Assembly (NCBI GenBank): GCA_947476185.1
Contig: CANJPX010000011.1
Coordinates: 1,491-65,490 of the forward strand
Direction of reading: 5' to 3'
DNA: 64,000 bases
Origin: Bacteroidota bacterium
Lineage (GTDB): Bacteria > Bacteroidota > Bacteroidia > 2-12-FULL-35-15
How positions within the stretch are numbered: the first letter of the stretch is position 1; each line of letters opens with the position of its first letter. The notes beneath the pieces are model-generated. The model had not been told where the DNA came from and searched no databases. It saw only the letters and a program-made list of their open reading frames with translations. A program made the translations under genes and the position numbers. Below are positions 1 to 64,000 of this stretch, in pieces.

Positions 1-1
1 A

Positions 2-181
2 ATTGTAGTTCGCGATCTATTAGGAAAAGTAGTTAAGACTATAGATCAAACATCATTTTCTTCTGGCGAAAATGACTTTGAAATAAATTTTGAGGATTCA
101 AATTTAAAGAATGGAATGTATATTTTAAATATACAATCAAGCAGGGGGCAAGTTTCTAAAAAGATTTCAATAATTAGATAA
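2..181 (+). CDS. 3' end of a T9SS type A C-terminal-domain protein (partial, runs off the window start)
   Basis: Frame 2 reads IVVRDLLGKVVKTIDQ...LKNGMYILNIQSSRGQVSKKISIIR* with TAA at 179-181; typical T9SS CTD (G-x-Y, terminal KK-x-I). Confidence 0.85.
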   Translation: MVVRDLLGKVVKTIDQTSFSSGENDFEINFEDSNLKNGMYILNIQSSRGQVSKKISIIR

Positions 182-184
182 AAA

Positions 185-234
185 TTATTTTAAGGGAAAG
201 TCAATAGTTGCAAATTGACTTTCCCTTAAAATAA
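185..234. repeat. Perfect 21-bp inverted repeat (terminator-like hairpin)
   Basis: TTATTTTAAGGGAAAGTCAAT (185-205) / ATTGACTTTCCCTTAAAATAA (214-234), 8-nt loop, directly after a stop codon. Confidence 0.8.
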
Positions 235-310
235 AAGGAGTGCTAAAATTGTCAGAAGTTAGGTTCTGTAATTTGTTAATTTAATCCTACTTTAGTGTAA
301 AAATAGGTAA

Positions 311-2386
311 ATGAAAAAAATTACACTGCTAAGTATTTTAGTGTTTGCGATAATGATTTCTAAAGCGCAAACATATACCAGTTTTGCTGGCGGTTCCATT
401 CCTGATGCTGGTCCGCAAGTTCAATTTCCTATGACTGTTTCAGGATTATCTCCGGCTACGATCGATACTATTTTTGGATTAGAAACAGTATGTATCACCA
501 TAACTCATACCTGGGATGCCGACCTGAGTATCGCCCTTCAAGCACCTGACGGCTCGATTGTGGATCTGTCAATATCAAACGGAAATGATGGTGATGGTTA
601 TACCACCACCTGCTTTAATGCCTACGCAGCAAATTCAATTGTTACAGGTACTGCTCCATTCACAGGAACATTTCGTCCGCAAGGATTTATTGGCGCATTG
701 AATAACGGCCAAGTTGGAAATGGGATCTGGAAATTACTTGTACAAGATAGTTATGGCGCCGATACAGGAAGTGTGATTAATTGGAGCATCACTTTTGGAA
801 ATACGCCTGCTAAACCTTTCCTTTTTAAATCATCGAATTTACCTATAGTAGTAATAAATACAGGAGGATCAAATATTCCCAATGAACCTAAATTACAGGT
901 ACAGATGGGAATTATTTTTAATGGTGCCGGCATACGGAATTACTTGACAGATCCATTTAATAATTACAATAATAAAGTGGGAATAGAATTGCGGGGGTCC
1001 AGTTCATCCAGCTTTCCGCAAAAGAGTTATGGCTTTGAAACACGCGATATCAATGGAACACAAAAAGATACGATTGTATTGGGAATGCCTACTGAACACG
1101 ACTGGGACTTAATTGCTCCTTATGATGACAAAACATGTTTACGAAATGTATTGTCGTACGATGTTGCCAATAAAACGGGACATTATGCTTCACGCACACA
1201 ATCGTGTGAACTGGTTATCAATGGGCAATATCAAGGAATATACACATTGATGGAAAAAGTAAAACGGGGCAATAACCGCGTGAATATTTCAAAACTTCTT
1301 CCAACAGATATTACCGGTGACCAACTTACAGGTGGATATATCATAAAAGTTGACCGAGATGACGGACCGGGAAGCTACTGGACATCACCTTATCCGGCAG
1401 TTGATGGATCGAGTATAAATTATGTGCATGTGTATCCTCAAAACGGAACCATAGTTACTCAGCAACGAAATTATATCATGGCGTATGTCGATACCGTTGA
1501 AAATGTTTTGGCAAGTGCGTCGTTTGCAGATCCGATAAATGGTTACAGAAAATATATCGGAGTAAATACGTTTATTGATTATTTCATTTTAAATGAAGTG
1601 AGTAAAAATGTGGATGGTTATCGGTTAAGCACGTATTTCTTCAAAGACAAACAAAGTAGTGGTGGTAAATTAAAAGCCGGCCCGGTATGGGACTTTAACT
1701 TAGCCTGGTGGAATGCGGATTATTGCGGAGGAGATCAAACAACAGGTTGGGCGTACGATATTGCTACTGTTTGTACAGGAGGATGGCAACCAAATTTCTG
1801 GTGGGCGCGTTTGTTACAAGATCCAACGTACACAGCTCAGCTAAAATGCAGATGGGAAGAATTAAGAGCAACAACATTAAGTATTCCTGTTCTTAACTAT
1901 TTTGTAGATTCTATGGCCAACTATTTAGAAGAGGCGCAAGTCCGCCATTTCACAGCTTGGCCGATCTTAGGAACATACACATGGCCAAATCCTAGTCCTA
2001 TTCCATCTGATTATGCCGGAGAGATATCGGCATTAAAAACATGGATCTATGACCGCATCACCTGGATGGATGCCAATTTACCGGGTACCTGTAATGTTGG
2101 TATTCACGAGAACACATTGACTGAAAGTAATATTGTTTTGTATCCGAATCCATTCAGAAATTCATTTCATCTGCAATTTTATTTGCCTCATTCAGAAAAA
2201 ATAAAAATTGAGATCACCAATATGTTAGGGAAAGTGATAAAACGTATCGATCAAAAAGACCTTTTTGAAGGAGAGAACAATCTTGACATTTCCTTTGACG
2301 AAGGAGAATTAAAAAACGGAATGTATCTGTTGACTATTATTTCTGATACCGGTATAGTTGTAAAAAAAATGACCAGAGTGGAGTAA
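311..2386 (+). CDS. Secreted CotH-family kinase with N-terminal proprotein-convertase P-domain and T9SS CTD
   Basis: Signal peptide; ITHTWDADLSIALQAPDG...GIWKLLVQD (P-domain); ELRGSSS...QKSYGFE, YQGIYTLMEK, GPVWDFNLAW (CotH); YPNPF...KNGMY CTD. Confidence 0.85.
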   Translation: MKKITLLSILVFAIMISKAQTYTSFAGGSIPDAGPQVQFPMTVSGLSPATIDTIFGLETVCITITHTWDADLSIALQAPDGSIVDLSISNGNDGDGYTTTCFNAYAANSIVTGTAPFTGTFRPQGFIGALNNGQVGNGIWKLLVQDSYGADTGSVINWSITFGNTPAKPFLFKSSNLPIVVINTGGSNIPNEPKLQVQMGIIFNGAGIRNYLTDPFNNYNNKVGIELRGSSSSSFPQKSYGFETRDINGTQKDTIVLGMPTEHDWDLIAPYDDKTCLRNVLSYDVANKTGHYASRTQSCELVINGQYQGIYTLMEKVKRGNNRVNISKLLPTDITGDQLTGGYIIKVDRDDGPGSYWTSPYPAVDGSSINYVHVYPQNGTIVTQQRNYIMAYVDTVENVLASASFADPINGYRKYIGVNTFIDYFILNEVSKNVDGYRLSTYFFKDKQSSGGKLKAGPVWDFNLAWWNADYCGGDQTTGWAYDIATVCTGGWQPNFWWARLLQDPTYTAQLKCRWEELRATTLSIPVLNYFVDSMANYLEEAQVRHFTAWPILGTYTWPNPSPIPSDYAGEISALKTWIYDRITWMDANLPGTCNVGIHENTLTESNIVLYPNPFRNSFHLQFYLPHSEKIKIEITNMLGKVIKRIDQKDLFEGENNLDISFDEGELKNGMYLLTIISDTGIVVKKMTRVE

Positions 2387-2454
2387 GTATGCTCAGCTGA
2401 AATTCTTTAGTTGCTATACTTTTTTATTATTGGCATAGAAAAATAACAAAGAAA

Positions 2455-3216
2455 TTATTTTTTTAATTCATTGTTCTTATAATTCTCTGTCTTGATCAGC
2501 TTCCCGTTTTCATCAAACTCTTTCCAAGAGCCCTCCTTTTTTCCATGAACATATTTTCCTGACATTTTCATTTTGCCATTTTCAAAATATTCATGACACT
2601 CCCCTTCTTCCAAATTATTTACTGTAGTTACTTCTGAATTTACATTTCCATTTTTAAAAAATGTTTTTTGAACACCGTCTTGCTTCCCTTTCTTATATTG
2701 ATATTCAACACTAAGTTGTCCTTCGGCAAAGAACCATTTTACTGAACCATCACGCAAATTGCCTCTATAGTGTCCTTCCTCCTGCAATTTACCATCAGAA
2801 TAATATACTTTCTTAAGACCATTTAAGACACCCATAGTATAATCTGTTTCAGATTTTACTTTTGCGCCCGGAAAATAGGCCATGCTTTTACCGTTCAAGG
2901 AATCATTTATATACGTTTCCTTTTGGTATAAAAAGCCTGTCTTATCAATTAGAATACTATACCCATTTTTAAATCCGTTTTTATATTCATCCATATTGGA
3001 TATCACACCATTTGCATGGTAGCCAACCCAAAGTCCTTCTTTTTTATCATTTACATAATTTCCATAATAATCTGATTGCCCTAATCTTTCTTTCCAGATA
3101 CCTGTTTTTTTTCCTGAATTATCAGTTTTATTGGTATCGGAGATCATTAATGTCGCTGCATTAACAGAAATAGTAAGGCAAACGATCGACACAAATAATA
3201 AGAATCTTGTTTTCAT
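2455..3216 (-). CDS. MORN-repeat / YwqK-like exported protein
   Basis: Signal peptide followed by repeated G-x-W/Y..Y..NG....G.Y units. Confidence 0.8.
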   Translation of the reverse strand: MKTRFLLFVSIVCLTISVNAATLMISDTNKTDNSGKKTGIWKERLGQSDYYGNYVNDKKEGLWVGYHANGVISNMDEYKNGFKNGYSILIDKTGFLYQKETYINDSLNGKSMAYFPGAKVKSETDYTMGVLNGLKKVYYSDGKLQEEGHYRGNLRDGSVKWFFAEGQLSVEYQYKKGKQDGVQKTFFKNGNVNSEVTTVNNLEEGECHEYFENGKMKMSGKYVHGKKEGSWKEFDENGKLIKTENYKNNELKK

Positions 3217-3234
3217 TTTAATAATTAATTTAAT

Positions 3235-4314
3235 TTACAACCATTTTTTTCTTCTAAAATATATCAATAAGGAGATCATTATGGTAAGCATAGCCGCCCA
3301 GGTAAGCGGATAGCCCCATTTAGAACGCAGTTCCGGCATATCTTCAAAATTCATTCCATATACACCGGCTATAAAAGTAACAGGAACAAAAACAGTAGTA
3401 ATGATGGTTAAAACCTTCATCACTTCATTCATTTTATTACTAACACTCGACAAATAAATATCCATCATTCCTGATAGGAGATCACGGTATGTTTCAACCG
3501 TATCAATTACACGGATTGTGTGATCATGAACATCTCTAAGATAAATATCTGTTGAAGGTTTTATTAGTTCCGTTTCACTTCTTTCCATATTGTTGATCAA
3601 TTCACGCATTGGCCAAACCGATTTCCTTAAGAAGATCATTTCACGTTTCATTTCGTGCAAATGACGCATGGTTTCTTTGGTTGGTTCATCTATCAGATTC
3701 TCCTCCAACAACTCTATTTTATCCCCAACTTTTTCTAAAATTCCAAAATAACAATCCACAACAGCATCTATTAATGCATATGCTAAATAATCGGCACCCA
3801 TTTTCCGGATGCGACCTTTTCCCGTACGGATCCTGTTCCTAATCAGATCAAAGGCGTCTCCACCATGGGATTCTTGAAAAGAAACAACCATTTTATCCAT
3901 TAATACTACACTTAGTTGCTCCGACAACAATTCAGAATTGTAGTATAACATTTTCATTATCGCGACCACATAGTTATCGTAGTCTTCGAATTTCGGTCGC
4001 TGATTCGTATTTACAATATCCTCAAGTGTAAGCGGATGGATATTAAACCGTTTACCGATGGCTTCAATAAATTCTACATTATGAATCCCATCCACATTGA
4101 TCCATCTAACCATTTCAAAGTTGACATGATCCATACATTCCGACAGGTCATGAAATTCTTTTTCAATGAATTCCGTTTCATTGTATTCAATCAATGAGAT
4201 CTTAACTCTGTCTGTTTGTTTCTCTCCATGATACACTACTGTTCCGGGAGGAGCGCCAATTTTATTCGTTTTGTTCAAAATTTTTACACTATTAAGTATG
4301 TTCTTCCGATTCAT
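3235..4314 (-). CDS. corA: Magnesium/cobalt transporter CorA
   Basis: G-x-PPG N-terminus, HPLTLEDI..RPK, YGMNF and MPEL motifs, two C-terminal TM helices; start uncertain (4314 or 4323). Confidence 0.95.
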   Translation of the reverse strand: MNRKNILNSVKILNKTNKIGAPPGTVVYHGEKQTDRVKISLIEYNETEFIEKEFHDLSECMDHVNFEMVRWINVDGIHNVEFIEAIGKRFNIHPLTLEDIVNTNQRPKFEDYDNYVVAIMKMLYYNSELLSEQLSVVLMDKMVVSFQESHGGDAFDLIRNRIRTGKGRIRKMGADYLAYALIDAVVDCYFGILEKVGDKIELLEENLIDEPTKETMRHLHEMKREMIFLRKSVWPMRELINNMERSETELIKPSTDIYLRDVHDHTIRVIDTVETYRDLLSGMMDIYLSSVSNKMNEVMKVLTIITTVFVPVTFIAGVYGMNFEDMPELRSKWGYPLTWAAMLTIMISLLIYFRRKKWL

Positions 4315-5005
4315 GCTTTTCAATATTAACGTCCTTCATTTTATTTCCTTCCACCACAATCACAATTTCTCCTTTTACTGTTTTTGTTTTAAAATAATCG
4401 GCCAGTTCAAGCAGCGTTCCTCTTTTATTTTCTTCAAACATCTTTGATAATTCGCGGGAGACAGATGCTCTTCTTTCTGCACCAAAATATTCTATGAACT
4501 GCTCCAATGCTTTTACCAAGCGATGTGGAGATTCATAAAATATCATTGTACGATGTTCATTTACCAATGATTTTATTTTTGTTTGTCGCCCTTTTTTCTG
4601 AGGAAGAAAACCTTCGAAACAAAAAGTATCACTTGGCAATCCTGAATTCACCAATGCTGGAACAAAAGCGGTAGCACCCGGCAAACATTCAACCTCAATG
4701 CCTTTAGAGATACATTCACGAATCAATAAAAAACCGGGATCGGAAATTCCTGGCGTGCCTGCATCTGTTATCAAAGCAATCTTTTCTCCATTGGCGATAC
4801 GCTCCGAGATCATTTCTACAGTCTTGTGCTCATTGTGCATATGATGCGAAAACATCTTTTTATTAATTCCTAAATGCTTTAATAATATTCCTGATTTGCG
4901 GGTATCTTCTGCTAGGATCAAATCGACTTCATTTAAAATACGAATCGCCCGGAGAGTAATATCCTCAAGGTTTCCAATAGGTGTAGGGATTATGAATAGT
5001 TTCAA
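4292..5005 (-). CDS. rsmI: 16S rRNA (cytidine1402-2'-O)-methyltransferase
   Basis: PTPIGNLEDIT, AEDTR, DAGTPGISDPG, FYESPHR, RELSKMFEE; TTG start. Confidence 0.95.
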   Translation of the reverse strand: MKLFIIPTPIGNLEDITLRAIRILNEVDLILAEDTRKSGILLKHLGINKKMFSHHMHNEHKTVEMISERIANGEKIALITDAGTPGISDPGFLLIRECISKGIEVECLPGATAFVPALVNSGLPSDTFCFEGFLPQKKGRQTKIKSLVNEHRTMIFYESPHRLVKALEQFIEYFGAERRASVSRELSKMFEENKRGTLLELADYFKTKTVKGEIVIVVEGNKMKDVNIEKHESEEHT

Positions 5006-5066
5006 GTTTGAAGTTTTAAAGTTCTGTGTTTATTTTGCTTTGTATTATTGGAACGCAGATATTGTT

Positions 5067-6395
5067 TTACTGTTGCAAATAATCACCAAAAGCGGTGATC
5101 AATTTAAACAGGTTTTCAAATTCATTCAAAGGTAATGTTTCTGCACGATCATAAATATCGTGATAAGCTTTAATTCCACCCATAGAATAAATAAAAAAAG
5201 CTTTTACCCCTTTTTCAGAAAAACAATAATGATCGCTATTCGCTGCCTTCCCGCGAATTTTTACATCTTTAATAAAATTATTCTGAGTGTTTATTTCTTT
5301 TAGTTTATCAAACTCATTTTTAAAAACAGAGCCATTCACAACAGTTATTCCATCCTCACCGGTTCCCATAATATCCATATTTAAAACAAATTTTATATTT
5401 TTCAGAGGGAATACCGGGTGTTCTGTATAATATTTGGATCCAAGTAAACCAGCTTCTTCACCACAAAATGCAATAAAAGCAACGGAACATTTTGGCTTGT
5501 GTTCCGGCATAGAATAATATCTTGCCAGATTCAAGAGCATGGCAGAACCGCTTGCGTTATCATTTGCTCCCGGAAAAAAGATCTCTTGCCCCATCTGTCC
5601 GAGATGATCATAATGAGCTGTATAAACGATAAATGAATCGGGGAAAACAGAACCCTGCACATAACCTATAACATTTTGAGTAGAATGATTGGGAATGAAT
5701 TTGTTTTTTATATCAAACGTAATTTGTTTAGGATTTTTATCAATAGAAGTTCTTAAAATTTCAATTAAAGCATAATCATTAGTTGTTTGAGCTGCAGTAA
5801 ATGTAAGTTTATCTTTTAATGAGATGATCGCTTTTGCTTTGATACCGTTACCTAATATATTATTCAGTTCCTTTGTTTGTTTTCCCGTATCGTTTACAAT
5901 GACCACTTTATTTCTAAAGTCTTGTTTGAGAAATTTATTAAATTTTCTGGGGGTTTTCGTCAATAGATCATCCGCCAGTCCAATCTTACAAGTTCCACTT
6001 GATGAAGGTGAATGCGCGTAAATGATGAAATCTTTTCCAGGCACCAATTGCTTTCCATCTATCTGCACTAAAATAGTATTGGGATATGTATTTACAGGAA
6101 AACTAAGCTTCTGATAATAACCTGTTTCAAACGATCTTAAACCGATTTTCATAAACTCTTCCCTGATGAAATTTGCTGCAATACTATCGCCTCCATTAAC
6201 ATAACCTCTACCATGCATACTTTCGGAAGCCATGGTATCAACGATCTTACGGGCATAAGAATAAACTTCTCCTTTTTTTATTTCCTGAGAAAAGAGATTG
6301 CATGAGAATAGAAAATAAAGAAAAACTGTAAAAAATAATTTGGCGTGCATCATGTTTTTGTAAACGAGTAAATTCAAACAACAAATAACGAACAA
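5067..6395 (-). CDS. M28 family metallopeptidase
   Basis: TAHYDHLG, GANDNASG, GEEAGLLGS, NMDIMG, SDH, YH..D; true start probably near 6350. Confidence 0.9.
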   Translation of the reverse strand: MFVICCLNLLVYKNMMHAKLFFTVFLYFLFSCNLFSQEIKKGEVYSYARKIVDTMASESMHGRGYVNGGDSIAANFIREEFMKIGLRSFETGYYQKLSFPVNTYPNTILVQIDGKQLVPGKDFIIYAHSPSSSGTCKIGLADDLLTKTPRKFNKFLKQDFRNKVVIVNDTGKQTKELNNILGNGIKAKAIISLKDKLTFTAAQTTNDYALIEILRTSIDKNPKQITFDIKNKFIPNHSTQNVIGYVQGSVFPDSFIVYTAHYDHLGQMGQEIFFPGANDNASGSAMLLNLARYYSMPEHKPKCSVAFIAFCGEEAGLLGSKYYTEHPVFPLKNIKFVLNMDIMGTGEDGITVVNGSVFKNEFDKLKEINTQNNFIKDVKIRGKAANSDHYCFSEKGVKAFFIYSMGGIKAYHDIYDRAETLPLNEFENLFKLITAFGDYLQQ

Positions 6396-6402
6396 CCAAT
6401 AA

Positions 6403-7050
6403 TTAACTGTATCTTCTGTCCACCATATTTAACAATCGTTTTACGGCATCCTTCTCAGTATCCCATTCATATAATTGTTGCAAATTGCTGAAATAATCCA
6501 TTGCCGACGCCAGTGATTCTGCCGAATTCAATTGCTGGATTGCAATATTATATTCCTGCATATTACCGCCGAACAATTCATTGGCAAACAAAAATTTATC
6601 ATTCAATGCAATCGCTTTCGTGATATCGGCAATAGCCGGACTTTGAACATTTTTCTCAACAGCCTTTTCTTCCCTTTTCTCCGTCTTTTTTTCAATCTTC
6701 GTTTTTTCCGTTGGAGGAGGAAGTTCGCTTCCAAAAAGATCAATAGGTTTATCAATGATCTCAGCAGGTTTCTCAATTTCCTTTTTCAAGTCAGGTTTGG
6801 GCGTCTGAATTATCAGAGTTTCTTTTTTAGCATCTTCCATTTTCAAAGATGAATTACCATTATCTGAAGACTTGGGAAGCGAATTTAAATGATTAAAAAC
6901 AATCGATTTTTGATATAATTTTTCAATTTTATGAAGGATAAGCTCCAATTCCAATTGCGGAATATGTTCTTTATTGCCGATATTATCGGAATGTTCCTTA
7001 ATGCTGTTTATTAAAACCGAGATCTCCTTTCTGATGTTCGCCTTATCCAT
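6403..7050 (-). CDS. Conserved Bacteroidota hypothetical protein
   Basis: C-terminal I.KAIALNDKFLFANELFGG...Y..AI..LN domain after a charged linker. Confidence 0.7.
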   Translation of the reverse strand: MDKANIRKEISVLINSIKEHSDNIGNKEHIPQLELELILHKIEKLYQKSIVFNHLNSLPKSSDNGNSSLKMEDAKKETLIIQTPKPDLKKEIEKPAEIIDKPIDLFGSELPPPTEKTKIEKKTEKREEKAVEKNVQSPAIADITKAIALNDKFLFANELFGGNMQEYNIAIQQLNSAESLASAMDYFSNLQQLYEWDTEKDAVKRLLNMVDRRYS

Positions 7051-7242
7051 AATTATATTTTAACAGGTTAAAAAACAAAACGCTTTTTTGACTAATTTTG
7101 TTGTTCAATAAAACAAGGTTCATTTCAAAAAATAATCCGTAGATTTAGAAATCCCTAACATTTTGATCCAGGACCTTATTTGCAATAAAAATACATTAAA
7201 ATTGCGAATATTAAAATAAGATTTTTCAAACAAAACAACAGC

Positions 7243-7818
7243 ATGTTCCTCGAAAACAACATTCAACAGAATAAACGCAAAGGCTCCATTGAGGTCATTT
7301 GCGGCTCCATGTTTTCTGGAAAAACAGAGGAACTCATCCGTAGAATGAAACGTGCACAATATGCAAAACAAAAAGTAGAAATTTTTAAGCCTGAAATTGA
7401 TACCCGATACGATGATGTTAAAGTAGTATCGCACGAAGGCAATTCCATACATTCTACACCTGTCCCGGCCTCCTCACACATTTTATTATTAGCCGATGAT
7501 GTTGCTGTCGTTGGAATTGATGAAGCACAATTTTTTGATGCAGGACTTACTGATGTATGCAATCAACTTGCCGACAGTGGTATCCGGGTAATTGTTGCCG
7601 GACTGGATATGGATTATTTAGGAAAACCTTTCGGACCAATCCCTTCGTTATTAGCCGTTGCAGAGCATGTTACCAAGGTACATGCCATTTGCATGCGCTG
7701 CGGAGATATTGCAAATCACTCCCACCGCATCACAAATGAAGAAGCACTGGTTTTACTCGGAGAAACAAATAATTATGAGCCACTCTGCAGAGATTGTTTT
7801 ATTGAAGCAAAAAAATAG
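7243..7818 (+). CDS. tdk: Thymidine kinase
   Basis: [26 protein letters not shown]-terminal Zn-binding cysteines (CMRC...CRDC). Confidence 0.97.
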
Positions 7819-7821
7819 ATC

Positions 7822-10305
7822 ATGAGCTACTCCATCTCCAGCATATCTGCTATAATAAATGGAAACATCAGCGGCAACGGAAACCCTGCTTCACGGATAA
7901 AAAATCTGTTGATCGACAGCAGAAAATTGTCCAATGCAGATACTTCATTGTTTTTCGCTATTGTTGGTGAACGTCATGATGGACACGCCTACCTCAGCGA
8001 TCTGTTTGAAAAAGGTGTCCGTAATTGTGTCGTTTCTACTTTACCTCAGAATCTTTCTGACTTTGAAAACACGAATTTTATTTTAGTACCCAATACCCTG
8101 CTTGCACTACAACAACTTTGTGCGTTTCACCGGCAACAATATAAAATTCCCGTTATCGGAATCACCGGAAGTAACGGAAAAACGATCGTGAAAGAATGGC
8201 TTTTCCAACTTTTGCGTGATGATAAAAATATTGTGAGAAGTCCGAAAAGTTTTAATTCCCAAGTAGGTGTGCCACTTTCTGTTTGGCAAATCACTGCTGA
8301 ACACGACCTGGGAATTTTTGAAGCAGGTATTTCTCAGCCGCAGGAAATGAAATTGTTGGAACACATCATCCGCCCAACGATAGGACTTATCACCAATATC
8401 GGTCAGGCACATGATGAAAATTTTGAAAATCAAAAACAAAAAGTAAACGAAAAACTGAAATTATTTTTGAATTCGGAAGTGATCATTTACTGCAAAGATT
8501 ATTTATCTATTCAGGAAGAAATATCTCATAACAAAACACTGAATGAATTAAAAACATTTACCTGGTCTAAAAAATTACGTGCCGATCTGTTGATCGGAAG
8601 AATTACAAAAACAGAAACCGATACTGAAATACAAGGAGTATATAAAAATGATTTTATCCGTATCACTATCCCGTTCACGGATGAAGCTAGCATCGAAAAC
8701 ACTATCCATTGTTGGGCAACGCTCCTTTATTTAGGTTATGAGAACACGGTAATAAACGAACGTATGCGATTTTTGAGTCCGGTGGCCATGAGACTGGAAC
8801 TAAAGGAAGGGATCAACAACTGCTCCATTATCAACGACAGTTATAATTCTGACCTAGGCTCACTTGCAATAGCGCTTGACTTTTTGAATCAGCAAAAACA
8901 GCATCCCAAGAAAACACTTATTTTATCTGATATTCTTCAAAGCGGACATAATGATGAAACACTTTATAAAGAAGTCGCGGAACTGATAAACAAAAAAGGA
9001 ATTTCACGATTGGTGGGTATCGGAGAAGGAATTTCAAGTCAGGCAGCACAATTTAACATTGAGAAAAGTTTTTACAAATCGACTGCAGATTTTATACAAC
9101 AATTCAATAACTCCTTCTTCAGGGATGAAACAATTCTGTTGAAAGGAGCCCGAGCATTCAGTTTCGAGGCTATCAGCAAGATCATTCAGCAGAAAGCACA
9201 TGAAACAGTTTTGGAAATTAATTTAAATGCGATCGTTCATAACCTCAACTATTATCGTTCGAAAATAAAAGCGGATACCAAGGTAATGGCAATGGTAAAA
9301 GCATTTTCATACGGCAGCGGAAGTTTTGAGATCGCAAACATTCTTCAGTTTCACCGCGTAGATTATCTGGCAGTCGCTTATGCGGATGAGGGAATAGAGT
9401 TACGAAAAGCAGGAATAACCATGCCGATCATGGTCATGAATCCTGAAGAGCAAAGTTACGATGCGATGATCCAATATAATCTGGAGCCTGAGATCTATAG
9501 TTTCCGTGTTTTGAATTTGTTTGAAGAAACACTAAAACGAAGTGAGCGCAACAATGTTCAGCCGATCCCTATCCACATAAAACTGGACACAGGAATGCAC
9601 AGGCTGGGATTTGATGAAGATGAAGTGAATGAATTGATTGTAAGGATCAGCAACAATAAACATCTGACCATCAAATCCATATTTTCACATTTGGCCGGTA
9701 GTGATGAAAGTGAGCACGATGATTTTACCTGGCAACAGATAAAAAAATTGAATGTGATGAGTGAAAAAATAAAATCTCACTTTTCATATCCTATCTTAAA
9801 ACACATTTTAAATTCAGCGGGTATTTCCCGTTTTCCTGATGCACAATTTGATATGGTACGCTTAGGTATTGGCTTATACGGCATTGGAGCAAATGCAACT
9901 GAACAAGCACAACTACAAAATGTAAGCACCTTAAAAACAAGTATCTCCCAGATAAAAAATATTTCTGCGAAGGAAACGATAGGCTACAGCAGAAAAGGCG
10001 TCGCTACACGTGACATGCAAATTGCTACTGTTCCAATCGGATATGCCGATGGGCTGAGCCGCAAATTAAGTAATGGGAAAGGCAAGATGATCGTGAAAGG
10101 CAAGATAGCACCTATAGTTGGTAATGTTTGTATGGATATGTGCATGATCGATATTACAAATATTCAGGCGAATGAAAATGATGAAGTAATTATTTTTGGT
10201 GATGCCAATCCAATTGCTGATGTAGCAAAAGATATAGGAACGATTCCGTATGAAGTGTTAACGAATGTTTCCAGAAGAGTAAAGAGGGTTTATTATCAGG
10301 AGTAA
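7822..10305 (+). CDS. alr: Bifunctional MurF-like ligase / alanine racemase
   Basis: N-terminal IDSR, GITGSNGKT, INDSYN; C-terminal AMVKAFSYG, KLDTGMHRLG, IGYADG, VCMDM, TIPYE. Confidence 0.95.
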   Translation: MSYSISSISAIINGNISGNGNPASRIKNLLIDSRKLSNADTSLFFAIVGERHDGHAYLSDLFEKGVRNCVVSTLPQNLSDFENTNFILVPNTLLALQQLCAFHRQQYKIPVIGITGSNGKTIVKEWLFQLLRDDKNIVRSPKSFNSQVGVPLSVWQITAEHDLGIFEAGISQPQEMKLLEHIIRPTIGLITNIGQAHDENFENQKQKVNEKLKLFLNSEVIIYCKDYLSIQEEISHNKTLNELKTFTWSKKLRADLLIGRITKTETDTEIQGVYKNDFIRITIPFTDEASIENTIHCWATLLYLGYENTVINERMRFLSPVAMRLELKEGINNCSIINDSYNSDLGSLAIALDFLNQQKQHPKKTLILSDILQSGHNDETLYKEVAELINKKGISRLVGIGEGISSQAAQFNIEKSFYKSTADFIQQFNNSFFRDETILLKGARAFSFEAISKIIQQKAHETVLEINLNAIVHNLNYYRSKIKADTKVMAMVKAFSYGSGSFEIANILQFHRVDYLAVAYADEGIELRKAGITMPIMVMNPEEQSYDAMIQYNLEPEIYSFRVLNLFEETLKRSERNNVQPIPIHIKLDTGMHRLGFDEDEVNELIVRISNNKHLTIKSIFSHLAGSDESEHDDFTWQQIKKLNVMSEKIKSHFSYPILKHILNSAGISRFPDAQFDMVRLGIGLYGIGANATEQAQLQNVSTLKTSISQIKNISAKETIGYSRKGVATRDMQIATVPIGYADGLSRKLSNGKGKMIVKGKIAPIVGNVCMDMCMIDITNIQANENDEVIIFGDANPIADVAKDIGTIPYEVLTNVSRRVKRVYYQE

Positions 10306-10370
10306 AACATTCGCTACAAAGGCGCTAAGACTCGAAGTTTATATATGTTTCTATTATAAATCGAATCTTG

Positions 10371-10397
10371 TCCCCCTTCGAAGGGGCAGGGGGATGA
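10371..10397 (+). repeat. Intergenic copy of the GC-rich hairpin (REP-like) element
   Basis: TCCCCCTTCGAAGGGGCAGGGGGATGA; near-identical to the in-frame leuS copy at 33849-33877. Confidence 0.8.
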
Positions 10398-10407
10398 AGG
10401 CAAATTA

Positions 10408-11310
10408 TTAGTTCAATCCTTTTACAAAACGATATAAATTAAAATCTTTCTTTTTTAATGCTTCTTCGATCTGACTTTTCAGATCAATTTTTGAAACGCC
10501 TTTCATTTTATTATTCTGGATCAAACGGTAAGCCTTTTCAGCCAACAGATATGAGCGTTTTGTATTTATGCCAACCTTATTGTGTTTATCAATTGCTTCC
10601 ACCAATTCATCCACTCCTTCACCTTTTGTCGCAATTCCTTTTATCACCGGGATATTCCAGGAACTTGCCTCCTTCGAATGAACCAACTGAACAATATTTT
10701 TTATAAATGTATTCGCCCCGTCTCTATCCGATTTATTAACAACAAATACATCTGCAATTTCCATGATCCCGGATTTTAGTGCTTGCACATCATCACCTGA
10801 TTCGGGAACTAAAACCAAAACTGTTGTATCCGCTAAACCAACCACTTCCACCTCACTTTGCCCGACACCTACCGTTTCAACAATAATATAATCAAAGGCA
10901 AAAGCACGCATCACATCAACGATCTCAATTGTTTTTGCCGACAAGCCACCCAAGGAACCCCGCGTAGCTAATGAACGGATAAATACTTTTTCATTTGTAA
11001 AATGTTCTGCCATCCGCAATCTGTCACCTAACAAAGAACCATAATTAAAAGGAGATGTCGGATCTATGGCGATAACGCCAACCGATTTTTTTTCATCCGT
11101 CAGCTTTTTTATAACAGCATTGATCAACGTACTCTTTCCGGCTCCGGGAGGACCAGTAATACCAACTACAGGAATATTCAAATCAAATTTAATAGATGTT
11201 AAAATTTCTTCGTAGCCTTCTAACTCATTTTCAACTATGGTGATACATCGCGCCAAAGCTTTTTTATCGCCTTTTTGCAATTGCTGAATGAGTGTTTGAA
11301 TAGTTGACAT
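10408..11310 (-). CDS. meaB: Methylmalonyl-CoA mutase-associated GTPase MeaB
   Basis: GITGPPGAGKST, IDPTSP, LLGDRLRM, ETVGVGQSE, VVNKSD. Confidence 0.93.
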   Translation of the reverse strand: MSTIQTLIQQLQKGDKKALARCITIVENELEGYEEILTSIKFDLNIPVVGITGPPGAGKSTLINAVIKKLTDEKKSVGVIAIDPTSPFNYGSLLGDRLRMAEHFTNEKVFIRSLATRGSLGGLSAKTIEIVDVMRAFAFDYIIVETVGVGQSEVEVVGLADTTVLVLVPESGDDVQALKSGIMEIADVFVVNKSDRDGANTFIKNIVQLVHSKEASSWNIPVIKGIATKGEGVDELVEAIDKHNKVGINTKRSYLLAEKAYRLIQNNKMKGVSKIDLKSQIEEALKKKDFNLYRFVKGLN

Positions 11311-11472
11311 TGGTATACAAATATAGTGTATAAAAATGAAAAAATAAATTTCATACTGATACTTTGTAGCAGCCTGTTATCTAACAAGAAATACAGAGCA
11401 CAGCGTTATAAAATCAATATTTCGATGTGTTTAAAATTGTGTTACTTTTGTATATCAATAACAAAGAAACAA

Positions 11473-12222
11473 ATGCCACAACTTTCGGTTGTCATCATTA
11501 CTTTTAATGAGGAAAAAAATATCGGACGCTGTCTTGAATCTATTCAGGATATTGCTGATGATGTGGTGGTAGTAGATTCTTTCTCAACAGATACAACAGA
11601 AAGTATCTGCAAAAAATACAATGTCAACTTTATTCAACATAAATGGGAAGGATATTCTGACACCAAGAATTTTGCAAATGCTCAGGCTAAATTTGATTGG
11701 GTATTATCGCTGGATGCCGATGAAGCATTATCTGAAGACTTAAAAAGATCGATCTTAAAAATAAAAGAAGAAAAGGAATTAAAGACCTGCAAGTTTAATC
11801 GCCTCACCAACTATTGCGGCTCTTGGATCAAACATTGCGGATGGTATCCCGATACAAAGACCAGGATCTTCGACAGAAGGATCACCAAATGGGAAGGCTT
11901 GATCCACGAAAAATTAGTGATCGATTCGAAGCAGGAAGCTTTATTGCTAAATGGCGATTGTCTGCACTATAGTTATGCAACAACAGACCAACACCTTCTG
12001 CAAACAGAAAAATTTACAACCCTTTCCGCAAAGGACCTTTTCAGCAAGGGAAAAAAATCTGATTTTATAAAGTTATATTTTAGTCCGGTTATAAAATTTA
12101 TCAGGAGTTACATATTTCAATTAGGAATTCTTGATGGTTACCATGGATTTTTAGTATGCAAAATATCTGCTTATTCAACCTTCTTAAAATATTATAAATT
12201 ACATCAATTGCACAAAAAATGA
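11473..12222 (+). CDS. Glycosyltransferase family 2 (WaaE/KdtX-like)
   Basis: LSVVIITFNEE, VVDSFSTD, LDADE, GWYPD, IHE; start placed at ATG 11473. Confidence 0.9.
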   Translation: MPQLSVVIITFNEEKNIGRCLESIQDIADDVVVVDSFSTDTTESICKKYNVNFIQHKWEGYSDTKNFANAQAKFDWVLSLDADEALSEDLKRSILKIKEEKELKTCKFNRLTNYCGSWIKHCGWYPDTKTRIFDRRITKWEGLIHEKLVIDSKQEALLLNGDCLHYSYATTDQHLLQTEKFTTLSAKDLFSKGKKSDFIKLYFSPVIKFIRSYIFQLGILDGYHGFLVCKISAYSTFLKYYKLHQLHKK

Positions 12223-13265
12223 AACGTGTATTTATAGAAATGGAGAAGCTCAAAAATCCTAATAGTGGTTTAGGGCAGTTCTGTATTAACCTTGGAAAGG
12301 GCTATCAGAAATTAGACCCTAAAGATCTGTTACTTGATTTTTATTTACCTTATAATCAGAAAAATATTTTTGGAGATAAATTCAATTATATAAAACAATC
12401 ATCCTTACACAAATTTTTACCAATCGACAGCAGCAAATATGATGTTTGGCATTGCCTGCAACAAGACTCCTACTTCCTACCTAACAATAAAAAAACAAAA
12501 CTTCTTTTAACGATCCACGATTTAAATTTTTTAGAAAACTACAAAGGAAAAAAACAAAAACGGAAATTAATCAGTCTTCAAAAAAGGATCGACAAAGCAA
12601 ATGCTATAACGGTTATCTCAAAGTTTACAGAAACAATCGTCAGGGAAAATCTGAAACTAAATGAAACACCAGTTCATGTAATATATAACGGAAATTCGTT
12701 GATAATAAATGAGAATACGTCCAAGCCGGAGTTTATCACATTTTCTGATTTTATTTTTTCAATTGGAATAATTTCACCGAAAAAGAATTTCCATACATTG
12801 CTTCCGATATTGCAGAAAAACAAACAAATTCATTTGGTTATTGCAGGTGACAAAAGCTCCGAATATTCAAAACAAATTCTTTCCTCCGCAGAAAAAACAG
12901 GTGTCTCAAAACAACTGCATTTTCCTGGAATAATTAATGATGATGAAAAATATTGGTTATTCAAAAACTGTAAGGCGTTTGTCTTCCCTTCCTTAAGGGA
13001 GGGGTTCGGACTGCCAGTTGTTGAAGCCATGAGTCTGGGGAAACCCGTCTTTCTTTCTAACCTGACAAGTTTGCCTGAAATAGGAGGTGCAGAAGCATTC
13101 TATTGGCACAATTTTGAACCCCAGCATATTGTTGACGTTTTTGAAAAAGGAATGAAAGATTTTGTACTTGACAAAGGAAAGCCTGAACGTTCAATCAATT
13201 GGGCAAAACAATTTTCATGGGAAAATGCAGCTAAGGCATATCTCCATCTATACGAAACCTTATGA
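12219..13265 (+). CDS. Glycosyltransferase family 4
   Basis: TIHDL, KKN, FVFPSLREGFGLPVVEAM, FSWE. Confidence 0.92.
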   Translation: MKRVFIEMEKLKNPNSGLGQFCINLGKGYQKLDPKDLLLDFYLPYNQKNIFGDKFNYIKQSSLHKFLPIDSSKYDVWHCLQQDSYFLPNNKKTKLLLTIHDLNFLENYKGKKQKRKLISLQKRIDKANAITVISKFTETIVRENLKLNETPVHVIYNGNSLIINENTSKPEFITFSDFIFSIGIISPKKNFHTLLPILQKNKQIHLVIAGDKSSEYSKQILSSAEKTGVSKQLHFPGIINDDEKYWLFKNCKAFVFPSLREGFGLPVVEAMSLGKPVFLSNLTSLPEIGGAEAFYWHNFEPQHIVDVFEKGMKDFVLDKGKPERSINWAKQFSWENAAKAYLHLYETL

Positions 13266-14347
13266 TAAAAATAGGAATAGAAGCAACTACATTATGTACA
13301 CCGAATAAATCGGGTATAGCACAATATGCTGCAAGTTTGCTCGAAGCATTATCAGATGATAAAGAATTTAAAGAAAATTATGAAATAGAATTACTATATA
13401 AATTATCACGTTTTAAAAAAAGAAAATATTGCTATAATACAAGCAAATATCCTCCAAAATGGCATTTCAAAGGGCTTCTTCCCTTAATAAAAAACTATCA
13501 AATTGTTCATTCGCTTGACAACATATTTTTAGACTTTAGGAAGGTGAAAAAAATTGTAAGTGTTTATGATCTGGCCATTTTCAAAGAAGAAAATAATTTT
13601 GAAGGGTATACGGATGAGGCATTCAAAAATAAAACTTATAGTTTTTTAAAAAATGTAACTAAAAAGGCAGATGCGATAATTGCGATTAGCGAAAGCACAA
13701 AAAAAGATCTTCTGCATTATTTTAATTTTCCTGAAGAAAAGGTATTTGTAACTCATTTAGGGGTGCGCCTTCCAAAAATATTTGAATCCAATTCCGGTAT
13801 TTTAGAAAAACACAGTTTAGAGACAAAAAAATATTTTTTGTTTGCCGGAATGATCTCTATTCGAAAAAACTTACTGAATCTTATAAAGGCATATAAAGAA
13901 TCCGGTATGCATAAAGAATATAAACTTGTACTATCAGGCGGAGCAAGTATGGGTTATGACACGATTATAGCTGAAGTAAAAAAAGCCGGACTTGAAAAAA
14001 ATGTGCTATTTCCAGGATTTGTTTCTGACAACGAATTAAGTGACCTATTTATCAATGCAAAAGCATTTTTATTCCCCACCTTTTACGAAGGGTTTGGAAT
14101 GCCTATAATAGAGGCAATGCATTATAATGTTCCAGTATTGATCGGAGATAGAGGAGCCGCACCGGAAGTGGCAGATAATCATGCAATACTTTCTAATCCA
14201 TTTGATGTCGATTCGATTGCTGATGGAATAAAAAAAGTAGCTACAATGAATGACCTTTCTATTTCAAATGCAGCCAATCATGCAGCAAAATTTACCTGGG
14301 AAAAGTGCGCCAAAGAGACAATGGCTGTTTATAATAAAATACGTTAG
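13262..14347 (+). CDS. Glycosyltransferase family 4
   Basis: RKNL, FLFPTFYEGFGMPIIEAM, FTWEKCA. Confidence 0.92.
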   Translation: MIKIGIEATTLCTPNKSGIAQYAASLLEALSDDKEFKENYEIELLYKLSRFKKRKYCYNTSKYPPKWHFKGLLPLIKNYQIVHSLDNIFLDFRKVKKIVSVYDLAIFKEENNFEGYTDEAFKNKTYSFLKNVTKKADAIIAISESTKKDLLHYFNFPEEKVFVTHLGVRLPKIFESNSGILEKHSLETKKYFLFAGMISIRKNLLNLIKAYKESGMHKEYKLVLSGGASMGYDTIIAEVKKAGLEKNVLFPGFVSDNELSDLFINAKAFLFPTFYEGFGMPIIEAMHYNVPVLIGDRGAAPEVADNHAILSNPFDVDSIADGIKKVATMNDLSISNAANHAAKFTWEKCAKETMAVYNKIR

Positions 14348-14407
14348 TCAAATGGATATTTTCCTGAGCAAAATAGGTACGCAGCATTTATGTAAATGCT
14401 TCAAATA

Positions 14408-15979
14408 TTATGTTTCTGACTTTCTGAAAATAAAAAGGAAAAAAGAATTGAAGAATGCGAAAAATGTCACTCCGGCTTGGGTTTCGAGAGTATCCTCTGT
14501 TAAAAAGGAAACCAGAGCAATAATTAAAAAAGTACAATATAAATAGTCTACATTTTTTTCGAGCAAAAACATCGGATAAAAAAGTGTGATCAAAAACCAG
14601 ATCAATCCAACAATTCCAAAGGCAACAGTGATGGACAAATATTGATTGTGTGAACGCAATCTCCACTCTTTTAAAAGTGGCGAATCCATCTCAACATACT
14701 GTTGATCGAATGCAATTTGAATATCACCTGTGCCTACACCAAAAATAAAATTTTCTTTTATAATTCCAAATGCCGCCTTCCAAAATTCAAACCGTTGTGT
14801 AAGTGAATGTCCGTTAGGATCACCCGTTTTATTATAAAGATCTAACTCCCATGCGATCTGATGTAAGCGTCCATTTAAACTGGAAAGGCCCTGATAACTT
14901 ACATTTACTATACCACGTTCAACAGCCTTGATTTCTGCATCCGTCAGAGTATTGATAGCATCTGCATCTTTTCTTAATCCTTTTGAGGCAAGGAAACGAA
15001 CCAGCGTAAAATGAATATTATTTCCCTTCAGATCCTTTTCATCAAATTTAATTTTACTTCTTTTGCTCCAGGCTTCTTCCAATTCTTTATTACAGAAATA
15101 GATCCAAATGTAATGTCCGTTTTCGGTCAACTTACTGTTTAAATCATGTTCGTAGGCTTTTCCACGAGAAGTAGTTTTTTCAAGTTTTGAAAAATCAATT
15201 TTTTCAGGTTCAACAATTCCATTATTTATCTGCATCAGAAAATAGGAGATCAAAATTCCGATCAAAAAGACAATGAATAAACTTGAATATTTTATGAGTT
15301 TACTTTCCGATGTAAAAACAGCATAGGCAGCTATCACAAGAATAGCCATTGAGAGCGCAGCAAGACCGGTTATGGAATCTACTAAAAATAAAAAATATAT
15401 CAGCCAAATTCCGATCGCTACCCACACTAATTTTATTCCTTTTTGAGTAGCATTATAAAAGAAATAACCTGAAATAAATATCGCGACACATATCAGTAAA
15501 GCAAACCGAATGTGCGAAATAAAAATAGAAACACTACGGATATCTACTATTTCACGGTGAATGCCACCTGCCAAGATCAGCACACTGATAAATGTTCCAC
15601 TAATAATAGCGCCAACAAAAAATTTCATAATGGTGTCTGTAATTTTTTGTGATATCGGTTTTGATGTAGATAAAATAAGTGGCAAGATCAGAAGCGGTGC
15701 TTTTATCCGGATGTCTTTAAAAGCGTAATCAAAATCGGTTGTATATAATAAACCTAGTATATGCAACAAGAGCAGGGAGCTAACAATAAGGGCGGCTTTA
15801 TTATTTTTAAAAGCGATGAGCTTATTTTTTAATCCTCCTTCAAGTGCCCAATTACAGAATAAAATTATCTGGGAGGCACTCATTAAAAATTTTGAAAGAG
15901 GCATCCCTACCACCAAAAGAACTAAGGCGAATACATAAACATATGAATGATACTTTTCAGGGAGTAGCGATTTTCTCAT
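14408..15979 (-). CDS. O-antigen ligase-family membrane protein
   Basis: Multiple TM helices; R..FWK..., FGVGTGD, HNQYL...GIVG (Wzy_C-like); start placed at ATG 15979. Confidence 0.85.
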   Translation of the reverse strand: MRKSLLPEKYHSYVYVFALVLLVVGMPLSKFLMSASQIILFCNWALEGGLKNKLIAFKNNKAALIVSSLLLLHILGLLYTTDFDYAFKDIRIKAPLLILPLILSTSKPISQKITDTIMKFFVGAIISGTFISVLILAGGIHREIVDIRSVSIFISHIRFALLICVAIFISGYFFYNATQKGIKLVWVAIGIWLIYFLFLVDSITGLAALSMAILVIAAYAVFTSESKLIKYSSLFIVFLIGILISYFLMQINNGIVEPEKIDFSKLEKTTSRGKAYEHDLNSKLTENGHYIWIYFCNKELEEAWSKRSKIKFDEKDLKGNNIHFTLVRFLASKGLRKDADAINTLTDAEIKAVERGIVNVSYQGLSSLNGRLHQIAWELDLYNKTGDPNGHSLTQRFEFWKAAFGIIKENFIFGVGTGDIQIAFDQQYVEMDSPLLKEWRLRSHNQYLSITVAFGIVGLIWFLITLFYPMFLLEKNVDYLYCTFLIIALVSFLTEDTLETQAGVTFFAFFNSFFLFIFRKSET

Positions 15980-16076
15980 ATTTAAATTCAACGTAAACCC
16001 TTCAAATAAATTGCATGAAAACAATAAAAAAACACCCATTAAAAAATGAATGTTCTTCTATGAAATTTGTCTTGGA

Positions 16077-17846
16077 CTAATTCTCTTTTGGCTTCTTGCT
16101 ATCCTTTAATTTATCTGCATTGTAAAGAGGTTTATCGGCCTTTCCAATGGTGGTTAATATTTTAGTATACTTTTCAGAATCGTTCAATAAGGCGAATGCT
16201 TCTTCCACCTCTTTATCATCTTTTAAAGAAGCCTCCAATCGGCCATTTTGAAAATAATAACGTGAAGCGATCTCTTCTTCTAAAAATTGTTTAATCTCCG
16301 CTTTATATTTTACAAGGTCCTCTTTTTTATTATGCATGATCTTGTTTTTCAATGCGTCAATATCTGGCCCAATAAGATCTATCGACTTATCTGCCTTTGC
16401 ATCATTCCTAAACTCTTCTAAAGCTTTTTCAGTTTTTGTAGTATAATCATACTCCTTATTTGCTAGAAATGCTGAAAACTGATCGTACTCCGCATCTGTT
16501 ATTTTAAATTCTTTAGCAGGAGCTATCGTTGCATGTGCAATACGATATTTTGTTGCATAATCAAAAATCAGATTTTTTGTGATGAGGCTTCCCAAAATAC
16601 CACTGAATTTCTGTGGTTCAACAGTAATATCAGGCGCAATTCCTCCGCCATCATAAACGATTCTTCCGCCTTTTGTTTTAAATGCCGTAATTAATGAATC
16701 GGGAACTTTGTCTACACTTCCATCTTCATTACGATGTGAATAATCCAAAGCCTGGATGCATCTTCCGCTAGGAGTATAATATTTTGCTACAGTAACTTTT
16801 AACTGTGCATTATAACTTAGCGGTCGTGTTTGTTGAACAAGCCCTTTCCCATAAGAACGCTGACCGATCACAACTCCTCTATCCAGATCCTGCAACGAAC
16901 CGGATACAATTTCGGAAGCAGACGCAGAACCTCTGTCAACTAAAACCGCAATTGGAATAGCAATATCTATCGGGGAATTATTCCCTTTGTAAACTTTATC
17001 CCAATCTTTTACTTTACCTCTTGTGCTTACAATTTCAGTCCCTTTTTCTTCAAATAGATTTACTATTTCAATCGCCTCTTTAAGCAGTCCGCCAGGATTT
17101 CCACGCAAATCGAATATCAAAGATTTCAGCTCCGGATTCTTCTTCAATTCCAATAAAGCACTTTTTACCTCACCTGCAGCATTTTCTGTAAATCCGGTAA
17201 GTTTAATATAACCGATATTTTTTGTGATCATTCCGGAATAAGGAACACTTTTGATCTTGATCTCTTCCCGATTGATCGTTTTTTCAATAGGCTTATCTTC
17301 GCCTTCACGCTCTATCAATAATTTTATAATGGTGCTTGCTTGTCCTTTCAGATATTTACTGATGTCATCTGTTTTCTTTCCCTTTACATCAATATCATTC
17401 ACTTTTAAAATTTTATCTCCGGCTCTGAGATCCGCCTTTTGTGCAGGAAATCCTTCATATGGTTCGGAAATTATCACGTAATCGCCTTGCTGACGAACAA
17501 GCGCACCAATGCCACCATACTGTCCTGTGGTCATATATCGATAATCTTCTATTTCTGATTCCGGGATAAAATTTGTGTAAGGATCCAATGACGACAACAT
17601 ATTATCAATCCCCTTTTTCATCAGGTCACCGGGATTTGTTTCATCGACATAATAGATATTCAATTCACGAAAGAGCGTAGCAAAAATGTCGAGGTTCTTG
17701 GATACTTCAAAATAGTTATCTACAAAGCTGTAGGAAATCATTGCGTATCCAGCAAAAACAATCGCAATAAATAACAATTTAAATTTTTTGAAAAACACTT
17801 TCATACCTTCTATCTTAAATATTTTACTCACTAACCTTTTGATCAA
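16077..17846 (-). CDS. S41 family C-terminal processing protease (CtpA/Prc-like)
   Basis: LDPYT, PDZ domain, DLRGNPGG, SASASEIV, SYGKGLVQ; start may be about 14 codons downstream. Confidence 0.93.
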   Translation of the reverse strand: MIKRLVSKIFKIEGMKVFFKKFKLLFIAIVFAGYAMISYSFVDNYFEVSKNLDIFATLFRELNIYYVDETNPGDLMKKGIDNMLSSLDPYTNFIPESEIEDYRYMTTGQYGGIGALVRQQGDYVIISEPYEGFPAQKADLRAGDKILKVNDIDVKGKKTDDISKYLKGQASTIIKLLIEREGEDKPIEKTINREEIKIKSVPYSGMITKNIGYIKLTGFTENAAGEVKSALLELKKNPELKSLIFDLRGNPGGLLKEAIEIVNLFEEKGTEIVSTRGKVKDWDKVYKGNNSPIDIAIPIAVLVDRGSASASEIVSGSLQDLDRGVVIGQRSYGKGLVQQTRPLSYNAQLKVTVAKYYTPSGRCIQALDYSHRNEDGSVDKVPDSLITAFKTKGGRIVYDGGGIAPDITVEPQKFSGILGSLITKNLIFDYATKYRIAHATIAPAKEFKITDAEYDQFSAFLANKEYDYTTKTEKALEEFRNDAKADKSIDLIGPDIDALKNKIMHNKKEDLVKYKAEIKQFLEEEIASRYYFQNGRLEASLKDDKEVEEAFALLNDSEKYTKILTTIGKADKPLYNADKLKDSKKPKEN

Positions 17847-17852
17847 AACTAA

Positions 17853-18083
17853 CTATGGCACAGGATCATGACCGTGACTGCCCCAAGGGTGACATTTTGA
17901 AATACGTTTTATCGTTAACACAAACCCTTTGATTGCTCCATGCTTTTTAAATGCTTCTACTCCATACTGCGAACACGATGGCTCAAATCTACATGCAGGA
18001 CCAAATAACGGTGAAATCGTATATTGGTACACTTTTATCAGACCGATAAATAAATAACTAATTGGAATACTAATCAATTTCAT
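17853..18083 (-). CDS. yidD: Membrane protein insertion efficiency factor
   Basis: [24 protein letters not shown]...DPVP. Confidence 0.95.
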
Positions 18084-18460
18084 TTTAATTCGGTGACCAG
18101 TGTCTTACCTAAACGATTTAATGCTTCAATTGTTTTTTGTTCTAACTCTTTGAATTCCAACTTTGCTTTTGCTGTATAGATCAGAATCAGCACTATTTTT
18201 TTTTCTCCTAAGACATCATATAGATTTTGCTTTTCCTTTCGATAAATCTCTCTGATCTGACGTTTTAGTTTATTTCGATCAACCGCTTTTTTAAAAGAAC
18301 GTTTCGGAACACTGATAACTACTCGAATGGGTGCCGGACTTTCTGCAATCTCCAACCAACTGATTCGAACAGGAGAATGGTGAAAGGATTTGCCACTCTC
18401 AAACAACCGATCAATTAATATCTTGCTGCATAAACGCTCGTTTTTTGAAAAAGTTTGCAT
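18080..18460 (-). CDS. rnpA: Ribonuclease P protein component
   Basis: [30 protein letters not shown] (RNR-type motif). Confidence 0.93.
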
Positions 18461-18551
18461 TTCAAGTATAAAAGTAAAATTAAAAAAACATTGTCACAAC
18501 ACAATTGTGACCGGAGTACTTAAGAAATGTTAAACGGTGTAAAATGCCTGA

Positions 18552-19301
18552 TTATTTTGCCTTATTTGCTGCAGTAATATATTGCTCCAAAGCCATTGTC
18601 ATTGAAGGCGCTTTCGGGTTAGGTGCGTGAATATCCAGATTTAATCCTGCTTCTTTCACCGCTTTAGCAGTGGTAGGGCCAAAACAAGCAATGCGGGTCT
18701 TATTTTGTTTGAATTTCGGGAAATTTTTGAATAACGATCTGATCCCGGCTGGAGTGAAAAACACCAAAATATCGTAATTTACATTTGCAAGATCGCTCAA
18801 ATCGCTTGCAACAGTACGAAACATCACAGCTTTAGTATATTTTATCTTTGCCTCGTCCAATTTATCTGCAATTTCTTCTTTGGCAATATCTGAGCAGGGT
18901 AATAAAAAATTTTCTTGTTTATGCTTTTTAATCACCTCCATCAGGTCTGTCACAGTTTGTTTTCCGTGGAAGATCTTCCGTTTACGATACAAAACATACT
19001 TCTGAAGATAAAATGCTGTTGATTCTGAAACACAGAAATATTTCATCGTTTCAGGCACCGTAACGCGCATTTCCTGGCACATCCTGAAATAATGATCAAC
19101 TGCATTTCTACTGGTCATGATAACGGCAGTATGTTCTGAAATATTAACCTTATCTTTTCTGAAATCTTGAGCAGAAACACCTTCTATCTGAATAAATTGG
19201 CGAAAGTCTATTTTGACATTGCACTTTTTTGCAAGGTCATAATACGGTGATTTTTCCCCTTCAGGCTTAGGCTGAGAAACAAGTAAAGTTTTTACTTTCA
19301 A
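18552..19301 (-). CDS. hemD: Uroporphyrinogen-III synthase (Bacteroidota type)
   Basis: LVSQPKP, TSRNAVDH, YDILVFFTPAGI; typical DUF4271-hemD-rnpA-yidD-S41 synteny; TTG start. Confidence 0.85.
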   Translation of the reverse strand: MKVKTLLVSQPKPEGEKSPYYDLAKKCNVKIDFRQFIQIEGVSAQDFRKDKVNISEHTAVIMTSRNAVDHYFRMCQEMRVTVPETMKYFCVSESTAFYLQKYVLYRKRKIFHGKQTVTDLMEVIKKHKQENFLLPCSDIAKEEIADKLDEAKIKYTKAVMFRTVASDLSDLANVNYDILVFFTPAGIRSLFKNFPKFKQNKTRIACFGPTTAKAVKEAGLNLDIHAPNPKAPSMTMALEQYITAANKAK

Positions 19302-19351
19302 TTGTGTTGCTTTTAGGTGAAATAATATAAAATTCTACTTTTCGCAAAGGG

Positions 19352-20143
19352 CTATTTTACATTTTGAAAAAATAACTTAACCATAATTACAAAGGGCAGT
19401 ATTTCAAAGGTGCAAAGATACAAAAATAAATAGAATCTGGAAACACTATTACTGTTTATACCAATTATCACACCCCGTAACAGTCTAATACAAAGGAATA
19501 AGGCGGAAACGCCAAAGCCACTATAGATGAAAATAAGGGGAGAAACATCCTTTACAAAAGCCAAACAAACAACGATCGGTAGCAAAAACAAGCCAAGAGT
19601 ATTACAAAAAAGGAAGATCATCATAGCATAATCTCCCGCCTCTTTCTGTTTTTGGAAAATATAGCCAAAGATCCTTATCACCATCATCTTTATGCCATAT
19701 ATGAAGCAAATTATAAGTGAAATCTCAAAATAAAGAATCGCTCTATTGACATTAAAAAAATAGGAATAATGATCCGCAACCTGAACAATAAACAATGTAC
19801 CGGTAATAACAAATAAAAGAGATAAAAAAACAGACACTCTGTTTCCAAGAGAGATCTCATCCCTTCCCAACTGATTAGAATGCCTGCTTATATAAAACGC
19901 TTTTATAACCTGACTCAACCTTTTTCTGTTGGAAGCGAAAAGCCAAACGAATAAAATAAAAGCTAACAGCAGAACAGCAGCCACACCATAATCGTATTTT
20001 GTATAATGCAGTTGCAGCTCATCTGTCTTTTTCGTTAAAAGATTATCCTTAAACAATGACGTTGTATGAAGGGTGTCTATTACAGGCACCTTTGAAGTAA
20101 TATTATTGGAAGAAGATGTAATATTATTTGATTGAGTTAACAA
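19352..20143 (-). CDS. DUF4271-like membrane protein
   Basis: About six TM helices, C-terminal YLFLYLCTFEILP; lies upstream of hemD. Confidence 0.8.
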   Translation of the reverse strand: MLTQSNNITSSSNNITSKVPVIDTLHTTSLFKDNLLTKKTDELQLHYTKYDYGVAAVLLLAFILFVWLFASNRKRLSQVIKAFYISRHSNQLGRDEISLGNRVSVFLSLLFVITGTLFIVQVADHYSYFFNVNRAILYFEISLIICFIYGIKMMVIRIFGYIFQKQKEAGDYAMMIFLFCNTLGLFLLPIVVCLAFVKDVSPLIFIYSGFGVSALFLCIRLLRGVIIGINSNSVSRFYLFLYLCTFEILPFVIMVKLFFQNVK

Positions 20144-20175
20144 AGCACAACAAAGTTAATGATTTCCATACAAAT

Positions 20176-20204
20176 AAAAAGAGGTCATCCTGTTGAATGA
20201 CCTC
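20176..20204 (-). terminator. Intrinsic terminator
   Basis: GAGGTCAT / ATGACCTC stem followed on the minus strand by a U-run. Confidence 0.65.
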
Positions 20205-20223
20205 ATTATTTATGTGTGAACCC

Positions 20224-21198
20224 TTATTTATGCTTTTTCCGCCCCCCGATATTGAATACGCGGGAAACGTTGAATCCAAATTTATATCCTCCTTTTAACC
20301 AGTTGTCGGTAGTATATGGAATAAAATTATTTTCTACAATTCCGGAGGCATTCGTGAAATTAAGATGAAAAACGTGGCCGCCGGTTTCTACTTCAAATCC
20401 AACAGCTAAAGGATTGTAAAATGGATTAACGGGGTTGTTTTTTCTGTAATCAGAAAAAGTATAAAAATAATCAGCAATAAATGCAAAACGCTTGGTGAAT
20501 TTGAAGCGGAAGCCAATCCCCATGGACATAAGATCATTCGTTTCCACTTTTCCATTGTCCGAATTAATAGTTGCTAAAATAAAATTGCGGTGCTGATAAG
20601 TTGGGATTAATTGCATTGAAAAGCGCCAACCGAATTTGCGGGCGATCAACAATTGTGTGGTGTAGGAAAAACGATGAATATCGTTTTGTTTAAATGTAGA
20701 ATCGGCTGCCATTCCACTATAAAATTGATTCGCAAGTTGAGGAGTGTAGCCCATATCAGCATAAATTGCTAATGAAATAGGAATATGATTATCCAATGTT
20801 TGAGTAAGCATTCTATACTTCACAAAACCATCGACCAACTCTCTTTGTTTGCTTCTCCCGATTCCGATTGTCAGATCATTGGTGATTCCAAAATCAAAAC
20901 CAAATCTTACATCAGTAACTCCATCCAACCCGTATAAGGTATGTCCGCCACCATTACTCGCAGTTCCCATATTTCCAAAACGGTGAGTGATACTAAAATC
21001 ATATGTATTAGCTTTAACAGTTTCTGTTGATTGGGCATTTATTATTTTCGACCCTTTGAAAGTTGCCATTACTTTTTCATGTGTCTTTTTGCCACCGATA
21101 GAGTCTAACAATCCAAGCATGTCGTCTTGTGCGAAAATACCAAAGGATAGCGTAACAAACGCTACCGTTACATTTAATCTTTTAAAGCTAATTTTCAT
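20224..21198 (-). CDS. DUF5777-like outer-membrane beta-barrel protein
   Basis: ATFKGSKIINAQS, ITHRFG, ETGGHVFHLNFTN, FGFNVSRVF. Confidence 0.85.
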   Translation of the reverse strand: MKISFKRLNVTVAFVTLSFGIFAQDDMLGLLDSIGGKKTHEKVMATFKGSKIINAQSTETVKANTYDFSITHRFGNMGTASNGGGHTLYGLDGVTDVRFGFDFGITNDLTIGIGRSKQRELVDGFVKYRMLTQTLDNHIPISLAIYADMGYTPQLANQFYSGMAADSTFKQNDIHRFSYTTQLLIARKFGWRFSMQLIPTYQHRNFILATINSDNGKVETNDLMSMGIGFRFKFTKRFAFIADYFYTFSDYRKNNPVNPFYNPLAVGFEVETGGHVFHLNFTNASGIVENNFIPYTTDNWLKGGYKFGFNVSRVFNIGGRKKHK

Positions 21199-21200
21199 AA

Positions 21201-21749
21201 TTACTTCTTTTTATAAGGTTCAAGTGTTGCAGTGATCTTCACGTCAGTATCTTCAGGGATTATCAAAGCATATAAAGTCGGGATCTCAACATTATGATCT
21301 GCAAATTTTATTTTAAAATTTGATGAGATGGAAATCACACCACCTTTAACTGAAACAAGACCATCAATCGTTCTGTCTTTTTCAACACCATGAATATTAA
21401 GTTTTCCTGTTACAGTTACCTTGTAATCACCATCTTTTGTATACTCAATTTTCTCATTTATTTTTCCTTTGAAGATCGCATAGGGAAACTTTTCACTTTC
21501 CACATAATTTTCATTGAAATGCTCTTGCATCAGCGGCTTTTCGAACACAAAACTTGTCATTGCAATTTTCATTTGAATATCCCCGGTAGCAATATTAAGC
21601 AAGGGGGTGGTTGATTTGTTTACTGCATCAATATTTTCAACAGTGGTTTTGGAAAAAAAGCTGATCTCACATGTTTTCCCGATATAGATCTGAGAAAATG
21701 AACTCGCTCCAATAACCATTGAAATTCCGAATAATAATACCTTTTTCAT
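21201..21749 (-). CDS. YceI-family protein
   Basis: ISFFS, F.FEKPLMQEHFNENYVESEKFP, G.LNIHGVEK; start placed at ATG 21749. Confidence 0.88.
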   Translation of the reverse strand: MKKVLLFGISMVIGASSFSQIYIGKTCEISFFSKTTVENIDAVNKSTTPLLNIATGDIQMKIAMTSFVFEKPLMQEHFNENYVESEKFPYAIFKGKINEKIEYTKDGDYKVTVTGKLNIHGVEKDRTIDGLVSVKGGVISISSNFKIKFADHNVEIPTLYALIIPEDTDVKITATLEPYKKK

Positions 21750-21810
21750 TGTTTTTTTTTTAGTGAATAAGACAAATGATGGCAATAACTATGCCTGTAA
21801 AAAATGGCCC

Positions 21811-22155
21811 TTAATTATTAGGAGCCCCTTGTTCAAGCCAACAATTCAATTTCCCTAACTCACCCTCCGTAAGTGGAGTTGAGCCGGCTGATGGCATATC
21901 TTTCAAAACAAATACCCTATTTTTGAAAGATCCATTATCCACTTTCCCTTTTATTTCAGAATATACTGCAAAATCACCTCCTGCAGCAGCTCCTGCAAAA
22001 TGACATCCTACACAAGCTGCATCTATAATGGGTTTTACATCAGTTGCAAAATAAATTGTTGAGGAGCATCCAACTGACAAGGGCTGCTCTTTATCTGAGG
22101 TGCATGAAACAAGAAAAATGGAAATTCCGATAAAAGCGATGATTACTTTTTTCAT
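21811..22155 (-). CDS. Small monoheme c-type cytochrome lipoprotein
   Basis: Lipobox LVSC; CVGCH heme motif; distal MP; W..QGAPNN end. Confidence 0.8.
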   Translation of the reverse strand: MKKVIIAFIGISIFLVSCTSDKEQPLSVGCSSTIYFATDVKPIIDAACVGCHFAGAAAGGDFAVYSEIKGKVDNGSFKNRVFVLKDMPSAGSTPLTEGELGKLNCWLEQGAPNN

Positions 22156-22327
22156 TTTTTGTTGGGGTTTAATTTAGTACTCATAAATCGGCAACAAGTC
22201 TACTAAAAGTTTATTTAAATTACTATATTTTAATTGTTAAATCTTTGATGAGGACCACATGATTATTATCATATCGCTTTACCCCAAACTATAAATCAGG
22301 GAGCAATTTAAAACCTCTGGATAATTC

Positions 22328-22876
22328 CTATTTCTTTTTAAAGGGAAGTAATACGGCATCTATTTTCACATCAACATCTTCTGCAATATTTTTAATATAT
22401 AAACTTGGAACTTTGATACCGTAATCTGCCACATGAATTTTAAATGCAGAAGCAATATCAATTTCTTTTCCTTTAATTATTACAGTTCCATCTACAGTTA
22501 TTTTTTTTTCTACACCATGTATTGACATCATTCCGGTCACCGTTACGGTATACTCACCATCCTTTTTCCAATCAATACTGTCATTGATCTTTCCTTTGAA
22601 AATAGAATATGGGAATTTTTCACTCTCCATATAATTTTCATTGAAATGTTCTTGCATCAATGGCTTGACAAATACAAAACCCGTATTTGCGATCTTTATC
22701 TGAACCTCATTTGTAGAAGTATTAATCAAGGGTCTCGAAGATTTATTGACCGCATTGATATTTTCGACAGGAGTTTCAGAAAAGAAACTTACTTCGCAGG
22801 ATTCTGCCAAAAAAATCTGTGCAGAAACAGTTGTATGAATTACAACCACCGAAAGGAACAATAATAATTTTTTCAT
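22328..22876 (-). CDS. YceI-family protein (paralogue of 21201-21749)
   Basis: VSFFSE, KPLMQEHFNENYMESEKFP, IHGVEK. Confidence 0.88.
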   Translation of the reverse strand: MKKLLLFLSVVVIHTTVSAQIFLAESCEVSFFSETPVENINAVNKSSRPLINTSTNEVQIKIANTGFVFVKPLMQEHFNENYMESEKFPYSIFKGKINDSIDWKKDGEYTVTVTGMMSIHGVEKKITVDGTVIIKGKEIDIASAFKIHVADYGIKVPSLYIKNIAEDVDVKIDAVLLPFKKK

Positions 22877-22973
22877 GGATCGTATATGTTAAGAACAAAC
22901 AAATACAATAATAAATCAAATCGAAATTAGAAGAAATTTCAAATTACAGCAATAACTGTAATTGAAAACATTG

Positions 22974-23417
22974 CTATTTCGAAAAAGTTTTAGTATCAAC
23001 TAATTTTCCGGATTCATCCCAAAAGGTCCATTTACCACTTTCCTTATCGTTAGTATAAAAGCCTTCGTAGCGTTTGTTTCCATTCTCATACCAGGTGGTT
23101 GTCTTTCCGTTTTTTATTCCGGCAGTAAAAATAGATTCACTCCATTGTGTTCCGTTCTCATAAAAACTCTTCCATAAACCGTCCCGCTTTCCGTCCTTCA
23201 TTCCTCCACGCATTTTAACTGCCCCATTTTCATACCGCATGATACTTTCACCGTTTTTTATTGTGGTGTCCTGTTTTGAAATTATTGTAAATGTGGTTGA
23301 ATCAGGATTGGGTACAATTTCTTTTTTCACCTCCACCTGAGGCTTTTCTAAGGATTGGTTGGAACAAGCCAGTAATCCACAAATAATTGAAAAAACTAAA
23401 ATGAGCTTTGTTTTCAT
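22974..23417 (-). CDS. MORN-repeat lipoprotein
   Basis: Lipobox LLAC; repeated YENG...G...G.W units. Confidence 0.8.
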   Translation of the reverse strand: MKTKLILVFSIICGLLACSNQSLEKPQVEVKKEIVPNPDSTTFTIISKQDTTIKNGESIMRYENGAVKMRGGMKDGKRDGLWKSFYENGTQWSESIFTAGIKNGKTTTWYENGNKRYEGFYTNDKESGKWTFWDESGKLVDTKTFSK

Positions 23418-23474
23418 TAGTATATTTTTGAATTAATATTTTGCAGTAGTATTCATATTTCTTCCCTGTATTTA

Positions 23475-24446
23475 TTAATTTTTTCGCTCTGTAGTATATC
23501 TTACCAATCCTTCCAATGAAGCTTTTGATGAACTGTCCGGAAAATGGGAAAGAAGTTGAAGCGCCTTATTCTTATACTCGTTCATCCGTGATTCAGCATA
23601 TTCTATTCCTCCGCTTTTTATAACAAAATCAATCACTTCCGCTACCTTCTTCGGATTGTTATTATTGTTCTTTACAATATTTATAATCCTTCTTTTTTCT
23701 AAAAATGTTGCATTGTTCAATGCAAAGATCAATGGTAATGTCATCTTTTTTTCCTTGATATCGATCCCTGTCGGTTTACCGATATTGGAACCATCGCCAT
23801 AATCAAATAGGTCATCTTTTATCTGAAAAGCAATGCCGACAGCCTCACCAAAAGCACGCATCTGCTCAATGGCAAGTTCATCTTTTGTTACAGAAGCCGC
23901 CCCGCAGGCACAACAAGACGCAATCAAAGAAGCCGTCTTTTTACGGATAATGTCAAAATAAACAGCTTCATCAATATCAAGTTTTCTCGCTTTCTCGATC
24001 TGCAATAATTCCCCTTCACTCATTTCACGGACGGCATTTGAAACAAGACCCAACAAATGAAAATCTTTATTATCTACCGAAAGCAACAGTCCCCTTGACA
24101 ACAAAAAATCACCAACTAATACAGCGATCTTATTTTTCCAAAGTGCATTTACCGAAAAAAAACCTCTGCGTTCATTTGAATCGTCCACAACATCATCATG
24201 CACCAAAGTAGCTGTGTGCAATAATTCTATCAGTGAAGCTGCCCGGTAGGTTGAATCGTTCATTTCGCCAACAACTTTGGCCGATAAAAAAACAAACATC
24301 GGACGCAATTGTTTTCCTTTTCGTTTAACAATATATCGTGTTATCTTATCGAGTAATGGAACAGAACTTTTCATTGAAGACTTAAACTTCAATTCAAATT
24401 CCGCCATTTCATTTTCAATCGGTGCTTTTATTTCGTTGACTGTCAT
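23475..24446 (-). CDS. Polyprenyl diphosphate synthase
   Basis: GKQLRP, LVHDDVVD, KTA, FQIKDD, GKPTGID. Confidence 0.93.
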   Translation of the reverse strand: MTVNEIKAPIENEMAEFELKFKSSMKSSVPLLDKITRYIVKRKGKQLRPMFVFLSAKVVGEMNDSTYRAASLIELLHTATLVHDDVVDDSNERRGFFSVNALWKNKIAVLVGDFLLSRGLLLSVDNKDFHLLGLVSNAVREMSEGELLQIEKARKLDIDEAVYFDIIRKKTASLIASCCACGAASVTKDELAIEQMRAFGEAVGIAFQIKDDLFDYGDGSNIGKPTGIDIKEKKMTLPLIFALNNATFLEKRRIINIVKNNNNNPKKVAEVIDFVIKSGGIEYAESRMNEYKNKALQLLSHFPDSSSKASLEGLVRYTTERKN

Positions 24447-24471
24447 ATCAATTTCACGCGCTTGTATAGTA

Positions 24472-25548
24472 TCAAATCGCCTTTTTCATTTTTCTCGTCC
24501 CAAAACCTTCTTTATTCTTATTCGCCAATTGTCCGCATGCTGCGTCTATATCTTTCCCTCTGCTTCTGCGGACATTCACTATAATATTTTTACTTTCCAG
24601 ATAATTTGCGAAAGCATCCAACCGCTCCGAAGTTGTTTGCTGAAACTCTCCATCATCGATCGGATTGTATTCAATAATATTTACTTTACATGGAATGTGC
24701 TTACAGAACTTTGCCAGATCTTTTGCATCCTCCAGGCTATCATTAAAATCTTTGAATGCGATATATTCATAAGTAACACGGGTTCCCGTTTTCTCATAAA
24801 AATATTTCAATGCTTCTGCCAAAGCATTCAACGTATTTGTTTCATTTATCGGCATGATGTGATTTCTTTTTTCATCACTGGCTGCATGCAATGATAATGC
24901 TAAATTGAATTTCACTCCATCATCACCTAATTTCATTATCATTTTTGACACGCCTGCTGTACTAACAGTAATGCGTTGTGGCGACATATTCAAACCTTCC
25001 GGAGAAGTGATCTTATGAATGGACTCCATCACGTTTTGATAATTTAGCAACGGCTCACCCATTCCCATATATACAATATTCGTCAAGGGAACATTGTACT
25101 TTTCTTCTGCTTGATTTTTTATCAGAACAACCTGATCGTAAATTTCTCCAGCATTTAAATTTCTCAACCGCTCCAATTTACCGGTTGCACAAAACTTACA
25201 TGATAAACTACAACCAACCTGACAAGAAATACAGGCTGTCATACGTGTTGTACTCGGAATCAAAACCCCCTCAACAATATTGCTATCGTATAATTTAAAA
25301 GCATTTTTAATTGTACGGTCGCTGCTGATCTGCATATCCTCCACCACAACAGCGTTGATAATAAAATGTGTATTCAGCAGTTCACGTGTGGATTTTGAAA
25401 GATTGGTCATTTCATCAAATGTACGAGCCGACTTTTTCCAAAGCCATTCATGGACTTGTTTTGCCCGAAATGCCTGATCACCGTTTTCTACAAAAACGGC
25501 TTTTAGTTCTTCGAGAGAAAGTGCTCGTATATCCTTCTTCGTTTTCAT
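24472..25548 (-). CDS. rlmN: 23S rRNA (adenine2503-C2)-methyltransferase
   Basis: CSLSCKFC radical-SAM motif, MGMGEP, SLH, DIDAACGQL. Confidence 0.96.
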   Translation of the reverse strand: MKTKKDIRALSLEELKAVFVENGDQAFRAKQVHEWLWKKSARTFDEMTNLSKSTRELLNTHFIINAVVVEDMQISSDRTIKNAFKLYDSNIVEGVLIPSTTRMTACISCQVGCSLSCKFCATGKLERLRNLNAGEIYDQVVLIKNQAEEKYNVPLTNIVYMGMGEPLLNYQNVMESIHKITSPEGLNMSPQRITVSTAGVSKMIMKLGDDGVKFNLALSLHAASDEKRNHIMPINETNTLNALAEALKYFYEKTGTRVTYEYIAFKDFNDSLEDAKDLAKFCKHIPCKVNIIEYNPIDDGEFQQTTSERLDAFANYLESKNIIVNVRRSRGKDIDAACGQLANKNKEGFGTRKMKKAI

Positions 25549-25633
25549 TTTACAGAATCACAAATTTACAAATAGATATTGATATATCGAGCAGATTATA
25601 ATTTCGTAATTTCGTGCTTTAGACCAACTATTT

Positions 25634-26809
25634 ATGCGCAAAATTTCTGCTGATCATATTTTTCCGGTTTCATCTGAACCAATTAAAAATGGGGTAATTA
25701 CCATTGATGACAAGGGAATGATCGTAAATATCGAATCAGGAACTGAAGCTCAACTATCCGGAATTGAATATTATTCAGGGATCATTTGCCCTGGATTCAT
25801 TAATGCACATTGCCATTTAGAGTTGTCACACCTGCATGCTCAAGTTTCTGAAAAAACCGGAATGACGGGTTTTATCAAAGAATTAATTGATAAACGGACT
25901 TCATTTACCACACTTGAAATACAGCATGCAATTGAAAAGGCGGAAGCAGAAATGAAAAAGAACGGAATTGTTGCGGTTGGCGATATTTCCAATAACAACA
26001 GTACTTTTCAGCAAAAAGAAAAAAACAATCTGAGTTATCATACGTTCATTGAGATCTTCAGTATGGATCCAGCAAAAGCGGAAGAAACAATTAAAAAAGG
26101 TATAAAATTAAGTGCGGAACTTTCCAAACTAAATCTCCGAAACTCAATCGTTCCACATGCTCCCTATACGATGTCGGAGAGCCTATTGGATCTGATAAAT
26201 CAACATGCGCTCGAAAACAACAGCATTTTATCTATCCATAATCAGGAAAGTGAAGGAGAAAGTGAGCTCTTTATTTCCAATTCAGGTGTGATGTTCGACA
26301 CATTCACATCCATGGGAATAAACCCAAGCCTGATGCGTAAAACAGGGCTAAATTCTTTGATGTCAACTTTGCCTCATTTAAACAATGCTTCAAAATTACT
26401 GTTAGTTCATAATACATTTACTTCCAAAGAAGATCTTGATTGGATAAAACTTAATCTCTCCTCTCAAATCTACTTTTGTACTTGTCCGAATGCAAATATT
26501 TACATTGAAAATAAATTACCCGACTATAATTTATTTATACGAGAGAATGCCGCAATGTCCATTGGGACAGACAGTCTGGCCTCTAATTGGGGATTATCTA
26601 TTCTTGATGAATTAAAAACAATCACAAAAAATTATCCAAAAATTCCTTTACAAACTATACTTACTTGGGCAACAAAAAACGGTGCCGATTTTTTAGGATT
26701 CAACAAATTAGGCACTATCGAAAAAGGGAAAACACCCGGACTGAATTTATTAAAAAATGTAGATGGAATGATGATCTCTGATAAAACTGAAGTGCTGAAA
26801 TTGGTTTAA
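25634..26809 (+). CDS. Metal-dependent amidohydrolase
   Basis: PGFINAHCHLELS, PHAPY, IHNQES, CPNAN, GTDSLASN. Confidence 0.88.
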   Translation: MRKISADHIFPVSSEPIKNGVITIDDKGMIVNIESGTEAQLSGIEYYSGIICPGFINAHCHLELSHLHAQVSEKTGMTGFIKELIDKRTSFTTLEIQHAIEKAEAEMKKNGIVAVGDISNNNSTFQQKEKNNLSYHTFIEIFSMDPAKAEETIKKGIKLSAELSKLNLRNSIVPHAPYTMSESLLDLINQHALENNSILSIHNQESEGESELFISNSGVMFDTFTSMGINPSLMRKTGLNSLMSTLPHLNNASKLLLVHNTFTSKEDLDWIKLNLSSQIYFCTCPNANIYIENKLPDYNLFIRENAAMSIGTDSLASNWGLSILDELKTITKNYPKIPLQTILTWATKNGADFLGFNKLGTIEKGKTPGLNLLKNVDGMMISDKTEVLKLV

Positions 26810-27468
26810 CGCATCAACGCTTCCGCGATGATCAGATCATGCTGAGTAGTAATTTTTATATTCTCCCGATTCCCTTCAATCAAATTTATTTTTTCTCCGA
26901 AAGCCTCCAGAACACTTGCATCATCAGTAAATTCGGGCTTATATGCTTTTAAAAATGCCTTTCTTATCAGATCCGAATGAAAACATTGTGGTGTTTGAAT
27001 GATGGAGTATTGAGTTCTGTCCACTGCACAATTTTCCTTCCCTTTCAAAAAACGAATCGATTCATTCAAAGGAATTGCAGGAGATGCGTTTCCTAATTTT
27101 TCTGCTGTTTCAAATGCTTTCAAAATAGTTTCTTTGCTCACCAAAGGGCGGGCTGCATCATGAATGCCAACAATGCAAGCATCTGGAACAAGTGTCAAAC
27201 CATTTTTAACGGAATGATAACGTGTTTCTCCGCCATCCATTAATTGATGTAAAATGGAAAAATTGTGTTTCATGCAAAGTTTTTTCCAATCCTCGTTTAA
27301 CTGCTTTGCAAGAACAACAACAATGTTAATATCCGGAATAGAATCCTTGAATTTTTCTATCGTATGCATTAGGATAGGTTTTTTCTGCAACTCCATGAAT
27401 TGCTTAGGAACAGCATTGTTCATCCGTGTTCCTGTTCCTCCCGCTACTATGATAACGTATTTTTTCAA
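26806..27468 (-). CDS. ispD: 2-C-methyl-D-erythritol 4-phosphate cytidylyltransferase
   Basis: AGGTGTRM..PKQF, IHDAARP, QTPQ, TDDAS, NIKIT; TTG start. Confidence 0.93.
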   Translation of the reverse strand: MKKYVIIVAGGTGTRMNNAVPKQFMELQKKPILMHTIEKFKDSIPDINIVVVLAKQLNEDWKKLCMKHNFSILHQLMDGGETRYHSVKNGLTLVPDACIVGIHDAARPLVSKETILKAFETAEKLGNASPAIPLNESIRFLKGKENCAVDRTQYSIIQTPQCFHSDLIRKAFLKAYKPEFTDDASVLEAFGEKINLIEGNRENIKITTQHDLIIAEALMR

Positions 27469-27495
27469 CAGACTAGATTTAATGATCTATTTATT

Positions 27496-27550
27496 AAAAA
27501 AAAGATGGTTAATAATTATTGAACACTTTCGCCAACAACTATTAACCATC
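27496..27550 (-). terminator. Intrinsic terminator after queA (18-bp stem, U8 tail)
   Basis: Minus strand GATGGTTAATAGTTGTTG / CAATAATTATTAACCATC pairs fully with two G-U wobbles, followed by eight U. Confidence 0.75.
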
Positions 27551-27564
27551 CACTAACAACTATA

Positions 27565-28614
27565 TTATAATATTAACATTGCATCTCCATAGGTATAGAA
27601 ATGATATTTTTCTTTGATCGCTTCTTTGTATGCTTTCATCATCAAATCGTATCCGCCAAATGCACAAACCATCATCAACAATGTTGATTCAGGTGTATGA
27701 AAGTTTGTTATCATACAATTTGCCACACTAAAATCATAAGGAGGAAAAATAAACTTGTTTGTCCAACCATCATACGGTTTAACATAACCATCTGTACTCA
27801 CCGATGTTTCAATAGCACGCATTGAAGTTGTTCCAACACAACATACTTTTTTCTTTGTTTCACGTGCTTTATTGATAATCTTACAATCGTTTTCAGAAAT
27901 ATAAGCTTGCTCCGAATCCATCTTGTGTTTAGTTAGATCCTCTACTTCAACAGTTCTGAAAGTTCCAAGACCAACGTGTAAGGTAACATTTGCAAAATTT
28001 ACTCCTTTAAGCTCAAGACGTTTCAATAACTCACGGCTGAAATGCAGACCTGCTGTAGGAGCTGCTACTGCACCTTCATTTTTTGCATATACTGTTTGAT
28101 AACGGTCTTTGTCTTCTTCAGTTGGTGCACGTTTAATATATTTAGGAAGCGGTGTTTCGCCCATATCGTTCAATGTTTTACGGAACTCTTCGTAAGAACC
28201 ATCAAACAAGAAACGTAACGTACGTCCACGGGATGTAGTATTATCAATTACTTCAGCGACTAATGTATCATCATCACCAAAATAAAGTTTATTTCCGATA
28301 CGGATCTTACGGGCAGGATCTACCAATACGTCCCATAAACGACTTTCAGCATTTAGTTCACGTAACAAAAACACTTCGATCTTTGCACCGGTTTTTTCTT
28401 TATTTCCGTACATACGTGCAGGAAAAACTTTGGTATCATTTAAAATCATACAATCTCCATCTCCAAAATAACTCAAAACATCTTTGAATGATTTATGCTC
28501 GATCTTCCCGGTTTTACGGTGAATAACCATCAATCTAGCTTCGTCACGGGTTTTAGCAGGCGTTTCAGCAATTAATTCTTTCGGAAGATTAAATTTAAAT
28601 TGTGATAATTTCAT
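27565..28614 (-). CDS. queA: S-adenosylmethionine:tRNA ribosyltransferase-isomerase
   Basis: [46 protein letters not shown]. Confidence 0.97.
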
Positions 28615-28723
28615 ATATTTTTTTGTTTTTTTGAGTAAGGTGGTCTGGAATTACGAAGCAGGACGCTCCGGCAATTTCATAAATCTTACGGGATTTATTT
28701 ATGTATTTCGATTAACAAGGGCG

Positions 28724-28731
28724 CAAAAATA
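28724..28731 (-). promoter_or_regulatory. Bacteroidota -7 promoter element for queA
   Basis: Minus strand TATTTTTG matches TAnnTTTG, about 110 nt upstream of the queA ATG. Confidence 0.55.
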
Positions 28732-28891
28732 AGCTTTCGAAGAGGCGATGTCAATAAAAATCGTGTTTATTTTTCTGAAATGTTTAATTGTAGGACTTTG
28801 AGACCTATACTAAAGCCAAAAGAAAAAGAATCTAACTCCAACCTATCAATGAATTGATTCAGAAACATCTAAACATCTCTGGAATGTAGGC

Positions 28892-29611
28892 CTAAATATC
28901 GGTGGATATTTCTGTTTTTAAGCTGCTTTCAAACGCCTCAATACTCAACGCATCCTCTAATTTATATTCCCCGATACGCGTCCGGCATAATTTAATTAGA
29001 TGTCCTCCGCTTTTTAATGCAAAGCCAAGATCTCTTGCCAGTGAACGAATATACGTTCCTTTACTGCAAACAATTCTAAAATCGATCTCCGGCAGAGCAA
29101 TTCGGGTAATTTCAAATTCTGAGATGGTAATTTCTTTTGGTTTTATCTCCGCTGTTTCTCCTGCTCGAGCAATATCATAAGCGCGTTTGCCATTAATTTT
29201 TATAGCCGAATAGATAGGCGGTGTTTGTTGAATGGTTCCAATAAATTGTTTGGTGGTGGCTAAGATCAACTCATCCGTTATATGATCTGTCGGATAATAA
29301 GCATCAATCTCTTTTTCCAGATCATAACATGGAGTAGTTGCTCCGAGGTAAAAGGTGCCGGTATACTCTTTCTCTTGTGCCTGATACTTCTCGATATTTT
29401 TTGTTTGTTTCCCCGTGCAAACGATCAGTAAGCCTGTAGCTAATGGATCCAGCGTTCCTGCATGACCAATTTTCGGCTGTACTCTTTTTCCTTCCAAAAT
29501 TAAAGAAGGATGATCTTTGATCAACCACTTCATTTTATTCACTACTTGAAAGGATGTCCAACGAAGTGGTTTTTGAATAAGGATGACTTCTCCGGTTCTG
29601 AAATCTGACAT
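28892..29611 (-). CDS. truB: tRNA pseudouridine(55) synthase
   Basis: KP..WTSF, GHAGTLDPLATG, PPIYSAIK, CSKGTYIRSLARD. Confidence 0.96.
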   Translation of the reverse strand: MSDFRTGEVILIQKPLRWTSFQVVNKMKWLIKDHPSLILEGKRVQPKIGHAGTLDPLATGLLIVCTGKQTKNIEKYQAQEKEYTGTFYLGATTPCYDLEKEIDAYYPTDHITDELILATTKQFIGTIQQTPPIYSAIKINGKRAYDIARAGETAEIKPKEITISEFEITRIALPEIDFRIVCSKGTYIRSLARDLGFALKSGGHLIKLCRTRIGEYKLEDALSIEAFESSLKTEISTDI

Positions 29612-29617
29612 GAATTA

Positions 29618-30409
29618 TTATGCAGTTAGGTGTAATCCGGTACTTAATGCGTATGCAAGAAAAAGTACTCCGAGAATTATGCGGTAATATCCGAAATGTT
29701 TAAATCCGAATTTCGTTAAAAAGGCGATAAATGCTTTCACAGCAACAATGGCAATTACAAATGCTACAAAACCGCCTAGCAATAATATGGCAATATCTGC
29801 ACTATGGATATTATCTTTCTCTTTTAACAGATCATACCCCGAAGCAGCAAACATCGTTGGTATAGCCAGCAAAAAAGAAAATTCAGCTGCTTGCCGGCGG
29901 TCAAATCCTGCAAAAACACCACCGAAAATTGTTGCTGCAGCACGCGAAACACCGGGCACCATCGACACACATTGTATCAATCCGATCTTCAGTGCTCCTA
30001 AATAACTAATGTCCTCCACTTGTTTGTATTCCGATCTTTTACGCTCACTCCATTTATCCAGCAAGATCAAAACAACACCTCCTACTATCAATGAAATACT
30101 AACAGTAATCGGATTAAACAAATAATGCTTGATGGTTTTATATGCCAAGAAACCAATGATCCCGGTAGGAAGAAACGCCACACCTAATTTCAAATAGATG
30201 TCCAAGCCAACAAAAAAACGTTTGAAATAGATCAGTACGACAGCCATAATAGCTCCCAGCTGAATAACGATCTCAAAGGTATTTGCAAAGTTCGGATCTT
30301 TCACATCCATCAGGGATTGCGCAAGGATCATATGTCCGGTTGATGATACAGGTAAAAATTCTGTAATACCTTCAATGATCGCAATAATAATAGCTTGGAT
30401 GTAAGTCAT
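29618..30409 (-). CDS. uppP: Undecaprenyl-diphosphate phosphatase
   Basis: EGITEFLPVSSTGH, IQLGAI, PGVSR, AAEFSFLLAIP, FGYYRI. Confidence 0.95.
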   Translation of the reverse strand: MTYIQAIIIAIIEGITEFLPVSSTGHMILAQSLMDVKDPNFANTFEIVIQLGAIMAVVLIYFKRFFVGLDIYLKLGVAFLPTGIIGFLAYKTIKHYLFNPITVSISLIVGGVVLILLDKWSERKRSEYKQVEDISYLGALKIGLIQCVSMVPGVSRAAATIFGGVFAGFDRRQAAEFSFLLAIPTMFAASGYDLLKEKDNIHSADIAILLLGGFVAFVIAIVAVKAFIAFLTKFGFKHFGYYRIILGVLFLAYALSTGLHLTA

Positions 30410-30492
30410 GATGTGCAGATGTGCTGATTAGTAGGTATGCAGAAAAACATTTTTGTGAGAAAATCGGTACATCAGCAAATCGGTATATCAAA
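30410..30492. repeat. Inverted pair of 8-nt-periodic repeat arms filling the intergenic gap
   Basis: GATGTGCA-GATGTGCT-GATTAGTA-GGTATGCA ... AAATCGGT-ACATCAGC-AAATCGGT-ATATCAAA. Confidence 0.65.
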
Positions 30493-30738
30493 TTAGTCTT
30501 TCGATTTTTTCATGATGCCATAAAGTACCACTACAAAACCTGCTAAAATAACAATTGGAGATAAAGTGATCCTTCGGAAACTAAAGATCTCATCTGCATG
30601 AAATTCATTCGGGTTTTCAGACCCTCCGCCTACCATCAGCATATAGCCGATAGCAACAATAACAACTCCAACGATAAGTATCCGATAGTTTTCTTTTGTG
30701 AAAGCAAAACCCGGTTGTTTTTTAGTTTCTTTACTCAT
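30493..30738 (-). CDS. DUF3098-like small membrane protein
   Basis: F.KENY, LM.GGGS, IFSFRRITLSP; ftsX-DUF3098-uppP-truB synteny. Confidence 0.85.
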   Translation of the reverse strand: MSKETKKQPGFAFTKENYRILIVGVVIVAIGYMLMVGGGSENPNEFHADEIFSFRRITLSPIVILAGFVVVLYGIMKKSKD

Positions 30739-30808
30739 TTGATGAATCTATTTTATATCGCAAATGTAATATAATTTAAATAAAAAAAATGTTAAAAAAA
30801 CTGAAGAG

Positions 30809-31678
30809 TTAATAATACAATTCATCCGATTTTAAACGCAAGTATTTGCGCACAGCCAAGGAAGTGCTTATCCAGGAGATAATGATGCCCAACAATATTA
30901 CAATTCCGAATAGAGAAGCTAACATATTAGGATCTTGTAAGTCCGCTAATTCAGGCAATTGCTTCTGAATAAAAAATAAAAAACCGATCAACATCGCTAT
31001 CGCTATACCAGCTCCGTATATGCCATGCCGTATACCTTTTAACACAAATGGCCGCCTGATGAACCCTTGCGTTGCACCAACCAATTGCATTGTTTTAATA
31101 ATAAACCGTTTACTGTAAATGGTTAATCGGATGGTATTGTTTATGAGCGCCAGTGCGATAAACATCAATACACTGCTGATTATCAATACCCATAAACTGA
31201 TCGTTTTTACATTTTCATTGATACTGTTTACCAAAGATTTCTGATAGATCACTTCCTTCACCAAATTGGTTTCCAACAACTCTTTTTCGATCCAGGCCAA
31301 ACTATCCGCATTCGCATACCCGGCCTTTAAACGCACTGTTATCGAAGCCGACAATGGATTAAATCCAAGAAAATCAATGAAATCTTCTCCGATATCTTTC
31401 TGTAATTTTTTTGCTGCTTCATCCTTTGAGATCGATTGCGTAGACTTCACATAATCGGATGCATCCAATGTTTTTATCAGATGCTGAACATCCACTTCCT
31501 TCGCATTATCATTGATAACCACCTGAATACCGATACTCTCTTTAAAATTATCAGACAGTTTGCGTGTGTTCAATATGATGATGCCTAAAAAACCCAGCAT
31601 GAACAATACCAATGAAAGACTTACAATTGTAGTGATCGATGACCCTGCTAACCTTCGTTTTGAATATTTATCCGACAC
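30809..31678 (-). CDS. ftsX: Cell-division permease FtsX
   Basis: S.SLVLFMLG, LGFNPL, INNTIRL.IYSKRF.IKTMQLVGAT..FIRRPF; start placed at GTG 31678. Confidence 0.9.
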   Translation of the reverse strand: MSDKYSKRRLAGSSITTIVSLSLVLFMLGFLGIIILNTRKLSDNFKESIGIQVVINDNAKEVDVQHLIKTLDASDYVKSTQSISKDEAAKKLQKDIGEDFIDFLGFNPLSASITVRLKAGYANADSLAWIEKELLETNLVKEVIYQKSLVNSINENVKTISLWVLIISSVLMFIALALINNTIRLTIYSKRFIIKTMQLVGATQGFIRRPFVLKGIRHGIYGAGIAIAMLIGFLFFIQKQLPELADLQDPNMLASLFGIVILLGIIISWISTSLAVRKYLRLKSDELYY

Positions 31679-31841
31679 AATATTATTTTTCGTTTGTGTA
31701 AAAATATAGCTTTTATACCTTTTGCTCTTGCTTAAATAAAATTGAAATAAACAATTCAACGTTAATAACCTGATACAATTCAAAAATTCCCTCACATTTT
31801 GTATATTCGCAACCTTATAATTTCAGCAGAATAACAAATAA

Positions 31842-34800
31842 ATGGAATACAATTTCAGAGAAGTAGAAAAGCGGTGGCAGGCCTTTTGGGCGGAAAATAA
31901 AACGTTTCGTGCTGAAGACAGATCGTCCAAACCAAAATATTATGTATTGGACATGTTTCCTTATCCAAGCGGTGCGGGATTGCATGTAGGTCACCCATTA
32001 GGATATATCGCTTCCGATATTTTTGCACGTTACAAACGTCTGAAAGGATATAATGTATTGCATCCGATGGGTTACGACTCCTTTGGACTTCCTGCAGAGC
32101 AATATGCAATTCAAACAGGACAACATCCCGAAATAACTACTAAAACAAATATTGCACGTTACCGCGAGCAATTGGATAAGATCGGATTTTCATTTGACTG
32201 GGACAGGGAAGTGCGCACTTCAAATCCCGATTATTACAAATGGACACAGTGGATCTTTATTCAACTTTTTAATTCATGGTATAATCCCGAAACGGATAAA
32301 GCAGAAAATATTTCTACGTTAATAGAAAAATTACGGAGCAATACCCTCTCCTTTGGAGAGGGCCGCGGTGAGACATTCTCCTCTCTTTCCGAAAAGGAAC
32401 AATCTGATCTATTGTTAGAACACCGGCTTGCATATCTAAGCGATACAATGGTGAACTGGTGTCCGCAATTGGGTACTGTACTCGCTAATGAGGAAGTGAA
32501 AGATGGTGTTTCTGAACGTGGCGGTTATCCCGTTGAACGGAAGTTGATGAAACAATGGAGCATGCGTATCACCGCTTATGCGGATAGATTATTGAAAGGT
32601 CTGGATGGCATCGACTGGACAGAATCTATCAAGGAAGCACAACGAAATTGGATAGGAAAAAGTGAAGGAACAAGTTTAAAATTCAGCCTCGCCCCTAATC
32701 CCTCTCCAAAGGAGAGGGGAAGCGAACCCGGTTATCATACTGCTAATAAAAAAATATGGGAAATATTAAAAGAGCATTCCAGAGAAAATAGAAAAAATCA
32801 AACTGAATCAGAACAAATACTTTGGGAAAAGGTTCGTGATAGCAGACTAGGTTTTAAAATAAGGAGACAACATGCAATTGATAATTTTATTGCAGATTTT
32901 GCTTGTCTTGAAAAAAAATTAATTATCGAAGTCGATGGTAAGATACATGATTCTCAGCAAGAATATGACGAAGGAAGAACATATCGTTTAGAAGAAATAG
33001 GATATAATGTTATTCGTTTTTCAAATGATTCTGTGAAAAATAAAATTGATTGGGTGTGCAGCGAAATTGTTAAGGCGTTGCAATCACCCCTCTCCTTTGG
33101 AGAGGGGCAAGGGGGTGAGGCTTTTATTGAAGTATTTACCACAAGACCCGACACGATCTTCGGAGTTTCTTTTGTTACGCTTGCTCCGGAGCATGAATTA
33201 GTTTCACAACTTACCACACCTCAACAAAAAAAAACAGTTGATGAATATATCCTGTTTGCAAAAAATCGCAGTGAACGCGAACGAATGGCGGATGTAAAAA
33301 AGATATCCGGAGTTTTTACCGGAGCCTATGTTCTTCATCCCTTCACCGGAAAACAAATTCCGATCTGGATCGGTGATTATGTGTTGGCCGGTTACGGAAC
33401 AGGCGCTGTAATGGCGGTTCCCGGACACGACTCGCGCGACTATGCCTTTGCAAAACATTTTGAAATTGATATTATTCAAGTTGTTCTCCCCCCTTCTCCT
33501 TTGGAGAAGGGGCCGGGGGATGAGGCCTACGATGCAAAGGAAGGCAAATTAATAAATTCCGATTTCTTAAATGGATTGGAAGTGAAAGCAGCTGTTAAAA
33601 AAGCAATTGCTGTTATTGAAGAAAAATCTTTAGGAAAAGGCAAAACGAATTTCCGTTTGCGCGATGCTGTTTTTGGCCGTCAACGTTATTGGGGTGAACC
33701 AATTCCTGTATATTATGAAAATGGTATTCCGAAAGTTTTAGATGAAAATGAATTGCCATTAGTACTTCCTGAAGTAGATAAATATTTACCAACCGAAAGC
33801 GGTGAACCACCATTGGCACGTGCTACAAATTGGAAGTACAGGCCAAAATCCTCCTTCGAAGGGGGCAAGGGGGATGATGCCTATGCATACGAACATTCTA
33901 CAATGCCCGGATGGGCAGGCTCATCCTGGTATTTTTTACGATACATGGATGCACACAACCGGAAAGAATTTGTGAGCAAAGAAGCCGTTGATTATTGGCA
34001 AAATGTTGACCTATACATTGGTGGTGCAGAACATGCAACAGGACATTTATTATACGTTCGTTTCTGGACAAAATTTTTAAATGATCTTGGATTAATTCCT
34101 TTTTCAGAACCCGCTAAGAAGTTGATCAATCAAGGGATGATACAGGGGGTGAGTAGTTTTGTATACAGAATAGAAAATTCAAATAAATTTGTTTCAATTG
34201 GCTTAAAAAAAGATTTTGAAACTACAGCACTTCACGTTGACGTAAATATTGTAAACAACAATACATTAGATATAGACGCTTTCAAAAACTGGAGAGAAGA
34301 ATATAAGGATGCAGAATTTATTTTGGAAGATGGGAAATACATCTGCGGAAGTGAAGTAGAAAAAATGTCCAAATCGAAATGGAATGTTGTGAGTCCGGAT
34401 CTGATGGTTGAACAATACGGCGCAGACTGTTTGCGCTTATATGAAATGTTCCTCGGTCCGCTTGAACTTTCCAAACCATGGAATACAAACGGAATTTCAG
34501 GTGTTTCAAATTTCATCCGTAAACTTTGGAGGTTGTATCAAAAGGACGAGACATTTTCTGTTTCCAACGAAGCTGCAACAAAACCGGAACTAAAAGCATT
34601 ACACAAAACCATCAAAAAGATCATTCATGATATTGAAAATTTCTCTTTCAATACTTCTGTGAGTAGCTTTATGATCTGTGTAAACGAATTAACAGATCTG
34701 AAATGCAATAAACGTGAAATTTTAGAACCGCTAGCCATCATCATTGCTCCGTATGCACCTCATCTTGCAGAAGAACTCTGGAAAAACTTGGGTCATGCAG

Positions 34801-35042
34801 AAACGATCACCTACGCTGCTTTCCCTGAATGTATCGAATCGTACCTCGTTGAAAGCACTTTCAGTTATCCCGTTTCCTTTAACGGGAAAACGCGCTTTTT
34901 TCAGGAATACGACCTTTCATTGAACAAAGAACAAATAGAAAAAGAAGTATTGACCCTTGAACAAACTCAGAAATACCTAGATGGAAAAGCACCTAAAAAG
35001 GTCATCGTGGTTCACAATAAGATCATAAATATTGTCGTTTAA
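31842..35042 (+). CDS. leuS: Leucine--tRNA ligase with in-frame DUF559 cassette and repeat-derived inserts
   Basis: [14 protein letters not shown] (HIGH), TTRPDT and [14 protein letters not shown] (CP1 editing domain), KMSKS; 1066 aa. Confidence 0.97.
32344..32372 (+). repeat. In-frame solo hairpin element in leuS (peptide [10 protein letters not shown])
   Basis: CCCTCTCC-TTT-GGAGAGGG-CCGCGGTGAG. Confidence 0.85.
32685..33122 (+). mobile_element. Inverted-repeat-bounded DUF559 (Vsr-like) endonuclease cassette fused in frame within leuS
   Basis: Left AGCCTCGCCCCTAATCCCTCTCCAAAGGAGAGGGG, right CCCCTCTCCTTTGGAGAGGGGCAAGGGGGTGAGGCT (inverted); core R.NQTESE..LW..VR....[24 protein letters not shown].....YD..R...L...GY.VIRFSN; mobility is inferred, not shown. 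Confidence 0.8.
33490..33526 (+). repeat. In-frame solo hairpin element in leuS (peptide [12 protein letters not shown])
   Basis: CCCCTTCTCC-TTT-GGAGAAGGGG-CCGGGGGATGAGGC. Confidence 0.88.
33849..33877 (+). repeat. In-frame solo hairpin element in leuS (peptide [10 protein letters not shown])
   Basis: TCCTCCTTCGAAGGGGGCAAGGGGGATGA; matches the intergenic copy at 10371-10397. Confidence 0.8.
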
Positions 35043-35063
35043 AGATAAACGCGGTAAATAATT

Positions 35064-35094
35064 GAAAAAGGAGCGTTTTTAATGCTCCTTTTTC
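35064..35094 (+). terminator. Intrinsic terminator after leuS
   Basis: GAAAAAGGAGCGTT / AATGCTCCTTTTTC. Confidence 0.75.
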
Positions 35095-35182
35095 CGTTTC
35101 TAACCTTTTGATACCCTATTTCGTAAAAAAACCAGGATTTGGCATAAGGTTTGGATTAGTCTATTCAACTAAACTCAATACA

Positions 35183-36007
35183 ATGAAAAAGTTTGTTTTA
35201 ATAGGAACAGTAACAATGATTGCAGGTATTGCCTGTTTATCATTTCAGAAAGAAAAAGAATTGCCTCAGGTAAACATTGAAGGTCCTGTAAAAGAACTTC
35301 CAATAGTAAATAATGAAGCATTCAAACGTGGTGAATTATTAACCTTCCGTATGCACTACGGGATCATTGAGGCTGGTATTGCAACGCTCGGAATTACAGA
35401 AGAGGCAAGAGAAATTGCCGGAAGAAAAACATATCACGTAGTTGGATTAGGTGAATCAAGAGGTGCTTTCGACTTTTTTTATAAAGTACGTGACCGATAC
35501 GAAACATTCATTGATGAAAAATCGATTGTGCCTTGGGTTTTCTTGCGTCACGTGAATGAAGGCGGTTATACCATCAATCAAAGTTATGTGTTCAACCGTT
35601 ATAGCGAAAATGTAAATGTCGGGAATGGTGAAACATTCAAAGTTGAACCGAACATGCAAGATATGTTATCAGCTTTTTATGCAGCCCGCAATTTAGATCT
35701 GGGGGGTGCAAAACCAGGCGAAACATATGCTATCAATTGTTTTATGGATAAAGAAGTTTGGCCCTTAAAAGTAAAATTCATCGGCCGTGAAACAATTACT
35801 ACCGATCTTGGAACATTCAAATGCCTGAAATACAGACCTATTGTTCAACAAGGTCGTGTTTTTAAACATGAAGAAGATGTGAATATCTGGATTACAGACG
35901 ATAAAAATCACATTCCTGTTTTAGGTCAAGCCGATGTTTTAGTAGGTTCTATCAAAGCAGAACTAAAATCCTATAAAGGTTTAGCAAACCCTGTTTCAAA
36001 AATTTAA
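35183..36007 (+). CDS. DUF3108-like exported protein
   Basis: AF..GE.L.FR.HYG, F.KVRDRYET.ID, DMLSAFY, WITDDKNHIPV; start placed at ATG 35183. Confidence 0.8.
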   Translation: MKKFVLIGTVTMIAGIACLSFQKEKELPQVNIEGPVKELPIVNNEAFKRGELLTFRMHYGIIEAGIATLGITEEAREIAGRKTYHVVGLGESRGAFDFFYKVRDRYETFIDEKSIVPWVFLRHVNEGGYTINQSYVFNRYSENVNVGNGETFKVEPNMQDMLSAFYAARNLDLGGAKPGETYAINCFMDKEVWPLKVKFIGRETITTDLGTFKCLKYRPIVQQGRVFKHEEDVNIWITDDKNHIPVLGQADVLVGSIKAELKSYKGLANPVSKI

Positions 36008-36028
36008 TTAAGCAATATCCCCATATGC

Positions 36029-36067
36029 AAAAATGCCTCCCTCTGTTAATCTGAAGGAGGCATTTTT
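36029..36067 (+). terminator. Intrinsic terminator
   Basis: AAAAATGCCTCC / GGAGGCATTTTT. Confidence 0.7.
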
Positions 36068-36191
36068 ATTTACAGCCCCAAAATTTGCATCATCGCGATG
36101 GAGCTGCCATTATTAAAAAGCTCTTCCTGAAAAACATTTTTTATTATTTCTACCTTTTAACTATCTTGCAATCGATTAAAAAAAAATTACA

Positions 36192-37160
36192 ATGAAATTA
36201 AAACCGGAAATAGTTGACCGCATAAAATTATTGGATGAGAAATTTCAAACAATGGGACAAGATCTTGCATCTTATCTAGATGGATTGTTATACGCTGATT
36301 ACCTGACTTATTGGGATTACATTCACCTCGACACATTATTAAGTCTGCAGAGTCCGAAAACAAAAATACCGGATGAAGAGATCTTTATCATGTACCACCA
36401 AATTACAGAGTTGTATTTTAAACTTTGTTTACACGAATACAATCAGCTTGCGGAAAAAAAAGATATTGATGTTAAATTTTTAACCGACCGCATCAATCGT
36501 ATCAATCGCTATTTCGAAGGATTAATTTCTTCTTTTGATATCATGGTGGATGGAATGGATCCAAAACAATTCCTGAAATTCAGAATGAGCTTATTACCCG
36601 CAAGTGGCTTCCAATCCGGACAATACAGAATGATTGAAATATGTTCTACCACTTTCAAAAATTTGGTTGCGAAGGATATCCGCGATACTTTTAATGATGA
36701 TCTGAATGATGAACAGATCGCGAAAATGTATGAACATATTTACTGGAAGGCTGGAGCAACGGAGCTTGCAACAGGTAAAAAAACATTGACACTTATTCAA
36801 TTCGAAGAAAAATATCAAAAAATATTTATTGAACTGGCACAAAGATTCAAGCACACCAATTTGTTAGCACTCTACAAATCAATGTCGGAAGAGGATCAGA
36901 AAAATGAAAACCTGGTGATGGCACTCCGTCAAATGGATGTGAATGTAAATATCAACTGGCCTTTGTCGCATTACAAATCTGCTGTTCGTTATCTTCAAAA
37001 AGACCCGGAAGATATCGCTGCAACAGGTGGAACAAACTGGCAAAAATATCTGCCTCCGCGTTTCCAAAAACGTATTTTTTATCCTGAATTATGGAATGAT
37101 ATCGAAGTGGATGAATGGGGTAAAACCTGGGTAAAATCTGTAGCCTTCGGAATAAAATAA
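36192..37160 (+). CDS. kynA: Tryptophan 2,3-dioxygenase family protein
   Basis: YWDYI.LD.LL.LQ, DE.IFI.YHQITELYFK, F..FR..L.PASGFQS.QYR.IE. Confidence 0.88.
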   Translation: MKLKPEIVDRIKLLDEKFQTMGQDLASYLDGLLYADYLTYWDYIHLDTLLSLQSPKTKIPDEEIFIMYHQITELYFKLCLHEYNQLAEKKDIDVKFLTDRINRINRYFEGLISSFDIMVDGMDPKQFLKFRMSLLPASGFQSGQYRMIEICSTTFKNLVAKDIRDTFNDDLNDEQIAKMYEHIYWKAGATELATGKKTLTLIQFEEKYQKIFIELAQRFKHTNLLALYKSMSEEDQKNENLVMALRQMDVNVNINWPLSHYKSAVRYLQKDPEDIAATGGTNWQKYLPPRFQKRIFYPELWNDIEVDEWGKTWVKSVAFGIK

Positions 37161-37172
37161 ATTTACCCCTGC

Positions 37173-38297
37173 TTAAAGTCCTTCTCCCTCAGAGAGCGAC
37201 TTAGGCTGAGGTTTGTTCATCACATCTGTTTGTCGAAAGATAGATTCATCATGAATCAACTGATAGACACCTTTTATAAAATTTTCGCGCAATCCCAATT
37301 GGTTAGCTGTTTCTATGCTCGACTCGATCAGTTTTGACCAATGAAAAACTTGTAATATTGTAATATTATTATCGCGTTTGTATTCCCCGATCTCTGTAGA
37401 AACGGCCATCCGCTTAGCGAGAAGCTCTAAAAGATCTTTATCCAATTTCCCGATTATCGATCTCAGTTCATCTAATTTGGTCTGCAACTCCCTGCTTTCA
37501 ATTGATGCAGAACGTATTTTAAGATCATCAATTATTACTTTAAGCTCAGCAGGCCTTACTTGTTGCTTCGCATCACTCAGTGCAACTCCGGGATTTATAT
37601 GTGTCTCGATCATCAAACCGTCCATTTCCAAATCCATCGCTTTTTGTGCGATATAAGGAATTAGATCCGGTGTTCCACCGATATGTGAAGGATCACAAAT
37701 CATCGGTAGGTCAGGACAAGCCGCTTTCAGATCGATCGCTAATTCCCATTTCGGAGAATTCCGGAAAGGACCATTATCATATGAATTAAAACCACGGTGA
37801 ATGGCAGCAATTTTTTTTATTCCGGCATTATTTATTCTTTCCAAAGCTCCTGCCCATAATTGCAAATCGGGATAAATTGGATTTTTTACAAATAGCGGAA
37901 TATCTACACCTTTTAATGCATCCGCAATTTCCTGAACAGAAAAAGGATTTACGGTTGTTCTGGCGCCAATCCACAAAATATCGATTCCTGCTTTCAGACA
38001 TTTTTCAACATGGTCGGCAGTAGCAACTTCTGTAGCAGTAAGCAATCCCGTTTGCTGCTTAACAAGCTTCATCCATTCCAAGCCAACATCGCCAATCCCT
38101 TCGAATGTGTTCGGACGGGTACGCGGCTTCCATAAACCTGCACGGAAAATACTGTTTGGAAAAAATGTTGCAATTCCTTTTGCTGTCGCCAGCATTTGCT
38201 CTTCGCTTTCTGCACTGCAAGGACCGGCAATAAGCAAGGGCTTATTATTTTTTGGAAACCATTCTTTTAATGGTAATATGTCAAGGTCTAATTTCAA
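37173..38297 (-). CDS. Bifunctional DAHP synthase / chorismate mutase type II
   Basis: IAGPCSAESEEQ, WKPRTRP..FEG.G, IGAR, DPSH, SDA.QQ; C-terminal AroQ-like LD.LR..I..LD...R....IG.YK; TTG start. Confidence 0.92.
   Translation of the reverse strand: MKLDLDILPLKEWFPKNNKPLLIAGPCSAESEEQMLATAKGIATFFPNSIFRAGLWKPRTRPNTFEGIGDVGLEWMKLVKQQTGLLTATEVATADHVEKCLKAGIDILWIGARTTVNPFSVQEIADALKGVDIPLFVKNPIYPDLQLWAGALERINNAGIKKIAAIHRGFNSYDNGPFRNSPKWELAIDLKAACPDLPMICDPSHIGGTPDLIPYIAQKAMDLEMDGLMIETHINPGVALSDAKQQVRPAELKVIIDDLKIRSASIESRELQTKLDELRSIIGKLDKDLLELLAKRMAVSTEIGEYKRDNNITILQVFHWSKLIESSIETANQLGLRENFIKGVYQLIHDESIFRQTDVMNKPQPKSLSEGEGL
37178..37211 (-). repeat. Degenerate hairpin element encoding the last residues of the DAHP/CM protein (PQPKSLSEGEGL*)
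   Basis: Minus strand CCTCAGCCTAAGTCGCTCTCTGAGGGAGAAGGAC aligns with the leuS left repeat CCTCGCCCCTAATCCCTCTCCAAAGGAGAGGGGA. Confidence 0.65.
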
Positions 38298-38308
38298 ATC
38301 ATATAAAG

Positions 38309-39283
38309 TTACCAGCCAAGGATCCAGGCAAACATTAATGGTGCAACAATGGTAGCATCACTTTCCACAATAAATTTAGGCGTATGAATATCTAACTTAC
38401 CCCAAGTGATCTTTTCGTTTGGAACAGCTCCTGAATATGAACCATAACTTGTTGTTGAATCAGAGATCTGACAAAAATAACTCCAGAAAGGAACATCGTG
38501 CATTTCCATATCCTGATAAAGCATCGGAACAACACAAATAGGGAAATCTCCTGCAATACCACCACCAATTTGGAAAAAACCAATTCCTTTTCCACCGGAA
38601 TTTTTCGGATACCAATCCGCTAGCCAAGCCATGTATTCAATCCCAGATTTCATGGTGGAAGCCTTTATCTCTTTTTTTATTACATAAGAAGTAAAGATAT
38701 TGCCCATCGTAGAATCTTCCCAACCCGGAACTACAATAGGTAAATTACGCTCTGCAGCAGCCAACATCCAGGAATCTTTAGGATCAATCTCGTAATATTG
38801 TTTCAATTCTCCACTCAACAATATCTTATACATATATTCATGCGGAAAATAACGTTCACCGGCAGTATCTGCATCTTTCCATATTTTATGGATATGCTTT
38901 TGCAATCTGCGGAATGCTTCTTCTTCCGGAATACAGGTGTCTGTAACACGATTGTAATGATTTTCCAAAAGGTCCCATTCATCTTGCGGAGATAGGTCAC
39001 GATAATTCGGGACACGTTTATAATGTGAATGTGCCACCAAATTCATGATATCTTCTTCTAAATTCGCTCCTGTACAAGAAATAATATCAATTTTCCCCTG
39101 ACGGATCATTTCTGCCAATGATTTACCCAATTCCGCAGTACTCATGGCACCGGCAAGGGTAACCATCATTTTTCCTCCTTCGGTTAAATGTGTTTCGTAT
39201 CCTTTGGCAGCATCAACCAAAGCTGCAGCGTTAAAGTGTTTATAATGTTTTTCAATAAAGTTAGAAATAGGTCCTTTGCTCAT
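38309..39283 (-). CDS. Deoxyhypusine synthase-family protein (probable homospermidine synthase)
   Basis: TLAGAM, TGANLEED, DST.G, IGGG, GSYSGA.PNEKITWGK, ESDATI. Confidence 0.9.
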   Translation of the reverse strand: MSKGPISNFIEKHYKHFNAAALVDAAKGYETHLTEGGKMMVTLAGAMSTAELGKSLAEMIRQGKIDIISCTGANLEEDIMNLVAHSHYKRVPNYRDLSPQDEWDLLENHYNRVTDTCIPEEEAFRRLQKHIHKIWKDADTAGERYFPHEYMYKILLSGELKQYYEIDPKDSWMLAAAERNLPIVVPGWEDSTMGNIFTSYVIKKEIKASTMKSGIEYMAWLADWYPKNSGGKGIGFFQIGGGIAGDFPICVVPMLYQDMEMHDVPFWSYFCQISDSTTSYGSYSGAVPNEKITWGKLDIHTPKFIVESDATIVAPLMFAWILGW

Positions 39284-39321
39284 GGCTTTTGAATTTAATT
39301 TTTATCTTATTATTAGGGATG

Positions 39322-39329
39322 CAAAAGTA
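39322..39329 (-). promoter_or_regulatory. -7 promoter element for the DHS-family gene
   Basis: Minus strand TACTTTTG (TAnnTTTG), about 40 nt upstream of the ATG. Confidence 0.55.
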
Positions 39330-39435
39330 ATAGATAATTAAAAATACCAAGCTACTTATGTTAAAAATATGTTATCTGTTCATTATCTGTTAATTACTGT
39401 TGAAAAATAGGAATTGTCATCTAAAAAAAAGATAG

Positions 39436-39443
39436 TACATTTG
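39436..39443 (+). promoter_or_regulatory. -7 promoter element for the LTD/TBDR/nuclease locus
   Basis: TACATTTG (TAnnTTTG), about 110 nt upstream of the ATG. Confidence 0.5.
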
Positions 39444-39551
39444 TTGGGTACTAAATAAGGGAGCGAACAACCTACAAGAATTCTTCAATCGAAGAGTATT
39501 CCGAAACCGCTTCCGTTCGGCATTTAAACAATTTATTTAAAACAAAACATC

Positions 39552-40493
39552 ATGAAGAAACTTTTACTCTCAGTTTTCGCGCTAACGGTGTGTTCGGCTG
39601 TTAATGCACAATGCAATGAACTTTTCATTTCCGAGTATGTTGAAGGAGGCGGAAACGATAAAGCAATTGAAATTTATAATCCAACTAGCAATCCGATCAA
39701 TCTAGCAAACTATATCGTTGCTCGTTTTGGAAATGGTTCTTCAACTTGGGTTAATTCATCAACTGGCGGGATTGATACGACTCATCTTAGAGGTATGATA
39801 CCTGCGCACGGAGTATGGGTATTAGCAAATGGGCAAACTACTGGTGGAACTAGCTCTCCAGCTTGCAGCCCAGTATTACAAGCTTTAGCGAACCAATTAG
39901 ACCATGCGTATACTGCCCCAACCTATATGAACGGAAATGATGCTATTGTATTATTTAATGGTGCAACAATTATCGATATTTTTGGAAAAACAGGCGACGC
40001 TGCAATGACTCCATCAACTGCAAATGGCTGGAGTCAGAACTCTCCTTATGATGGTTCCCCTGGCTCAGGAGTTGTCTGGACACAAGACCATACACTTTTT
40101 CGTCATTCAAATGTGACGCAGGGTGTTACGGTTAATCCTTCGCCGGAATTTATTGTAACTACTGAGTGGGACTCATTAGCAAAGAATACATGGACAGGTC
40201 TTGGTTCACACACTTGTAATTGCTTTACAGGAATTAAGGAAATTGACAATGCTGTTTCAGTATTAGTGTATCCAAACCCAAGTAATTTAGAGTACGTAAA
40301 TGTTTCAACATCAGAAGCAATTATTTCTGTGCACGTTTTCAACACAATCGGTCAAGAAGTTATTGTAAAAGAAGGAAACAAAATTGAAAAAACAATGACC
40401 CTTGAAACTACTAAACTTCCGAAAGGGGTTTACATAGTGAAAGTGCTATTTGATAAAGGAAAATCCACTGTTGTAAAGCTCTCCATACAGTAA
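39552..40493 (+). CDS. Lamin-tail-domain protein with T9SS CTD
   Basis: LFISEYVEG...KAIEIYNPT...L..Y, NGNDAIVL, IDIFG, LGSH; YPNP...KGVY CTD. Confidence 0.85.
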   Translation: MKKLLLSVFALTVCSAVNAQCNELFISEYVEGGGNDKAIEIYNPTSNPINLANYIVARFGNGSSTWVNSSTGGIDTTHLRGMIPAHGVWVLANGQTTGGTSSPACSPVLQALANQLDHAYTAPTYMNGNDAIVLFNGATIIDIFGKTGDAAMTPSTANGWSQNSPYDGSPGSGVVWTQDHTLFRHSNVTQGVTVNPSPEFIVTTEWDSLAKNTWTGLGSHTCNCFTGIKEIDNAVSVLVYPNPSNLEYVNVSTSEAIISVHVFNTIGQEVIVKEGNKIEKTMTLETTKLPKGVYIVKVLFDKGKSTVVKLSIQ

Positions 40494-40504
40494 TTAAGAA
40501 CAAG

Positions 40505-40539
40505 AACTGCTAACGTAAAACATGCGTTAGCAGTTTTTT
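40505..40539 (+). terminator. Intra-locus terminator-like hairpin
   Basis: AACTGCTAACGTA / TGCGTTAGCAGTT followed by TTTT. Confidence 0.7.
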
Positions 40540-40552
40540 ATTTATTATTTGC

Positions 40553-43276
40553 ATGAAAAAAAACCTCCTTCTCCTATTCTATTTCTTTTTTAGTAGTTCC
40601 ATTTTTGCTCAGTCCAGCGGAGAAATAAATGGAACGATAAAAGATGCCCTTACCGGTGAGACAGTTATTGGTGCAAGCATTGTAGCTGCCGAAGGAAAAG
40701 GTACTGTAACTGATATCAATGGAAAATATTCATTAAAGCTTGACTCCGGACAATACATTGTTACCATTTCTTATGTTGGTTTTGAGCCTCAAAAACAAAA
40801 AGTTAAAGTAGGAAACAAACCTGTTACACTAAATTTTTCTTTAGAAACAAAAACGCTTACTGAGGTGGAGATTGTTGCCGATGTAGCAAAGATTAGAGAA
40901 ACTCCTGTAGCCTTTTCTACCATATCGATAAAACAAATCAAAGAAGAACTCGGAACAAGGGATTTACCGATGATATTAAATTCCACACCTGGTGTTTACG
41001 CAACTGAACAAGGAGGAGGAAGTGGCGATGCCCGAGTAAGTATCAGAGGGTTCGACCAACGAAATGTTGCAGTGATGGTTGATGGTGTTCCTGTAAACGA
41101 TATGGAAAATGGCCAAGTTTATTGGAGCAATTGGGACGGATTAGGTGATATTACTCAAACCATGCAAGTGCAAAGGGGGCTAGGAGCATCCAAATTAGCT
41201 ATTGCATCTGTTGGGGGAACAATTAATATTATAACAAAAGGAATTGATAGCAAATTTGGAGTAAGCGTAAAACAAGAAGTTAATAATTATGGATTGTTTA
41301 AATCCTCTTTCGGAATCAATTCAGGACAGCTAAAAGGCGGATGGGGCATTACCCTTGCAGGTTCCCGAAAATGGGGAAATGGATTTGCTGATGCTACTTT
41401 TGATGATGCCTGGTCGTATTTTTTTAAGATTCAAAAAAGATTCAAAAAACAATTATTGAGTTTTAGCGCAAGTGGAGCTCCTCAATCGCATGGGCAGCGT
41501 TCAACTCCTTTATTACCGATTGCAATATATAGTAAAAAGCTTGCACAGGATCTAGGTGTCAATGTTGATTCAGTTTATGGGGCTAGCCCTTACACAACAG
41601 TGTTTCAAGGGGAACGCGGTATAAAATACAATTCAAATTGGGGAGATCTAAATGGTGATGTTTATAATGAAAAAATTAATTATTTCCATAAACCACAATT
41701 TAACCTTTCGCACTTTTGGACTCCAAATGAAAAGCTAAATGTCTCTACCGTTCTTTATATGTCAATTGGCAAAGGTGGTGGCACAGGCTTAAAAGGCTCA
41801 GTGCTAAGAGATACTGCAAATGGACAATTAAATTTCCAACAAGCCTATGATTACAACACAAGTTCATTGGCCATCAATTCTTTTTATAATCCTACCGAAC
41901 ATATTTCGAATACCTATTTGAGATCATCAGTTAATAATCATATTTGGTATGGATTGATATCCACATGGAATTATAAAATCAATAAAAATGTTTCATCATT
42001 ATTAGGAATAGATGCACGTTATTACAAAGGAACACATTATCAAAGTGTCTATGACCTATTAGGTGGTGACTATACATTAGATTTTTCAGACAAAAACCAG
42101 CCTTTTGCTTCGGTGGATAAAAATTCAGCCATAAAGAAGGTCGGTGATAAAATAAGTTATTACAACGATGCGATTGTTATGTGGGGAGGAGCATTTGCGC
42201 AAGTGGAATACAAAAAAAACAAATGGAGTACATTTTTAACTGCAACAATTTCAGAAACAGGTTATCAACGAATTGATTATTTTAAAAAGAAAGACCTTGT
42301 TTTACCTGATACAATTATCCCACAGGTCCTTGGTTATGGAGATACCTATACCTACAATGGAGTAGCTTATGATCATAATTCAGCTGAAGCAAAAACATCA
42401 ACAACAAAACGTAAATGGTTTTTAGGGTATACCATAAAAGGCGGAGCAAATTATAATATTAATGAGCATCAAAATGCATTTTTGAATCTTGGTTATTTGA
42501 ATATGGCTCCTAGAATGAATGTTGTATTCGACAATAATAATAAAACATTTTTGCATGTAAAAAATCAAAAAGTTTATGCTATCGAAGGAGGTTACGGATT
42601 TCACAATGCCAAATTTGCGACAAATGTAAATCTCTATTATACTTTATGGAAAAACAAACCACCATCGTATACACCTACTATTCCTGATATAGTAAATGGC
42701 GGTGTGTTATCCTATAACATTAATGGCTTAGATGCTTTGCACAAAGGAATCGAAATCGATTTTATTTATAAGTTATTGAAAAATTTGGATGTTGAAGGAA
42801 TAGCCTCTTTTGGCGATTGGAAAACTATTTCAGGAGAAAAAGTTTACATAACAAATGAAGAAGGTATTGTTCAGGATTCAGTTGATTTCAGTGCAAAAGA
42901 TGTTCATGTCGGAGATGCCGCACAAATCCAGATTGGTGGTAGCGTCAGGTATGAAATAATTAAAAATTTATACATCAAACCACGCTTCACCTACTTTGCA
43001 AAAAACTATGCAAACTTCGACCCCATTAAATTAGTAGGTGTTGACAAAGATCGCGAGTCCTGGAAAATGCCGAATTATGCTTTATTGGACCTATATGCCG
43101 GATACAATTTAAAGTATTGGAAATTAAATTTTGACCTGTCAGCCGGTATATTAAATATACTAAATGCAACCTATATAACAGATGCGCAAAACGGAGCAAA
43201 ATTCGACCCAACAACCGCAACAGTTTTTGTTGGTATGGGAAGAAGATTTAACCTAGGATTAAAAATTACCTTTTAA
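40553..43276 (+). CDS. TonB-dependent receptor
   Basis: N-terminal carboxypeptidase-regulatory-like domain, plug (TPGVY, IRGF, DGVPVND, QVQRG, GGTIN), terminal GRRFNLGLKITF. Confidence 0.93.
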   Translation: MKKNLLLLFYFFFSSSIFAQSSGEINGTIKDALTGETVIGASIVAAEGKGTVTDINGKYSLKLDSGQYIVTISYVGFEPQKQKVKVGNKPVTLNFSLETKTLTEVEIVADVAKIRETPVAFSTISIKQIKEELGTRDLPMILNSTPGVYATEQGGGSGDARVSIRGFDQRNVAVMVDGVPVNDMENGQVYWSNWDGLGDITQTMQVQRGLGASKLAIASVGGTINIITKGIDSKFGVSVKQEVNNYGLFKSSFGINSGQLKGGWGITLAGSRKWGNGFADATFDDAWSYFFKIQKRFKKQLLSFSASGAPQSHGQRSTPLLPIAIYSKKLAQDLGVNVDSVYGASPYTTVFQGERGIKYNSNWGDLNGDVYNEKINYFHKPQFNLSHFWTPNEKLNVSTVLYMSIGKGGGTGLKGSVLRDTANGQLNFQQAYDYNTSSLAINSFYNPTEHISNTYLRSSVNNHIWYGLISTWNYKINKNVSSLLGIDARYYKGTHYQSVYDLLGGDYTLDFSDKNQPFASVDKNSAIKKVGDKISYYNDAIVMWGGAFAQVEYKKNKWSTFLTATISETGYQRIDYFKKKDLVLPDTIIPQVLGYGDTYTYNGVAYDHNSAEAKTSTTKRKWFLGYTIKGGANYNINEHQNAFLNLGYLNMAPRMNVVFDNNNKTFLHVKNQKVYAIEGGYGFHNAKFATNVNLYYTLWKNKPPSYTPTIPDIVNGGVLSYNINGLDALHKGIEIDFIYKLLKNLDVEGIASFGDWKTISGEKVYITNEEGIVQDSVDFSAKDVHVGDAAQIQIGGSVRYEIIKNLYIKPRFTYFAKNYANFDPIKLVGVDKDRESWKMPNYALLDLYAGYNLKYWKLNFDLSAGILNILNATYITDAQNGAKFDPTTATVFVGMGRRFNLGLKITF

Positions 43277-43295
43277 ATTTTAATAACAACTCAAC

Positions 43296-45566
43296 ATGAA
43301 AAAATTATTACTTACTTCAATTGCAACAGTTTGCATAGCAGTTCTAAGTATTGCACAAGCAACCTTGCCAGTATCGTGGGGCTTCCACACCACTACATTA
43401 CCAACAGGCTGGTCAGCTGCACCTGCATTGGCCTATTATTCAGGGTCTGGCTCCCCTGCACCAGCAGCTAAATTTACAACTACAGGAGCTACTCTAACCA
43501 TTGCTTTTGTTGGAACTCCGGGAACTTTATCCTTCGAGTTAGCTGGAAATCCTCCACCTTCTTTAACTTGGGCAGGAACTTTCAGGGTTGAAGAATCTGT
43601 GAATGGAACAACCTGGACCACAGTTGGAACGGCCTATACCACATTGCCGCCAACTTATACTAACTATAGCAACACATTGCTGAGCGCAAGTCGTTATGTA
43701 CGCTTTAATTTTGTAACACATACAACTGGAAATGTTGGATTGGACTCTGTAAAAATCGGAACAGGCGTTTCTACAACACAACAAATTAATGTACAACAAA
43801 GCGCTTCAACAATTGTGAATGGTGGAACTTATGCATTAAGCTCTCCTGTAAGTACAATGTTACCTACCACTTTTGTAATACAAAATACTGGAACTGTTGG
43901 AACATTGAATGTATCAGGTGTAACAATAACAGGACCTGCTGCTGCTGATTATTCAGTAGCATCTTTTCCATCAACTGTTGCTCCATTAGGAAGCGGTAAT
44001 ATGGTAATTAACTTTACTCCGTCTGTTGCAGGTTCACGTATCGCTGCGATTAATATTGCTAATAATGATCCTACTGCAACAACTTATATAATCAATTTAT
44101 ATGGTGTAGGAGGAACTCTTGCTTCTGAGCCTACAGCACAACCTAGCAGCTTTGTTTTTTCTACTATTAAATCATATCAATTTACAGCTAATTTTACAGC
44201 AGCATCACCAGCCCCAGATGGAGGATATCTTGTTTTGAGAAGAACAGGTTCAGCCGTTACTGATTTACCAGTTGATGGAGTTGATTATCAAAGAGGGGAT
44301 GTAATCGGAAATTCAAAAGTAGTTTACAGTTCTTCTGCATCCGGTTTTTATCCAAATGAACTAGTTGCCAGCACAACGTATTATTTTGCTGTTTTCTCAT
44401 ATAACGGCCCAGGTGTTTATCGTAATTATTTAACAACTTCTCCTTTAACAGGAAGTGCGACAACTTTGGGTTCGATGCAACCCGCTTCGTATTATAGCAC
44501 AGTTTCAACTGCAAGTCCATCATTTGTTACTGACTTACATAATAAAATTAATCCTCACACAATACAATTTTATAGTAGTTATGGACCATTAATGGTAGAA
44601 CGAATTTATAATCGTGATACTACAGCTGGTCAACGCGTAGTAACTTGTGTTTACAGTGGTTTAAATAAAGTTTACAATGACCCTTTTGATTGGACAACAG
44701 ATGACTTTAGCCGTGAACACACGTATTGCCAAAGCTGGCAAGTAACGGTTAACGCTCCTACCTTCCAAAGTTTACCTGAGTATAACGATTACCATATGAT
44801 TACCCCTACAAATCAACCATTAGTAAATGGTGTTCGTAGTAATTATCCTTTAGGTGAAGTTGTAACTCCAATCTCTAGTTACTTAGGAAGTAAATTTGGT
44901 TATGATGCTGCCGGAAATAAAGTATTTGAACCTCGCGATTCTGATAAAGGAGATGCTGCACGTTGTATGTTATATCAATGTATTTGCTACACGGGTGTTC
45001 CTTATTCTGGACCAGCAAACACAAATGTTGTTTACGCTTCAGGTGCTGCAACATGGTCTTTACCGAAGATTATAAATAGCTCCCCTATTCCTTATGGTCA
45101 AGATCAGGATGTATTGAAAAGATGGAACTACCAAGATCCTCCTTCTAAATTCGAAATCGCTCGCAACGATTATGTTGACTCATTGCAGGGAAATCGTAAT
45201 CCGTTTATTGACAGTATGCAATATGTTTGTTACATAGATTTCAGCACAATGACAAAAATTGCAGGTTCACCTGCACCATGCAACACGGCAAGTATTGCAG
45301 ACCATGATATGAATAACGATATCATCACATTGGCTCCAAATCCAAACAACGGAAATTTTACAGCACACTATTCTTCTTCTCAAGAACAAAAGGTAACTGT
45401 AAGATTATTTGATGTAACAGGAAGAGTTGTTTATTCTGATATCATCAAAGTAAATATTGGAGACAATCCGATTGAAATGCAATTACAAAATTTAAATAAA
45501 GGAATTTATCTATTTGAGTTTACAACCCAAAAAGGCAAACAGAACGTGAAGTTGATGATTGATTAA
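43296..45566 (+). CDS. Secreted endonuclease I-family (His-Me finger) nuclease with Ig-like domains and T9SS CTD
   Basis: REH, DYH...P, N..RSNYP, EPRD..KGD.AR, W...DPP..E..RN, QGNRNPFID; APNPN...KGIY CTD. Confidence 0.87.
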   Translation: MKKLLLTSIATVCIAVLSIAQATLPVSWGFHTTTLPTGWSAAPALAYYSGSGSPAPAAKFTTTGATLTIAFVGTPGTLSFELAGNPPPSLTWAGTFRVEESVNGTTWTTVGTAYTTLPPTYTNYSNTLLSASRYVRFNFVTHTTGNVGLDSVKIGTGVSTTQQINVQQSASTIVNGGTYALSSPVSTMLPTTFVIQNTGTVGTLNVSGVTITGPAAADYSVASFPSTVAPLGSGNMVINFTPSVAGSRIAAINIANNDPTATTYIINLYGVGGTLASEPTAQPSSFVFSTIKSYQFTANFTAASPAPDGGYLVLRRTGSAVTDLPVDGVDYQRGDVIGNSKVVYSSSASGFYPNELVASTTYYFAVFSYNGPGVYRNYLTTSPLTGSATTLGSMQPASYYSTVSTASPSFVTDLHNKINPHTIQFYSSYGPLMVERIYNRDTTAGQRVVTCVYSGLNKVYNDPFDWTTDDFSREHTYCQSWQVTVNAPTFQSLPEYNDYHMITPTNQPLVNGVRSNYPLGEVVTPISSYLGSKFGYDAAGNKVFEPRDSDKGDAARCMLYQCICYTGVPYSGPANTNVVYASGAATWSLPKIINSSPIPYGQDQDVLKRWNYQDPPSKFEIARNDYVDSLQGNRNPFIDSMQYVCYIDFSTMTKIAGSPAPCNTASIADHDMNNDIITLAPNPNNGNFTAHYSSSQEQKVTVRLFDVTGRVVYSDIIKVNIGDNPIEMQLQNLNKGIYLFEFTTQKGKQNVKLMID

Positions 45567-45581
45567 ATTATGTTAATTGAG

Positions 45582-45617
45582 AAAAGAACGTCATACAGAA
45601 ATGTATGGCGTTTTTTT
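45582..45617. terminator. Probable bidirectional terminator
   Basis: AACGTCATACA-GAAA-TGTATGGCGTT flanked by A- and T-runs between convergent genes. Confidence 0.75.
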
Positions 45618-46401
45618 ATTTTATAAACTTCATTACTGTTTCAAAAAACTCTTTTGGCTTTTCAGCATGAAGCCAATGACCAGATCCGGCAACAGTTTCA
45701 AGAATACTATTTGGAAATAATTCTTTGATGGAAAGGATGTCCTCATCTAAAATATAATTCGAATATTCCCCTCTGATGAATAAAGCAGGAACTTCACAAA
45801 TCATATCTTTTGGAGTAGCGTCGCCAATATGCGCAACTTCTTGACCTACATTTTCTATCTGTTGAATGATCACTTTTAAATTAAATCGCCAAGCCATTTC
45901 CGTTTCATCCACCCAAAAAATATTTTTCAATAAAAATTGCTTCGTTCCAAAATCAGAAATATATTTAGATAAGACTTCTTCTACTTCTTTCCTGGTTTTT
46001 ACAACATTAAAATCAACGGCTTGTAATCCTTCCATAACACCTTGATGATGCAGCGGATAATATTTTGGCGCGATATCAGCAACAATTAATTTATCCAGAT
46101 TTTCGGGATGATCAATAGCAAATTGCATGGCCGTTTTTCCACCCATAGAATGCCCGAGTAAGATCACATTTTTTAATTGATGCTCTTTTATCAACTCGAA
46201 AATATCCTCACTCATCGCTTTAAAATCCCAAACATCACTGTGCGGAGAAAGCCCGTGGTTACGTTGATCTACGGCATATGCCTCAAACCCTTTTTCAGCA
46301 AACAATTTTGCATGTGTATTCCAATTATCACTTTGCCCGAACAGTCCGTGCAAAATAATCATTGGTTGACCTTCCCCGAATTTTCGATAAAATAATTTCA
46401 T
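45616..46401 (-). CDS. Alpha/beta hydrolase (YbfF-like esterase)
   Basis: LHGLFG..DNW, DQRNHG.S, GHSMGGK, GHWLHAEKP. Confidence 0.9.
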   Translation of the reverse strand: MKLFYRKFGEGQPMIILHGLFGQSDNWNTHAKLFAEKGFEAYAVDQRNHGLSPHSDVWDFKAMSEDIFELIKEHQLKNVILLGHSMGGKTAMQFAIDHPENLDKLIVADIAPKYYPLHHQGVMEGLQAVDFNVVKTRKEVEEVLSKYISDFGTKQFLLKNIFWVDETEMAWRFNLKVIIQQIENVGQEVAHIGDATPKDMICEVPALFIRGEYSNYILDEDILSIKELFPNSILETVAGSGHWLHAEKPKEFFETVMKFIK

Positions 46402-46420
46402 AAAAAAATTTGTTCAGCTT

Positions 46421-46461
46421 CCCTTCTCCAACTGGAATATTTTTCAGAAGGACGGATGAGG
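46421..46461 (+). repeat. Interrupted copy of the GC-rich hairpin element abutting the pdxJ stop codon
   Basis: CCCTTCTCCAACTGG[AATATTTTTC]AGAAGGACGGATGAGG. Confidence 0.6.
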
Positions 46462-47181
46462 TTATTTTAATTCTCTTAAATAAAGTTGAATTGTATTTTC
46501 CAAACCAAAATACAATGCATCCGAAATCAATGCATGACCAATAGAAACTTCTAAAAGACCTTCGATGTTCTTTGCAAAAAAATTTAAATTCTGAAGATTC
46601 AGATCATGCCCCGCATTTATTCCTAACCCTAGTTCATTCGCTCGCTTTGCGGCAGCGACAAATGGAGCGATGGCTTTTTCCCTGTTATCAGAATAATATT
46701 TTGCATAATTTTCGGTATACAATTCTATTCTGTCGGCACCGGTTTCCAATGCACCTTCAATCATTTTTATATCCGCATCCACAAAAACAGAAGTACGTAT
46801 CCCTGCATTTTTAAATACTGAAATTATTTCTGATAAATATTTTTTATGTGTTATCGTATCCCATCCATGATCTGAAGTCAGCTGCCCAAGACCATCAGGA
46901 ACCAACGTAACCTGAGTAGGTTTATTTTCCAATACTAGTTCAATAAACTTTTGCTCTTTCGGATTTCCTTCAATATTAAATTCAGTATGAAGTAATGGCT
47001 TCAATTCTTTCACATCTTTATACCGAATATGTCGCTCATCCGGTCGGGGATGCACTGTAATACCCTGCGCACCAAATCGTTCGCAATCCATTGCTACCGT
47101 CAAGAGATCAGGAGTATTTCCTCCTCTTGAATTGCGAATTGTCGCAATTTTATTGATATTTACACTTAACTTTGTGATCAT
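46462..47181 (-). CDS. pdxJ: Pyridoxine 5'-phosphate synthase
   Basis: [44 protein letters not shown]. Confidence 0.95.
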
Positions 47182-47293
47182 AAATCGTAAAATAAATTGC
47201 TAAGCTAAAAAATTAGTAAGTTTGTGTAATAAGATTGACAATTAATTGTTTTAAATATACGAAACAATTAATACAAATTGAGAGATAATAAAC

Positions 47294-47956
47294 ATGTTAG
47301 CAAAAGATCTAATAACAGACGAAATACCTCCACTGAAAACCTCAGACACCGGATTAATGGCAATTAACTGGATGGATGAGTTCAAGGTTTCGCAACTGCC
47401 GATTGTAAATAAACACGAATATCTGGGACTAATTTCCGATACAGATATCCTGGACCATAATATTACAAATGAAGAATTAGGAAAAAATAAACTTTCTTTA
47501 CTACGGCCATTTGTTTTTGAAGGTCAGCATATTTATGAAGTAATTAAAATGGTTTCAAGCATGAAACTTTCTGTATTGCCCGTGTTAAATGAACATCAAC
47601 ATTATGTTGGATTGATTCCTGTTTCGTCTTTGATCCATCAATTTGCAACTTTGGCTGCAACACGTGAGCCAGGCGGTATTGTGGTGTTAGAAATGAATGT
47701 GCATGATTATTCAATGACACAGATTGCACAAATTGTGGAAGGGAATGACGCGAAAATATTAAGTTGTTATTTAAATTCCATGTCGGATTCTACAAAAATT
47801 GAGGTCACTTTAAAACTCAATAAAGAGGATCTTTCAGGAATATTACAAACGTTTTATCGATACAACTACATCGTGAAAGCATCCTTTCAACAAAGTGAGT
47901 TTTCTGACGATATGAAAAATCGTTTTGATTCTTTTATGAATTATATTAATATTTAA
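47294..47956 (+). CDS. CBS-domain protein
   Basis: Tandem CBS repeats; typical position upstream of NAD kinase. Confidence 0.85.
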   Translation: MLAKDLITDEIPPLKTSDTGLMAINWMDEFKVSQLPIVNKHEYLGLISDTDILDHNITNEELGKNKLSLLRPFVFEGQHIYEVIKMVSSMKLSVLPVLNEHQHYVGLIPVSSLIHQFATLAATREPGGIVVLEMNVHDYSMTQIAQIVEGNDAKILSCYLNSMSDSTKIEVTLKLNKEDLSGILQTFYRYNYIVKASFQQSEFSDDMKNRFDSFMNYINI

Positions 47957-48014
47957 TTCCAAACTAATAAAGGGTCTTAAATGGATTTCTTCATTTTAAT
48001 ACTTTTATAACATT

Positions 48015-48893
48015 ATGCGAATAGCAATATACGGTCGCTCTACAAATGACAATACTTCCGAGTATATTCAAACGCTATTTCATAAACTTAACGAATACAA
48101 AACCGAAATAGTTGTTTATGAACCTTTTTATAATTTCATAAAACAAAAACTTGAATTGGTAGGTAATATCAAAACATTCTCTTCCCATTCCGATCTTTCG
48201 GGCAAAATAGATACCATGCTTAGTGTTGGCGGAGATGGTACTTTTCTTGAAACATTGTCCTTTGTGAGAAATTCGGGAATCCCGATTTTAGGGATAAATA
48301 CGGGAAGATTGGGCTTTTTGGCGAATGTTGCCAAATCTGAAATTAATATAGCAATTGAAGCAATTGCCGAAAAAAGGTACAGTATCGAAAAACGCTCTTT
48401 ACTCAGCGTTTCCGGTCCTAAAGGTATTTTTGGAGATGTCAATTACGGTCTAAATGAACTGACGGTGCTAAAAAAAGACACGTCGGCCATGATTACCATT
48501 AATGCCTATATCAATGGCAATTACCTGAACTCCTATTTTGCAGATGGGCTAATTATTGCAACACCCACCGGCTCAACAGCATACTCGTTAAGCTGCGGTG
48601 GACCATTAGTGATGCCCGGCTCCGAAAATTTTGTCATAACGCCCATCGCCCCACATAATTTAAATGTCCGACCTTTGGTCATTTCAGATAATAACATCAT
48701 CACATTAAAAGTAGAAGGACGAAGTCCTAACTTCCTTGTAACGCTTGATTCAAAAAGCGAAGTGATCGAATCCAATATCGAGCTTACTATCAAAAAAGCA
48801 GATTTTTCGATCAACCTGATTATTCTTGAAAATCAAAGCTTTTTCTCGACTATGAGAAACAAGCTACTATGGGGATTAGACAAGCGTAATTAA
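48015..48893 (+). CDS. nadK: NAD kinase
   Basis: GGDGTFL, GINTGRLGFL, LNE, DGLIIATPTGSTAYSLSCGGP. Confidence 0.96.
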   Translation: MRIAIYGRSTNDNTSEYIQTLFHKLNEYKTEIVVYEPFYNFIKQKLELVGNIKTFSSHSDLSGKIDTMLSVGGDGTFLETLSFVRNSGIPILGINTGRLGFLANVAKSEINIAIEAIAEKRYSIEKRSLLSVSGPKGIFGDVNYGLNELTVLKKDTSAMITINAYINGNYLNSYFADGLIIATPTGSTAYSLSCGGPLVMPGSENFVITPIAPHNLNVRPLVISDNNIITLKVEGRSPNFLVTLDSKSEVIESNIELTIKKADFSINLIILENQSFFSTMRNKLLWGLDKRN

Positions 48894-49003
48894 CTAATTT
48901 TAACAGGTCTAAATAAGCAAAAATCTACTATATTTGCCTTCCCCAGCAAAAAATGCAATAAAAACCCATTTTTCGAGTTATTAAAAGGGAACATTAAAAA
49001 ATC

Positions 49004-49846
49004 GTGAAAAAACATTATTTAATTCTTCTTTTCACTCTATTAGCAGGCCTTCCTAGCCAAGCGCAACGCCATAAAAAAAGCGCAGAAATTGGCGTATTTT
49101 TAGGTGGCTGTTATTATATTGGCGAATTAAATCCGACTGCTCACTTTAATCAATTCACAAAACCTGCCGGAGGATTCGTTTTTCGCTATAATTTCAATCC
49201 CAGACTTTCAGCAAGAGCGAATTTTATATTCGGAAGCATAGAAGGACACGACTCTTTTTCAAATTCTCCTGCAGCGCAGCAGCGCAACCTGAGTTTCAAA
49301 TCCCCTATTAACGAACTATCTGCACAATTGGAATTCAATTTCCTTGATTATCAAATTGGAAACGAGAAATATAAATTTTCACCTTATCTCTTTTTTGGAA
49401 TTGCAGGGTTTAAATTTAATCCGCAAGGGCAGCTAAACAACAATTGGGTAGCATTACAACCTTTAGGAACAGAGGGGCAGGGCCTTGACGGAGGAGCATC
49501 AAAAAAGAAATATAAATTGATCCAAATGTCTATTCCATTTGGAGTTGGCGCTAAAGCGAACCTATCGAAGAACATTGGAATTTCATTTGAATGGGGCATG
49601 CGAAAAACCTTCACCGATTATTTGGATGATGTAAGTAAAAAATATTATGATCCTATAATTTTAGCATCTGCACGCGGAGGTACGGCCGCAGTAATGTCTG
49701 ACCCAAGTATTGGGACAGATCCTGCATATCGTAATACAGGCCGACAAAGAGGAAATCCTACTAACAAAGATTGGTACTCGTTTGCCGGAATCGCATTGAC
49801 AATAAAGCTAAAAGAAAAAAGAGAAACGTGTCCGGGTGTGCAGTAA
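49004..49846 (+). CDS. porG: DUF6089-like outer-membrane beta-barrel protein (PorG-like by synteny)
   Basis: YYIGELN, RNLSF.S, TFTDYLDDVS, GNP..KDWY; lies upstream of uppS-bamA-skp; gene symbol rests on synteny; GTG start. Confidence 0.65.
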   Translation: MKKHYLILLFTLLAGLPSQAQRHKKSAEIGVFLGGCYYIGELNPTAHFNQFTKPAGGFVFRYNFNPRLSARANFIFGSIEGHDSFSNSPAAQQRNLSFKSPINELSAQLEFNFLDYQIGNEKYKFSPYLFFGIAGFKFNPQGQLNNNWVALQPLGTEGQGLDGGASKKKYKLIQMSIPFGVGAKANLSKNIGISFEWGMRKTFTDYLDDVSKKYYDPIILASARGGTAAVMSDPSIGTDPAYRNTGRQRGNPTNKDWYSFAGIALTIKLKEKRETCPGVQ

Positions 49847-49869
49847 AGTAACAAAACCAAGGTAGAAAA

Positions 49870-49900
49870 CGTTCTGTGATACAGAACGATTTTTATTTTT
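49870..49900 (+). terminator. Terminator-like hairpin
   Basis: CGTTCTGT-GAT-ACAGAACG followed by ATTTTTATTTTT. Confidence 0.6.
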
Positions 49901-50047
49901 ACTAACTGATTGAGAATAGAAATTATTTACTAAAAACGATCTGAAGATCGTGTTAACAAAAATAACGGATCCCAGATTTTATAAGGGAGGAATTCGGCTA
50001 AAGGTTTCATCAGTGAATCTCACCAATGAAAACAAGTCACATTAAAA

Positions 50048-50809
50048 ATGGAGTTGAAAGAAAAAATAAACCTTGAAAAATTGCCACAGCACATTGCTAT
50101 CATTATGGATGGCAACGGAAGGTGGGCAAAGCAACATGGTGAGCCACGCATCTTTGGTCACGAAAATGGCGTAAGATCAGTTCGAGAGGTTGTTGAGGCT
50201 GCCGCAGAACTTGGTGTAAAATACCTTACGCTTTATGCTTTTTCTACTGAAAATTGGAATCGCCCGCAAGAAGAGGTTATTGCATTGATGCAACTTTTGG
50301 TACATACTATTTCTGCTGAAACAAAAACCTTGAATGAAAATAAGATCCGCCTTCAAGCGATAGGAAATTTAAACAGCCTTCCGGAAGACTGTTTCAACGA
50401 ATTACATGATGCCATCGAGAAAACGAAGAATAATGAACGCACAACATTAGTGCTGGCATTAAGTTATAGCTCCCGTTGGGAAATTACAAATGCGATAACA
50501 AATATCGCGAAACAAATAGAAGACAAAACACTTACCTCCTCAGAAATTACCGAGGATATAGTTAATGCTAATTTGTGTACTGCCGGGATCCCTGAACCAG
50601 AACTAATGATCCGCACAAGCGGGGAACACCGAATCAGCAATTTTTTATTATGGCAGTTAGCCTATTCGGAGCTTTATTTTACGGAAAAGTTATGGCCCGA
50701 TTTCAGAAAAAATGATTTTTATGAGGCAATATTGGATTACCAAAACCGTGAACGCAGATTCGGGAAAACAAGTGAACAGTTAAATCAAAATAATATGGCA
50801 GGTCAATAA
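50048..50809 (+). CDS. uppS: Undecaprenyl diphosphate synthase
   Basis: HIAIIMDGNGRWA, YAFSTENW.RP, IRTSGE.RISNFLLWQ, RERRFG. Confidence 0.96.
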   Translation: MELKEKINLEKLPQHIAIIMDGNGRWAKQHGEPRIFGHENGVRSVREVVEAAAELGVKYLTLYAFSTENWNRPQEEVIALMQLLVHTISAETKTLNENKIRLQAIGNLNSLPEDCFNELHDAIEKTKNNERTTLVLALSYSSRWEITNAITNIAKQIEDKTLTSSEITEDIVNANLCTAGIPEPELMIRTSGEHRISNFLLWQLAYSELYFTEKLWPDFRKNDFYEAILDYQNRERRFGKTSEQLNQNNMAGQ

Positions 50810-50855
50810 TCTGTGTTTAACAAACAGTCTGAAAAACTGTTATACAAAATATAAT

Positions 50856-53414
50856 ATGTACAAAAAAATTAGAATTCTTTTCTTCCTTTCAATAGCTGCT
50901 TTTTCTGTGAATGCTCAGGAAGTAGTCAAACTTGGTGGCGATTCCGCAGATATTGATTTTTCCGTTCCAAGAGAATATAAAGTTGGTGGCGTAATTGTTA
51001 AAGGAGCCGAACACCTGGATCAAGGCGTACTGGTTCTCCTTTCAGGATTAGCGAAAGATGAGAAAGTGCAGGTACCCGGAGAAAAATTTTCTACAGCTAT
51101 TTCCAACCTTTGGAAACAGGGCTTATTTGAAGATGTGAAAATTACTGGAAGAGTACAAGGAGAAAATATTTTTGTAACGATAACGGTTGTTGAGCGCCCC
51201 CGCCTAAATAAATTTTCTTTAAAGGGAATGACAAAGAGTGACGCAGATGACCTTCGTGAAAAAATAAAATTATACAAAGGAGTTGTTGTGACAGATAGGT
51301 TAGTTGCTGCCACCTCCCAAAAAATAAAAGATTTTTTTATTACAAAAGGGTATATGGATGTGAAGGTGGAAATCAAACAAGAAAAAGTTGAAAAAGCTGA
51401 CAACCAGGTTATTCTTGCTATCAATGTCGATAAGGGTAGCCTGATCCGCATTAAGGATATCAATCTTGTAGGAACCGGCAGCATTAAAATGTGGAAGCTG
51501 CGCAGAACTTTTGATGAAACAAAACGCAGATTCTGGTGGAATCCTTTCAACTCAGGAAAATTTGATGAGGATAATTATGAAAAAGATAAAAAAGCTTTGA
51601 TCGCCAAATACAATGAAAAGGGATTCAGAGATGCGAAAATCTCAAAAGATTCGATCTACAGAACACCGGGATTTAAGAAGCGGATCAGCATTGATATTGT
51701 CATTTCAGAAGGTAATAAATATTATTTCCGTAACGTAAATTGGGTAGGAAACAGCAAGTACACCGCTAAAACATTAGCTGATGTTTTTGGAATTAAAAAA
51801 GGTGATGCTTATGATCAGGCAGAGTTAGATCAGAAATTATTCATGAATCCAAATGGAAACGATATCAGCTCACTTTACATGGATGAAGGGTATTTGTTTT
51901 TCAATGTTAGCCCTGTTGAAACAATGGTTTCAGGAGATTCAATTGACATTGAAATGCGAATTTATGAGGGAAAACAAGCTACGATCAATAAGATCAGCAT
52001 TGTTGGAAACACAAAAACGAATGACCATGTTATCTTGCGTGAGATTAGAACGAAGCCGGGGCAACTGTTTCGCAGATCCGATGTCATACGTTCACAACGG
52101 GAACTTTCGCAATTAGGATATTTTGATCCTGAGAAAATGAATGTGACACCAACTCCAAATCAAGCTACAGGAACGGTAGACATCGAATATACTGTAGAAG
52201 AAAAACCATCAGACCAAATCGAATTATCAGGTGGATATGGGGGAGGACGCGTTGTTGGTACATTAGGTGTGTCGTTCAACAATTTTTCCGGAAGGAATTT
52301 TTTCAAAAAATCTGCATGGCGACCATTGCCATCAGGTGACGGACAGCGCTTAAGCGTGCGTGCTCAATCAAATGGATTGTATTTTCAATCCTATAATATT
52401 TCATTTACAGAGCCTTGGCTAGGAGGGAAAAAACCAAACTCTTTAAGTGTTACCGCATATTACTCCGTTCAAACAAACGGACAAAAGAAAACGATCACCA
52501 GCAATGGCGAAAAAATTGAAAACCCCTTGCGTCAATCACTTGATATTTTTGGTGTTTCACTTGGTTTAGGTAAACGATTGAAACGCCCTGATGATTATTT
52601 CACTTTATATCAGGAGTTAAATTATCAATATTATACTTTAAATAACTTTAACTCTATCTTCTCTTTCAGCAAAGGTTATTCAAATAACATTTATTATAAG
52701 GCAACGATCCAGCGGAACAACATCGACAAACCAATCTTTGAAACACGCGGTTCTCAAGTATCTTTAACAGGGCAATGGACTCCTCCATATTCATTGTTCG
52801 ATAATAAGGATTATGCTAGTTCAGCAATGACAGACCAAGAGCGCTATAAATTCGTAGAATATCATAAATATAAATTCACAACTGCTTTTTACACCCCTAT
52901 TACCAACAAGCGAGGAGAAGATGGAAAAGAGGCACGCAATTTGATTCTTAAAACGTCAGCAGGATTTGGGTTTCTGACTTCATACAATACCAAAGTTGGA
53001 ATTTCTCCTTTTGAACGCTTTTATTTAGGAGGTAGCGGTTTAACCGGATTTGCATTGGATGGAAGAGAAATTATTGCATTAAGAGGATATGACGATCAAT
53101 CGTTATCACCAAGAACAGGTGCCGCATTCATTACAAAATATTCGGCAGAATTAAGATTCCCGGTGACCTTAAATCCGCAGGCAACAATTTATGTACTTGG
53201 ATTTGCCGAAGCAGGTAATTCTTGGGAAAAGGCAAAACAATTTAACCCGTTTAATGTATACCGATCTGCAGGAGTTGGTATTAGGGTATTTTTACCAATG
53301 TTCGGATTGTTAGGATTTGACTATGGCTGGAGATTGGATGATGTTCCTTCAAATTTAGGAATGCAAAAAGGTCAATTTCACTTCACCATCGGAGCGTCTA
53401 TTGGAGAATTATAA
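50856..53414 (+). CDS. bamA: Outer membrane protein assembly factor BamA
   Basis: POTRA repeats, GNTKTNDHVILRE, ERFYLGG, LRGY, C-terminal barrel strands. Confidence 0.95.
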   Translation: MYKKIRILFFLSIAAFSVNAQEVVKLGGDSADIDFSVPREYKVGGVIVKGAEHLDQGVLVLLSGLAKDEKVQVPGEKFSTAISNLWKQGLFEDVKITGRVQGENIFVTITVVERPRLNKFSLKGMTKSDADDLREKIKLYKGVVVTDRLVAATSQKIKDFFITKGYMDVKVEIKQEKVEKADNQVILAINVDKGSLIRIKDINLVGTGSIKMWKLRRTFDETKRRFWWNPFNSGKFDEDNYEKDKKALIAKYNEKGFRDAKISKDSIYRTPGFKKRISIDIVISEGNKYYFRNVNWVGNSKYTAKTLADVFGIKKGDAYDQAELDQKLFMNPNGNDISSLYMDEGYLFFNVSPVETMVSGDSIDIEMRIYEGKQATINKISIVGNTKTNDHVILREIRTKPGQLFRRSDVIRSQRELSQLGYFDPEKMNVTPTPNQATGTVDIEYTVEEKPSDQIELSGGYGGGRVVGTLGVSFNNFSGRNFFKKSAWRPLPSGDGQRLSVRAQSNGLYFQSYNISFTEPWLGGKKPNSLSVTAYYSVQTNGQKKTITSNGEKIENPLRQSLDIFGVSLGLGKRLKRPDDYFTLYQELNYQYYTLNNFNSIFSFSKGYSNNIYYKATIQRNNIDKPIFETRGSQVSLTGQWTPPYSLFDNKDYASSAMTDQERYKFVEYHKYKFTTAFYTPITNKRGEDGKEARNLILKTSAGFGFLTSYNTKVGISPFERFYLGGSGLTGFALDGREIIALRGYDDQSLSPRTGAAFITKYSAELRFPVTLNPQATIYVLGFAEAGNSWEKAKQFNPFNVYRSAGVGIRVFLPMFGLLGFDYGWRLDDVPSNLGMQKGQFHFTIGASIGEL

Positions 53415-53512
53415 TAAATTACTAAATTCGCACCGTCATTAGGGCAAATTTTGATCATAAATAAATGAAATTGAAATGCGAAGCATTCATAAATATCAAA
53501 AACCTAGAAAGC

Positions 53513-54076
53513 ATGATTAGAAAACTAATTTTATCGCTAAGCATTGTACTTGTAACAAGTATTGCTTCATTCGGACAAAAATTCGCTTACGTTGATACGG
53601 AATATATTTTAGGGCAAATACCCGAATACAAGGCCGCTCAAGCTGAATTGGATAAAACATCCATTCAATGGCAAAAAGAAATTGAAGCAAAGTATGCAGA
53701 AATTGATAAAATGTATAAAGCATATCAGGCAGAACAAATTTTGCTGACAGAGGATATGAAAAAGAAACGTGAGGCGGATATTGTTGCAAAAGAAAAAGAT
53801 GCAAAAGACCTTCAAAAACAACGCTTTGGAGTAGATGGCGAATTATTCAAAAAACGTCAAGAATTAGTTAAGCCTATTCAAGATAAAGTATTTAATGCGG
53901 TTAAAGCTGTTGCCGAAAAAGGAGCTTATTCAATTATTTTCGACAAAACAAGCGACATTACAATGTTATATGCAAGTTCAAAATTAGACAAGAGTGATGA
54001 TGTTTTAGCTCAATTGGGATATAAAGCAGGCGGCGGAACTAAAACAGGATCAGGAACAACAAAAAAACAAAACTAA
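53513..54076 (+). CDS. skp: OmpH/Skp periplasmic chaperone
   Basis: QKFAYVDTEYIL, coiled coil, IIFDK, D.SDDVL; start placed at ATG 53513. Confidence 0.9.
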   Translation: MIRKLILSLSIVLVTSIASFGQKFAYVDTEYILGQIPEYKAAQAELDKTSIQWQKEIEAKYAEIDKMYKAYQAEQILLTEDMKKKREADIVAKEKDAKDLQKQRFGVDGELFKKRQELVKPIQDKVFNAVKAVAEKGAYSIIFDKTSDITMLYASSKLDKSDDVLAQLGYKAGGGTKTGSGTTKKQN

Positions 54077-54123
54077 TTCCAAAATAAATTAAAAAATAAA
54101 TTAAAAACCAAAAATCAAATACT

Positions 54124-54672
54124 ATGAAGAATATTTTTAAAATAGCAGTTGTAGGAGTAGCACTAGTAATTTGCTCGTTTACTGCAACAGCGCAAAAAAT
54201 TGCTCACGTAAATTTAGATTCATTAATTACTTTAATGCCTGAATCTAAAGTAGCACAACAATCTGTTCAGGATTATGCAAAACAATTGGAAATGCAAGTG
54301 ACTGCAATGCAAACAGAACTGCAGACCAAATATGAGGCATTTCAAAAGGATTCTCCGAATATGGCTCCTATCGTAAAGGATTCTAAAGAAAAAGAGTTAA
54401 ACGATCTTAACCAACGTATCACTGATTTTCAACAACAAGCTCAAGCTGATTACCAAAAGAAAAGTACAGAGCTTTCTAAACCGGTATACGAAAAAGCTAA
54501 AAAAGCAATTGACCAAGTTGCAAAAGATAACGGGTATAAATATGTGTTAGATACAAGTACAGGATTAGTTTTATATAGCGAGCCAACGGATGATATCATC
54601 GGATTGGTGATCAAAAAATTAGGAATAACTATTCCTCCTGCTTCTACTACAATAGCACCTCCAAAGAAATAA
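54124..54672 (+). CDS. skp: OmpH/Skp periplasmic chaperone (second copy)
   Basis: QKIAHVN...MPE, AI..VAK..GY.YVLD. Confidence 0.88.
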   Translation: MKNIFKIAVVGVALVICSFTATAQKIAHVNLDSLITLMPESKVAQQSVQDYAKQLEMQVTAMQTELQTKYEAFQKDSPNMAPIVKDSKEKELNDLNQRITDFQQQAQADYQKKSTELSKPVYEKAKKAIDQVAKDNGYKYVLDTSTGLVLYSEPTDDIIGLVIKKLGITIPPASTTIAPPKK

Positions 54673-54697
54673 CATATTATTTTACATTACACTTTCT

Positions 54698-54728
54698 AAA
54701 GCCCCATGGTATTTATCACGGGGCTTTT
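54698..54728 (+). terminator. Intrinsic terminator
   Basis: AAAGCCCC...GGGGCTTTT; followed by TATATTTG (-7 element, 54733-54740) upstream of murI. Confidence 0.7.
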
Positions 54729-54759
54729 ATTGTATATTTGAATCATAATCAATTCTAAA

Positions 54760-55584
54760 TTGAGCACAAAAAAACCTATAGGCGTATTTGATTCCGGATT
54801 TGGGGGCTTAACTATTTTAAAAGAAATTGTTAAGCAATTGCCTGAATACGACTATTTATACTTAGGTGATAACGCCCGTGCACCTTATGGCACCAGATCC
54901 TTTGAAACAGTTTATGAATACACGCTGGAATGTGTCAAGCAACTGTTTTCAATGAATTGTGAACTGGTAATATTGGCATGTAATACCGCTTCGGCAAAAG
55001 CATTGCGCAACATTCAACAGATCGATCTACCGTTAATTGCCCCTGATAAAAGAGTCTTGGGAGTAATTCGCCCGACAACCGAAGTAGTTGGAAAACATAG
55101 CAAAACAGGACATGTTGGAGTTTTAGGAACAACCGGCACGATCACGTCTAACTCGTATCCAATTGAGATCGCTAAATTTTATCCGAATTTAATTGTTCAT
55201 CAGGAAGCTTGTCCGATGTGGGTACCTATTGTAGAAAATAATGAAATTGAAAGTGAAGCAGCAGATATTTTTATCGAAAAAAATTTGAATCACTTACTTT
55301 CGAAAGACAAGAACATCGATACTATTATTTTAGGTTGTACACACTATCCCTTATTAATTAATAAGATCAGGAAACATCTGCCGGCAAACATTAAATTATT
55401 ATCGCAAGGTGAAATTGTTGCTGATGGCTTAGTCGATTATTTAAAGCGGCATCCTGAAATGGAACAAAAATGCAGCAAAGGAAAAACGATTGAATTTTAT
55501 ACCACCGACTCACCTGAGAATTTTGATAAAGCAGCCAGTATGTTTTATGGGAAAGCAATAAGATCAAACCATTTGGAGTTATGA
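54760..55584 (+). CDS. murI: Glutamate racemase
   Basis: IGVFDSG.GGLT, PYG, ACNTAS, LGCTHYP; TTG start. Confidence 0.96.
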   Translation: MSTKKPIGVFDSGFGGLTILKEIVKQLPEYDYLYLGDNARAPYGTRSFETVYEYTLECVKQLFSMNCELVILACNTASAKALRNIQQIDLPLIAPDKRVLGVIRPTTEVVGKHSKTGHVGVLGTTGTITSNSYPIEIAKFYPNLIVHQEACPMWVPIVENNEIESEAADIFIEKNLNHLLSKDKNIDTIILGCTHYPLLINKIRKHLPANIKLLSQGEIVADGLVDYLKRHPEMEQKCSKGKTIEFYTTDSPENFDKAASMFYGKAIRSNHLEL

Positions 55585-55645
55585 CTAGTAATGAGATGAT
55601 TTCACCTCAGCAATTACCCCCTTTTTCATTTCCAATTAAAAAAGA

Positions 55646-56167
55646 TTACGCTTCGTCCTTGAACCAACTACTATACATGATGTAATTATCCGCAATGCGA
55701 TTAATTTCACCTTTAATTAATTCCTGATTTATTTCTTTCACTTTCTTTGCAGGAACTCCAGCATAGATCACTCCTGGTTCAACTTTTGTATTTTCAAGAA
55801 CTACGGCTCCTGCTGCGATGATCGTGTTACTTCCTATCTCGCAATTATCCATAACAATGGCGCCCATCCCGATCAAAACATTATCATGGATAGTACAACC
55901 GTGTACCAGAGCATTGTGACCAATCGAAACATTATTTCCAATATTCACTTTAGTTTTTTCATACGTACAATGTATCACTGCTCCATCCTGAACGTTGACC
56001 TTATTGCCCATCCGAATCGAATTTACATCACCACGCACAACAGCGTTGAACCAAATACTGCATTGGTCACCCATTATTACATCTCCTACTACAGTTGAAT
56101 TTTCTGCAAGATAGCAATCGTTTCCAAATTTCGGATGGATACCTTTGACCGGTTTTATTAATGCCAT
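55646..56167 (-). CDS. Gamma carbonic anhydrase-like hexapeptide-repeat protein (YrdA-like)
   Basis: VVRGDVN.I..G...NVQDG.VIH, IGH...HGC, GVPAK; start placed at ATG 56167. Confidence 0.9.
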   Translation of the reverse strand: MALIKPVKGIHPKFGNDCYLAENSTVVGDVIMGDQCSIWFNAVVRGDVNSIRMGNKVNVQDGAVIHCTYEKTKVNIGNNVSIGHNALVHGCTIHDNVLIGMGAIVMDNCEIGSNTIIAAGAVVLENTKVEPGVIYAGVPAKKVKEINQELIKGEINRIADNYIMYSSWFKDEA

Positions 56168-56255
56168 TGTAACTATTTTAGTCACTCTCCGCCTGGAAAG
56201 TTCAAATTAAATTTATTTTAGTGAAAAGCTTAAGAGCGATAGCCCGAATAGAAAA

Positions 56256-56630
56256 TTACTTTTTTTCCATTTCGGCATTCTCTTTTTTGCAACAACCGGC
56301 TAATTTGTCATAGGCCTTTGGATCTGCTTTCACCTCATCAGCATCGTATCCGCTTTTTGAAACTGCCAAACGGATCTTTTCAGGAGTTGTTTTTTTAGGA
56401 TCATAATTCACAGTAAGAATTTTAGTATCAACATCCAGACTTGATTTACTTATCCCCTTTTCGGTAGCGAGGTGTTTCTCTATTGTCTTTTTACACATCG
56501 TGCAAATAGAAGAAGTTTTGATCTTTAATTCGGCAGAAGACGCATTTTGTGCAGTAACTGAATTAGTAAATAATACCAACACGACAATTGCACCGGCAAA
56601 TAAAATTTTTTTTAGATTTTTCATGATCAT
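56256..56630 (-). CDS. Exported heavy-metal-associated (HMA/MerP-like) protein
   Basis: Signal peptide; CTMCK..IE, GYD, C-terminal L.GCCK. Confidence 0.85.
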   Translation of the reverse strand: MIMKNLKKILFAGAIVVLVLFTNSVTAQNASSAELKIKTSSICTMCKKTIEKHLATEKGISKSSLDVDTKILTVNYDPKKTTPEKIRLAVSKSGYDADEVKADPKAYDKLAGCCKKENAEMEKK

Positions 56631-56987
56631 TGTTTTTATTTATTAATAGATGATTCTTTTTGTAAATTTCTTATTCTCCTTAGTGATAAATTTTCTTCAT
56701 TAAAACAGCCAGTTATGCAAAGCGAAAATAGTTCTAAAAGGTTTTTTTATGCTAATTATCAAATCCATTTATTTTTGCCTCAGATCAATTTCAGCAGCTA
56801 AATGTATTCAAAAAAAATTGTTTTTTCCGAAGAAAAGGAGTGTTTAATTACGAATATCCGTTTAGTCATCTTCTCAAATTTATCACACAACAATTTACAT
56901 ATAACAAAAACAACAGCACCTTTCGAACGAATTTCGCTTTCCAAAACTTATGGCAGTCAAAATAAATCCCCCATCAGAATAAAATTT

Positions 56988-56995
56988 TACCTTTG
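56988..56995 (+). promoter_or_regulatory. -7 promoter element
   Basis: TACCTTTG (TAnnTTTG) 21 nt upstream of the ATG at 57017. Confidence 0.6.
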
Positions 56996-57016
56996 CACCT
57001 CAAATAAAAATATCTT

Positions 57017-58174
57017 ATGGCAGAAACATCAAAATTCGGTTTTGGAACCAAAGCAATACATGCTGGTCAGGAGCCCGATCCTACAACAGGAGCTATTATG
57101 ACTCCTATCTATCAAACTTCAACCTATACCCAGGAAAGTCCGGGTAATCATAAAGGTTATGCTTATGCCCGTGGTAAAAATCCTACACGTAATGCATTGG
57201 AAAAATGTCTGGCGGAATTAGAAGGAGCTAAATATGCTTTATGTTTTTCTAGCGGTATGGGCGCAATTGATGCGGTTGCAAAATTACTCCGTCCAGGAGA
57301 TGAATTGATCACCGGAGATGATCTTTATGGAGGAACATATAGAATGTTCACCAAAGTATTTGCAAACTTTGGTATCAAATTCCATTTCATCGATATGAAA
57401 GATGCTAATAACATCAAAAATTATATCAATGCAAATACTAAAATGGTATGGCTGGAAACACCCACAAACCCAACCATGCAGATTATTGATATCGCAGCGT
57501 GTGCCAAGATTGCAAAAGAAAATAAATTGATATGTGCAGTTGATAATACATTTGCTTCACCTTATTTACAAAACCCCTTGGCATTGGGTGCTGATATTGT
57601 AATGCATTCGGTTACAAAATATTTAGGCGGACACAGTGATGTGATAATGGGTGCCTTATGTTTAAGTGATGAAAACTTATATACCCAGCTTGCATTTATC
57701 CATAACAGCTGTGGAGCAACTCCCGGACCAATGGACAGCTTCCTTGTATTACGTGGTATCAAAACGCTACACATACGTATGGAGCGTCATTGTTATAATG
57801 GACGGAAGGTTGCAGAATTTTTAAAAACACATCCAAAAATAGATAAATTGTATTGGCCAGGCTTTCCTGATAGCCCTAACCACGACATTGCGAAAAAACA
57901 AATGCGCGATTTTGGTGGGATGATCTCATTTTCTTTGAAAGGAAATAAACAAGAAGACGCATTCAAAATTGCTTCCAGCATGAAGGTTTTTTCCTTGGCA
58001 GAATCATTAGGAGGCGTTGAATCCTTGATCAACCATCCAGCAACAATGACACATGCTTCTATACCAAAAGAAGATCGTGATAAAGCGGGTGTTGTAGAAT
58101 CACTCTTACGGTTAAGTGTAGGAATTGAAGATATCGATGACCTGATCGCTGACCTGAAACAAGCATTGGCATAA
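57017..58174 (+). CDS. Cystathionine gamma-synthase/lyase (Cys/Met PLP enzyme)
   Basis: PIYQTSTY, Y.R..NPTR, SSGM, ETPTNP, DNTFASP, HSVTKYLGGHSD, AESLGGVESL, RLSVGIE. Confidence 0.93.
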   Translation: MAETSKFGFGTKAIHAGQEPDPTTGAIMTPIYQTSTYTQESPGNHKGYAYARGKNPTRNALEKCLAELEGAKYALCFSSGMGAIDAVAKLLRPGDELITGDDLYGGTYRMFTKVFANFGIKFHFIDMKDANNIKNYINANTKMVWLETPTNPTMQIIDIAACAKIAKENKLICAVDNTFASPYLQNPLALGADIVMHSVTKYLGGHSDVIMGALCLSDENLYTQLAFIHNSCGATPGPMDSFLVLRGIKTLHIRMERHCYNGRKVAEFLKTHPKIDKLYWPGFPDSPNHDIAKKQMRDFGGMISFSLKGNKQEDAFKIASSMKVFSLAESLGGVESLINHPATMTHASIPKEDRDKAGVVESLLRLSVGIEDIDDLIADLKQALA

Positions 58175-58183
58175 TAGAGCGTC

Positions 58184-58206
58184 GTCATATTGAGCTTGTC
58201 GAAATA
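58184..58206 (+). repeat. GTCA-type REP-like short element
   Basis: GTCA-TAT-TGAGC-TTGT-CGAA-ATA, 10 nt after a stop codon; single copy in this window. Confidence 0.5.
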
Positions 58207-58230
58207 GCTGCGAAGGATTTCTGATATTAT

Positions 58231-58265
58231 AAAAAGCAAGAGCTTAAAAAGCCCTTGCTTTTTTT
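58231..58265 (+). terminator. Intrinsic terminator
   Basis: AAAAAGCAAGAGCT / AGCCCTTGCTTTTTTT. Confidence 0.7.
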
Positions 58266-58285
58266 CTTTTATATGATTATCTTTA

Positions 58286-59050
58286 TTGAACTTAAAAGAA
58301 AACACGTTGAACTATTATTACATTACAGGCACAAGCAGAGGAATTGGTAAAGCATTTGCAATGCACTTATTAGAAAATCCAACCAATTTTGTGATTGGGA
58401 TTTCCCGCAACAGAAGCATCGAGCATCCGAATTACAGACATTCCTATTTGGATCTTACCGATGTAAATGCATTGGTCGAATTCAAATTTGACTTACACGC
58501 AAAGGCAAAAAAAATATATCTGATCAACAATGCAGGAGTTTTGGGTTTTATTAAACCTGTGGGCAAATTAGATGCTTCAACCATTGCAAAGAATTATACT
58601 GTGAATTTAATTGCGCCTTCTATACTTACAAATGAATTTATTAACTGTTACGATTCAACGGATGCAGAAAAGGTAATTTTAAACATCAGTTCGGGTGCAG
58701 GAAAGAATCCTATAGATGGTTGGGCTGTTTATTGTGCCTCAAAAGCAGGATTAGATATGTTCAGCCGTGTTGTAGATTCAGAACAAAAAATACGGGCAAA
58801 AACTCCCTTAGAGAGTATTCACAAAGGGTTTCACATTTTTTCTATAGCACCAGGAGTGGTCAACACAAACATGCAGGAAGAGATAAGAGCTGCCCACAAA
58901 GAAGACTTCAGCAGGTTAGAAGATTTTATAGGTTATAAGGTCAATAATCAGTTGTCGGAGCCGCAATTAGTATCCAAAAAATATATCAATATCTTGGCTA
59001 ATATATATAGCATCAAAGAGGTGCTGTCTTCTATAAAAGATTACGAATAA
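58286..59050 (+). CDS. Short-chain dehydrogenase/reductase (benzil/sepiapterin reductase-like)
   Basis: TGTSRGIG, INNAG, NISSGA, YCASK, PGVV.T.MQ; TTG start. Confidence 0.9.
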   Translation: MNLKENTLNYYYITGTSRGIGKAFAMHLLENPTNFVIGISRNRSIEHPNYRHSYLDLTDVNALVEFKFDLHAKAKKIYLINNAGVLGFIKPVGKLDASTIAKNYTVNLIAPSILTNEFINCYDSTDAEKVILNISSGAGKNPIDGWAVYCASKAGLDMFSRVVDSEQKIRAKTPLESIHKGFHIFSIAPGVVNTNMQEEIRAAHKEDFSRLEDFIGYKVNNQLSEPQLVSKKYINILANIYSIKEVLSSIKDYE

Positions 59051-59098
59051 TAAAAACCTATCTCTAAACTATTATATTTAATAATTAATTTTTTCAAA

Positions 59099-61198
59099 AT
59101 GAATAAAATAACAACCTTGCTAAGTGCTGCCTTTTTATCGGCACTTACAACAAGTGTATCAACTGCACAGGAACTGAAACCCTGTGGAACGACAGAAATG
59201 ACGCAAAAATATTTTAATAAAAATCCTGAAATAAAAAAACAATATCTGGCAGAAGAACAGTTGCGTGATCAAAAAGATCAGGTTGATTTTGCGAATGAAT
59301 ATAAAGAAGGTGATGGAAAAGCACTGGTTCCTATTTATACTATTCCTGTTGTATTTCATATTCTTCATGAAGGCGGACCTGAAAACATTTCGGATGCACA
59401 AATTATGGATGAAGTACGTATCTTAAATGATGACTACCGCAAATTAAATTCTGATATTTCTGCTGTTGTCCCTGCATTCACATCTATTGCCGCTGATTGC
59501 GAAATTCAATTTCGTTTAGCACAAAAAGATCCATCGGGGAATTGTACAAATGGCATCGACCGTATTTATTCTTCTCAAACAAATATTGGAGACGATGGTT
59601 CTAAGCTAAATCAATGGCCAAGAAATCAATATTTAAATGTTTGGGTAGTGAAAACCATTACCAGCGGTGCAGCTGGATATGCGTATTTACCGGGAACAAC
59701 CGCATCTGCAAATGACGGGATCATGATATTATCCACTTACATTGGAAGCATTGGTACAGGGCATGTTGCTACATCACGTGCATTAACACATGAGATCGGA
59801 CATTATTTAAATTTGAATCATACTTGGGGAGGAACAAATAACCCCGGAGTAGATTGTACAGGTAGTGATTCAGTAACGGATACTCCAAAAACAATTGGCT
59901 GGACCACTTGCAACCTTGCAGGTTCATCCTGTGGCAGTCCCTTGGATAACGTGCAGAATTATATGGAATATTCGTATTGCAGCAATATGTTCACTGCCGG
60001 ACAAAAGTCTAGAATGAGATCGGCATTAACTGCTACCACAGGCTTAGGAGGATTTGCCCAGCGGTATAATTTATGGACCACAGCCAACTTAGCAGCGACT
60101 GGAATTAGTCTTCCCGCAGTATTGTGTTTGGCTGATTTTCAATCGAGCACATCAACAAATACTGTTTGCCAGGGTGATAGTTTAACGTTTACTGATCTTT
60201 CCTGGAATGGAACACCAACTAGCTGGGCATGGACATTCGCCGGAGGAACACCTGCAACATCAACGGATTCTATTCCTGTTATTACTTATAATACTCCGGG
60301 TGTTTACAATGTTTCAATGACTGTAGCGAATGGATCAGGCTCCGTTAGTGCAACGAAAACATCTTATATCACTGTTTATCCAAACACTGCAACATACACA
60401 GGAACATTTTATTCGGAAGGATTTGAAGGAAGTGCCATTCCAAATGTGGACTGGAATGTTTACAATGCTAATTCAGGAAGTAATACCTGGACACAAACAA
60501 CAACAGCAGCAGCAACAGGTACTAAATCTGTCCGCATAGTAAATGCACCAACTTATTCCGGAAATGTGGATGAATTGGTCAGTCCGCCAATTGACATTAC
60601 CGCTATTGGCGGTTCCCCTTCATTAACCTATAAAGTGGCACATGCCCAATTAACATCCACATCAACAGATAAATTGCAAGTTTATGTTTCAAGTAATTGC
60701 GGACAAACATGGTTGTTACGACAAAGCATATCAGGTGCGATTTTATCTACAGCAGGTGTTGTAGCTTCTTCCTTTGTTCCAACAGCAAGTCAGTGGGTAA
60801 CTAAAACGGTAAATCTTGCATCAGTAGCAACAGAAACAAGTTTATTAGTAAAGTTCAAATTTACCAGCAACGCAGGAAACAATATTTATTTAGATGATAT
60901 TAATATTCTTGGTGGTGTTGGAATTGATGAATTGGCGAACAACATTCATTTTAATGTTTATCCAAACCCCGCCGAGGACAATACAATTATCTCCTTCAAT
61001 TTATTAGAAACTAACAAAGCGGATATTAAAATTTATGATGTAGTAGGGCGGGAAATATCATCTGTGTTCACAGGAAGTCTGGGAGCAGGAGAACATCAGT
61101 ATTCAATTGCAGAAAACACCAAATTGGCTGCAGGTGCATATTTTATAAAATTAACGGTAGGTGGAGAAAATTTCACAAAGAAGTTGATTGTGAAATAA
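59099..61198 (+). CDS. M43 (pappalysin-like) zinc metalloprotease with PKD domain and T9SS CTD
   Basis: CGT cysteine-switch propeptide, IPVVFH, HEIGHYLNLNH, NYMEYS; PKD W.W.F.GG..Y.TPG.Y.V; YPNP CTD. Confidence 0.92.
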   Translation: MNKITTLLSAAFLSALTTSVSTAQELKPCGTTEMTQKYFNKNPEIKKQYLAEEQLRDQKDQVDFANEYKEGDGKALVPIYTIPVVFHILHEGGPENISDAQIMDEVRILNDDYRKLNSDISAVVPAFTSIAADCEIQFRLAQKDPSGNCTNGIDRIYSSQTNIGDDGSKLNQWPRNQYLNVWVVKTITSGAAGYAYLPGTTASANDGIMILSTYIGSIGTGHVATSRALTHEIGHYLNLNHTWGGTNNPGVDCTGSDSVTDTPKTIGWTTCNLAGSSCGSPLDNVQNYMEYSYCSNMFTAGQKSRMRSALTATTGLGGFAQRYNLWTTANLAATGISLPAVLCLADFQSSTSTNTVCQGDSLTFTDLSWNGTPTSWAWTFAGGTPATSTDSIPVITYNTPGVYNVSMTVANGSGSVSATKTSYITVYPNTATYTGTFYSEGFEGSAIPNVDWNVYNANSGSNTWTQTTTAAATGTKSVRIVNAPTYSGNVDELVSPPIDITAIGGSPSLTYKVAHAQLTSTSTDKLQVYVSSNCGQTWLLRQSISGAILSTAGVVASSFVPTASQWVTKTVNLASVATETSLLVKFKFTSNAGNNIYLDDINILGGVGIDELANNIHFNVYPNPAEDNTIISFNLLETNKADIKIYDVVGREISSVFTGSLGAGEHQYSIAENTKLAAGAYFIKLTVGGENFTKKLIVK

Positions 61199-61221
61199 TA
61201 GCTGAAGAATCTAAAATTATC

Positions 61222-61255
61222 AAAGCCATCACAATAAAACGTGGCGGCTTTTTTT
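61222..61255 (+). terminator. Intrinsic terminator
   Basis: AAAGCCATCAC / GTGGCGGCTTT followed by a T-run. Confidence 0.7.
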
Positions 61256-61265
61256 ATTAATAAGA

Positions 61266-61715
61266 TTAGCCCTTTTTAAATCCAACCATAACAGAAACAC
61301 ATCCGGAAGGAGGAATAGTGCTAGTAGATTCAGATTGCGGCACTTGTACCTCGACAATAAATTCCTGGGTATTCTTTACTTTGAAGTCCCAGAAATCGGG
61401 TGAATCATTTTTTTGGCTATCAAAGATCACTTTGTGTTGCAAGTCCATTATCCGAAATGTAACATCGCCAAGATCTTCTTGGGCGCAAACAAGTATTCGA
61501 TAATCTTGTCCGGAATAAAAAGTCAGGTTTAAAGTAGTTTTTTGTCCTGCACTAAGTGTAGAAGTATTCATTTGTCCGTTTTGAGTAAACGGGGCAATTT
61601 TTGGCAAACATTTCTTTTTTACAAAGGTATTGCATTGAGCAATAGTGACTGTTGAAGAGAAAGCGATGAAGCCGATGGCAACAAAAGCTTTCATAAAGTA
61701 GTTATGTTTCATCAA
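61266..61715 (-). CDS. Exported hypothetical protein with four cysteines
   Basis: Signal peptide; AQC......C, FYSGQDYRILVC, GCVSVMVGFK. Confidence 0.7.
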   Translation of the reverse strand: MMKHNYFMKAFVAIGFIAFSSTVTIAQCNTFVKKKCLPKIAPFTQNGQMNTSTLSAGQKTTLNLTFYSGQDYRILVCAQEDLGDVTFRIMDLQHKVIFDSQKNDSPDFWDFKVKNTQEFIVEVQVPQSESTSTIPPSGCVSVMVGFKKG

Positions 61716-61729
61716 CTGCCTTTTACGGG

Positions 61730-62626
61730 CTATTGTATGATTTTGTTTCTTATTTCAGTAGATTTATCTGTGATCAGTTTCAATTGTTCAGGAGTAATAG
61801 TAAAAGTACTACCATTACCAACCGTAGTAACACCTTTTTCTTTATCCGTTGTTACTGTAGTTTCAGCTGTTGTAACCGGTATCGCATCAAATATCTTTTT
61901 CAGTTCGCCAAGTCCTTTTAAAAGTTCAGGAATTGATTCATTGTCCGCTTTATTGCTTTCCAATAAGGCGATCAGGTTATCCAAAGACAATTTTTGTTCT
62001 CCTATTCGGGTAACAATTGTTGCATTTTTGGTCGTTTTCGCGATCTCGGTAGCAATGTATAAGCCTTCGATCCAGCCACCTGCAACAATAAGAGCAGATA
62101 CACCCGGTTGACCGTTATCTTTTAAATAGGCATCAGCAGTCCAATATGAATCAGAAATAATAGCCAATAAAGAATCTCTATTTTCCAAGTTCGCTTCAAT
62201 ACGTGAAGTTGTTTTTTCATCAAAAGCACCGCTGATCCCTAATCCTGTAGCCAATTTATTGGTGCATTTCAGGTATAACATAGATTCCTGAGTTTGGTCA
62301 AATATGCTAGTCAAACTAAGATCAGATCCATAAATACCCAAATTCAATGCTTTTGAAGCAGCCGTTGCATATTTAGAAACATTTTCAATCGGGTTCAACA
62401 GTTTAGCGTTGTATTTTGCACCAGCCGCTTTTAGAAGCGTTGTAGTTTCGACAGGAGAAGGAATAGAATAAAAAACATTTTGCGCCTTAACATCTTTCAC
62501 TTTTGTATCAGCAACAGCTGTATCAACAGTTTCGCCGGTAGAAGAATCAGTAGTTGAGGAGCAAGCGGCAAACGCTAATGAAGTAGCGATATAAGAAGCC
62601 AAAAGAGTTGTTTTTTGAATATTCAT
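61730..62626 (-). CDS. Hypothetical lipoprotein
   Basis: Lipobox FAAC; PSPVE, ALNLGIYGSDL, GGWIEGLY, RN.I motifs; predicted mostly helical. Confidence 0.75.
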   Translation of the reverse strand: MNIQKTTLLASYIATSLAFAACSSTTDSSTGETVDTAVADTKVKDVKAQNVFYSIPSPVETTTLLKAAGAKYNAKLLNPIENVSKYATAASKALNLGIYGSDLSLTSIFDQTQESMLYLKCTNKLATGLGISGAFDEKTTSRIEANLENRDSLLAIISDSYWTADAYLKDNGQPGVSALIVAGGWIEGLYIATEIAKTTKNATIVTRIGEQKLSLDNLIALLESNKADNESIPELLKGLGELKKIFDAIPVTTAETTVTTDKEKGVTTVGNGSTFTITPEQLKLITDKSTEIRNKIIQ

Positions 62627-62704
62627 ATTATAACGTTTTGTAAAATTTAGTTCAAATATAATACAATATCAGTTGAAAAGCAGTGGTTTTCAAAACTTGT
62701 GAAT

Positions 62705-62737
62705 AAAAAAACCGCCCTTACAAAATGTGAGGCCGGT
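62705..62737 (-). terminator. Intrinsic terminator after dxs
   Basis: Minus strand ACCGGCCTCACA / TGTAAGGGCGGT followed by a U-run. Confidence 0.6.
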
Positions 62738-62765
62738 CTTACTTTTTTTAATTGAGAATAGTTTT

Positions 62766-64000
62766 TTATCCAACCATTGTTTGTGTTTTCACGCCTACCA
62801 TCTCAACAACAGTTCTCACAATGCTATCTACATCAAAATTACACTCGATATATAATTCTTTTTGTTCACCGTGTTCAATAAATTTATCGGGAATACCCAG
62901 GCGTTTTACATTCGCATTATAATTATTATCCGCCATGAATTCCAATACTGCAGATCCCATTCCACCCATGATACAACCATCTTCAATTGTAATTACTTTT
63001 GAGTGTTTCGCGAATACTTCATGCAATAATTGTTCATCAATTGGTTTTACAAACCGCATATCGTAATGTGCTGCTTTAATTCTTTTTTCTTCCAACTTTT
63101 TACATGCCGCAACGGCACTATTTCCAACATTTCCGATGGTCAATATTGCAATATCATCACCATTTTGAATCCGTCTTCCTTTGCCAATCGCTAATTTCTG
63201 GAAGGGCGTTTTCCAATCTATCATCACGCCATTTCCTCTTGGATAGCGGATTGAGAAAGGAGCATTTGTTTCAGGCAACTGAGCGGTATACATCAAATTC
63301 CTTAACTCCTCTTCATTCATCGGAGCAGAAACGATCATATTCGGGATGCAACGGAAAAACGCCAGATCGAAGGCACCATGGTGAGTCGGGCCATCGGCAC
63401 CGGCTAATCCACCTCTATCGAGACAAAATACAACATGTAATTTCTGCAAAGCCACATCATGGATCACTTGATCATAGGCTCTTTGCATGAATGACGAATA
63501 TATATTACAAAAAGGAACCAATCCCTGTGTTGCTAATCCGGCAGAAAAAGTAACAGCATGTTGCTCCGCTATCCCTACATCAAATGCTCTGTCGGGCATC
63601 GCTTTCATCATAATATTAAGCGAACAGCCGGAAGGCATGGCAGGCGTAATGCCCATTATTTTAGAATTTTTTTCGGCAAGTTCTACAATTGTATAACCGA
63701 ATACATCCTGATATCTTGGTGGCTGTGGCTCTTTCGGAACTATCTTTATTATTTCACCGGTATCTTTATTAAATAAACCCGGCGCATGCCAAACCGTTTG
63801 ATTTCCTTCTTCCGAAAATTTATATCCTTTTCCTTTTTGAGTGAGAACATGCAAGATCTTAGGCCCCGGAATATCTTTCAGATCCTGTAATACCTTCGTC
63901 ATTCGCTCAACATCATGGCCATCAACAGGACCGAAATAGCGGAACTTCAATGATTCAAACATATTACTTTGTTTGAGCAAAGAGCTTTTTATTCCATTCT
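62766..64000 (-). CDS. dxs: 1-deoxy-D-xylulose-5-phosphate synthase (C-terminal part; runs off the window end)
   Basis: GPVDGH, KGKG, DVGIAEQHA, YSSFMQRAYDQ.IHD, DR.G..G.DG.THHG, IRYPRG, FVKP.D, EDG. Confidence 0.96.
   Translation of the reverse strand, partial: NGIKSSLLKQSNMFESLKFRYFGPVDGHDVERMTKVLQDLKDIPGPKILHVLTQKGKGYKFSEEGNQTVWHAPGLFNKDTGEIIKIVPKEPQPPRYQDVFGYTIVELAEKNSKIMGITPAMPSGCSLNIMMKAMPDRAFDVGIAEQHAVTFSAGLATQGLVPFCNIYSSFMQRAYDQVIHDVALQKLHVVFCLDRGGLAGADGPTHHGAFDLAFFRCIPNMIVSAPMNEEELRNLMYTAQLPETNAPFSIRYPRGNGVMIDWKTPFQKLAIGKGRRIQNGDDIAILTIGNVGNSAVAACKKLEEKRIKAAHYDMRFVKPIDEQLLHEVFAKHSKVITIEDGCIMGGMGSAVLEFMADNNYNANVKRLGIPDKFIEHGEQKELYIECNFDVDSIVRTVVEMVGVKTQTMVG

What the first reader, a model, noticed from the sequence alone, without database searches (positions are those of the whole stretch)
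32685..33122. Hairpin-bounded DUF559 endonuclease cassette inserted in frame at the start of the LeuS editing domain
Seen: between [15 protein letters not shown] and [11 protein letters not shown] there is a 438-bp segment with no stop codon. It starts AGCCTC and ends GAGGCT, exactly on codon boundaries (codons 282-427). Its two ends are inverted copies of an approximately 35-bp unit (left GCCTCGCCCCTAATCCCTCTCCAAAGGAGAGGGG; right, reverse-complemented, GCCTCACCCCCTTGCCCCTCTCCAAAGGAGAGGGG), and each end is itself a hairpin. Known: the interior has the DUF559 / Vsr-like nuclease pattern (T.SE..LW, RRQH, ADF, EVDG..H, D..R, IRF.N), and in ordinary LeuS only a short loop separates SEG...F from TTRPDT. 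Inference: this is a minimal selfish element, a nuclease between inverted REP-like hairpins. It parallels REP-flanked RAYT genes but uses a different nuclease fold, and it persists as a translated passenger inside an essential synthetase. It lacks intein splicing motifs and an obvious target-site duplication, and appears to have replaced the native loop.
Basis: partly seen in the sequence, partly recalled or inferred. Interest (0 to 1): 0.92.

Follow-up and report, generated by a model that had tools for sequence, protein, structure and literature searches.

The report
Mobile nuclease cassette inside LeuS gene
A small nuclease gene bounded by two mirror-image DNA hairpins sits in frame inside the essential leucyl-tRNA synthetase gene and is translated as part of the enzyme; near-identical lake strains lack it, and the same kind of cassette is found inside many housekeeping genes across this bacterial phylum.

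Summary
A 438-nt stop-free insert (window 32686-33123) lies in frame in leuS. It encodes a DUF559 domain (Pfam E 1.9e-34) between two inverted ~35-nt G/C-rich hairpin units.

It is not an assembly artefact. Contigs from another study bridge both junctions. Contigs from two further studies carry almost identical flanks (0-3 differences left, 1 right) with a native 21-nt loop in place of the cassette.

Among relatives, 7 of 28 LeuS genes carry the cassette at the same junction and 13 have the native loop. At least 4 carry a single hairpin unit and 1 a junction remnant.

The same genome has a second cassette in metH and two free-standing ones, each with its own matching hairpins. Across Bacteroidota, cassettes sit in LeuS, MetH, PurL, Acs, IleS, RecJ, HsdR and other proteins. 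Nuclease motif residues are invariant in 29 of 29 embedded copies, and dN/dS is 0.07-0.19.

Best reading: a selfish cassette that is translated through and never spliced. It spreads mainly by nuclease-driven homing, switches sites occasionally, and decays to solo-hairpin scars. Its mobility as a presence/absence polymorphism is shown; the mechanism is inferred. My literature searches found no description of it.

The parts
31842..35042 (+). leuS ORF (1066 aa), the host gene of the cassette
   Evidence: ORF list. Pfam finds the tRNA-synt_1, LeuS editing (PF13603) and Anticodon_1 domains.
32686..33123 (+). The cassette: 438 nt, in frame, replacing 21 native bases
   Evidence: read laying reports a joint 'skips 438' from 32685 to 33124 with 21 other letters between, in contigs of runs X7 and X8. 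The frame is open across it.
32686..32719 (+). Left terminal unit: outward C-rich tail (32686-32699) plus hairpin (32700-32718). It encodes a Pro-rich linker.
   Evidence: AlphaFold2 pLDDT is below 50 for residues 286-299.
32769..33083 (+). DUF559 (Vsr-fold) nuclease domain, LeuS residues 310-414
   Evidence: Pfam PF04480. PDB 3hrl matches at E 4e-19. The AF2 model shows a confident alpha/beta domain here. Motif residues are invariant in 29 of 29 embedded copies.
33087..33121 (+). Right terminal unit: hairpin (33088-33106) plus outward G-rich tail, the inverted copy of the left unit. It encodes a Gly-rich linker.
   Evidence: pLDDT is below 50 for residues 416-425.
32344..32374 (+). Solo hairpin unit in frame in leuS (about residues 168-179)
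   Evidence: Exact motif match, sequence, pLDDT below 50 at residues 172-176.
33492..33527 (+). Solo hairpin unit in frame in leuS (about residues 551-562)
   Evidence: Motif match with 2 mismatches, sequence.
33849..33881 (+). Degenerate solo unit at LeuS 'site B', read as the scar of a former cassette
   Evidence: Sequence. 22 database LeuS proteins and genome G036 carry a full DUF559 cassette at exactly this site, with a similar right-end peptide. pLDDT is below 50 at residues 673-676.

Best explanation
This is a selfish, nuclease-encoding cassette that lives inside genes without splicing.

Anatomy. A roughly 110-aa DUF559 (Vsr-fold) nuclease, with a short N-terminal extension, lies between two inverted ~35-nt G/C-rich units, each a hairpin plus a tail. 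The whole element is a multiple of three bases and stop-free, and it sits in a surface loop of LeuS. The ribosome reads straight through it, so LeuS carries the nuclease as an extra domain. The hairpin-encoded Pro- and Gly-rich peptides act as disordered linkers. The cassette has no in-frame start codon upstream of the catalytic core, so the nuclease is made only as part of the host protein.

How it works, in steps marked shown or inferred:
1. Shown: the cassette is a recent presence/absence polymorphism in an almost identical genetic background. It shares one junction in all carriers.
2. Shown: the nuclease is under purifying selection as strong as that on LeuS.
3. Inferred: the nuclease cuts cassette-free alleles, or cognate solo palindromes. 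Recombinational repair from a cassette-bearing allele then copies the cassette in. This is homing.
4. Inferred: rare illegitimate events seed new loops in other large proteins.
5. Supported by intermediates: recombination between the two palindromic hairpins, or internal deletion, removes the nuclease. This leaves internally deleted forms, solo palindromes and finally short in-frame scars.
For: Reality and recency.
- Contigs of runs X3 and X4 (study P2) bridge both junctions with 0 differences.
- Contigs of X7 (study P3) and X8 (study P4) have the same flanks but a 21-nt native loop instead of the 438 nt. X7 has 0 differences in 286 nt on the left and 1 in 277 nt on the right. X8 has 3 and 1.

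States at the LeuS site among 28 relatives' genes that cover it.
- 7 carry the cassette at an identical junction: 5 in the genus and 2 in other families.
- 13 have the native 45-nt loop.
- 8 have intermediate lengths. Of these, 4 contain a hairpin unit and 1 contains the cassette's right-junction remnant.
- On the LeuS tree, presence needs 7 changes for 7 carriers. Well-supported branches alone force at least 4.

The link to hairpins is general.
- All 4 DUF559 copies in this genome are bounded by their own cognate inverted hairpins: leuS, metH and two intergenic copies.
- 39 of 46 copies in relatives score above the 99th percentile of shuffled flanks, as do 28 of 40 copies in other classes.
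- Hairpin stems differ between cassettes, but the two ends of a given cassette match.

Range.
- 491 long proteins match at E<=1e-5. The top 120 are about 96 LeuS, 20 MetH, 2 PurL-like and 1 helicase.
- Other hosts are an IcmF-like mutase (2 sites), Acs, CoA-transferase, IleS, RecJ, Aldedh-MaoC, a TsaD-like protein, HsdR and a SpoIIE sensor.
- 54 of the 150 listed phylum-wide matches lie in open frames of at least 400 aa. 52 of those are outside this genome, in 42 genomes.

Site-faithful lineages with some switches. On the domain tree, host-site labels need 31 changes. Shuffled labels need 88.7 on average and the minimum possible is 15.

Decay series at the metH site.
- Full cassette in 4 genomes.
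- In G013, a 174-nt internally deleted copy of this genome's own hairpin family.
- In G023, a 45-nt solo palindrome of the same family.
- Shorter remnants, and native loops of 12-24 nt.

Active nuclease.
- 15 motif residues are invariant in 29 of 29 embedded copies.
- dN/dS is 0.07-0.19, against 0.06-0.15 for LeuS.
- PDB 3hrl matches at E 4e-19.

Fusion. There is no in-frame ATG, GTG or TTG before insert residue 117. The AF2 model shows a folded insert domain between linkers with pLDDT below 50.

Precedent. Vsr-like nucleases are a proven homing-endonuclease family (PMC2677866, section 13 read; PMC3239194, abstract read).
Against: - No cleavage, homing or protein data exist. No RNA run was available.
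- The cassette has only a catalytic domain, with no separate DNA-binding domain of the kind I-Bth0305I uses for its ~60-bp footprint. Long-target homing specificity is therefore unexplained.
- Closely related nucleases sit in a dozen unrelated host sites. That is awkward for strict site-specific homing.
- Cassette identity broadly tracks host identity. Most LeuS pairs have the cassette less similar than the host; only L001-L004 has it more similar, 87% against 80%. Long vertical co-descent with allele exchange by ordinary recombination could therefore give much of the pattern.
- dS values are saturated (above 1), so the lower cassette dS seen in some pairs is only a hint.
- The domain tree rests on 112 columns, was built with FastTree, and used rows chosen as best hits to this cassette.
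- The link to 3r3p by sequence is weak (E 0.15).
Confidence: 0.6

Rival explanations
1. Transposon-like or REP/RAYT-like mobility. The DUF559 nuclease recognises its own palindromic ends as hairpin or cruciform structures and excises or copies the element. It also mobilises the solo hairpins in trans. Insertion into new loci is the main mode of spread, not homing into empty alleles.
For: - Cognate inverted hairpins flank 67 of 86 copies above shuffle controls.
- The two ends co-vary within each cassette.
- Many host genes and sites are used.
- Solo units of the same types as the resident cassettes are scattered in the genome: 26 hairpins in the whole genome, and 17 against 0 in a Markov simulation over the 1.43 Mb simulated.
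- The nuclease has no separate DNA-binding domain.
Against: - There is no target-site duplication, and 21 native bases are replaced.
- All LeuS carriers share one junction: 7 of 7 genomes, and at least 80 database proteins.
- Domain lineages are largely site-faithful.
- Copy number per genome is low, with 4 nuclease copies here.
- Solo units at the LeuS and MetH sites share the cassettes' junction positions. They look like deletion products rather than independent insertions.
Confidence: 0.2
2. A relic no longer driven by its own nuclease. An old insertion persists by vertical descent and ordinary homologous exchange of leuS alleles. The DUF559 domain is kept for a host function such as a repair activity, or simply because damaging it would damage LeuS folding.
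For: - Cassette identity falls with host identity: 68-87% within the genus, 59-68% to family f5, and 47-53% to family f11.
- The same junction is seen everywhere.
Against: - Catalytic-motif residues are invariant in 29 of 29 embedded copies, and dN/dS is 0.07-0.19. Folding constraints alone would not protect active-site side chains.
- Filled and empty alleles exist in an almost identical background.
- Presence is scattered on the host tree.
- The same cassette type sits in more than 10 unrelated enzymes and also free-standing between genes. That does not fit a host-specific function.
Confidence: 0.12
3. The hairpin units are the real mobile element, a MITE moved by an unrelated transposase. 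DUF559 is only cargo caught between two of them.
For: - Solo units, and hairpin pairs separated by only 37 nt, occur without DUF559.
- Hairpin positions draw contig depths of 45-190 in lake metagenomes.
Against: - Every cassette examined carries DUF559 in the same orientation relative to the units.
- Each nuclease lineage has its own hairpin sequence.
- An internally deleted copy keeps the nuclease's N-terminus between the same hairpins. This shows that solo forms derive from cassettes.
- I did not survey systematically what else lies between hairpin pairs, so this rival is weakened but not excluded.
Confidence: 0.06
4. Assembly chimera, or an intron or intein that is removed before the protein is mature.
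For: None was found. The genome is a draft assembly of 220 contigs.
Against: - Independent contigs from another study bridge both junctions.
- 7 genomes and about 96 database proteins show the same arrangement.
- No Rfam intron family matches. The only hit, PYLIS_3, scores 23.4 bits against a cut-off of 38.
- Pfam finds no Hint or intein domain.
- The residue following the insert is Phe and the insert ends in Gly-Gly-Glu-Ala, so the intein C-terminal His-Asn plus Cys/Ser/Thr is absent.
- The conserved open frame in every embedded copy argues that the cassette is translated.
Confidence: 0.02

Closest known systems
Vsr-like ('EDxHD') homing endonucleases, e.g. I-Bth0305I (PMC2677866, section 13 read; PMC3239194, abstract read)
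   Same: Both have a nuclease of the Vsr/DUF559 branch of the restriction-endonuclease fold. PMC3424549 (passages read) places VSR, DUF559 and structure 3r3p in one group. Both invade conserved genes. Both show presence/absence at a fixed site.
   Different: The known members sit in group I introns, between split-intein halves, or split the host gene into two ORFs. They have an added DNA-binding domain and a ~60-bp footprint. Here the nuclease is a bare catalytic domain read in the host's own frame. It is never removed and is bounded by palindromic inverted units. Sequence similarity to 3r3p is marginal (E 0.15).
Inteins with homing-endonuclease domains
   Same: Both are in-frame selfish insertions in conserved sites of essential proteins. 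Both carry a nuclease and show empty and filled alleles.
   Different: There is no Hint domain and no splice-junction residues. The insert is predicted to stay in the mature protein as an extra domain on disordered linkers.
ShiLan-type insertion in phage DNA methylases (PMC11855218, abstract read)
   Same: Both are non-splicing homing insertions that keep the host frame open and are predicted to loop out of the host protein.
   Different: In ShiLan the HNH nuclease is hidden in a different frame and the host is a phage gene. Here a DUF559 nuclease lies in the same frame as the host, has hairpin terminal repeats, and sits in bacterial housekeeping genes.
Rickettsia palindromic elements and other in-frame MITEs (PMC10969869, passages read)
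   Same: Both are short palindromic repeats inserted in frame into many unrelated metabolic genes, adding tolerated peptide segments. The solo units here behave the same way.
   Different: RPEs encode no enzyme and no autonomous partner is described in the passages I read. Here the solo units have a nuclease-bearing parent form, and intermediates link the two.
REP/RAYT (REPIN) systems
   Same: Both have a nuclease gene flanked by inverted hairpin repeats, with solo copies dispersed in the genome.
   Different: RAYTs are HUH/Y1 transposase relatives and REPs are extragenic and numerous. Here the fold is Vsr-like, the copies are few, and many lie inside coding sequence.

Membership tests
Pfam DUF559 (PF04480) | Match to the family HMM above the gathering score | tested here: met
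   118.2 bits against a cut-off of 20.6, E 1.9e-34, profile positions 4-109 of 109.
Pfam DUF559 (PF04480) | Conserved catalytic-type motif residues (acidic D/E, DG..H, D..R, RF.N) | tested here: met
   T40, E43, W47, Q62, D71, F72, E82, D84, G85, H88, D95, R98, R111, F112 and N114 are invariant in 29 of 29 embedded copies. 3hrl aligns at E 4e-19.
EDxHD / Vsr-like homing endonucleases | Vsr-fold catalytic domain related to I-Bth0305I | tested here: inconclusive
   3r3p_A matches only at E 0.15 by sequence. PMC3424549 groups DUF559 with 3r3p. No fold comparison was run.
EDxHD / Vsr-like homing endonucleases | Multidomain protein with a separate DNA-binding region (NUMOD or N-terminal domain) | tested here: not met
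   The cassette is 146 aa. Pfam finds only DUF559 in it. The AF2 model shows one compact domain at residues 300-415.
EDxHD / Vsr-like homing endonucleases | Cleaves the cassette-free allele next to the insertion site | not testable with these tools
   This needs a biochemical assay. The sequence of the empty allele is known.
Intein | Hint domain; N-terminal Cys/Ser nucleophile; C-terminal His-Asn followed by Cys/Ser/Thr | tested here: not met
   Pfam finds no Hint or intein family. The insert ends in Gly-Gly-Glu-Ala and is followed by Phe.
Group I / II intron | Match to an intron RNA family | tested here: not met
   An Rfam scan of 32300-33600 at E<=1 gave only PYLIS_3, at 23.4 bits against a cut-off of 38. 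The frame is kept open in all embedded copies.
MITE / RPE-type in-frame palindromic element | Short non-coding element with terminal inverted repeats, inserted in frame | tested here: met
   This holds for the solo units only: 32344-32374, 33492-33527, 33849-33881, and their counterparts in relatives. The full cassette is not a MITE because it encodes a nuclease.
MITE / RPE-type in-frame palindromic element | Target-site duplication | tested here: not met
   Comparison of the filled and empty alleles shows 21 bases replaced and no duplication.
REP/RAYT | HUH/Y1 transposase-type nuclease | tested here: not met
   Pfam gives DUF559 and a weak REase_MTES_1575 match only.
REP/RAYT | Nuclease gene flanked by inverted hairpin repeats that also occur solo in the genome | tested here: met

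The most novel reading that the evidence does not exclude
These cassettes are a distinct class of mobile element: an autonomous 'read-through homing cassette'. Its palindromic ends would serve three purposes at once. They would be the nuclease's recognition or recombination sites in DNA. They would supply disordered linkers that let the nuclease ride as a domain of any large protein. And they would be the substrate for decay into in-frame solo palindromes. On this reading, much of the short Pro/Gly-rich loop variation in Bacteroidota housekeeping enzymes would be scars of this element family. DUF559, a widespread family described in Pfam as of unknown function, would gain a function as a selfish-element nuclease.
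Probability: 0.45. Interest if true: 0.9.

Novelty: new variant of a known kind. Interest (0 to 1): 0.83.

Why it matters
- It shows that an essential enzyme can carry a foreign, apparently active nuclease domain as a translated passenger, with no splicing machinery. Inteins and introns are then not the only way for a nuclease gene to live inside a conserved gene.
- It gives DUF559, a large family of unknown function, a concrete and testable role.
- It offers an origin for in-frame palindromic peptide insertions, of the kind seen as RPEs, as decay products of an autonomous parent.
- It provides natural examples of permissive domain-insertion sites and linkers in LeuS, MetH, IleS, Acs, PurL and other enzymes.
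- Filled and empty alleles coexist in lake populations, so the element's dynamics can be followed directly in metagenome time series.

Tried and rejected
- RNA evidence: no RNA holder was listed for the stretch, so expression and any RNA-level removal could not be examined.
- Rfam: the only hit was a sub-threshold PYLIS_3 match, which I treat as chance.
- Assembly chimera: rejected.
- Intein and intron readings: rejected.
- Hidden nuclease in another frame, as in ShiLan: rejected. The other five frames of the cassette have 4-20 stops and a longest open stretch of 55 codons.
- Clean horizontal-transfer signal from identity matrices and dS: not obtained. Cassette identity mostly tracks host identity, and dS is saturated.
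- I first thought the solo hairpin at the LeuS site might be an independent insertion or a precursor. The shared junction positions and the metH series made 'deletion product' the better reading. The direction of change is still inferred.
- I considered claiming that the terminal units are stop-free in every frame, then dropped it. The left tail contains a TAA in one frame (sequence). Only the hairpin core is open in all three frames, and peptides from all three frames are seen.
- The LeuS tree left out 5 fragmentary rows (L008, L018, L021, L022, L026). It was a quick search with many unresolved forks.
- The phylum survey listed only 150 of 408 matches, so its counts are lower bounds.
- Supplementary files of the papers were not consulted. 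Those of PMC2677866 may list further stand-alone Vsr-like inserts.
- Literature: full-text searches found no description of in-frame DUF559 cassettes. Subscription journals are not covered.
- Not run: complex prediction, fold search, the search of protein representatives and the protein-atlas search.
Full report
THE OBSERVATION

The leuS ORF runs from 31842 to 35042 on the + strand and encodes 1066 aa. It is in frame and free of stops. The other five frames carry 4-20 stops. From the core's base composition, the chance that 146 codons stay open is about 7e-7.

Pfam places a complete DUF559 domain at LeuS residues 310-414: E 1.9e-34 for the insert alone, 118 bits against a cut-off of 20.6. The two ends are inverted copies of each other, with 28-nt arms that are 89% complementary. 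Each end contains an 8-9 bp hairpin, with DNA folding energies of -8 and -10 kcal/mol. The hairpin motif occurs four times in the 64-kb window, always inside leuS, against none in 100 shuffles. The core has 31% GC, the end units 65-69%, and the rest of leuS 40%.

NOT AN ARTEFACT, AND A RECENT POLYMORPHISM

Twenty public runs from 10 studies, all labelled freshwater or lake metagenomes where a label is given, hold the stretch or part of it. I laid the contigs of four runs that are not the likely source.
- In X3 and X4 (study P2), contigs cross the left junction (32400-32768 and 32533-32864) and the right junction (32913-33297 and 33001-33378) with no differences.
- In X7 (study P3) and X8 (study P4), one contig each has the same flanks but skips the 438 nt from 32685 to 33124 and carries 21 other letters there. 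X7 has 0 differences in 286 nt on the left and 1 in 277 nt on the right. X8 has 3 and 1.
- Those 21 letters, read in frame, give an eight-residue loop of the same kind as the native loops of relatives.

The element is therefore 32686-33123. It replaces 21 native bases and makes no target-site duplication. Filled and empty alleles coexist in almost identical backgrounds.

RELATIVES: THREE STATES AT ONE SITE

I searched 41 genomes with LeuS and aligned the genes. Twenty-eight genes cover the site.
- 7 carry the cassette at the same junction: 5 in the genus, and 1 in each of two other families.
- 13 have the native 45-nt loop.
- 8 have intermediate lengths of 51-78 nt. Four of these contain one hairpin unit. 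One more contains the cassette's right-junction remnant.

The solo units share both junction positions with the cassette.

On a LeuS tree built without the insert columns, with 25 rows and 5 fragments left out, the 7 carriers need 7 changes. That is no better than shuffled labels. Well-supported branches alone force at least 4 changes.

Cassette identity nevertheless falls with host identity: 68-87% within the genus and 47-53% to the most distant carrier. Only one pair has the cassette more alike than the host, 87% against 80%. This pattern fits exchange mostly among close relatives, or long co-descent with allele turnover. It does not fit a fixed, strictly vertical insert.

THE SAME ARCHITECTURE ELSEWHERE

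The genome has three more DUF559 copies.
- One lies in frame in metH (a 1407-aa ORF), between inverted hairpins with a different stem sequence. metH also carries a solo unit.
- Two are free-standing intergenic genes, each again between its own inverted hairpin units, here with the tails pointing inward.

I scored the best inverted match between the 120-nt flanks of each copy.
- In relatives, 39 of 46 copies with complete flanks score above the 99th percentile of shuffled flanks: embedded 22 of 27, free-standing 17 of 19.
- In other classes of the phylum, 28 of 40 do so: embedded 17 of 20, free-standing 11 of 20.

Stems differ between cassettes, for example C/T-rich stems of several compositions, but the two ends of one cassette match.

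HOSTS AND RANGE

A search for longer proteins found 491 at E<=1e-5. Of the 120 listed, about 96 are LeuS, 20 are MetH, 2 are PurL-like and 1 is a helicase. Source names, where given, are all Bacteroidota. Nineteen proteins have two DUF559 domains and one has three.

Pfam scans of embedded copies in relatives add further hosts: an IcmF-like mutase (two sites), Acs, a family III CoA-transferase, IleS, RecJ, an aldehyde dehydrogenase-MaoC fusion, a TsaD-like protein, HsdR and a SpoIIE-type sensor.

In an even draw of 401 genomes of the phylum, 173 have a match at E<=1e-10. Of the 150 matches listed, 54 lie in open frames of at least 400 aa. Fifty-two of those are outside this genome, in 42 genomes, 19 of which belong to other classes. 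These are lower bounds, because 258 matches were not listed.

A tree of 189 domains shows host-site labels strongly clustered but not perfectly so: 31 changes, against a shuffled mean of 88.7 and a minimum of 15. LeuS site A needs 14 changes, of which at least 3 are forced by supported branches. Lineages are mostly faithful to a site, with some switches. The tree is short (112 columns), and its rows were chosen by similarity to this cassette.

DECAY SERIES

At the metH site, anchors were found in 24 of 30 loci.
- Four genomes have a full cassette.
- G013 has a 174-nt copy of this genome's own hairpin family. It keeps both hairpins and the first ~35 residues but has lost the nuclease core.
- G023 has a 45-nt solo palindrome of the same family.
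- Others have a single unit or a tail remnant of another family.
- The rest have native loops of 12-24 nt.

In LeuS, 22 database proteins and genome G036 carry a cassette at a second site, just before the [12 protein letters not shown] motif. This window's LeuS has a degenerate unit exactly there (33849-33881), with a right-end peptide like theirs.

I therefore read the three solo units in this leuS as scars of lost cassettes. The series exists. Its direction is inferred.

THE NUCLEASE AND THE FUSION PROTEIN

Fifteen motif residues are invariant in 29 of 29 embedded copies. dN/dS of the core is 0.07-0.19 in 15 pairs, against 0.06-0.15 for LeuS itself, though dS is saturated. The closest solved structure by sequence is 3hrl (E 4e-19). 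The intron homing endonuclease domain 3r3p matches marginally, at E 0.15.

The cassette has no in-frame ATG, and its only in-frame GTG and TTG codons lie after the catalytic core. The nuclease can therefore be made only as part of LeuS.

An AlphaFold2 model from a 58-sequence alignment (mean pLDDT 78, pTM 0.63) shows the following.
- Residues about 300-415 form a confident alpha/beta domain.
- The hairpin-encoded segments 286-299 and 416-425 have pLDDT below 50.
- Two of the three solo-unit peptides are also below 50 (172-176 and 673-676).
- Beta strands 273-284 and 428-433 flank the insert.

MECHANISM

Shown: the cassette is real. It is polymorphic in a near-identical background, shares one junction in all carriers, and keeps an intact nuclease under selection. 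It always comes with cognate inverted hairpins and leaves deletion derivatives.

Inferred: the nuclease cuts cassette-free alleles or cognate palindromes, and repair copies the cassette in (homing). New sites are seeded rarely. The hairpins double as linkers and as sites of the recombination that deletes the nuclease. I give this reading 0.6.

The main rival, at 0.2, is structure-specific action of the nuclease on its own ends, in the manner of REP/RAYT or a transposon. Points against homing are the lack of a DNA-binding domain and the many host sites. Points against transposition are the single junction per site, the absence of a duplication and the low copy number.

COMPARISON WITH WHAT IS KNOWN

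Vsr-like nucleases are an established homing-endonuclease family. They occur in group I introns, between split-intein halves and as gene-splitting inserts (PMC2677866, section 13; PMC3239194, abstract). DUF559 is grouped with them (PMC3424549, passages).

A non-splicing, frame-preserving homing insert with a hidden out-of-frame HNH gene has been described in phage methylases (PMC11855218, abstract). In-frame palindromic repeats are known from Rickettsia (PMC10969869, passages).

Eight full-text searches found nothing on in-frame DUF559 cassettes with hairpin ends. The library lacks most subscription journals.

I file this as a new variant of known kinds of selfish element, namely homing nuclease genes and in-frame palindromic repeats. 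It is neither an intein nor an intron. It is a member of Pfam DUF559. Its membership of the EDxHD family is not established.

CAVEATS

No experiment or RNA data supports expression or activity. The trees are quick or FastTree builds. The counts from the large searches are lower bounds. The direction of the decay series and the role of the hairpins are inferences.

Noticed in passing
window 32344-32374, 33492-33527, 33849-33881: Three further in-frame solo hairpin units lie inside the same leuS gene. All four motif matches in the 64-kb window fall within leuS.
   Followed up: partly
empty allele seen in runs X7 and X8 at window 32685/33124: The 21 native letters replaced by the cassette contain a perfect 10-bp palindrome. 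It might be a target for a dimeric nuclease. Native loops of other relatives do not obviously share it, so it may be chance.
   Followed up: no
window 32700-32719 and 33088-33107, as laid: Contig depth at the two hairpins is 45-190 in two lake metagenomes, against about 3-11 on the flanks. Other contigs join the two hairpins with only 37 unrelated letters between. Hairpin units and short hairpin doublets are therefore abundant in these communities.
   Followed up: no
G000:C12, about 65650-65810: The left-end region of a free-standing DUF559 cassette, including its hairpin unit, is duplicated in tandem with a period of about 97 nt.
   Followed up: no
L086 (G015 metH loop) and L024 (G003 LeuS loop): Other repeat-derived in-frame inserts, unrelated to the DUF559 hairpins, occupy the same loops. 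In L024 one is nested inside a hairpin unit. These loops seem to be general landing or tolerance sites.
   Followed up: no
LeuS alignment, about residues 780-830 of the window's protein: This region is hypervariable. Unrelated inserts of 10-53 aa differ among congeneric genomes and show no DUF559 or hairpin signature.
   Followed up: no
L045 (G030:C20): A DUF559 domain lies at the start of a 1642-aa stop-to-stop frame whose remainder matches SpvB, TcdB-mid, FG-GAP and RHS repeats. It may be a separate upstream gene rather than a fusion.
   Followed up: no
P0001 (a 1702-aa MetH) and L031 (G016 MetH): Single host proteins can carry three and two cassettes respectively, at different sites and with different hairpin families.
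   Followed up: partly
window 32928-33024: A sub-threshold Rfam match to PYLIS_3 (23.4 bits against a cut-off of 38) lies inside the DUF559 coding region. I judge it to be chance.
   Followed up: yes

What the first reader, a model, noticed from the sequence alone, without database searches (positions are those of the whole stretch)
32344..33877. leuS is colonised by three further nuclease-free hairpin copies, all translated in frame
Seen: solo copies at 32344-32372 ([10 protein letters not shown], about aa 168-177), 33490-33526 ([12 protein letters not shown], about aa 550-562) and 33849-33877 ([10 protein letters not shown], about aa 670-679). With the two cassette ends, that makes five copies in about 1.5 kb of one essential gene. 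The GC-rich units stand out from the AT-rich background. The hairpin is read in different frames (LSFGEG versus PSPLEKG), so the DNA is conserved rather than the peptide. Known: in-frame palindromic insertions in proteins are described for Rickettsia palindromic elements. Inference: these are non-autonomous derivatives deposited in tolerant loops near the nuclease cassette, suggesting local (cis-biased) spread and a source of new loop sequence.
Basis: partly seen in the sequence, partly recalled or inferred. Interest (0 to 1): 0.85.

Follow-up and report, generated by a model that had tools for sequence, protein, structure and literature searches.

The report
Palindromic repeat units inside leuS loops
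Three short GC-rich palindromic DNA units sit in frame in flexible loops of the essential leucyl-tRNA synthetase gene; they belong to a repeat family that also brackets DUF559 nuclease genes and comes and goes between closely related bacteria.

Summary
Copies lie at 32344-32372, 33490-33527 and 33849-33881. They are read in frame as aa 168-177, 550-562 and 670-680 of a 1066-aa LeuS. Two more copies form the inverted ends of the DUF559 cassette. The core motif occurs 4 times in the window against 0.01 expected.

The units are insertions. Congeners lack them or carry other sub-families, frames or orientations in the same loops. Synonymous sites inside them are unusually conserved. They fall in coil of lowered model confidence.

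Genome-wide I found 67 units: 43 intergenic and 22 inside ORFs. All four full DUF559 genes are bracketed by inverted units, as are 17 of 20 more from relatives.

My reading is a REP-like repeat family tied to a Vsr-like nuclease, living in frame as Rickettsia palindromic elements do.

The "cis spread from the resident cassette" idea is only partly supported. Units do cluster near DUF559 genes (11 of 67 against 0.24 expected). However, contigs about 99% identical from two other studies lack the cassette and still carry the first two solos.

I found no published description in the held library. Nuclease activity and the copying step are untested.

The parts
31842..35042 (+). leuS (leucyl-tRNA synthetase), 1066 aa, host of all five units
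   Evidence: ORF; Pfam tRNA-synt_1, tRNA-synt_1_2 and Anticodon_1; PDB 1h3n E 1.3e-178
32344..32372 (+). solo unit c1 (site 1): 8-bp stem, TTT loop, tail CCGCGGTGAG; read as [10 protein letters not shown] (aa 168-177)
   Evidence: The same unit sits at the same site in L006 and L011, and a decayed copy in L009. pLDDT is below 50 at aa 173-175, in coil. Near-identical contigs from other runs read G at 32366 and 32373, which gives a more canonical tail.
32686..32719 (-). left terminal unit of the DUF559 cassette (c2), inverted relative to c3
   Evidence: (I1: 28 nt, 89% complementary)
32686..33123 (+). whole in-frame DUF559 cassette (438 nt), delimited by comparison with the cassette-free allele
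   Evidence: contigs of X5 and X9 join 32685 to 33124 with 21 other letters between
32769..33083 (+). DUF559 (Vsr-like PD-(D/E)xK) nuclease domain, aa 310-414
   Evidence: Pfam PF04480 E 3.7e-33; PDB 3hrl E 3.4e-19; conserved motif across 137 in-frame copies
33087..33121 (+). right terminal unit of the cassette (c3), the family reference copy
   Evidence: best nhmmer hit, E 2.9e-9
33483..33527 (+). solo unit c4 (site 2): 10-bp stem, with flanks that extend the palindrome to about 15 bp; read as (L)[13 protein letters not shown] (aa 549-562)
   Evidence: (I2). A near-identical unit sits at the same site in L003 and L019, and in another frame in L005. Mean pLDDT for aa 551-560 is 63, in coil.
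33841..33881 (+). solo unit c5 (site 3): decayed core of the CCCCCTT/AAGGGGG sub-family with a GGGGGATGATGCC tail, and outer flanks that pair; read as [11 protein letters not shown] (aa 670-680)
   Evidence: pLDDT is below 50 at aa 671-676. The same site holds a full DUF559 cassette in G036 and in other LeuS proteins.
10373..10398 (+). intergenic unit of the c5-type sub-family elsewhere in the window
   Evidence: C11 11863-11888, converted with the window offset

Best explanation
The three sequences are in-frame insertions of a 30-45-nt GC-rich palindromic unit. The unit has a pyrimidine-rich 8-10-bp stem, a 3-nt loop and a G-rich tail of the GGGGnGAGGC type. It belongs to a dispersed repeat family whose members, in inverted pairs, bracket the DUF559 (Vsr-like) nuclease genes of this genome and its relatives. 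The solos are the nuclease-free, non-autonomous form. In logic the system resembles REP sequences around a RAYT gene. In lifestyle it resembles Rickettsia palindromic elements, which are translated as extra loop residues.

Proposed mechanism (inferred, not shown): the DUF559 nuclease nicks or cuts at the palindrome or at preferred targets, and break repair copies a unit, or a whole cassette, from another copy. Inside genes, only copies that keep the frame and land in tolerant surface loops survive. Many can survive, because the unit has no stop codon in 5 of 6 frames and encodes Gly/Pro/Ser/Glu-rich linker-like peptides.

Gain, loss or allele exchange is fast on the scale of species within the genus. 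The copies in this leuS are not demonstrably progeny of the resident cassette.
For: - **Real repeat family.** 67 units were found in the 4.25-Mb genome. The five leuS copies are the five best nhmmer hits. The core hairpin CTCTCC-N2-6-GGAGAG occurs 0-66 times per genome in 41 relatives, against 0-2 for the reversed control.
- **Insertions.** Among 22 aligned LeuS, carriers number 4 of 19 scorable at site 1, 4 of 22 at site 2 and 5 of 22 at site 3. Empty forms are conserved even in distant taxa. Parsimony on the LeuS tree needs 4, 4 and 4 changes, and sister taxa differ.
- **Varied occupants of one site.** Site 3 carries at least three sub-families and both orientations. Site 2 carries two frames.
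- **DNA-level conservation.** Third positions at identical residues match in 8/9, 7/8 and 8/8 comparisons at site 1, and in 11/12, 12/13 and 12/13 at site 2. The gene background is 0.46-0.59.
- **Link to the nuclease.** All 4 tblastn DUF559 genes in G000 are bracketed by inverted units of a matching sub-type. Of 20 further DUF559 loci from 16 relatives, 17 are flanked on both sides and 3 on one side. DUF559 count and hairpin count correlate: Spearman 0.54 for n=41, and 0.78 among 16 genomes of other families. 11 of 67 units lie within 2 kb of a DUF559 gene against 0.24 expected.
- **Nuclease under constraint.** 137 in-frame DUF559 domains keep a common motif.
- **Tolerance.** The three peptides lie in coil. 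pLDDT is below 50 at aa 173-175 and 671-676, and averages 63 for aa 551-560. They lie in lineage-variable stretches of the alignment to 1h3n. The unit is open in 5 of 6 frames.
- **Other hosts.** In-ORF units also sit in proteins that I read by eye, without a family search, as HisS, GltX, DnaG, MetH, a methylmalonyl-CoA mutase and PyrF.
- **Solo sites outnumber cassette sites.** In 97 DUF559-bearing LeuS, cassettes occupy only two sites, whereas unit-like peptides recur at about eight.
Against: - No target-site duplication is visible. Filled alleles replace several native codons rather than simply adding DNA. That fits recombinational replacement better than transposition.
- At site 1, filled and empty alleles also differ in their flanking residues. 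Exchange of whole alleles between strains could therefore produce the patchiness without any unit-level mobility.
- No biochemical activity of DUF559 is known to me, and none was tested here.
- The correlation is moderate and the genomes are related to each other. G018 has 33 hairpins and no DUF559 match at 91% completeness. G025 has 2 DUF559 matches and no hairpin of this core.
- The hairpin scan had no shuffle control.
- The LeuS tree has 7 of 19 inner forks unresolved, so the change counts are rough.
- Synonymous conservation could reflect recent independent insertions rather than selection.
- Translation of the units is inferred only.
Confidence: 0.55

Rival explanations
1. The solos are scars of former full DUF559 cassettes. 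A cassette once sat at each site and collapsed by deletion between the directly repeated stem halves of its two terminal units. That would leave one unit with one or both tails.
For: - Solos occupy exactly the sites where other lineages hold cassettes. At the main site, L006, L023 and L020 hold solos while L001-L005 and L012 hold cassettes. Site 3 holds a cassette in G036 and in at least 7 of 97 LeuS proteins.
- The main-site solos carry a left flank resembling the complement of the tail.
- c4 and c5 have flanks that extend the palindrome into both termini.
- The cassette is polymorphic within the species.
Against: - No cassette was seen at site 1 or site 2 in the 22 orthologues or in the 97 DUF559-bearing LeuS. 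That sample was chosen for similarity to the main-site nuclease, so it is biased.
- c1 and most site-3 solos have no second tail.
- This genome has 43 intergenic and about 17 other in-ORF units but only 4 full DUF559 genes.
- The cassette-free allele in runs X5 and X9 holds native codons, not a scar.
Confidence: 0.25
2. The units are not mobile themselves. They are recognition or recombination sites carried on leuS alleles that spread between strains by homologous recombination, that is, by homing-like co-conversion. On this view the patchy pattern reflects allele exchange.
For: - Filled and empty alleles differ in flanking residues as well as in the unit. At site 1 the forms are PKLKG..FDKL and EKFRSGS..VWDAL.
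- Native codons are replaced rather than interrupted.
- Nearly every carrier needs its own change on the gene tree.
- The cassette is present or absent between contigs about 99% identical.
Against: - Allele exchange does not explain 43 intergenic copies and in-ORF copies in about a dozen unrelated genes.
- It does not explain different sub-families, frames and orientations at one site.
- It does not explain genome-to-genome copy numbers ranging from 0 to 66.
Confidence: 0.12
3. The sequences are kept for a host function, such as flexible peptide linkers or RNA hairpins that pace translation at domain borders. Alternatively, they are compositional chance.
For: They lie at domain borders and loops, and they encode Gly/Pro/Ser-rich peptides.
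Against: - Chance is excluded.
- The peptides differ by frame while the DNA is kept.
- Most close relatives do without them.
- Copies decay: L009 (from genome G004, which has no DUF559 match) and c5.
Confidence: 0.05

Closest known systems
Rickettsia palindromic elements (RPEs; Ogata et al. 2000, as described in the passages I read of the MITE review PMC10969869 and of PMC3733652)
   Same: Both are palindromic selfish DNA inserted in frame in many unrelated housekeeping genes. Both are translated as extra residues that appear compatible with the protein fold. Here the hosts are LeuS plus proteins I read by eye as HisS, GltX, DnaG, MetH and PyrF.
   Different: These units are 30-45 nt, whereas RPEs are about 100-150 bp. 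The same DNA is read in several frames, so there is no conserved peptide family. The host lineage is Bacteroidota-like. The units are physically tied to a nuclease gene, and most copies genome-wide are intergenic (43 of 67). I made no sequence comparison with RPEs.
REP sequences with RAYT genes (REPtrons; passages read in PMC3733652, which also reports REPs inside genes)
   Same: Both are short GC-rich imperfect palindromes in tens of copies. Both have lineage-specific sub-families. In both, an associated gene is bracketed by inverted units, solos and clusters are dispersed, and some copies lie inside genes at recurring sites.
   Different: The bracketed gene here is a DUF559 / Vsr-like PD-(D/E)xK nuclease, not a Y1 HUH transposase. 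I found no PF01797 match in G000, which is 92% complete. By inspection the units carry no GTAG or CGTC tag.
Vsr-like homing endonucleases (Dassa et al. 2009, PMC2677866, passages read; the PDB entry 3r3p is titled 'Mobile intron protein')
   Same: Both involve a nuclease of the Vsr fold class inserted into conserved genes. Both include stand-alone inserts without inteins. Both show a patchy distribution at fixed sites.
   Different: Those nucleases are free-standing ORFs that split the host gene, or they sit in introns. Here the nuclease is read through in frame, and it comes with palindromic termini and solo satellites. Sequence similarity is only E 0.23 to 3r3p.
ShiLan in-frame insertion with a hidden HNH endonuclease in a phage methylase (PMC11855218; search listing only: title and start of abstract)
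   Same: Both are in-frame, non-intein, non-intron insertions that carry a nuclease and behave like a homing element.
   Different: The nuclease family differs (HNH against DUF559). The host is a phage. The part of that paper I saw describes no palindromic solo derivatives.

Membership tests
Rickettsia palindromic elements | Palindromic repeat inserted in frame in protein-coding genes, tolerated in the fold | tested here: met
Rickettsia palindromic elements | Element of about 100-150 bp that encodes a conserved peptide | tested here: not met
   The units are 29-45 nt, and the peptides differ by frame. The size figure comes from the passages read in PMC10969869.
Rickettsia palindromic elements | Sequence homology to RPE families | not tested
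REP / RAYT (REPtron) | 20-40-nt GC-rich imperfect palindromes in many copies, mostly extragenic | tested here: met
   67 units, of which 43 are intergenic, against an ORF-covered fraction of 0.904
REP / RAYT (REPtron) | Associated gene flanked by inverted units | tested here: met
   4 of 4 in G000. 17 of 20 on both sides in relatives (no shuffle control).
REP / RAYT (REPtron) | The associated gene is a Y1 (HUH) tyrosine transposase | tested here: not met
   PF01797 gave 0 matches in G000 (92% complete), while the control genomes gave matches. The flanked gene is PF04480.
REP / RAYT (REPtron) | GTAG or CGTC tag at one end | tested here: not met
   By inspection of the units. The feature is taken from the PMC3733652 passages.
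MITE | Terminal inverted repeats | tested here: inconclusive
   c4 and c5 extend the palindrome into both tails. c1 and most site-3 solos have only one tail.
MITE | Target-site duplication | tested here: not met
   None is seen in filled-versus-empty comparisons. Native codons are replaced instead.
Intein | Hint / protein-splicing domain around the in-frame nuclease | tested here: not met
   Pfam on the whole LeuS lists only aaRS families, DUF559 and MTES_1575.
Homing endonuclease element | The same site in divergent hosts, patchy among close relatives, with empty alleles in the same species | tested here: met
   This applies to the cassette. 69 of 97 DUF559-bearing LeuS hold it at reference positions 269-277. 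6 carriers need 6 changes on the tree. A cassette-free allele occurs in contigs about 99% identical.
Homing endonuclease element | Site-specific cleavage of the empty allele by the encoded nuclease | not testable with these tools
   This needs biochemistry.
DUF559 (PF04480) | Match above Pfam's gathering score | tested here: met
   114.1 bits against a cut-off of 20.6

The most novel reading that the evidence does not exclude
DUF559 genes and their palindromic units together form an undescribed class of selfish element. It would have two parts. One is a splicing-free, in-frame homing cassette built around a Vsr-like nuclease. The other is a set of REP-like satellite units that the nuclease generates or mobilises. 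The system colonises surface loops of essential enzymes (LeuRS, MetH, IcmF/MCM-type mutases and others) across Bacteroidota, and it continually writes new loop sequence into them.
Probability: 0.45. Interest if true: 0.85.

Novelty: new variant of a known kind. Interest (0 to 1): 0.7.

Why it matters
**A possible function for DUF559.** If the link to DUF559 holds, a very common domain of unknown function gains a role: it would maintain or spread a palindromic repeat family.

**A second REP/RAYT-like system.** It would show that the REP/RAYT logic arose independently with a different enzyme.

**A natural test of insertion tolerance.** In-frame copies in LeuRS, MetH and the other hosts show which loops of essential enzymes accept 10-150 extra residues. 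They may also be a steady source of new protein sequence.

**A caution for annotation and phylogenetics.** These aaRS genes vary from 859 to 1204 codons within one genus sample because of such inserts. Some are labelled only 'DUF559 domain-containing protein' in public records.

Tried and rejected
- **Chance or composition.** Rejected by the shuffles and by the reversed-pattern control.
- **Intein.** Rejected: no Hint family in Pfam.
- **REP/RAYT membership.** Rejected: no Y1_Tnp match.
- **MITE with target-site duplication.** No duplication at any filled-versus-empty comparison.
- **Cassette at site 1 or site 2.** Not found in the 22 orthologues or the 97 DUF559-bearing LeuS examined. Only the best 120 of 472 hits were listed, and the sample was chosen for similarity to the main-site nuclease. 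This is 'not found in those searched', not 'absent'.
- **Dropped rows.** My filter (no frame of at least 800 aa holding the word KMSKS) dropped 8 of the 30 LeuS loci: L008, L015, L017, L018, L020, L022, L026 and L029. L020 and L015 were later read at DNA level only.
- **RNA evidence.** No RNA holder was listed among the 20 runs, so expression and translation of the units could not be examined.
- **Uninformative joints.** In one search some joints link one hairpin to another (32718 to 32344, and 33124 to 33888). I take these as assembly paths through repeats or as other loci, and I did not use them. Parts of the stretch without contig cover were not interpreted.
- **Literature.** Seven searches found no paper that ties DUF559 to palindromic repeats or to in-frame inserts in LeuRS: DUF559 + palindromic; DUF559 / homing / in-frame; DUF559 alone, 25 papers, none with the term in title or abstract; RPE terms; six unit peptides as words; LeuRS + endonuclease domain + Bacteroidetes; palindromic / in-frame / Bacteroidetes. 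Subscription-only papers and supplements were not visible.
- **Analyses not run.** I ran no formal covariation test on the stems, because my unit lists were selected for pairing. I computed no solvent accessibility; only pLDDT and secondary structure were returned.
Full report
**What is there**

The ORF 31842-35042 (+) encodes a 1066-aa leucyl-tRNA synthetase. A DUF559 domain (PF04480, aa 310-414, E 3.7e-33) is inserted in frame.

Five copies of one GC-rich unit lie inside the gene:
- c1, 32344-32372
- c2, 32686-32719 (inverted)
- c3, 33087-33121
- c4, 33490-33527
- c5, 33849-33881

The unit is a pyrimidine-rich stem of 8-10 bp, a 3-nt loop, the complementary purine arm, a 3-nt spacer, and a G-rich tail of the GGGGnGAGGC type. 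c2 and c3 are the inverted termini of the nuclease cassette, 89% complementary over 28 nt. c1, c4 and c5 stand alone.

The core motif occurs 4 times in the window against 0.01 expected, and 0 of 100 shuffles reached 4. c5 is a diverged copy of a sister sub-family with a broken core palindrome. Unit GC is 0.64-0.69 in a gene of 0.394.

**They are insertions, and the DNA is what is kept**

I found LeuS in 41 of 41 related genomes, with open frames from 859 to 1204 aa. I aligned 22 full or near-full orthologues. My filter dropped 8 of the 30 loci.

- **Site 1.** The same unit is present in L006 and L011, and decayed in L009. It is absent from L004, L007, L010, L024 and L028. More distant taxa have a longer native segment there.
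- **Site 2.** L003 and L019 carry a nearly identical 40-nt unit. L005 carries it in another frame. The rest have native sequence of similar length.
- **Site 3.** L003, L006 and L021 carry cassette-type units. L019 carries a third type in reverse orientation. The window carries the c5 type. Seventeen others have no insert.

Third-codon positions inside the shared units match in 8/9, 7/8 and 8/8 comparisons at site 1. At site 2 they match in 11/12, 12/13 and 12/13. The gene-wide figure at identical residues is 0.46-0.59. Where the palindrome decays (L009), the peptide decays with it.

On a LeuS tree built without the insert columns, carriers are scattered. Site 1 has 4 carriers and needs 4 changes. 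Site 2 has 4 and needs 4. Site 3 has 5 and needs 4. The cassette has 6 and needs 6. Seven of the 19 inner forks are unresolved, so these counts are rough.

**Where they sit in the protein**

I used the HMMER alignment to T. thermophilus LeuRS, PDB 1h3n.
- c1 lies in a stretch (aa 145-192) that has no counterpart in that enzyme.
- The cassette lies at about residue 236, at the entry to the editing domain.
- c4 aligns to a loop late in the editing domain.
- c5 aligns to the CPKCGG stretch, which I recall as a zinc knuckle. That label comes from memory, not from a call.

An AlphaFold2 model built with 65 LeuS sequences has mean pLDDT 79. It puts all three peptides in coil. pLDDT is below 50 at aa 173-175 and 671-676, and averages 63 for aa 551-560 between blocks of 87 and 83. 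The two cassette linkers (aa 286-306 and 416-425) are also below 50. I did not compute solvent exposure.

**The family genome-wide**

The genome is 4.25 Mb in 220 contigs, 92% complete, with 36% GC.

A structural scan plus nhmmer gave 67 units in several sub-families that differ in stem and tail. Against a crude ORF map that covers 0.904 of the genome:
- 43 units are intergenic
- 22 lie inside ORFs
- 2 lie at ORF edges

The cassette-type sub-family is mostly inside ORFs. The other sub-families are mostly intergenic. Units inside ORFs occur in both orientations.

By eye, without a family search, the in-ORF hosts include HisS, GltX, DnaG, MetH, a methylmalonyl-CoA mutase, PyrF and a 2-oxoacid dehydrogenase E1. 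The HisS copy is read as SPFEGGKGDE, almost the same as the c5 peptide. The reference unit is free of stop codons in 5 of 6 frames and encodes Gly/Pro/Ser/Glu-rich peptides.

**The link to DUF559**

tblastn finds four DUF559 genes in G000: leuS, an in-frame copy in a 1407-aa MetH-like frame, and two free-standing genes. The Pfam search adds one weak partial match.

All four are bracketed by inverted units, and each pair has its own stem and tail variant. In the two in-frame copies the tails point outward. In the two free-standing genes they point inward.

I then took 20 more DUF559 loci from 16 relatives, 12 in frame and 8 free-standing. Of these, 17 have matching GC hairpins on both sides and 3 on one side. 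I ran no shuffle control for that scan.

Across 41 genomes:
- DUF559 is found in 31.
- The core hairpin count ranges from 0 to 66, against 0-2 for the reversed control.
- The two counts correlate. Spearman is 0.54 for n=41, 0.40 within the genus, and 0.78 among 16 genomes of other families. The genomes are related to each other, so the p-values overstate the case.
- Exceptions exist. G018 has 33 hairpins and no DUF559 match.

In G000, 11 of 67 units lie within 2 kb of a DUF559 gene against 0.24 expected. No Y1 transposase (RAYT) family match was found.

**A wider phenomenon**

I searched the large protein collection with the cassette region alone, allowing only proteins of 586-1866 aa. This returned 472 hits at E of 1e-5 or below, of which the best 120 were listed. 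Most are LeuS from Bacteroidota. Others are methionine synthases and IcmF/MCM-type mutases. Seventeen proteins hold two DUF559 domains, and one MetH holds three.

In the 97 LeuS longer than 800 aa, cassettes sit at two places only. The main site holds 69. Site 3 holds at least 7 by my pairwise mapping, which splits some inserts. G036 shows the site-3 cassette at DNA level, with the same style of termini.

Unit-like peptides recur, by eye, at about eight positions, including sites 1, 2 and 3. The 137 in-frame DUF559 domains keep a common motif that includes the DF and E.DG..H positions. This is consistent with a working nuclease. The closest solved chain is 3hrl (E 3.4e-19). The match to 3r3p, titled 'Mobile intron protein', is only E 0.23.

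**Population evidence**

Twenty public runs hold part of the stretch, and none is on record as RNA. I laid the contigs of four runs from four samples and four studies.

In X5 and X9, which come from two studies other than the likely source, one contig each matches the window closely. The X5 contig has 6 other letters in 844 nt and 1 in 717 nt. The X9 contig has 11 in 844 nt and 1 in 150 nt. Both join 32685 to 33124 with 21 other letters between. Read in frame, these give a native-like seven-codon loop.

The cassette (438 nt) is therefore present or absent within what is essentially one species, and the empty allele is not a deletion scar.

The X5 contig carries c1 and c4 intact. The X9 contig carries c1. 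In both contigs the c1 tail is more canonical than in the window (G at 32366 and 32373). Neither contig reaches c5.

A contig in X3 bridges the same site with 27 other letters, identical to the empty form of relative L007.

**Interpretation**

I rank the rivals as follows.
- **Scars of collapsed cassettes (0.25).** Attractive for the main site and for site 3, and compatible with the two-tailed shape of c4 and c5. It is unsupported for sites 1 and 2 and for the many intergenic copies.
- **Immobile sites carried on exchanged alleles (0.12).** This fits the replaced native codons and the differing flanks. It does not explain copy-number swings or the varied occupants of one site.
- **Host function or chance (0.05).**

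It is contradicted, for this cassette, by the cassette-free contigs and by orthologues that keep solos without a cassette (L006, L019, L020).

**Novelty**

In-frame palindromic elements (RPEs) and intragenic REPs are known. I read passages on them in PMC10969869 and PMC3733652. Vsr-like homing endonucleases are also known (PMC2677866, passages read). An in-frame HNH insertion is known from a phage methylase (PMC11855218, listing only).

I found no paper that links DUF559 to palindromic repeats or to in-frame residence in LeuRS. Subscription journals and supplements were not visible. I file the three solos as a new variant of a known kind.

Noticed in passing
G000 contig C9 1827-5957 (outside the window): A MetH-like ORF carries an in-frame DUF559 (C9 5055-5387). 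Its inverted hairpin ends are their own variant (CTCTCCCC/GGGGAGAG type). It also has a cassette-type solo 1.3 kb upstream (C9 3745-3777, read as SPLLRRGAGGEA). So both in-frame DUF559 hosts in this genome carry an extra solo.
   Followed up: partly
G000 C12 65653-65777 and C31 36441-36753 (contig ends, outside the window): Tandem repeats of about 95-97 bp, each holding one CCCCTCT/AGAGGGG hairpin, lie next to a free-standing DUF559 gene (C12 65299-65610). Both arrays run into contig ends, so the assembly probably breaks inside one longer array.
   Followed up: no
L025, L027, L030 (LeuS of relatives) at site 1 and at the cassette site; also the 21 letters of the empty allele: An AT-rich short repeat (AAAGTTC-like, read as KFKVQS...) occupies the same loops in cassette-free LeuS. 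It may be native loop sequence or a second small repeat. The empty allele also contains a 10-nt palindrome (TTCAGCTGAA) that could be a nuclease target.
   Followed up: no
P0001, P0030, P0099, P0100: One methionine synthase holds three in-frame DUF559 domains and another holds two. IcmF/methylmalonyl-CoA-mutase-type proteins also hold one. MetH and the mutases both carry the B12-binding family PF02310. This may be coincidence.
   Followed up: no
window 33099-33121 and family consensus: The purine arm and the tail form a homopurine mirror repeat (GGAGAGGGG ... GGGGnGAGG). On paper this could form triplex DNA or a two-tetrad G-quadruplex. In some copies the tail can also pair with the left arm as an alternative hairpin (c5).
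   Followed up: no
G018 and G025: G018 (91% complete) has 33 core hairpins but no DUF559 match. G025 has 2 DUF559 matches and no hairpin of this core. Either other sub-families or enzymes are involved, or the units outlive their nuclease.
   Followed up: no
L003, L004, L019, L024, L027 etc., alignment columns 860-1080: The LeuS of relatives carry large, mutually unrelated insertions of tens to about 200 aa in the region before KMSKS. These are not hairpin units or DUF559. This part of the enzyme is hypervariable in the genus.
   Followed up: no
G000 C82 12418-12582: A weak partial DUF559 match (33.9 bits, profile positions 42-95) lies inside a 531-aa open frame. It may be a decayed in-frame cassette.
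   Followed up: no
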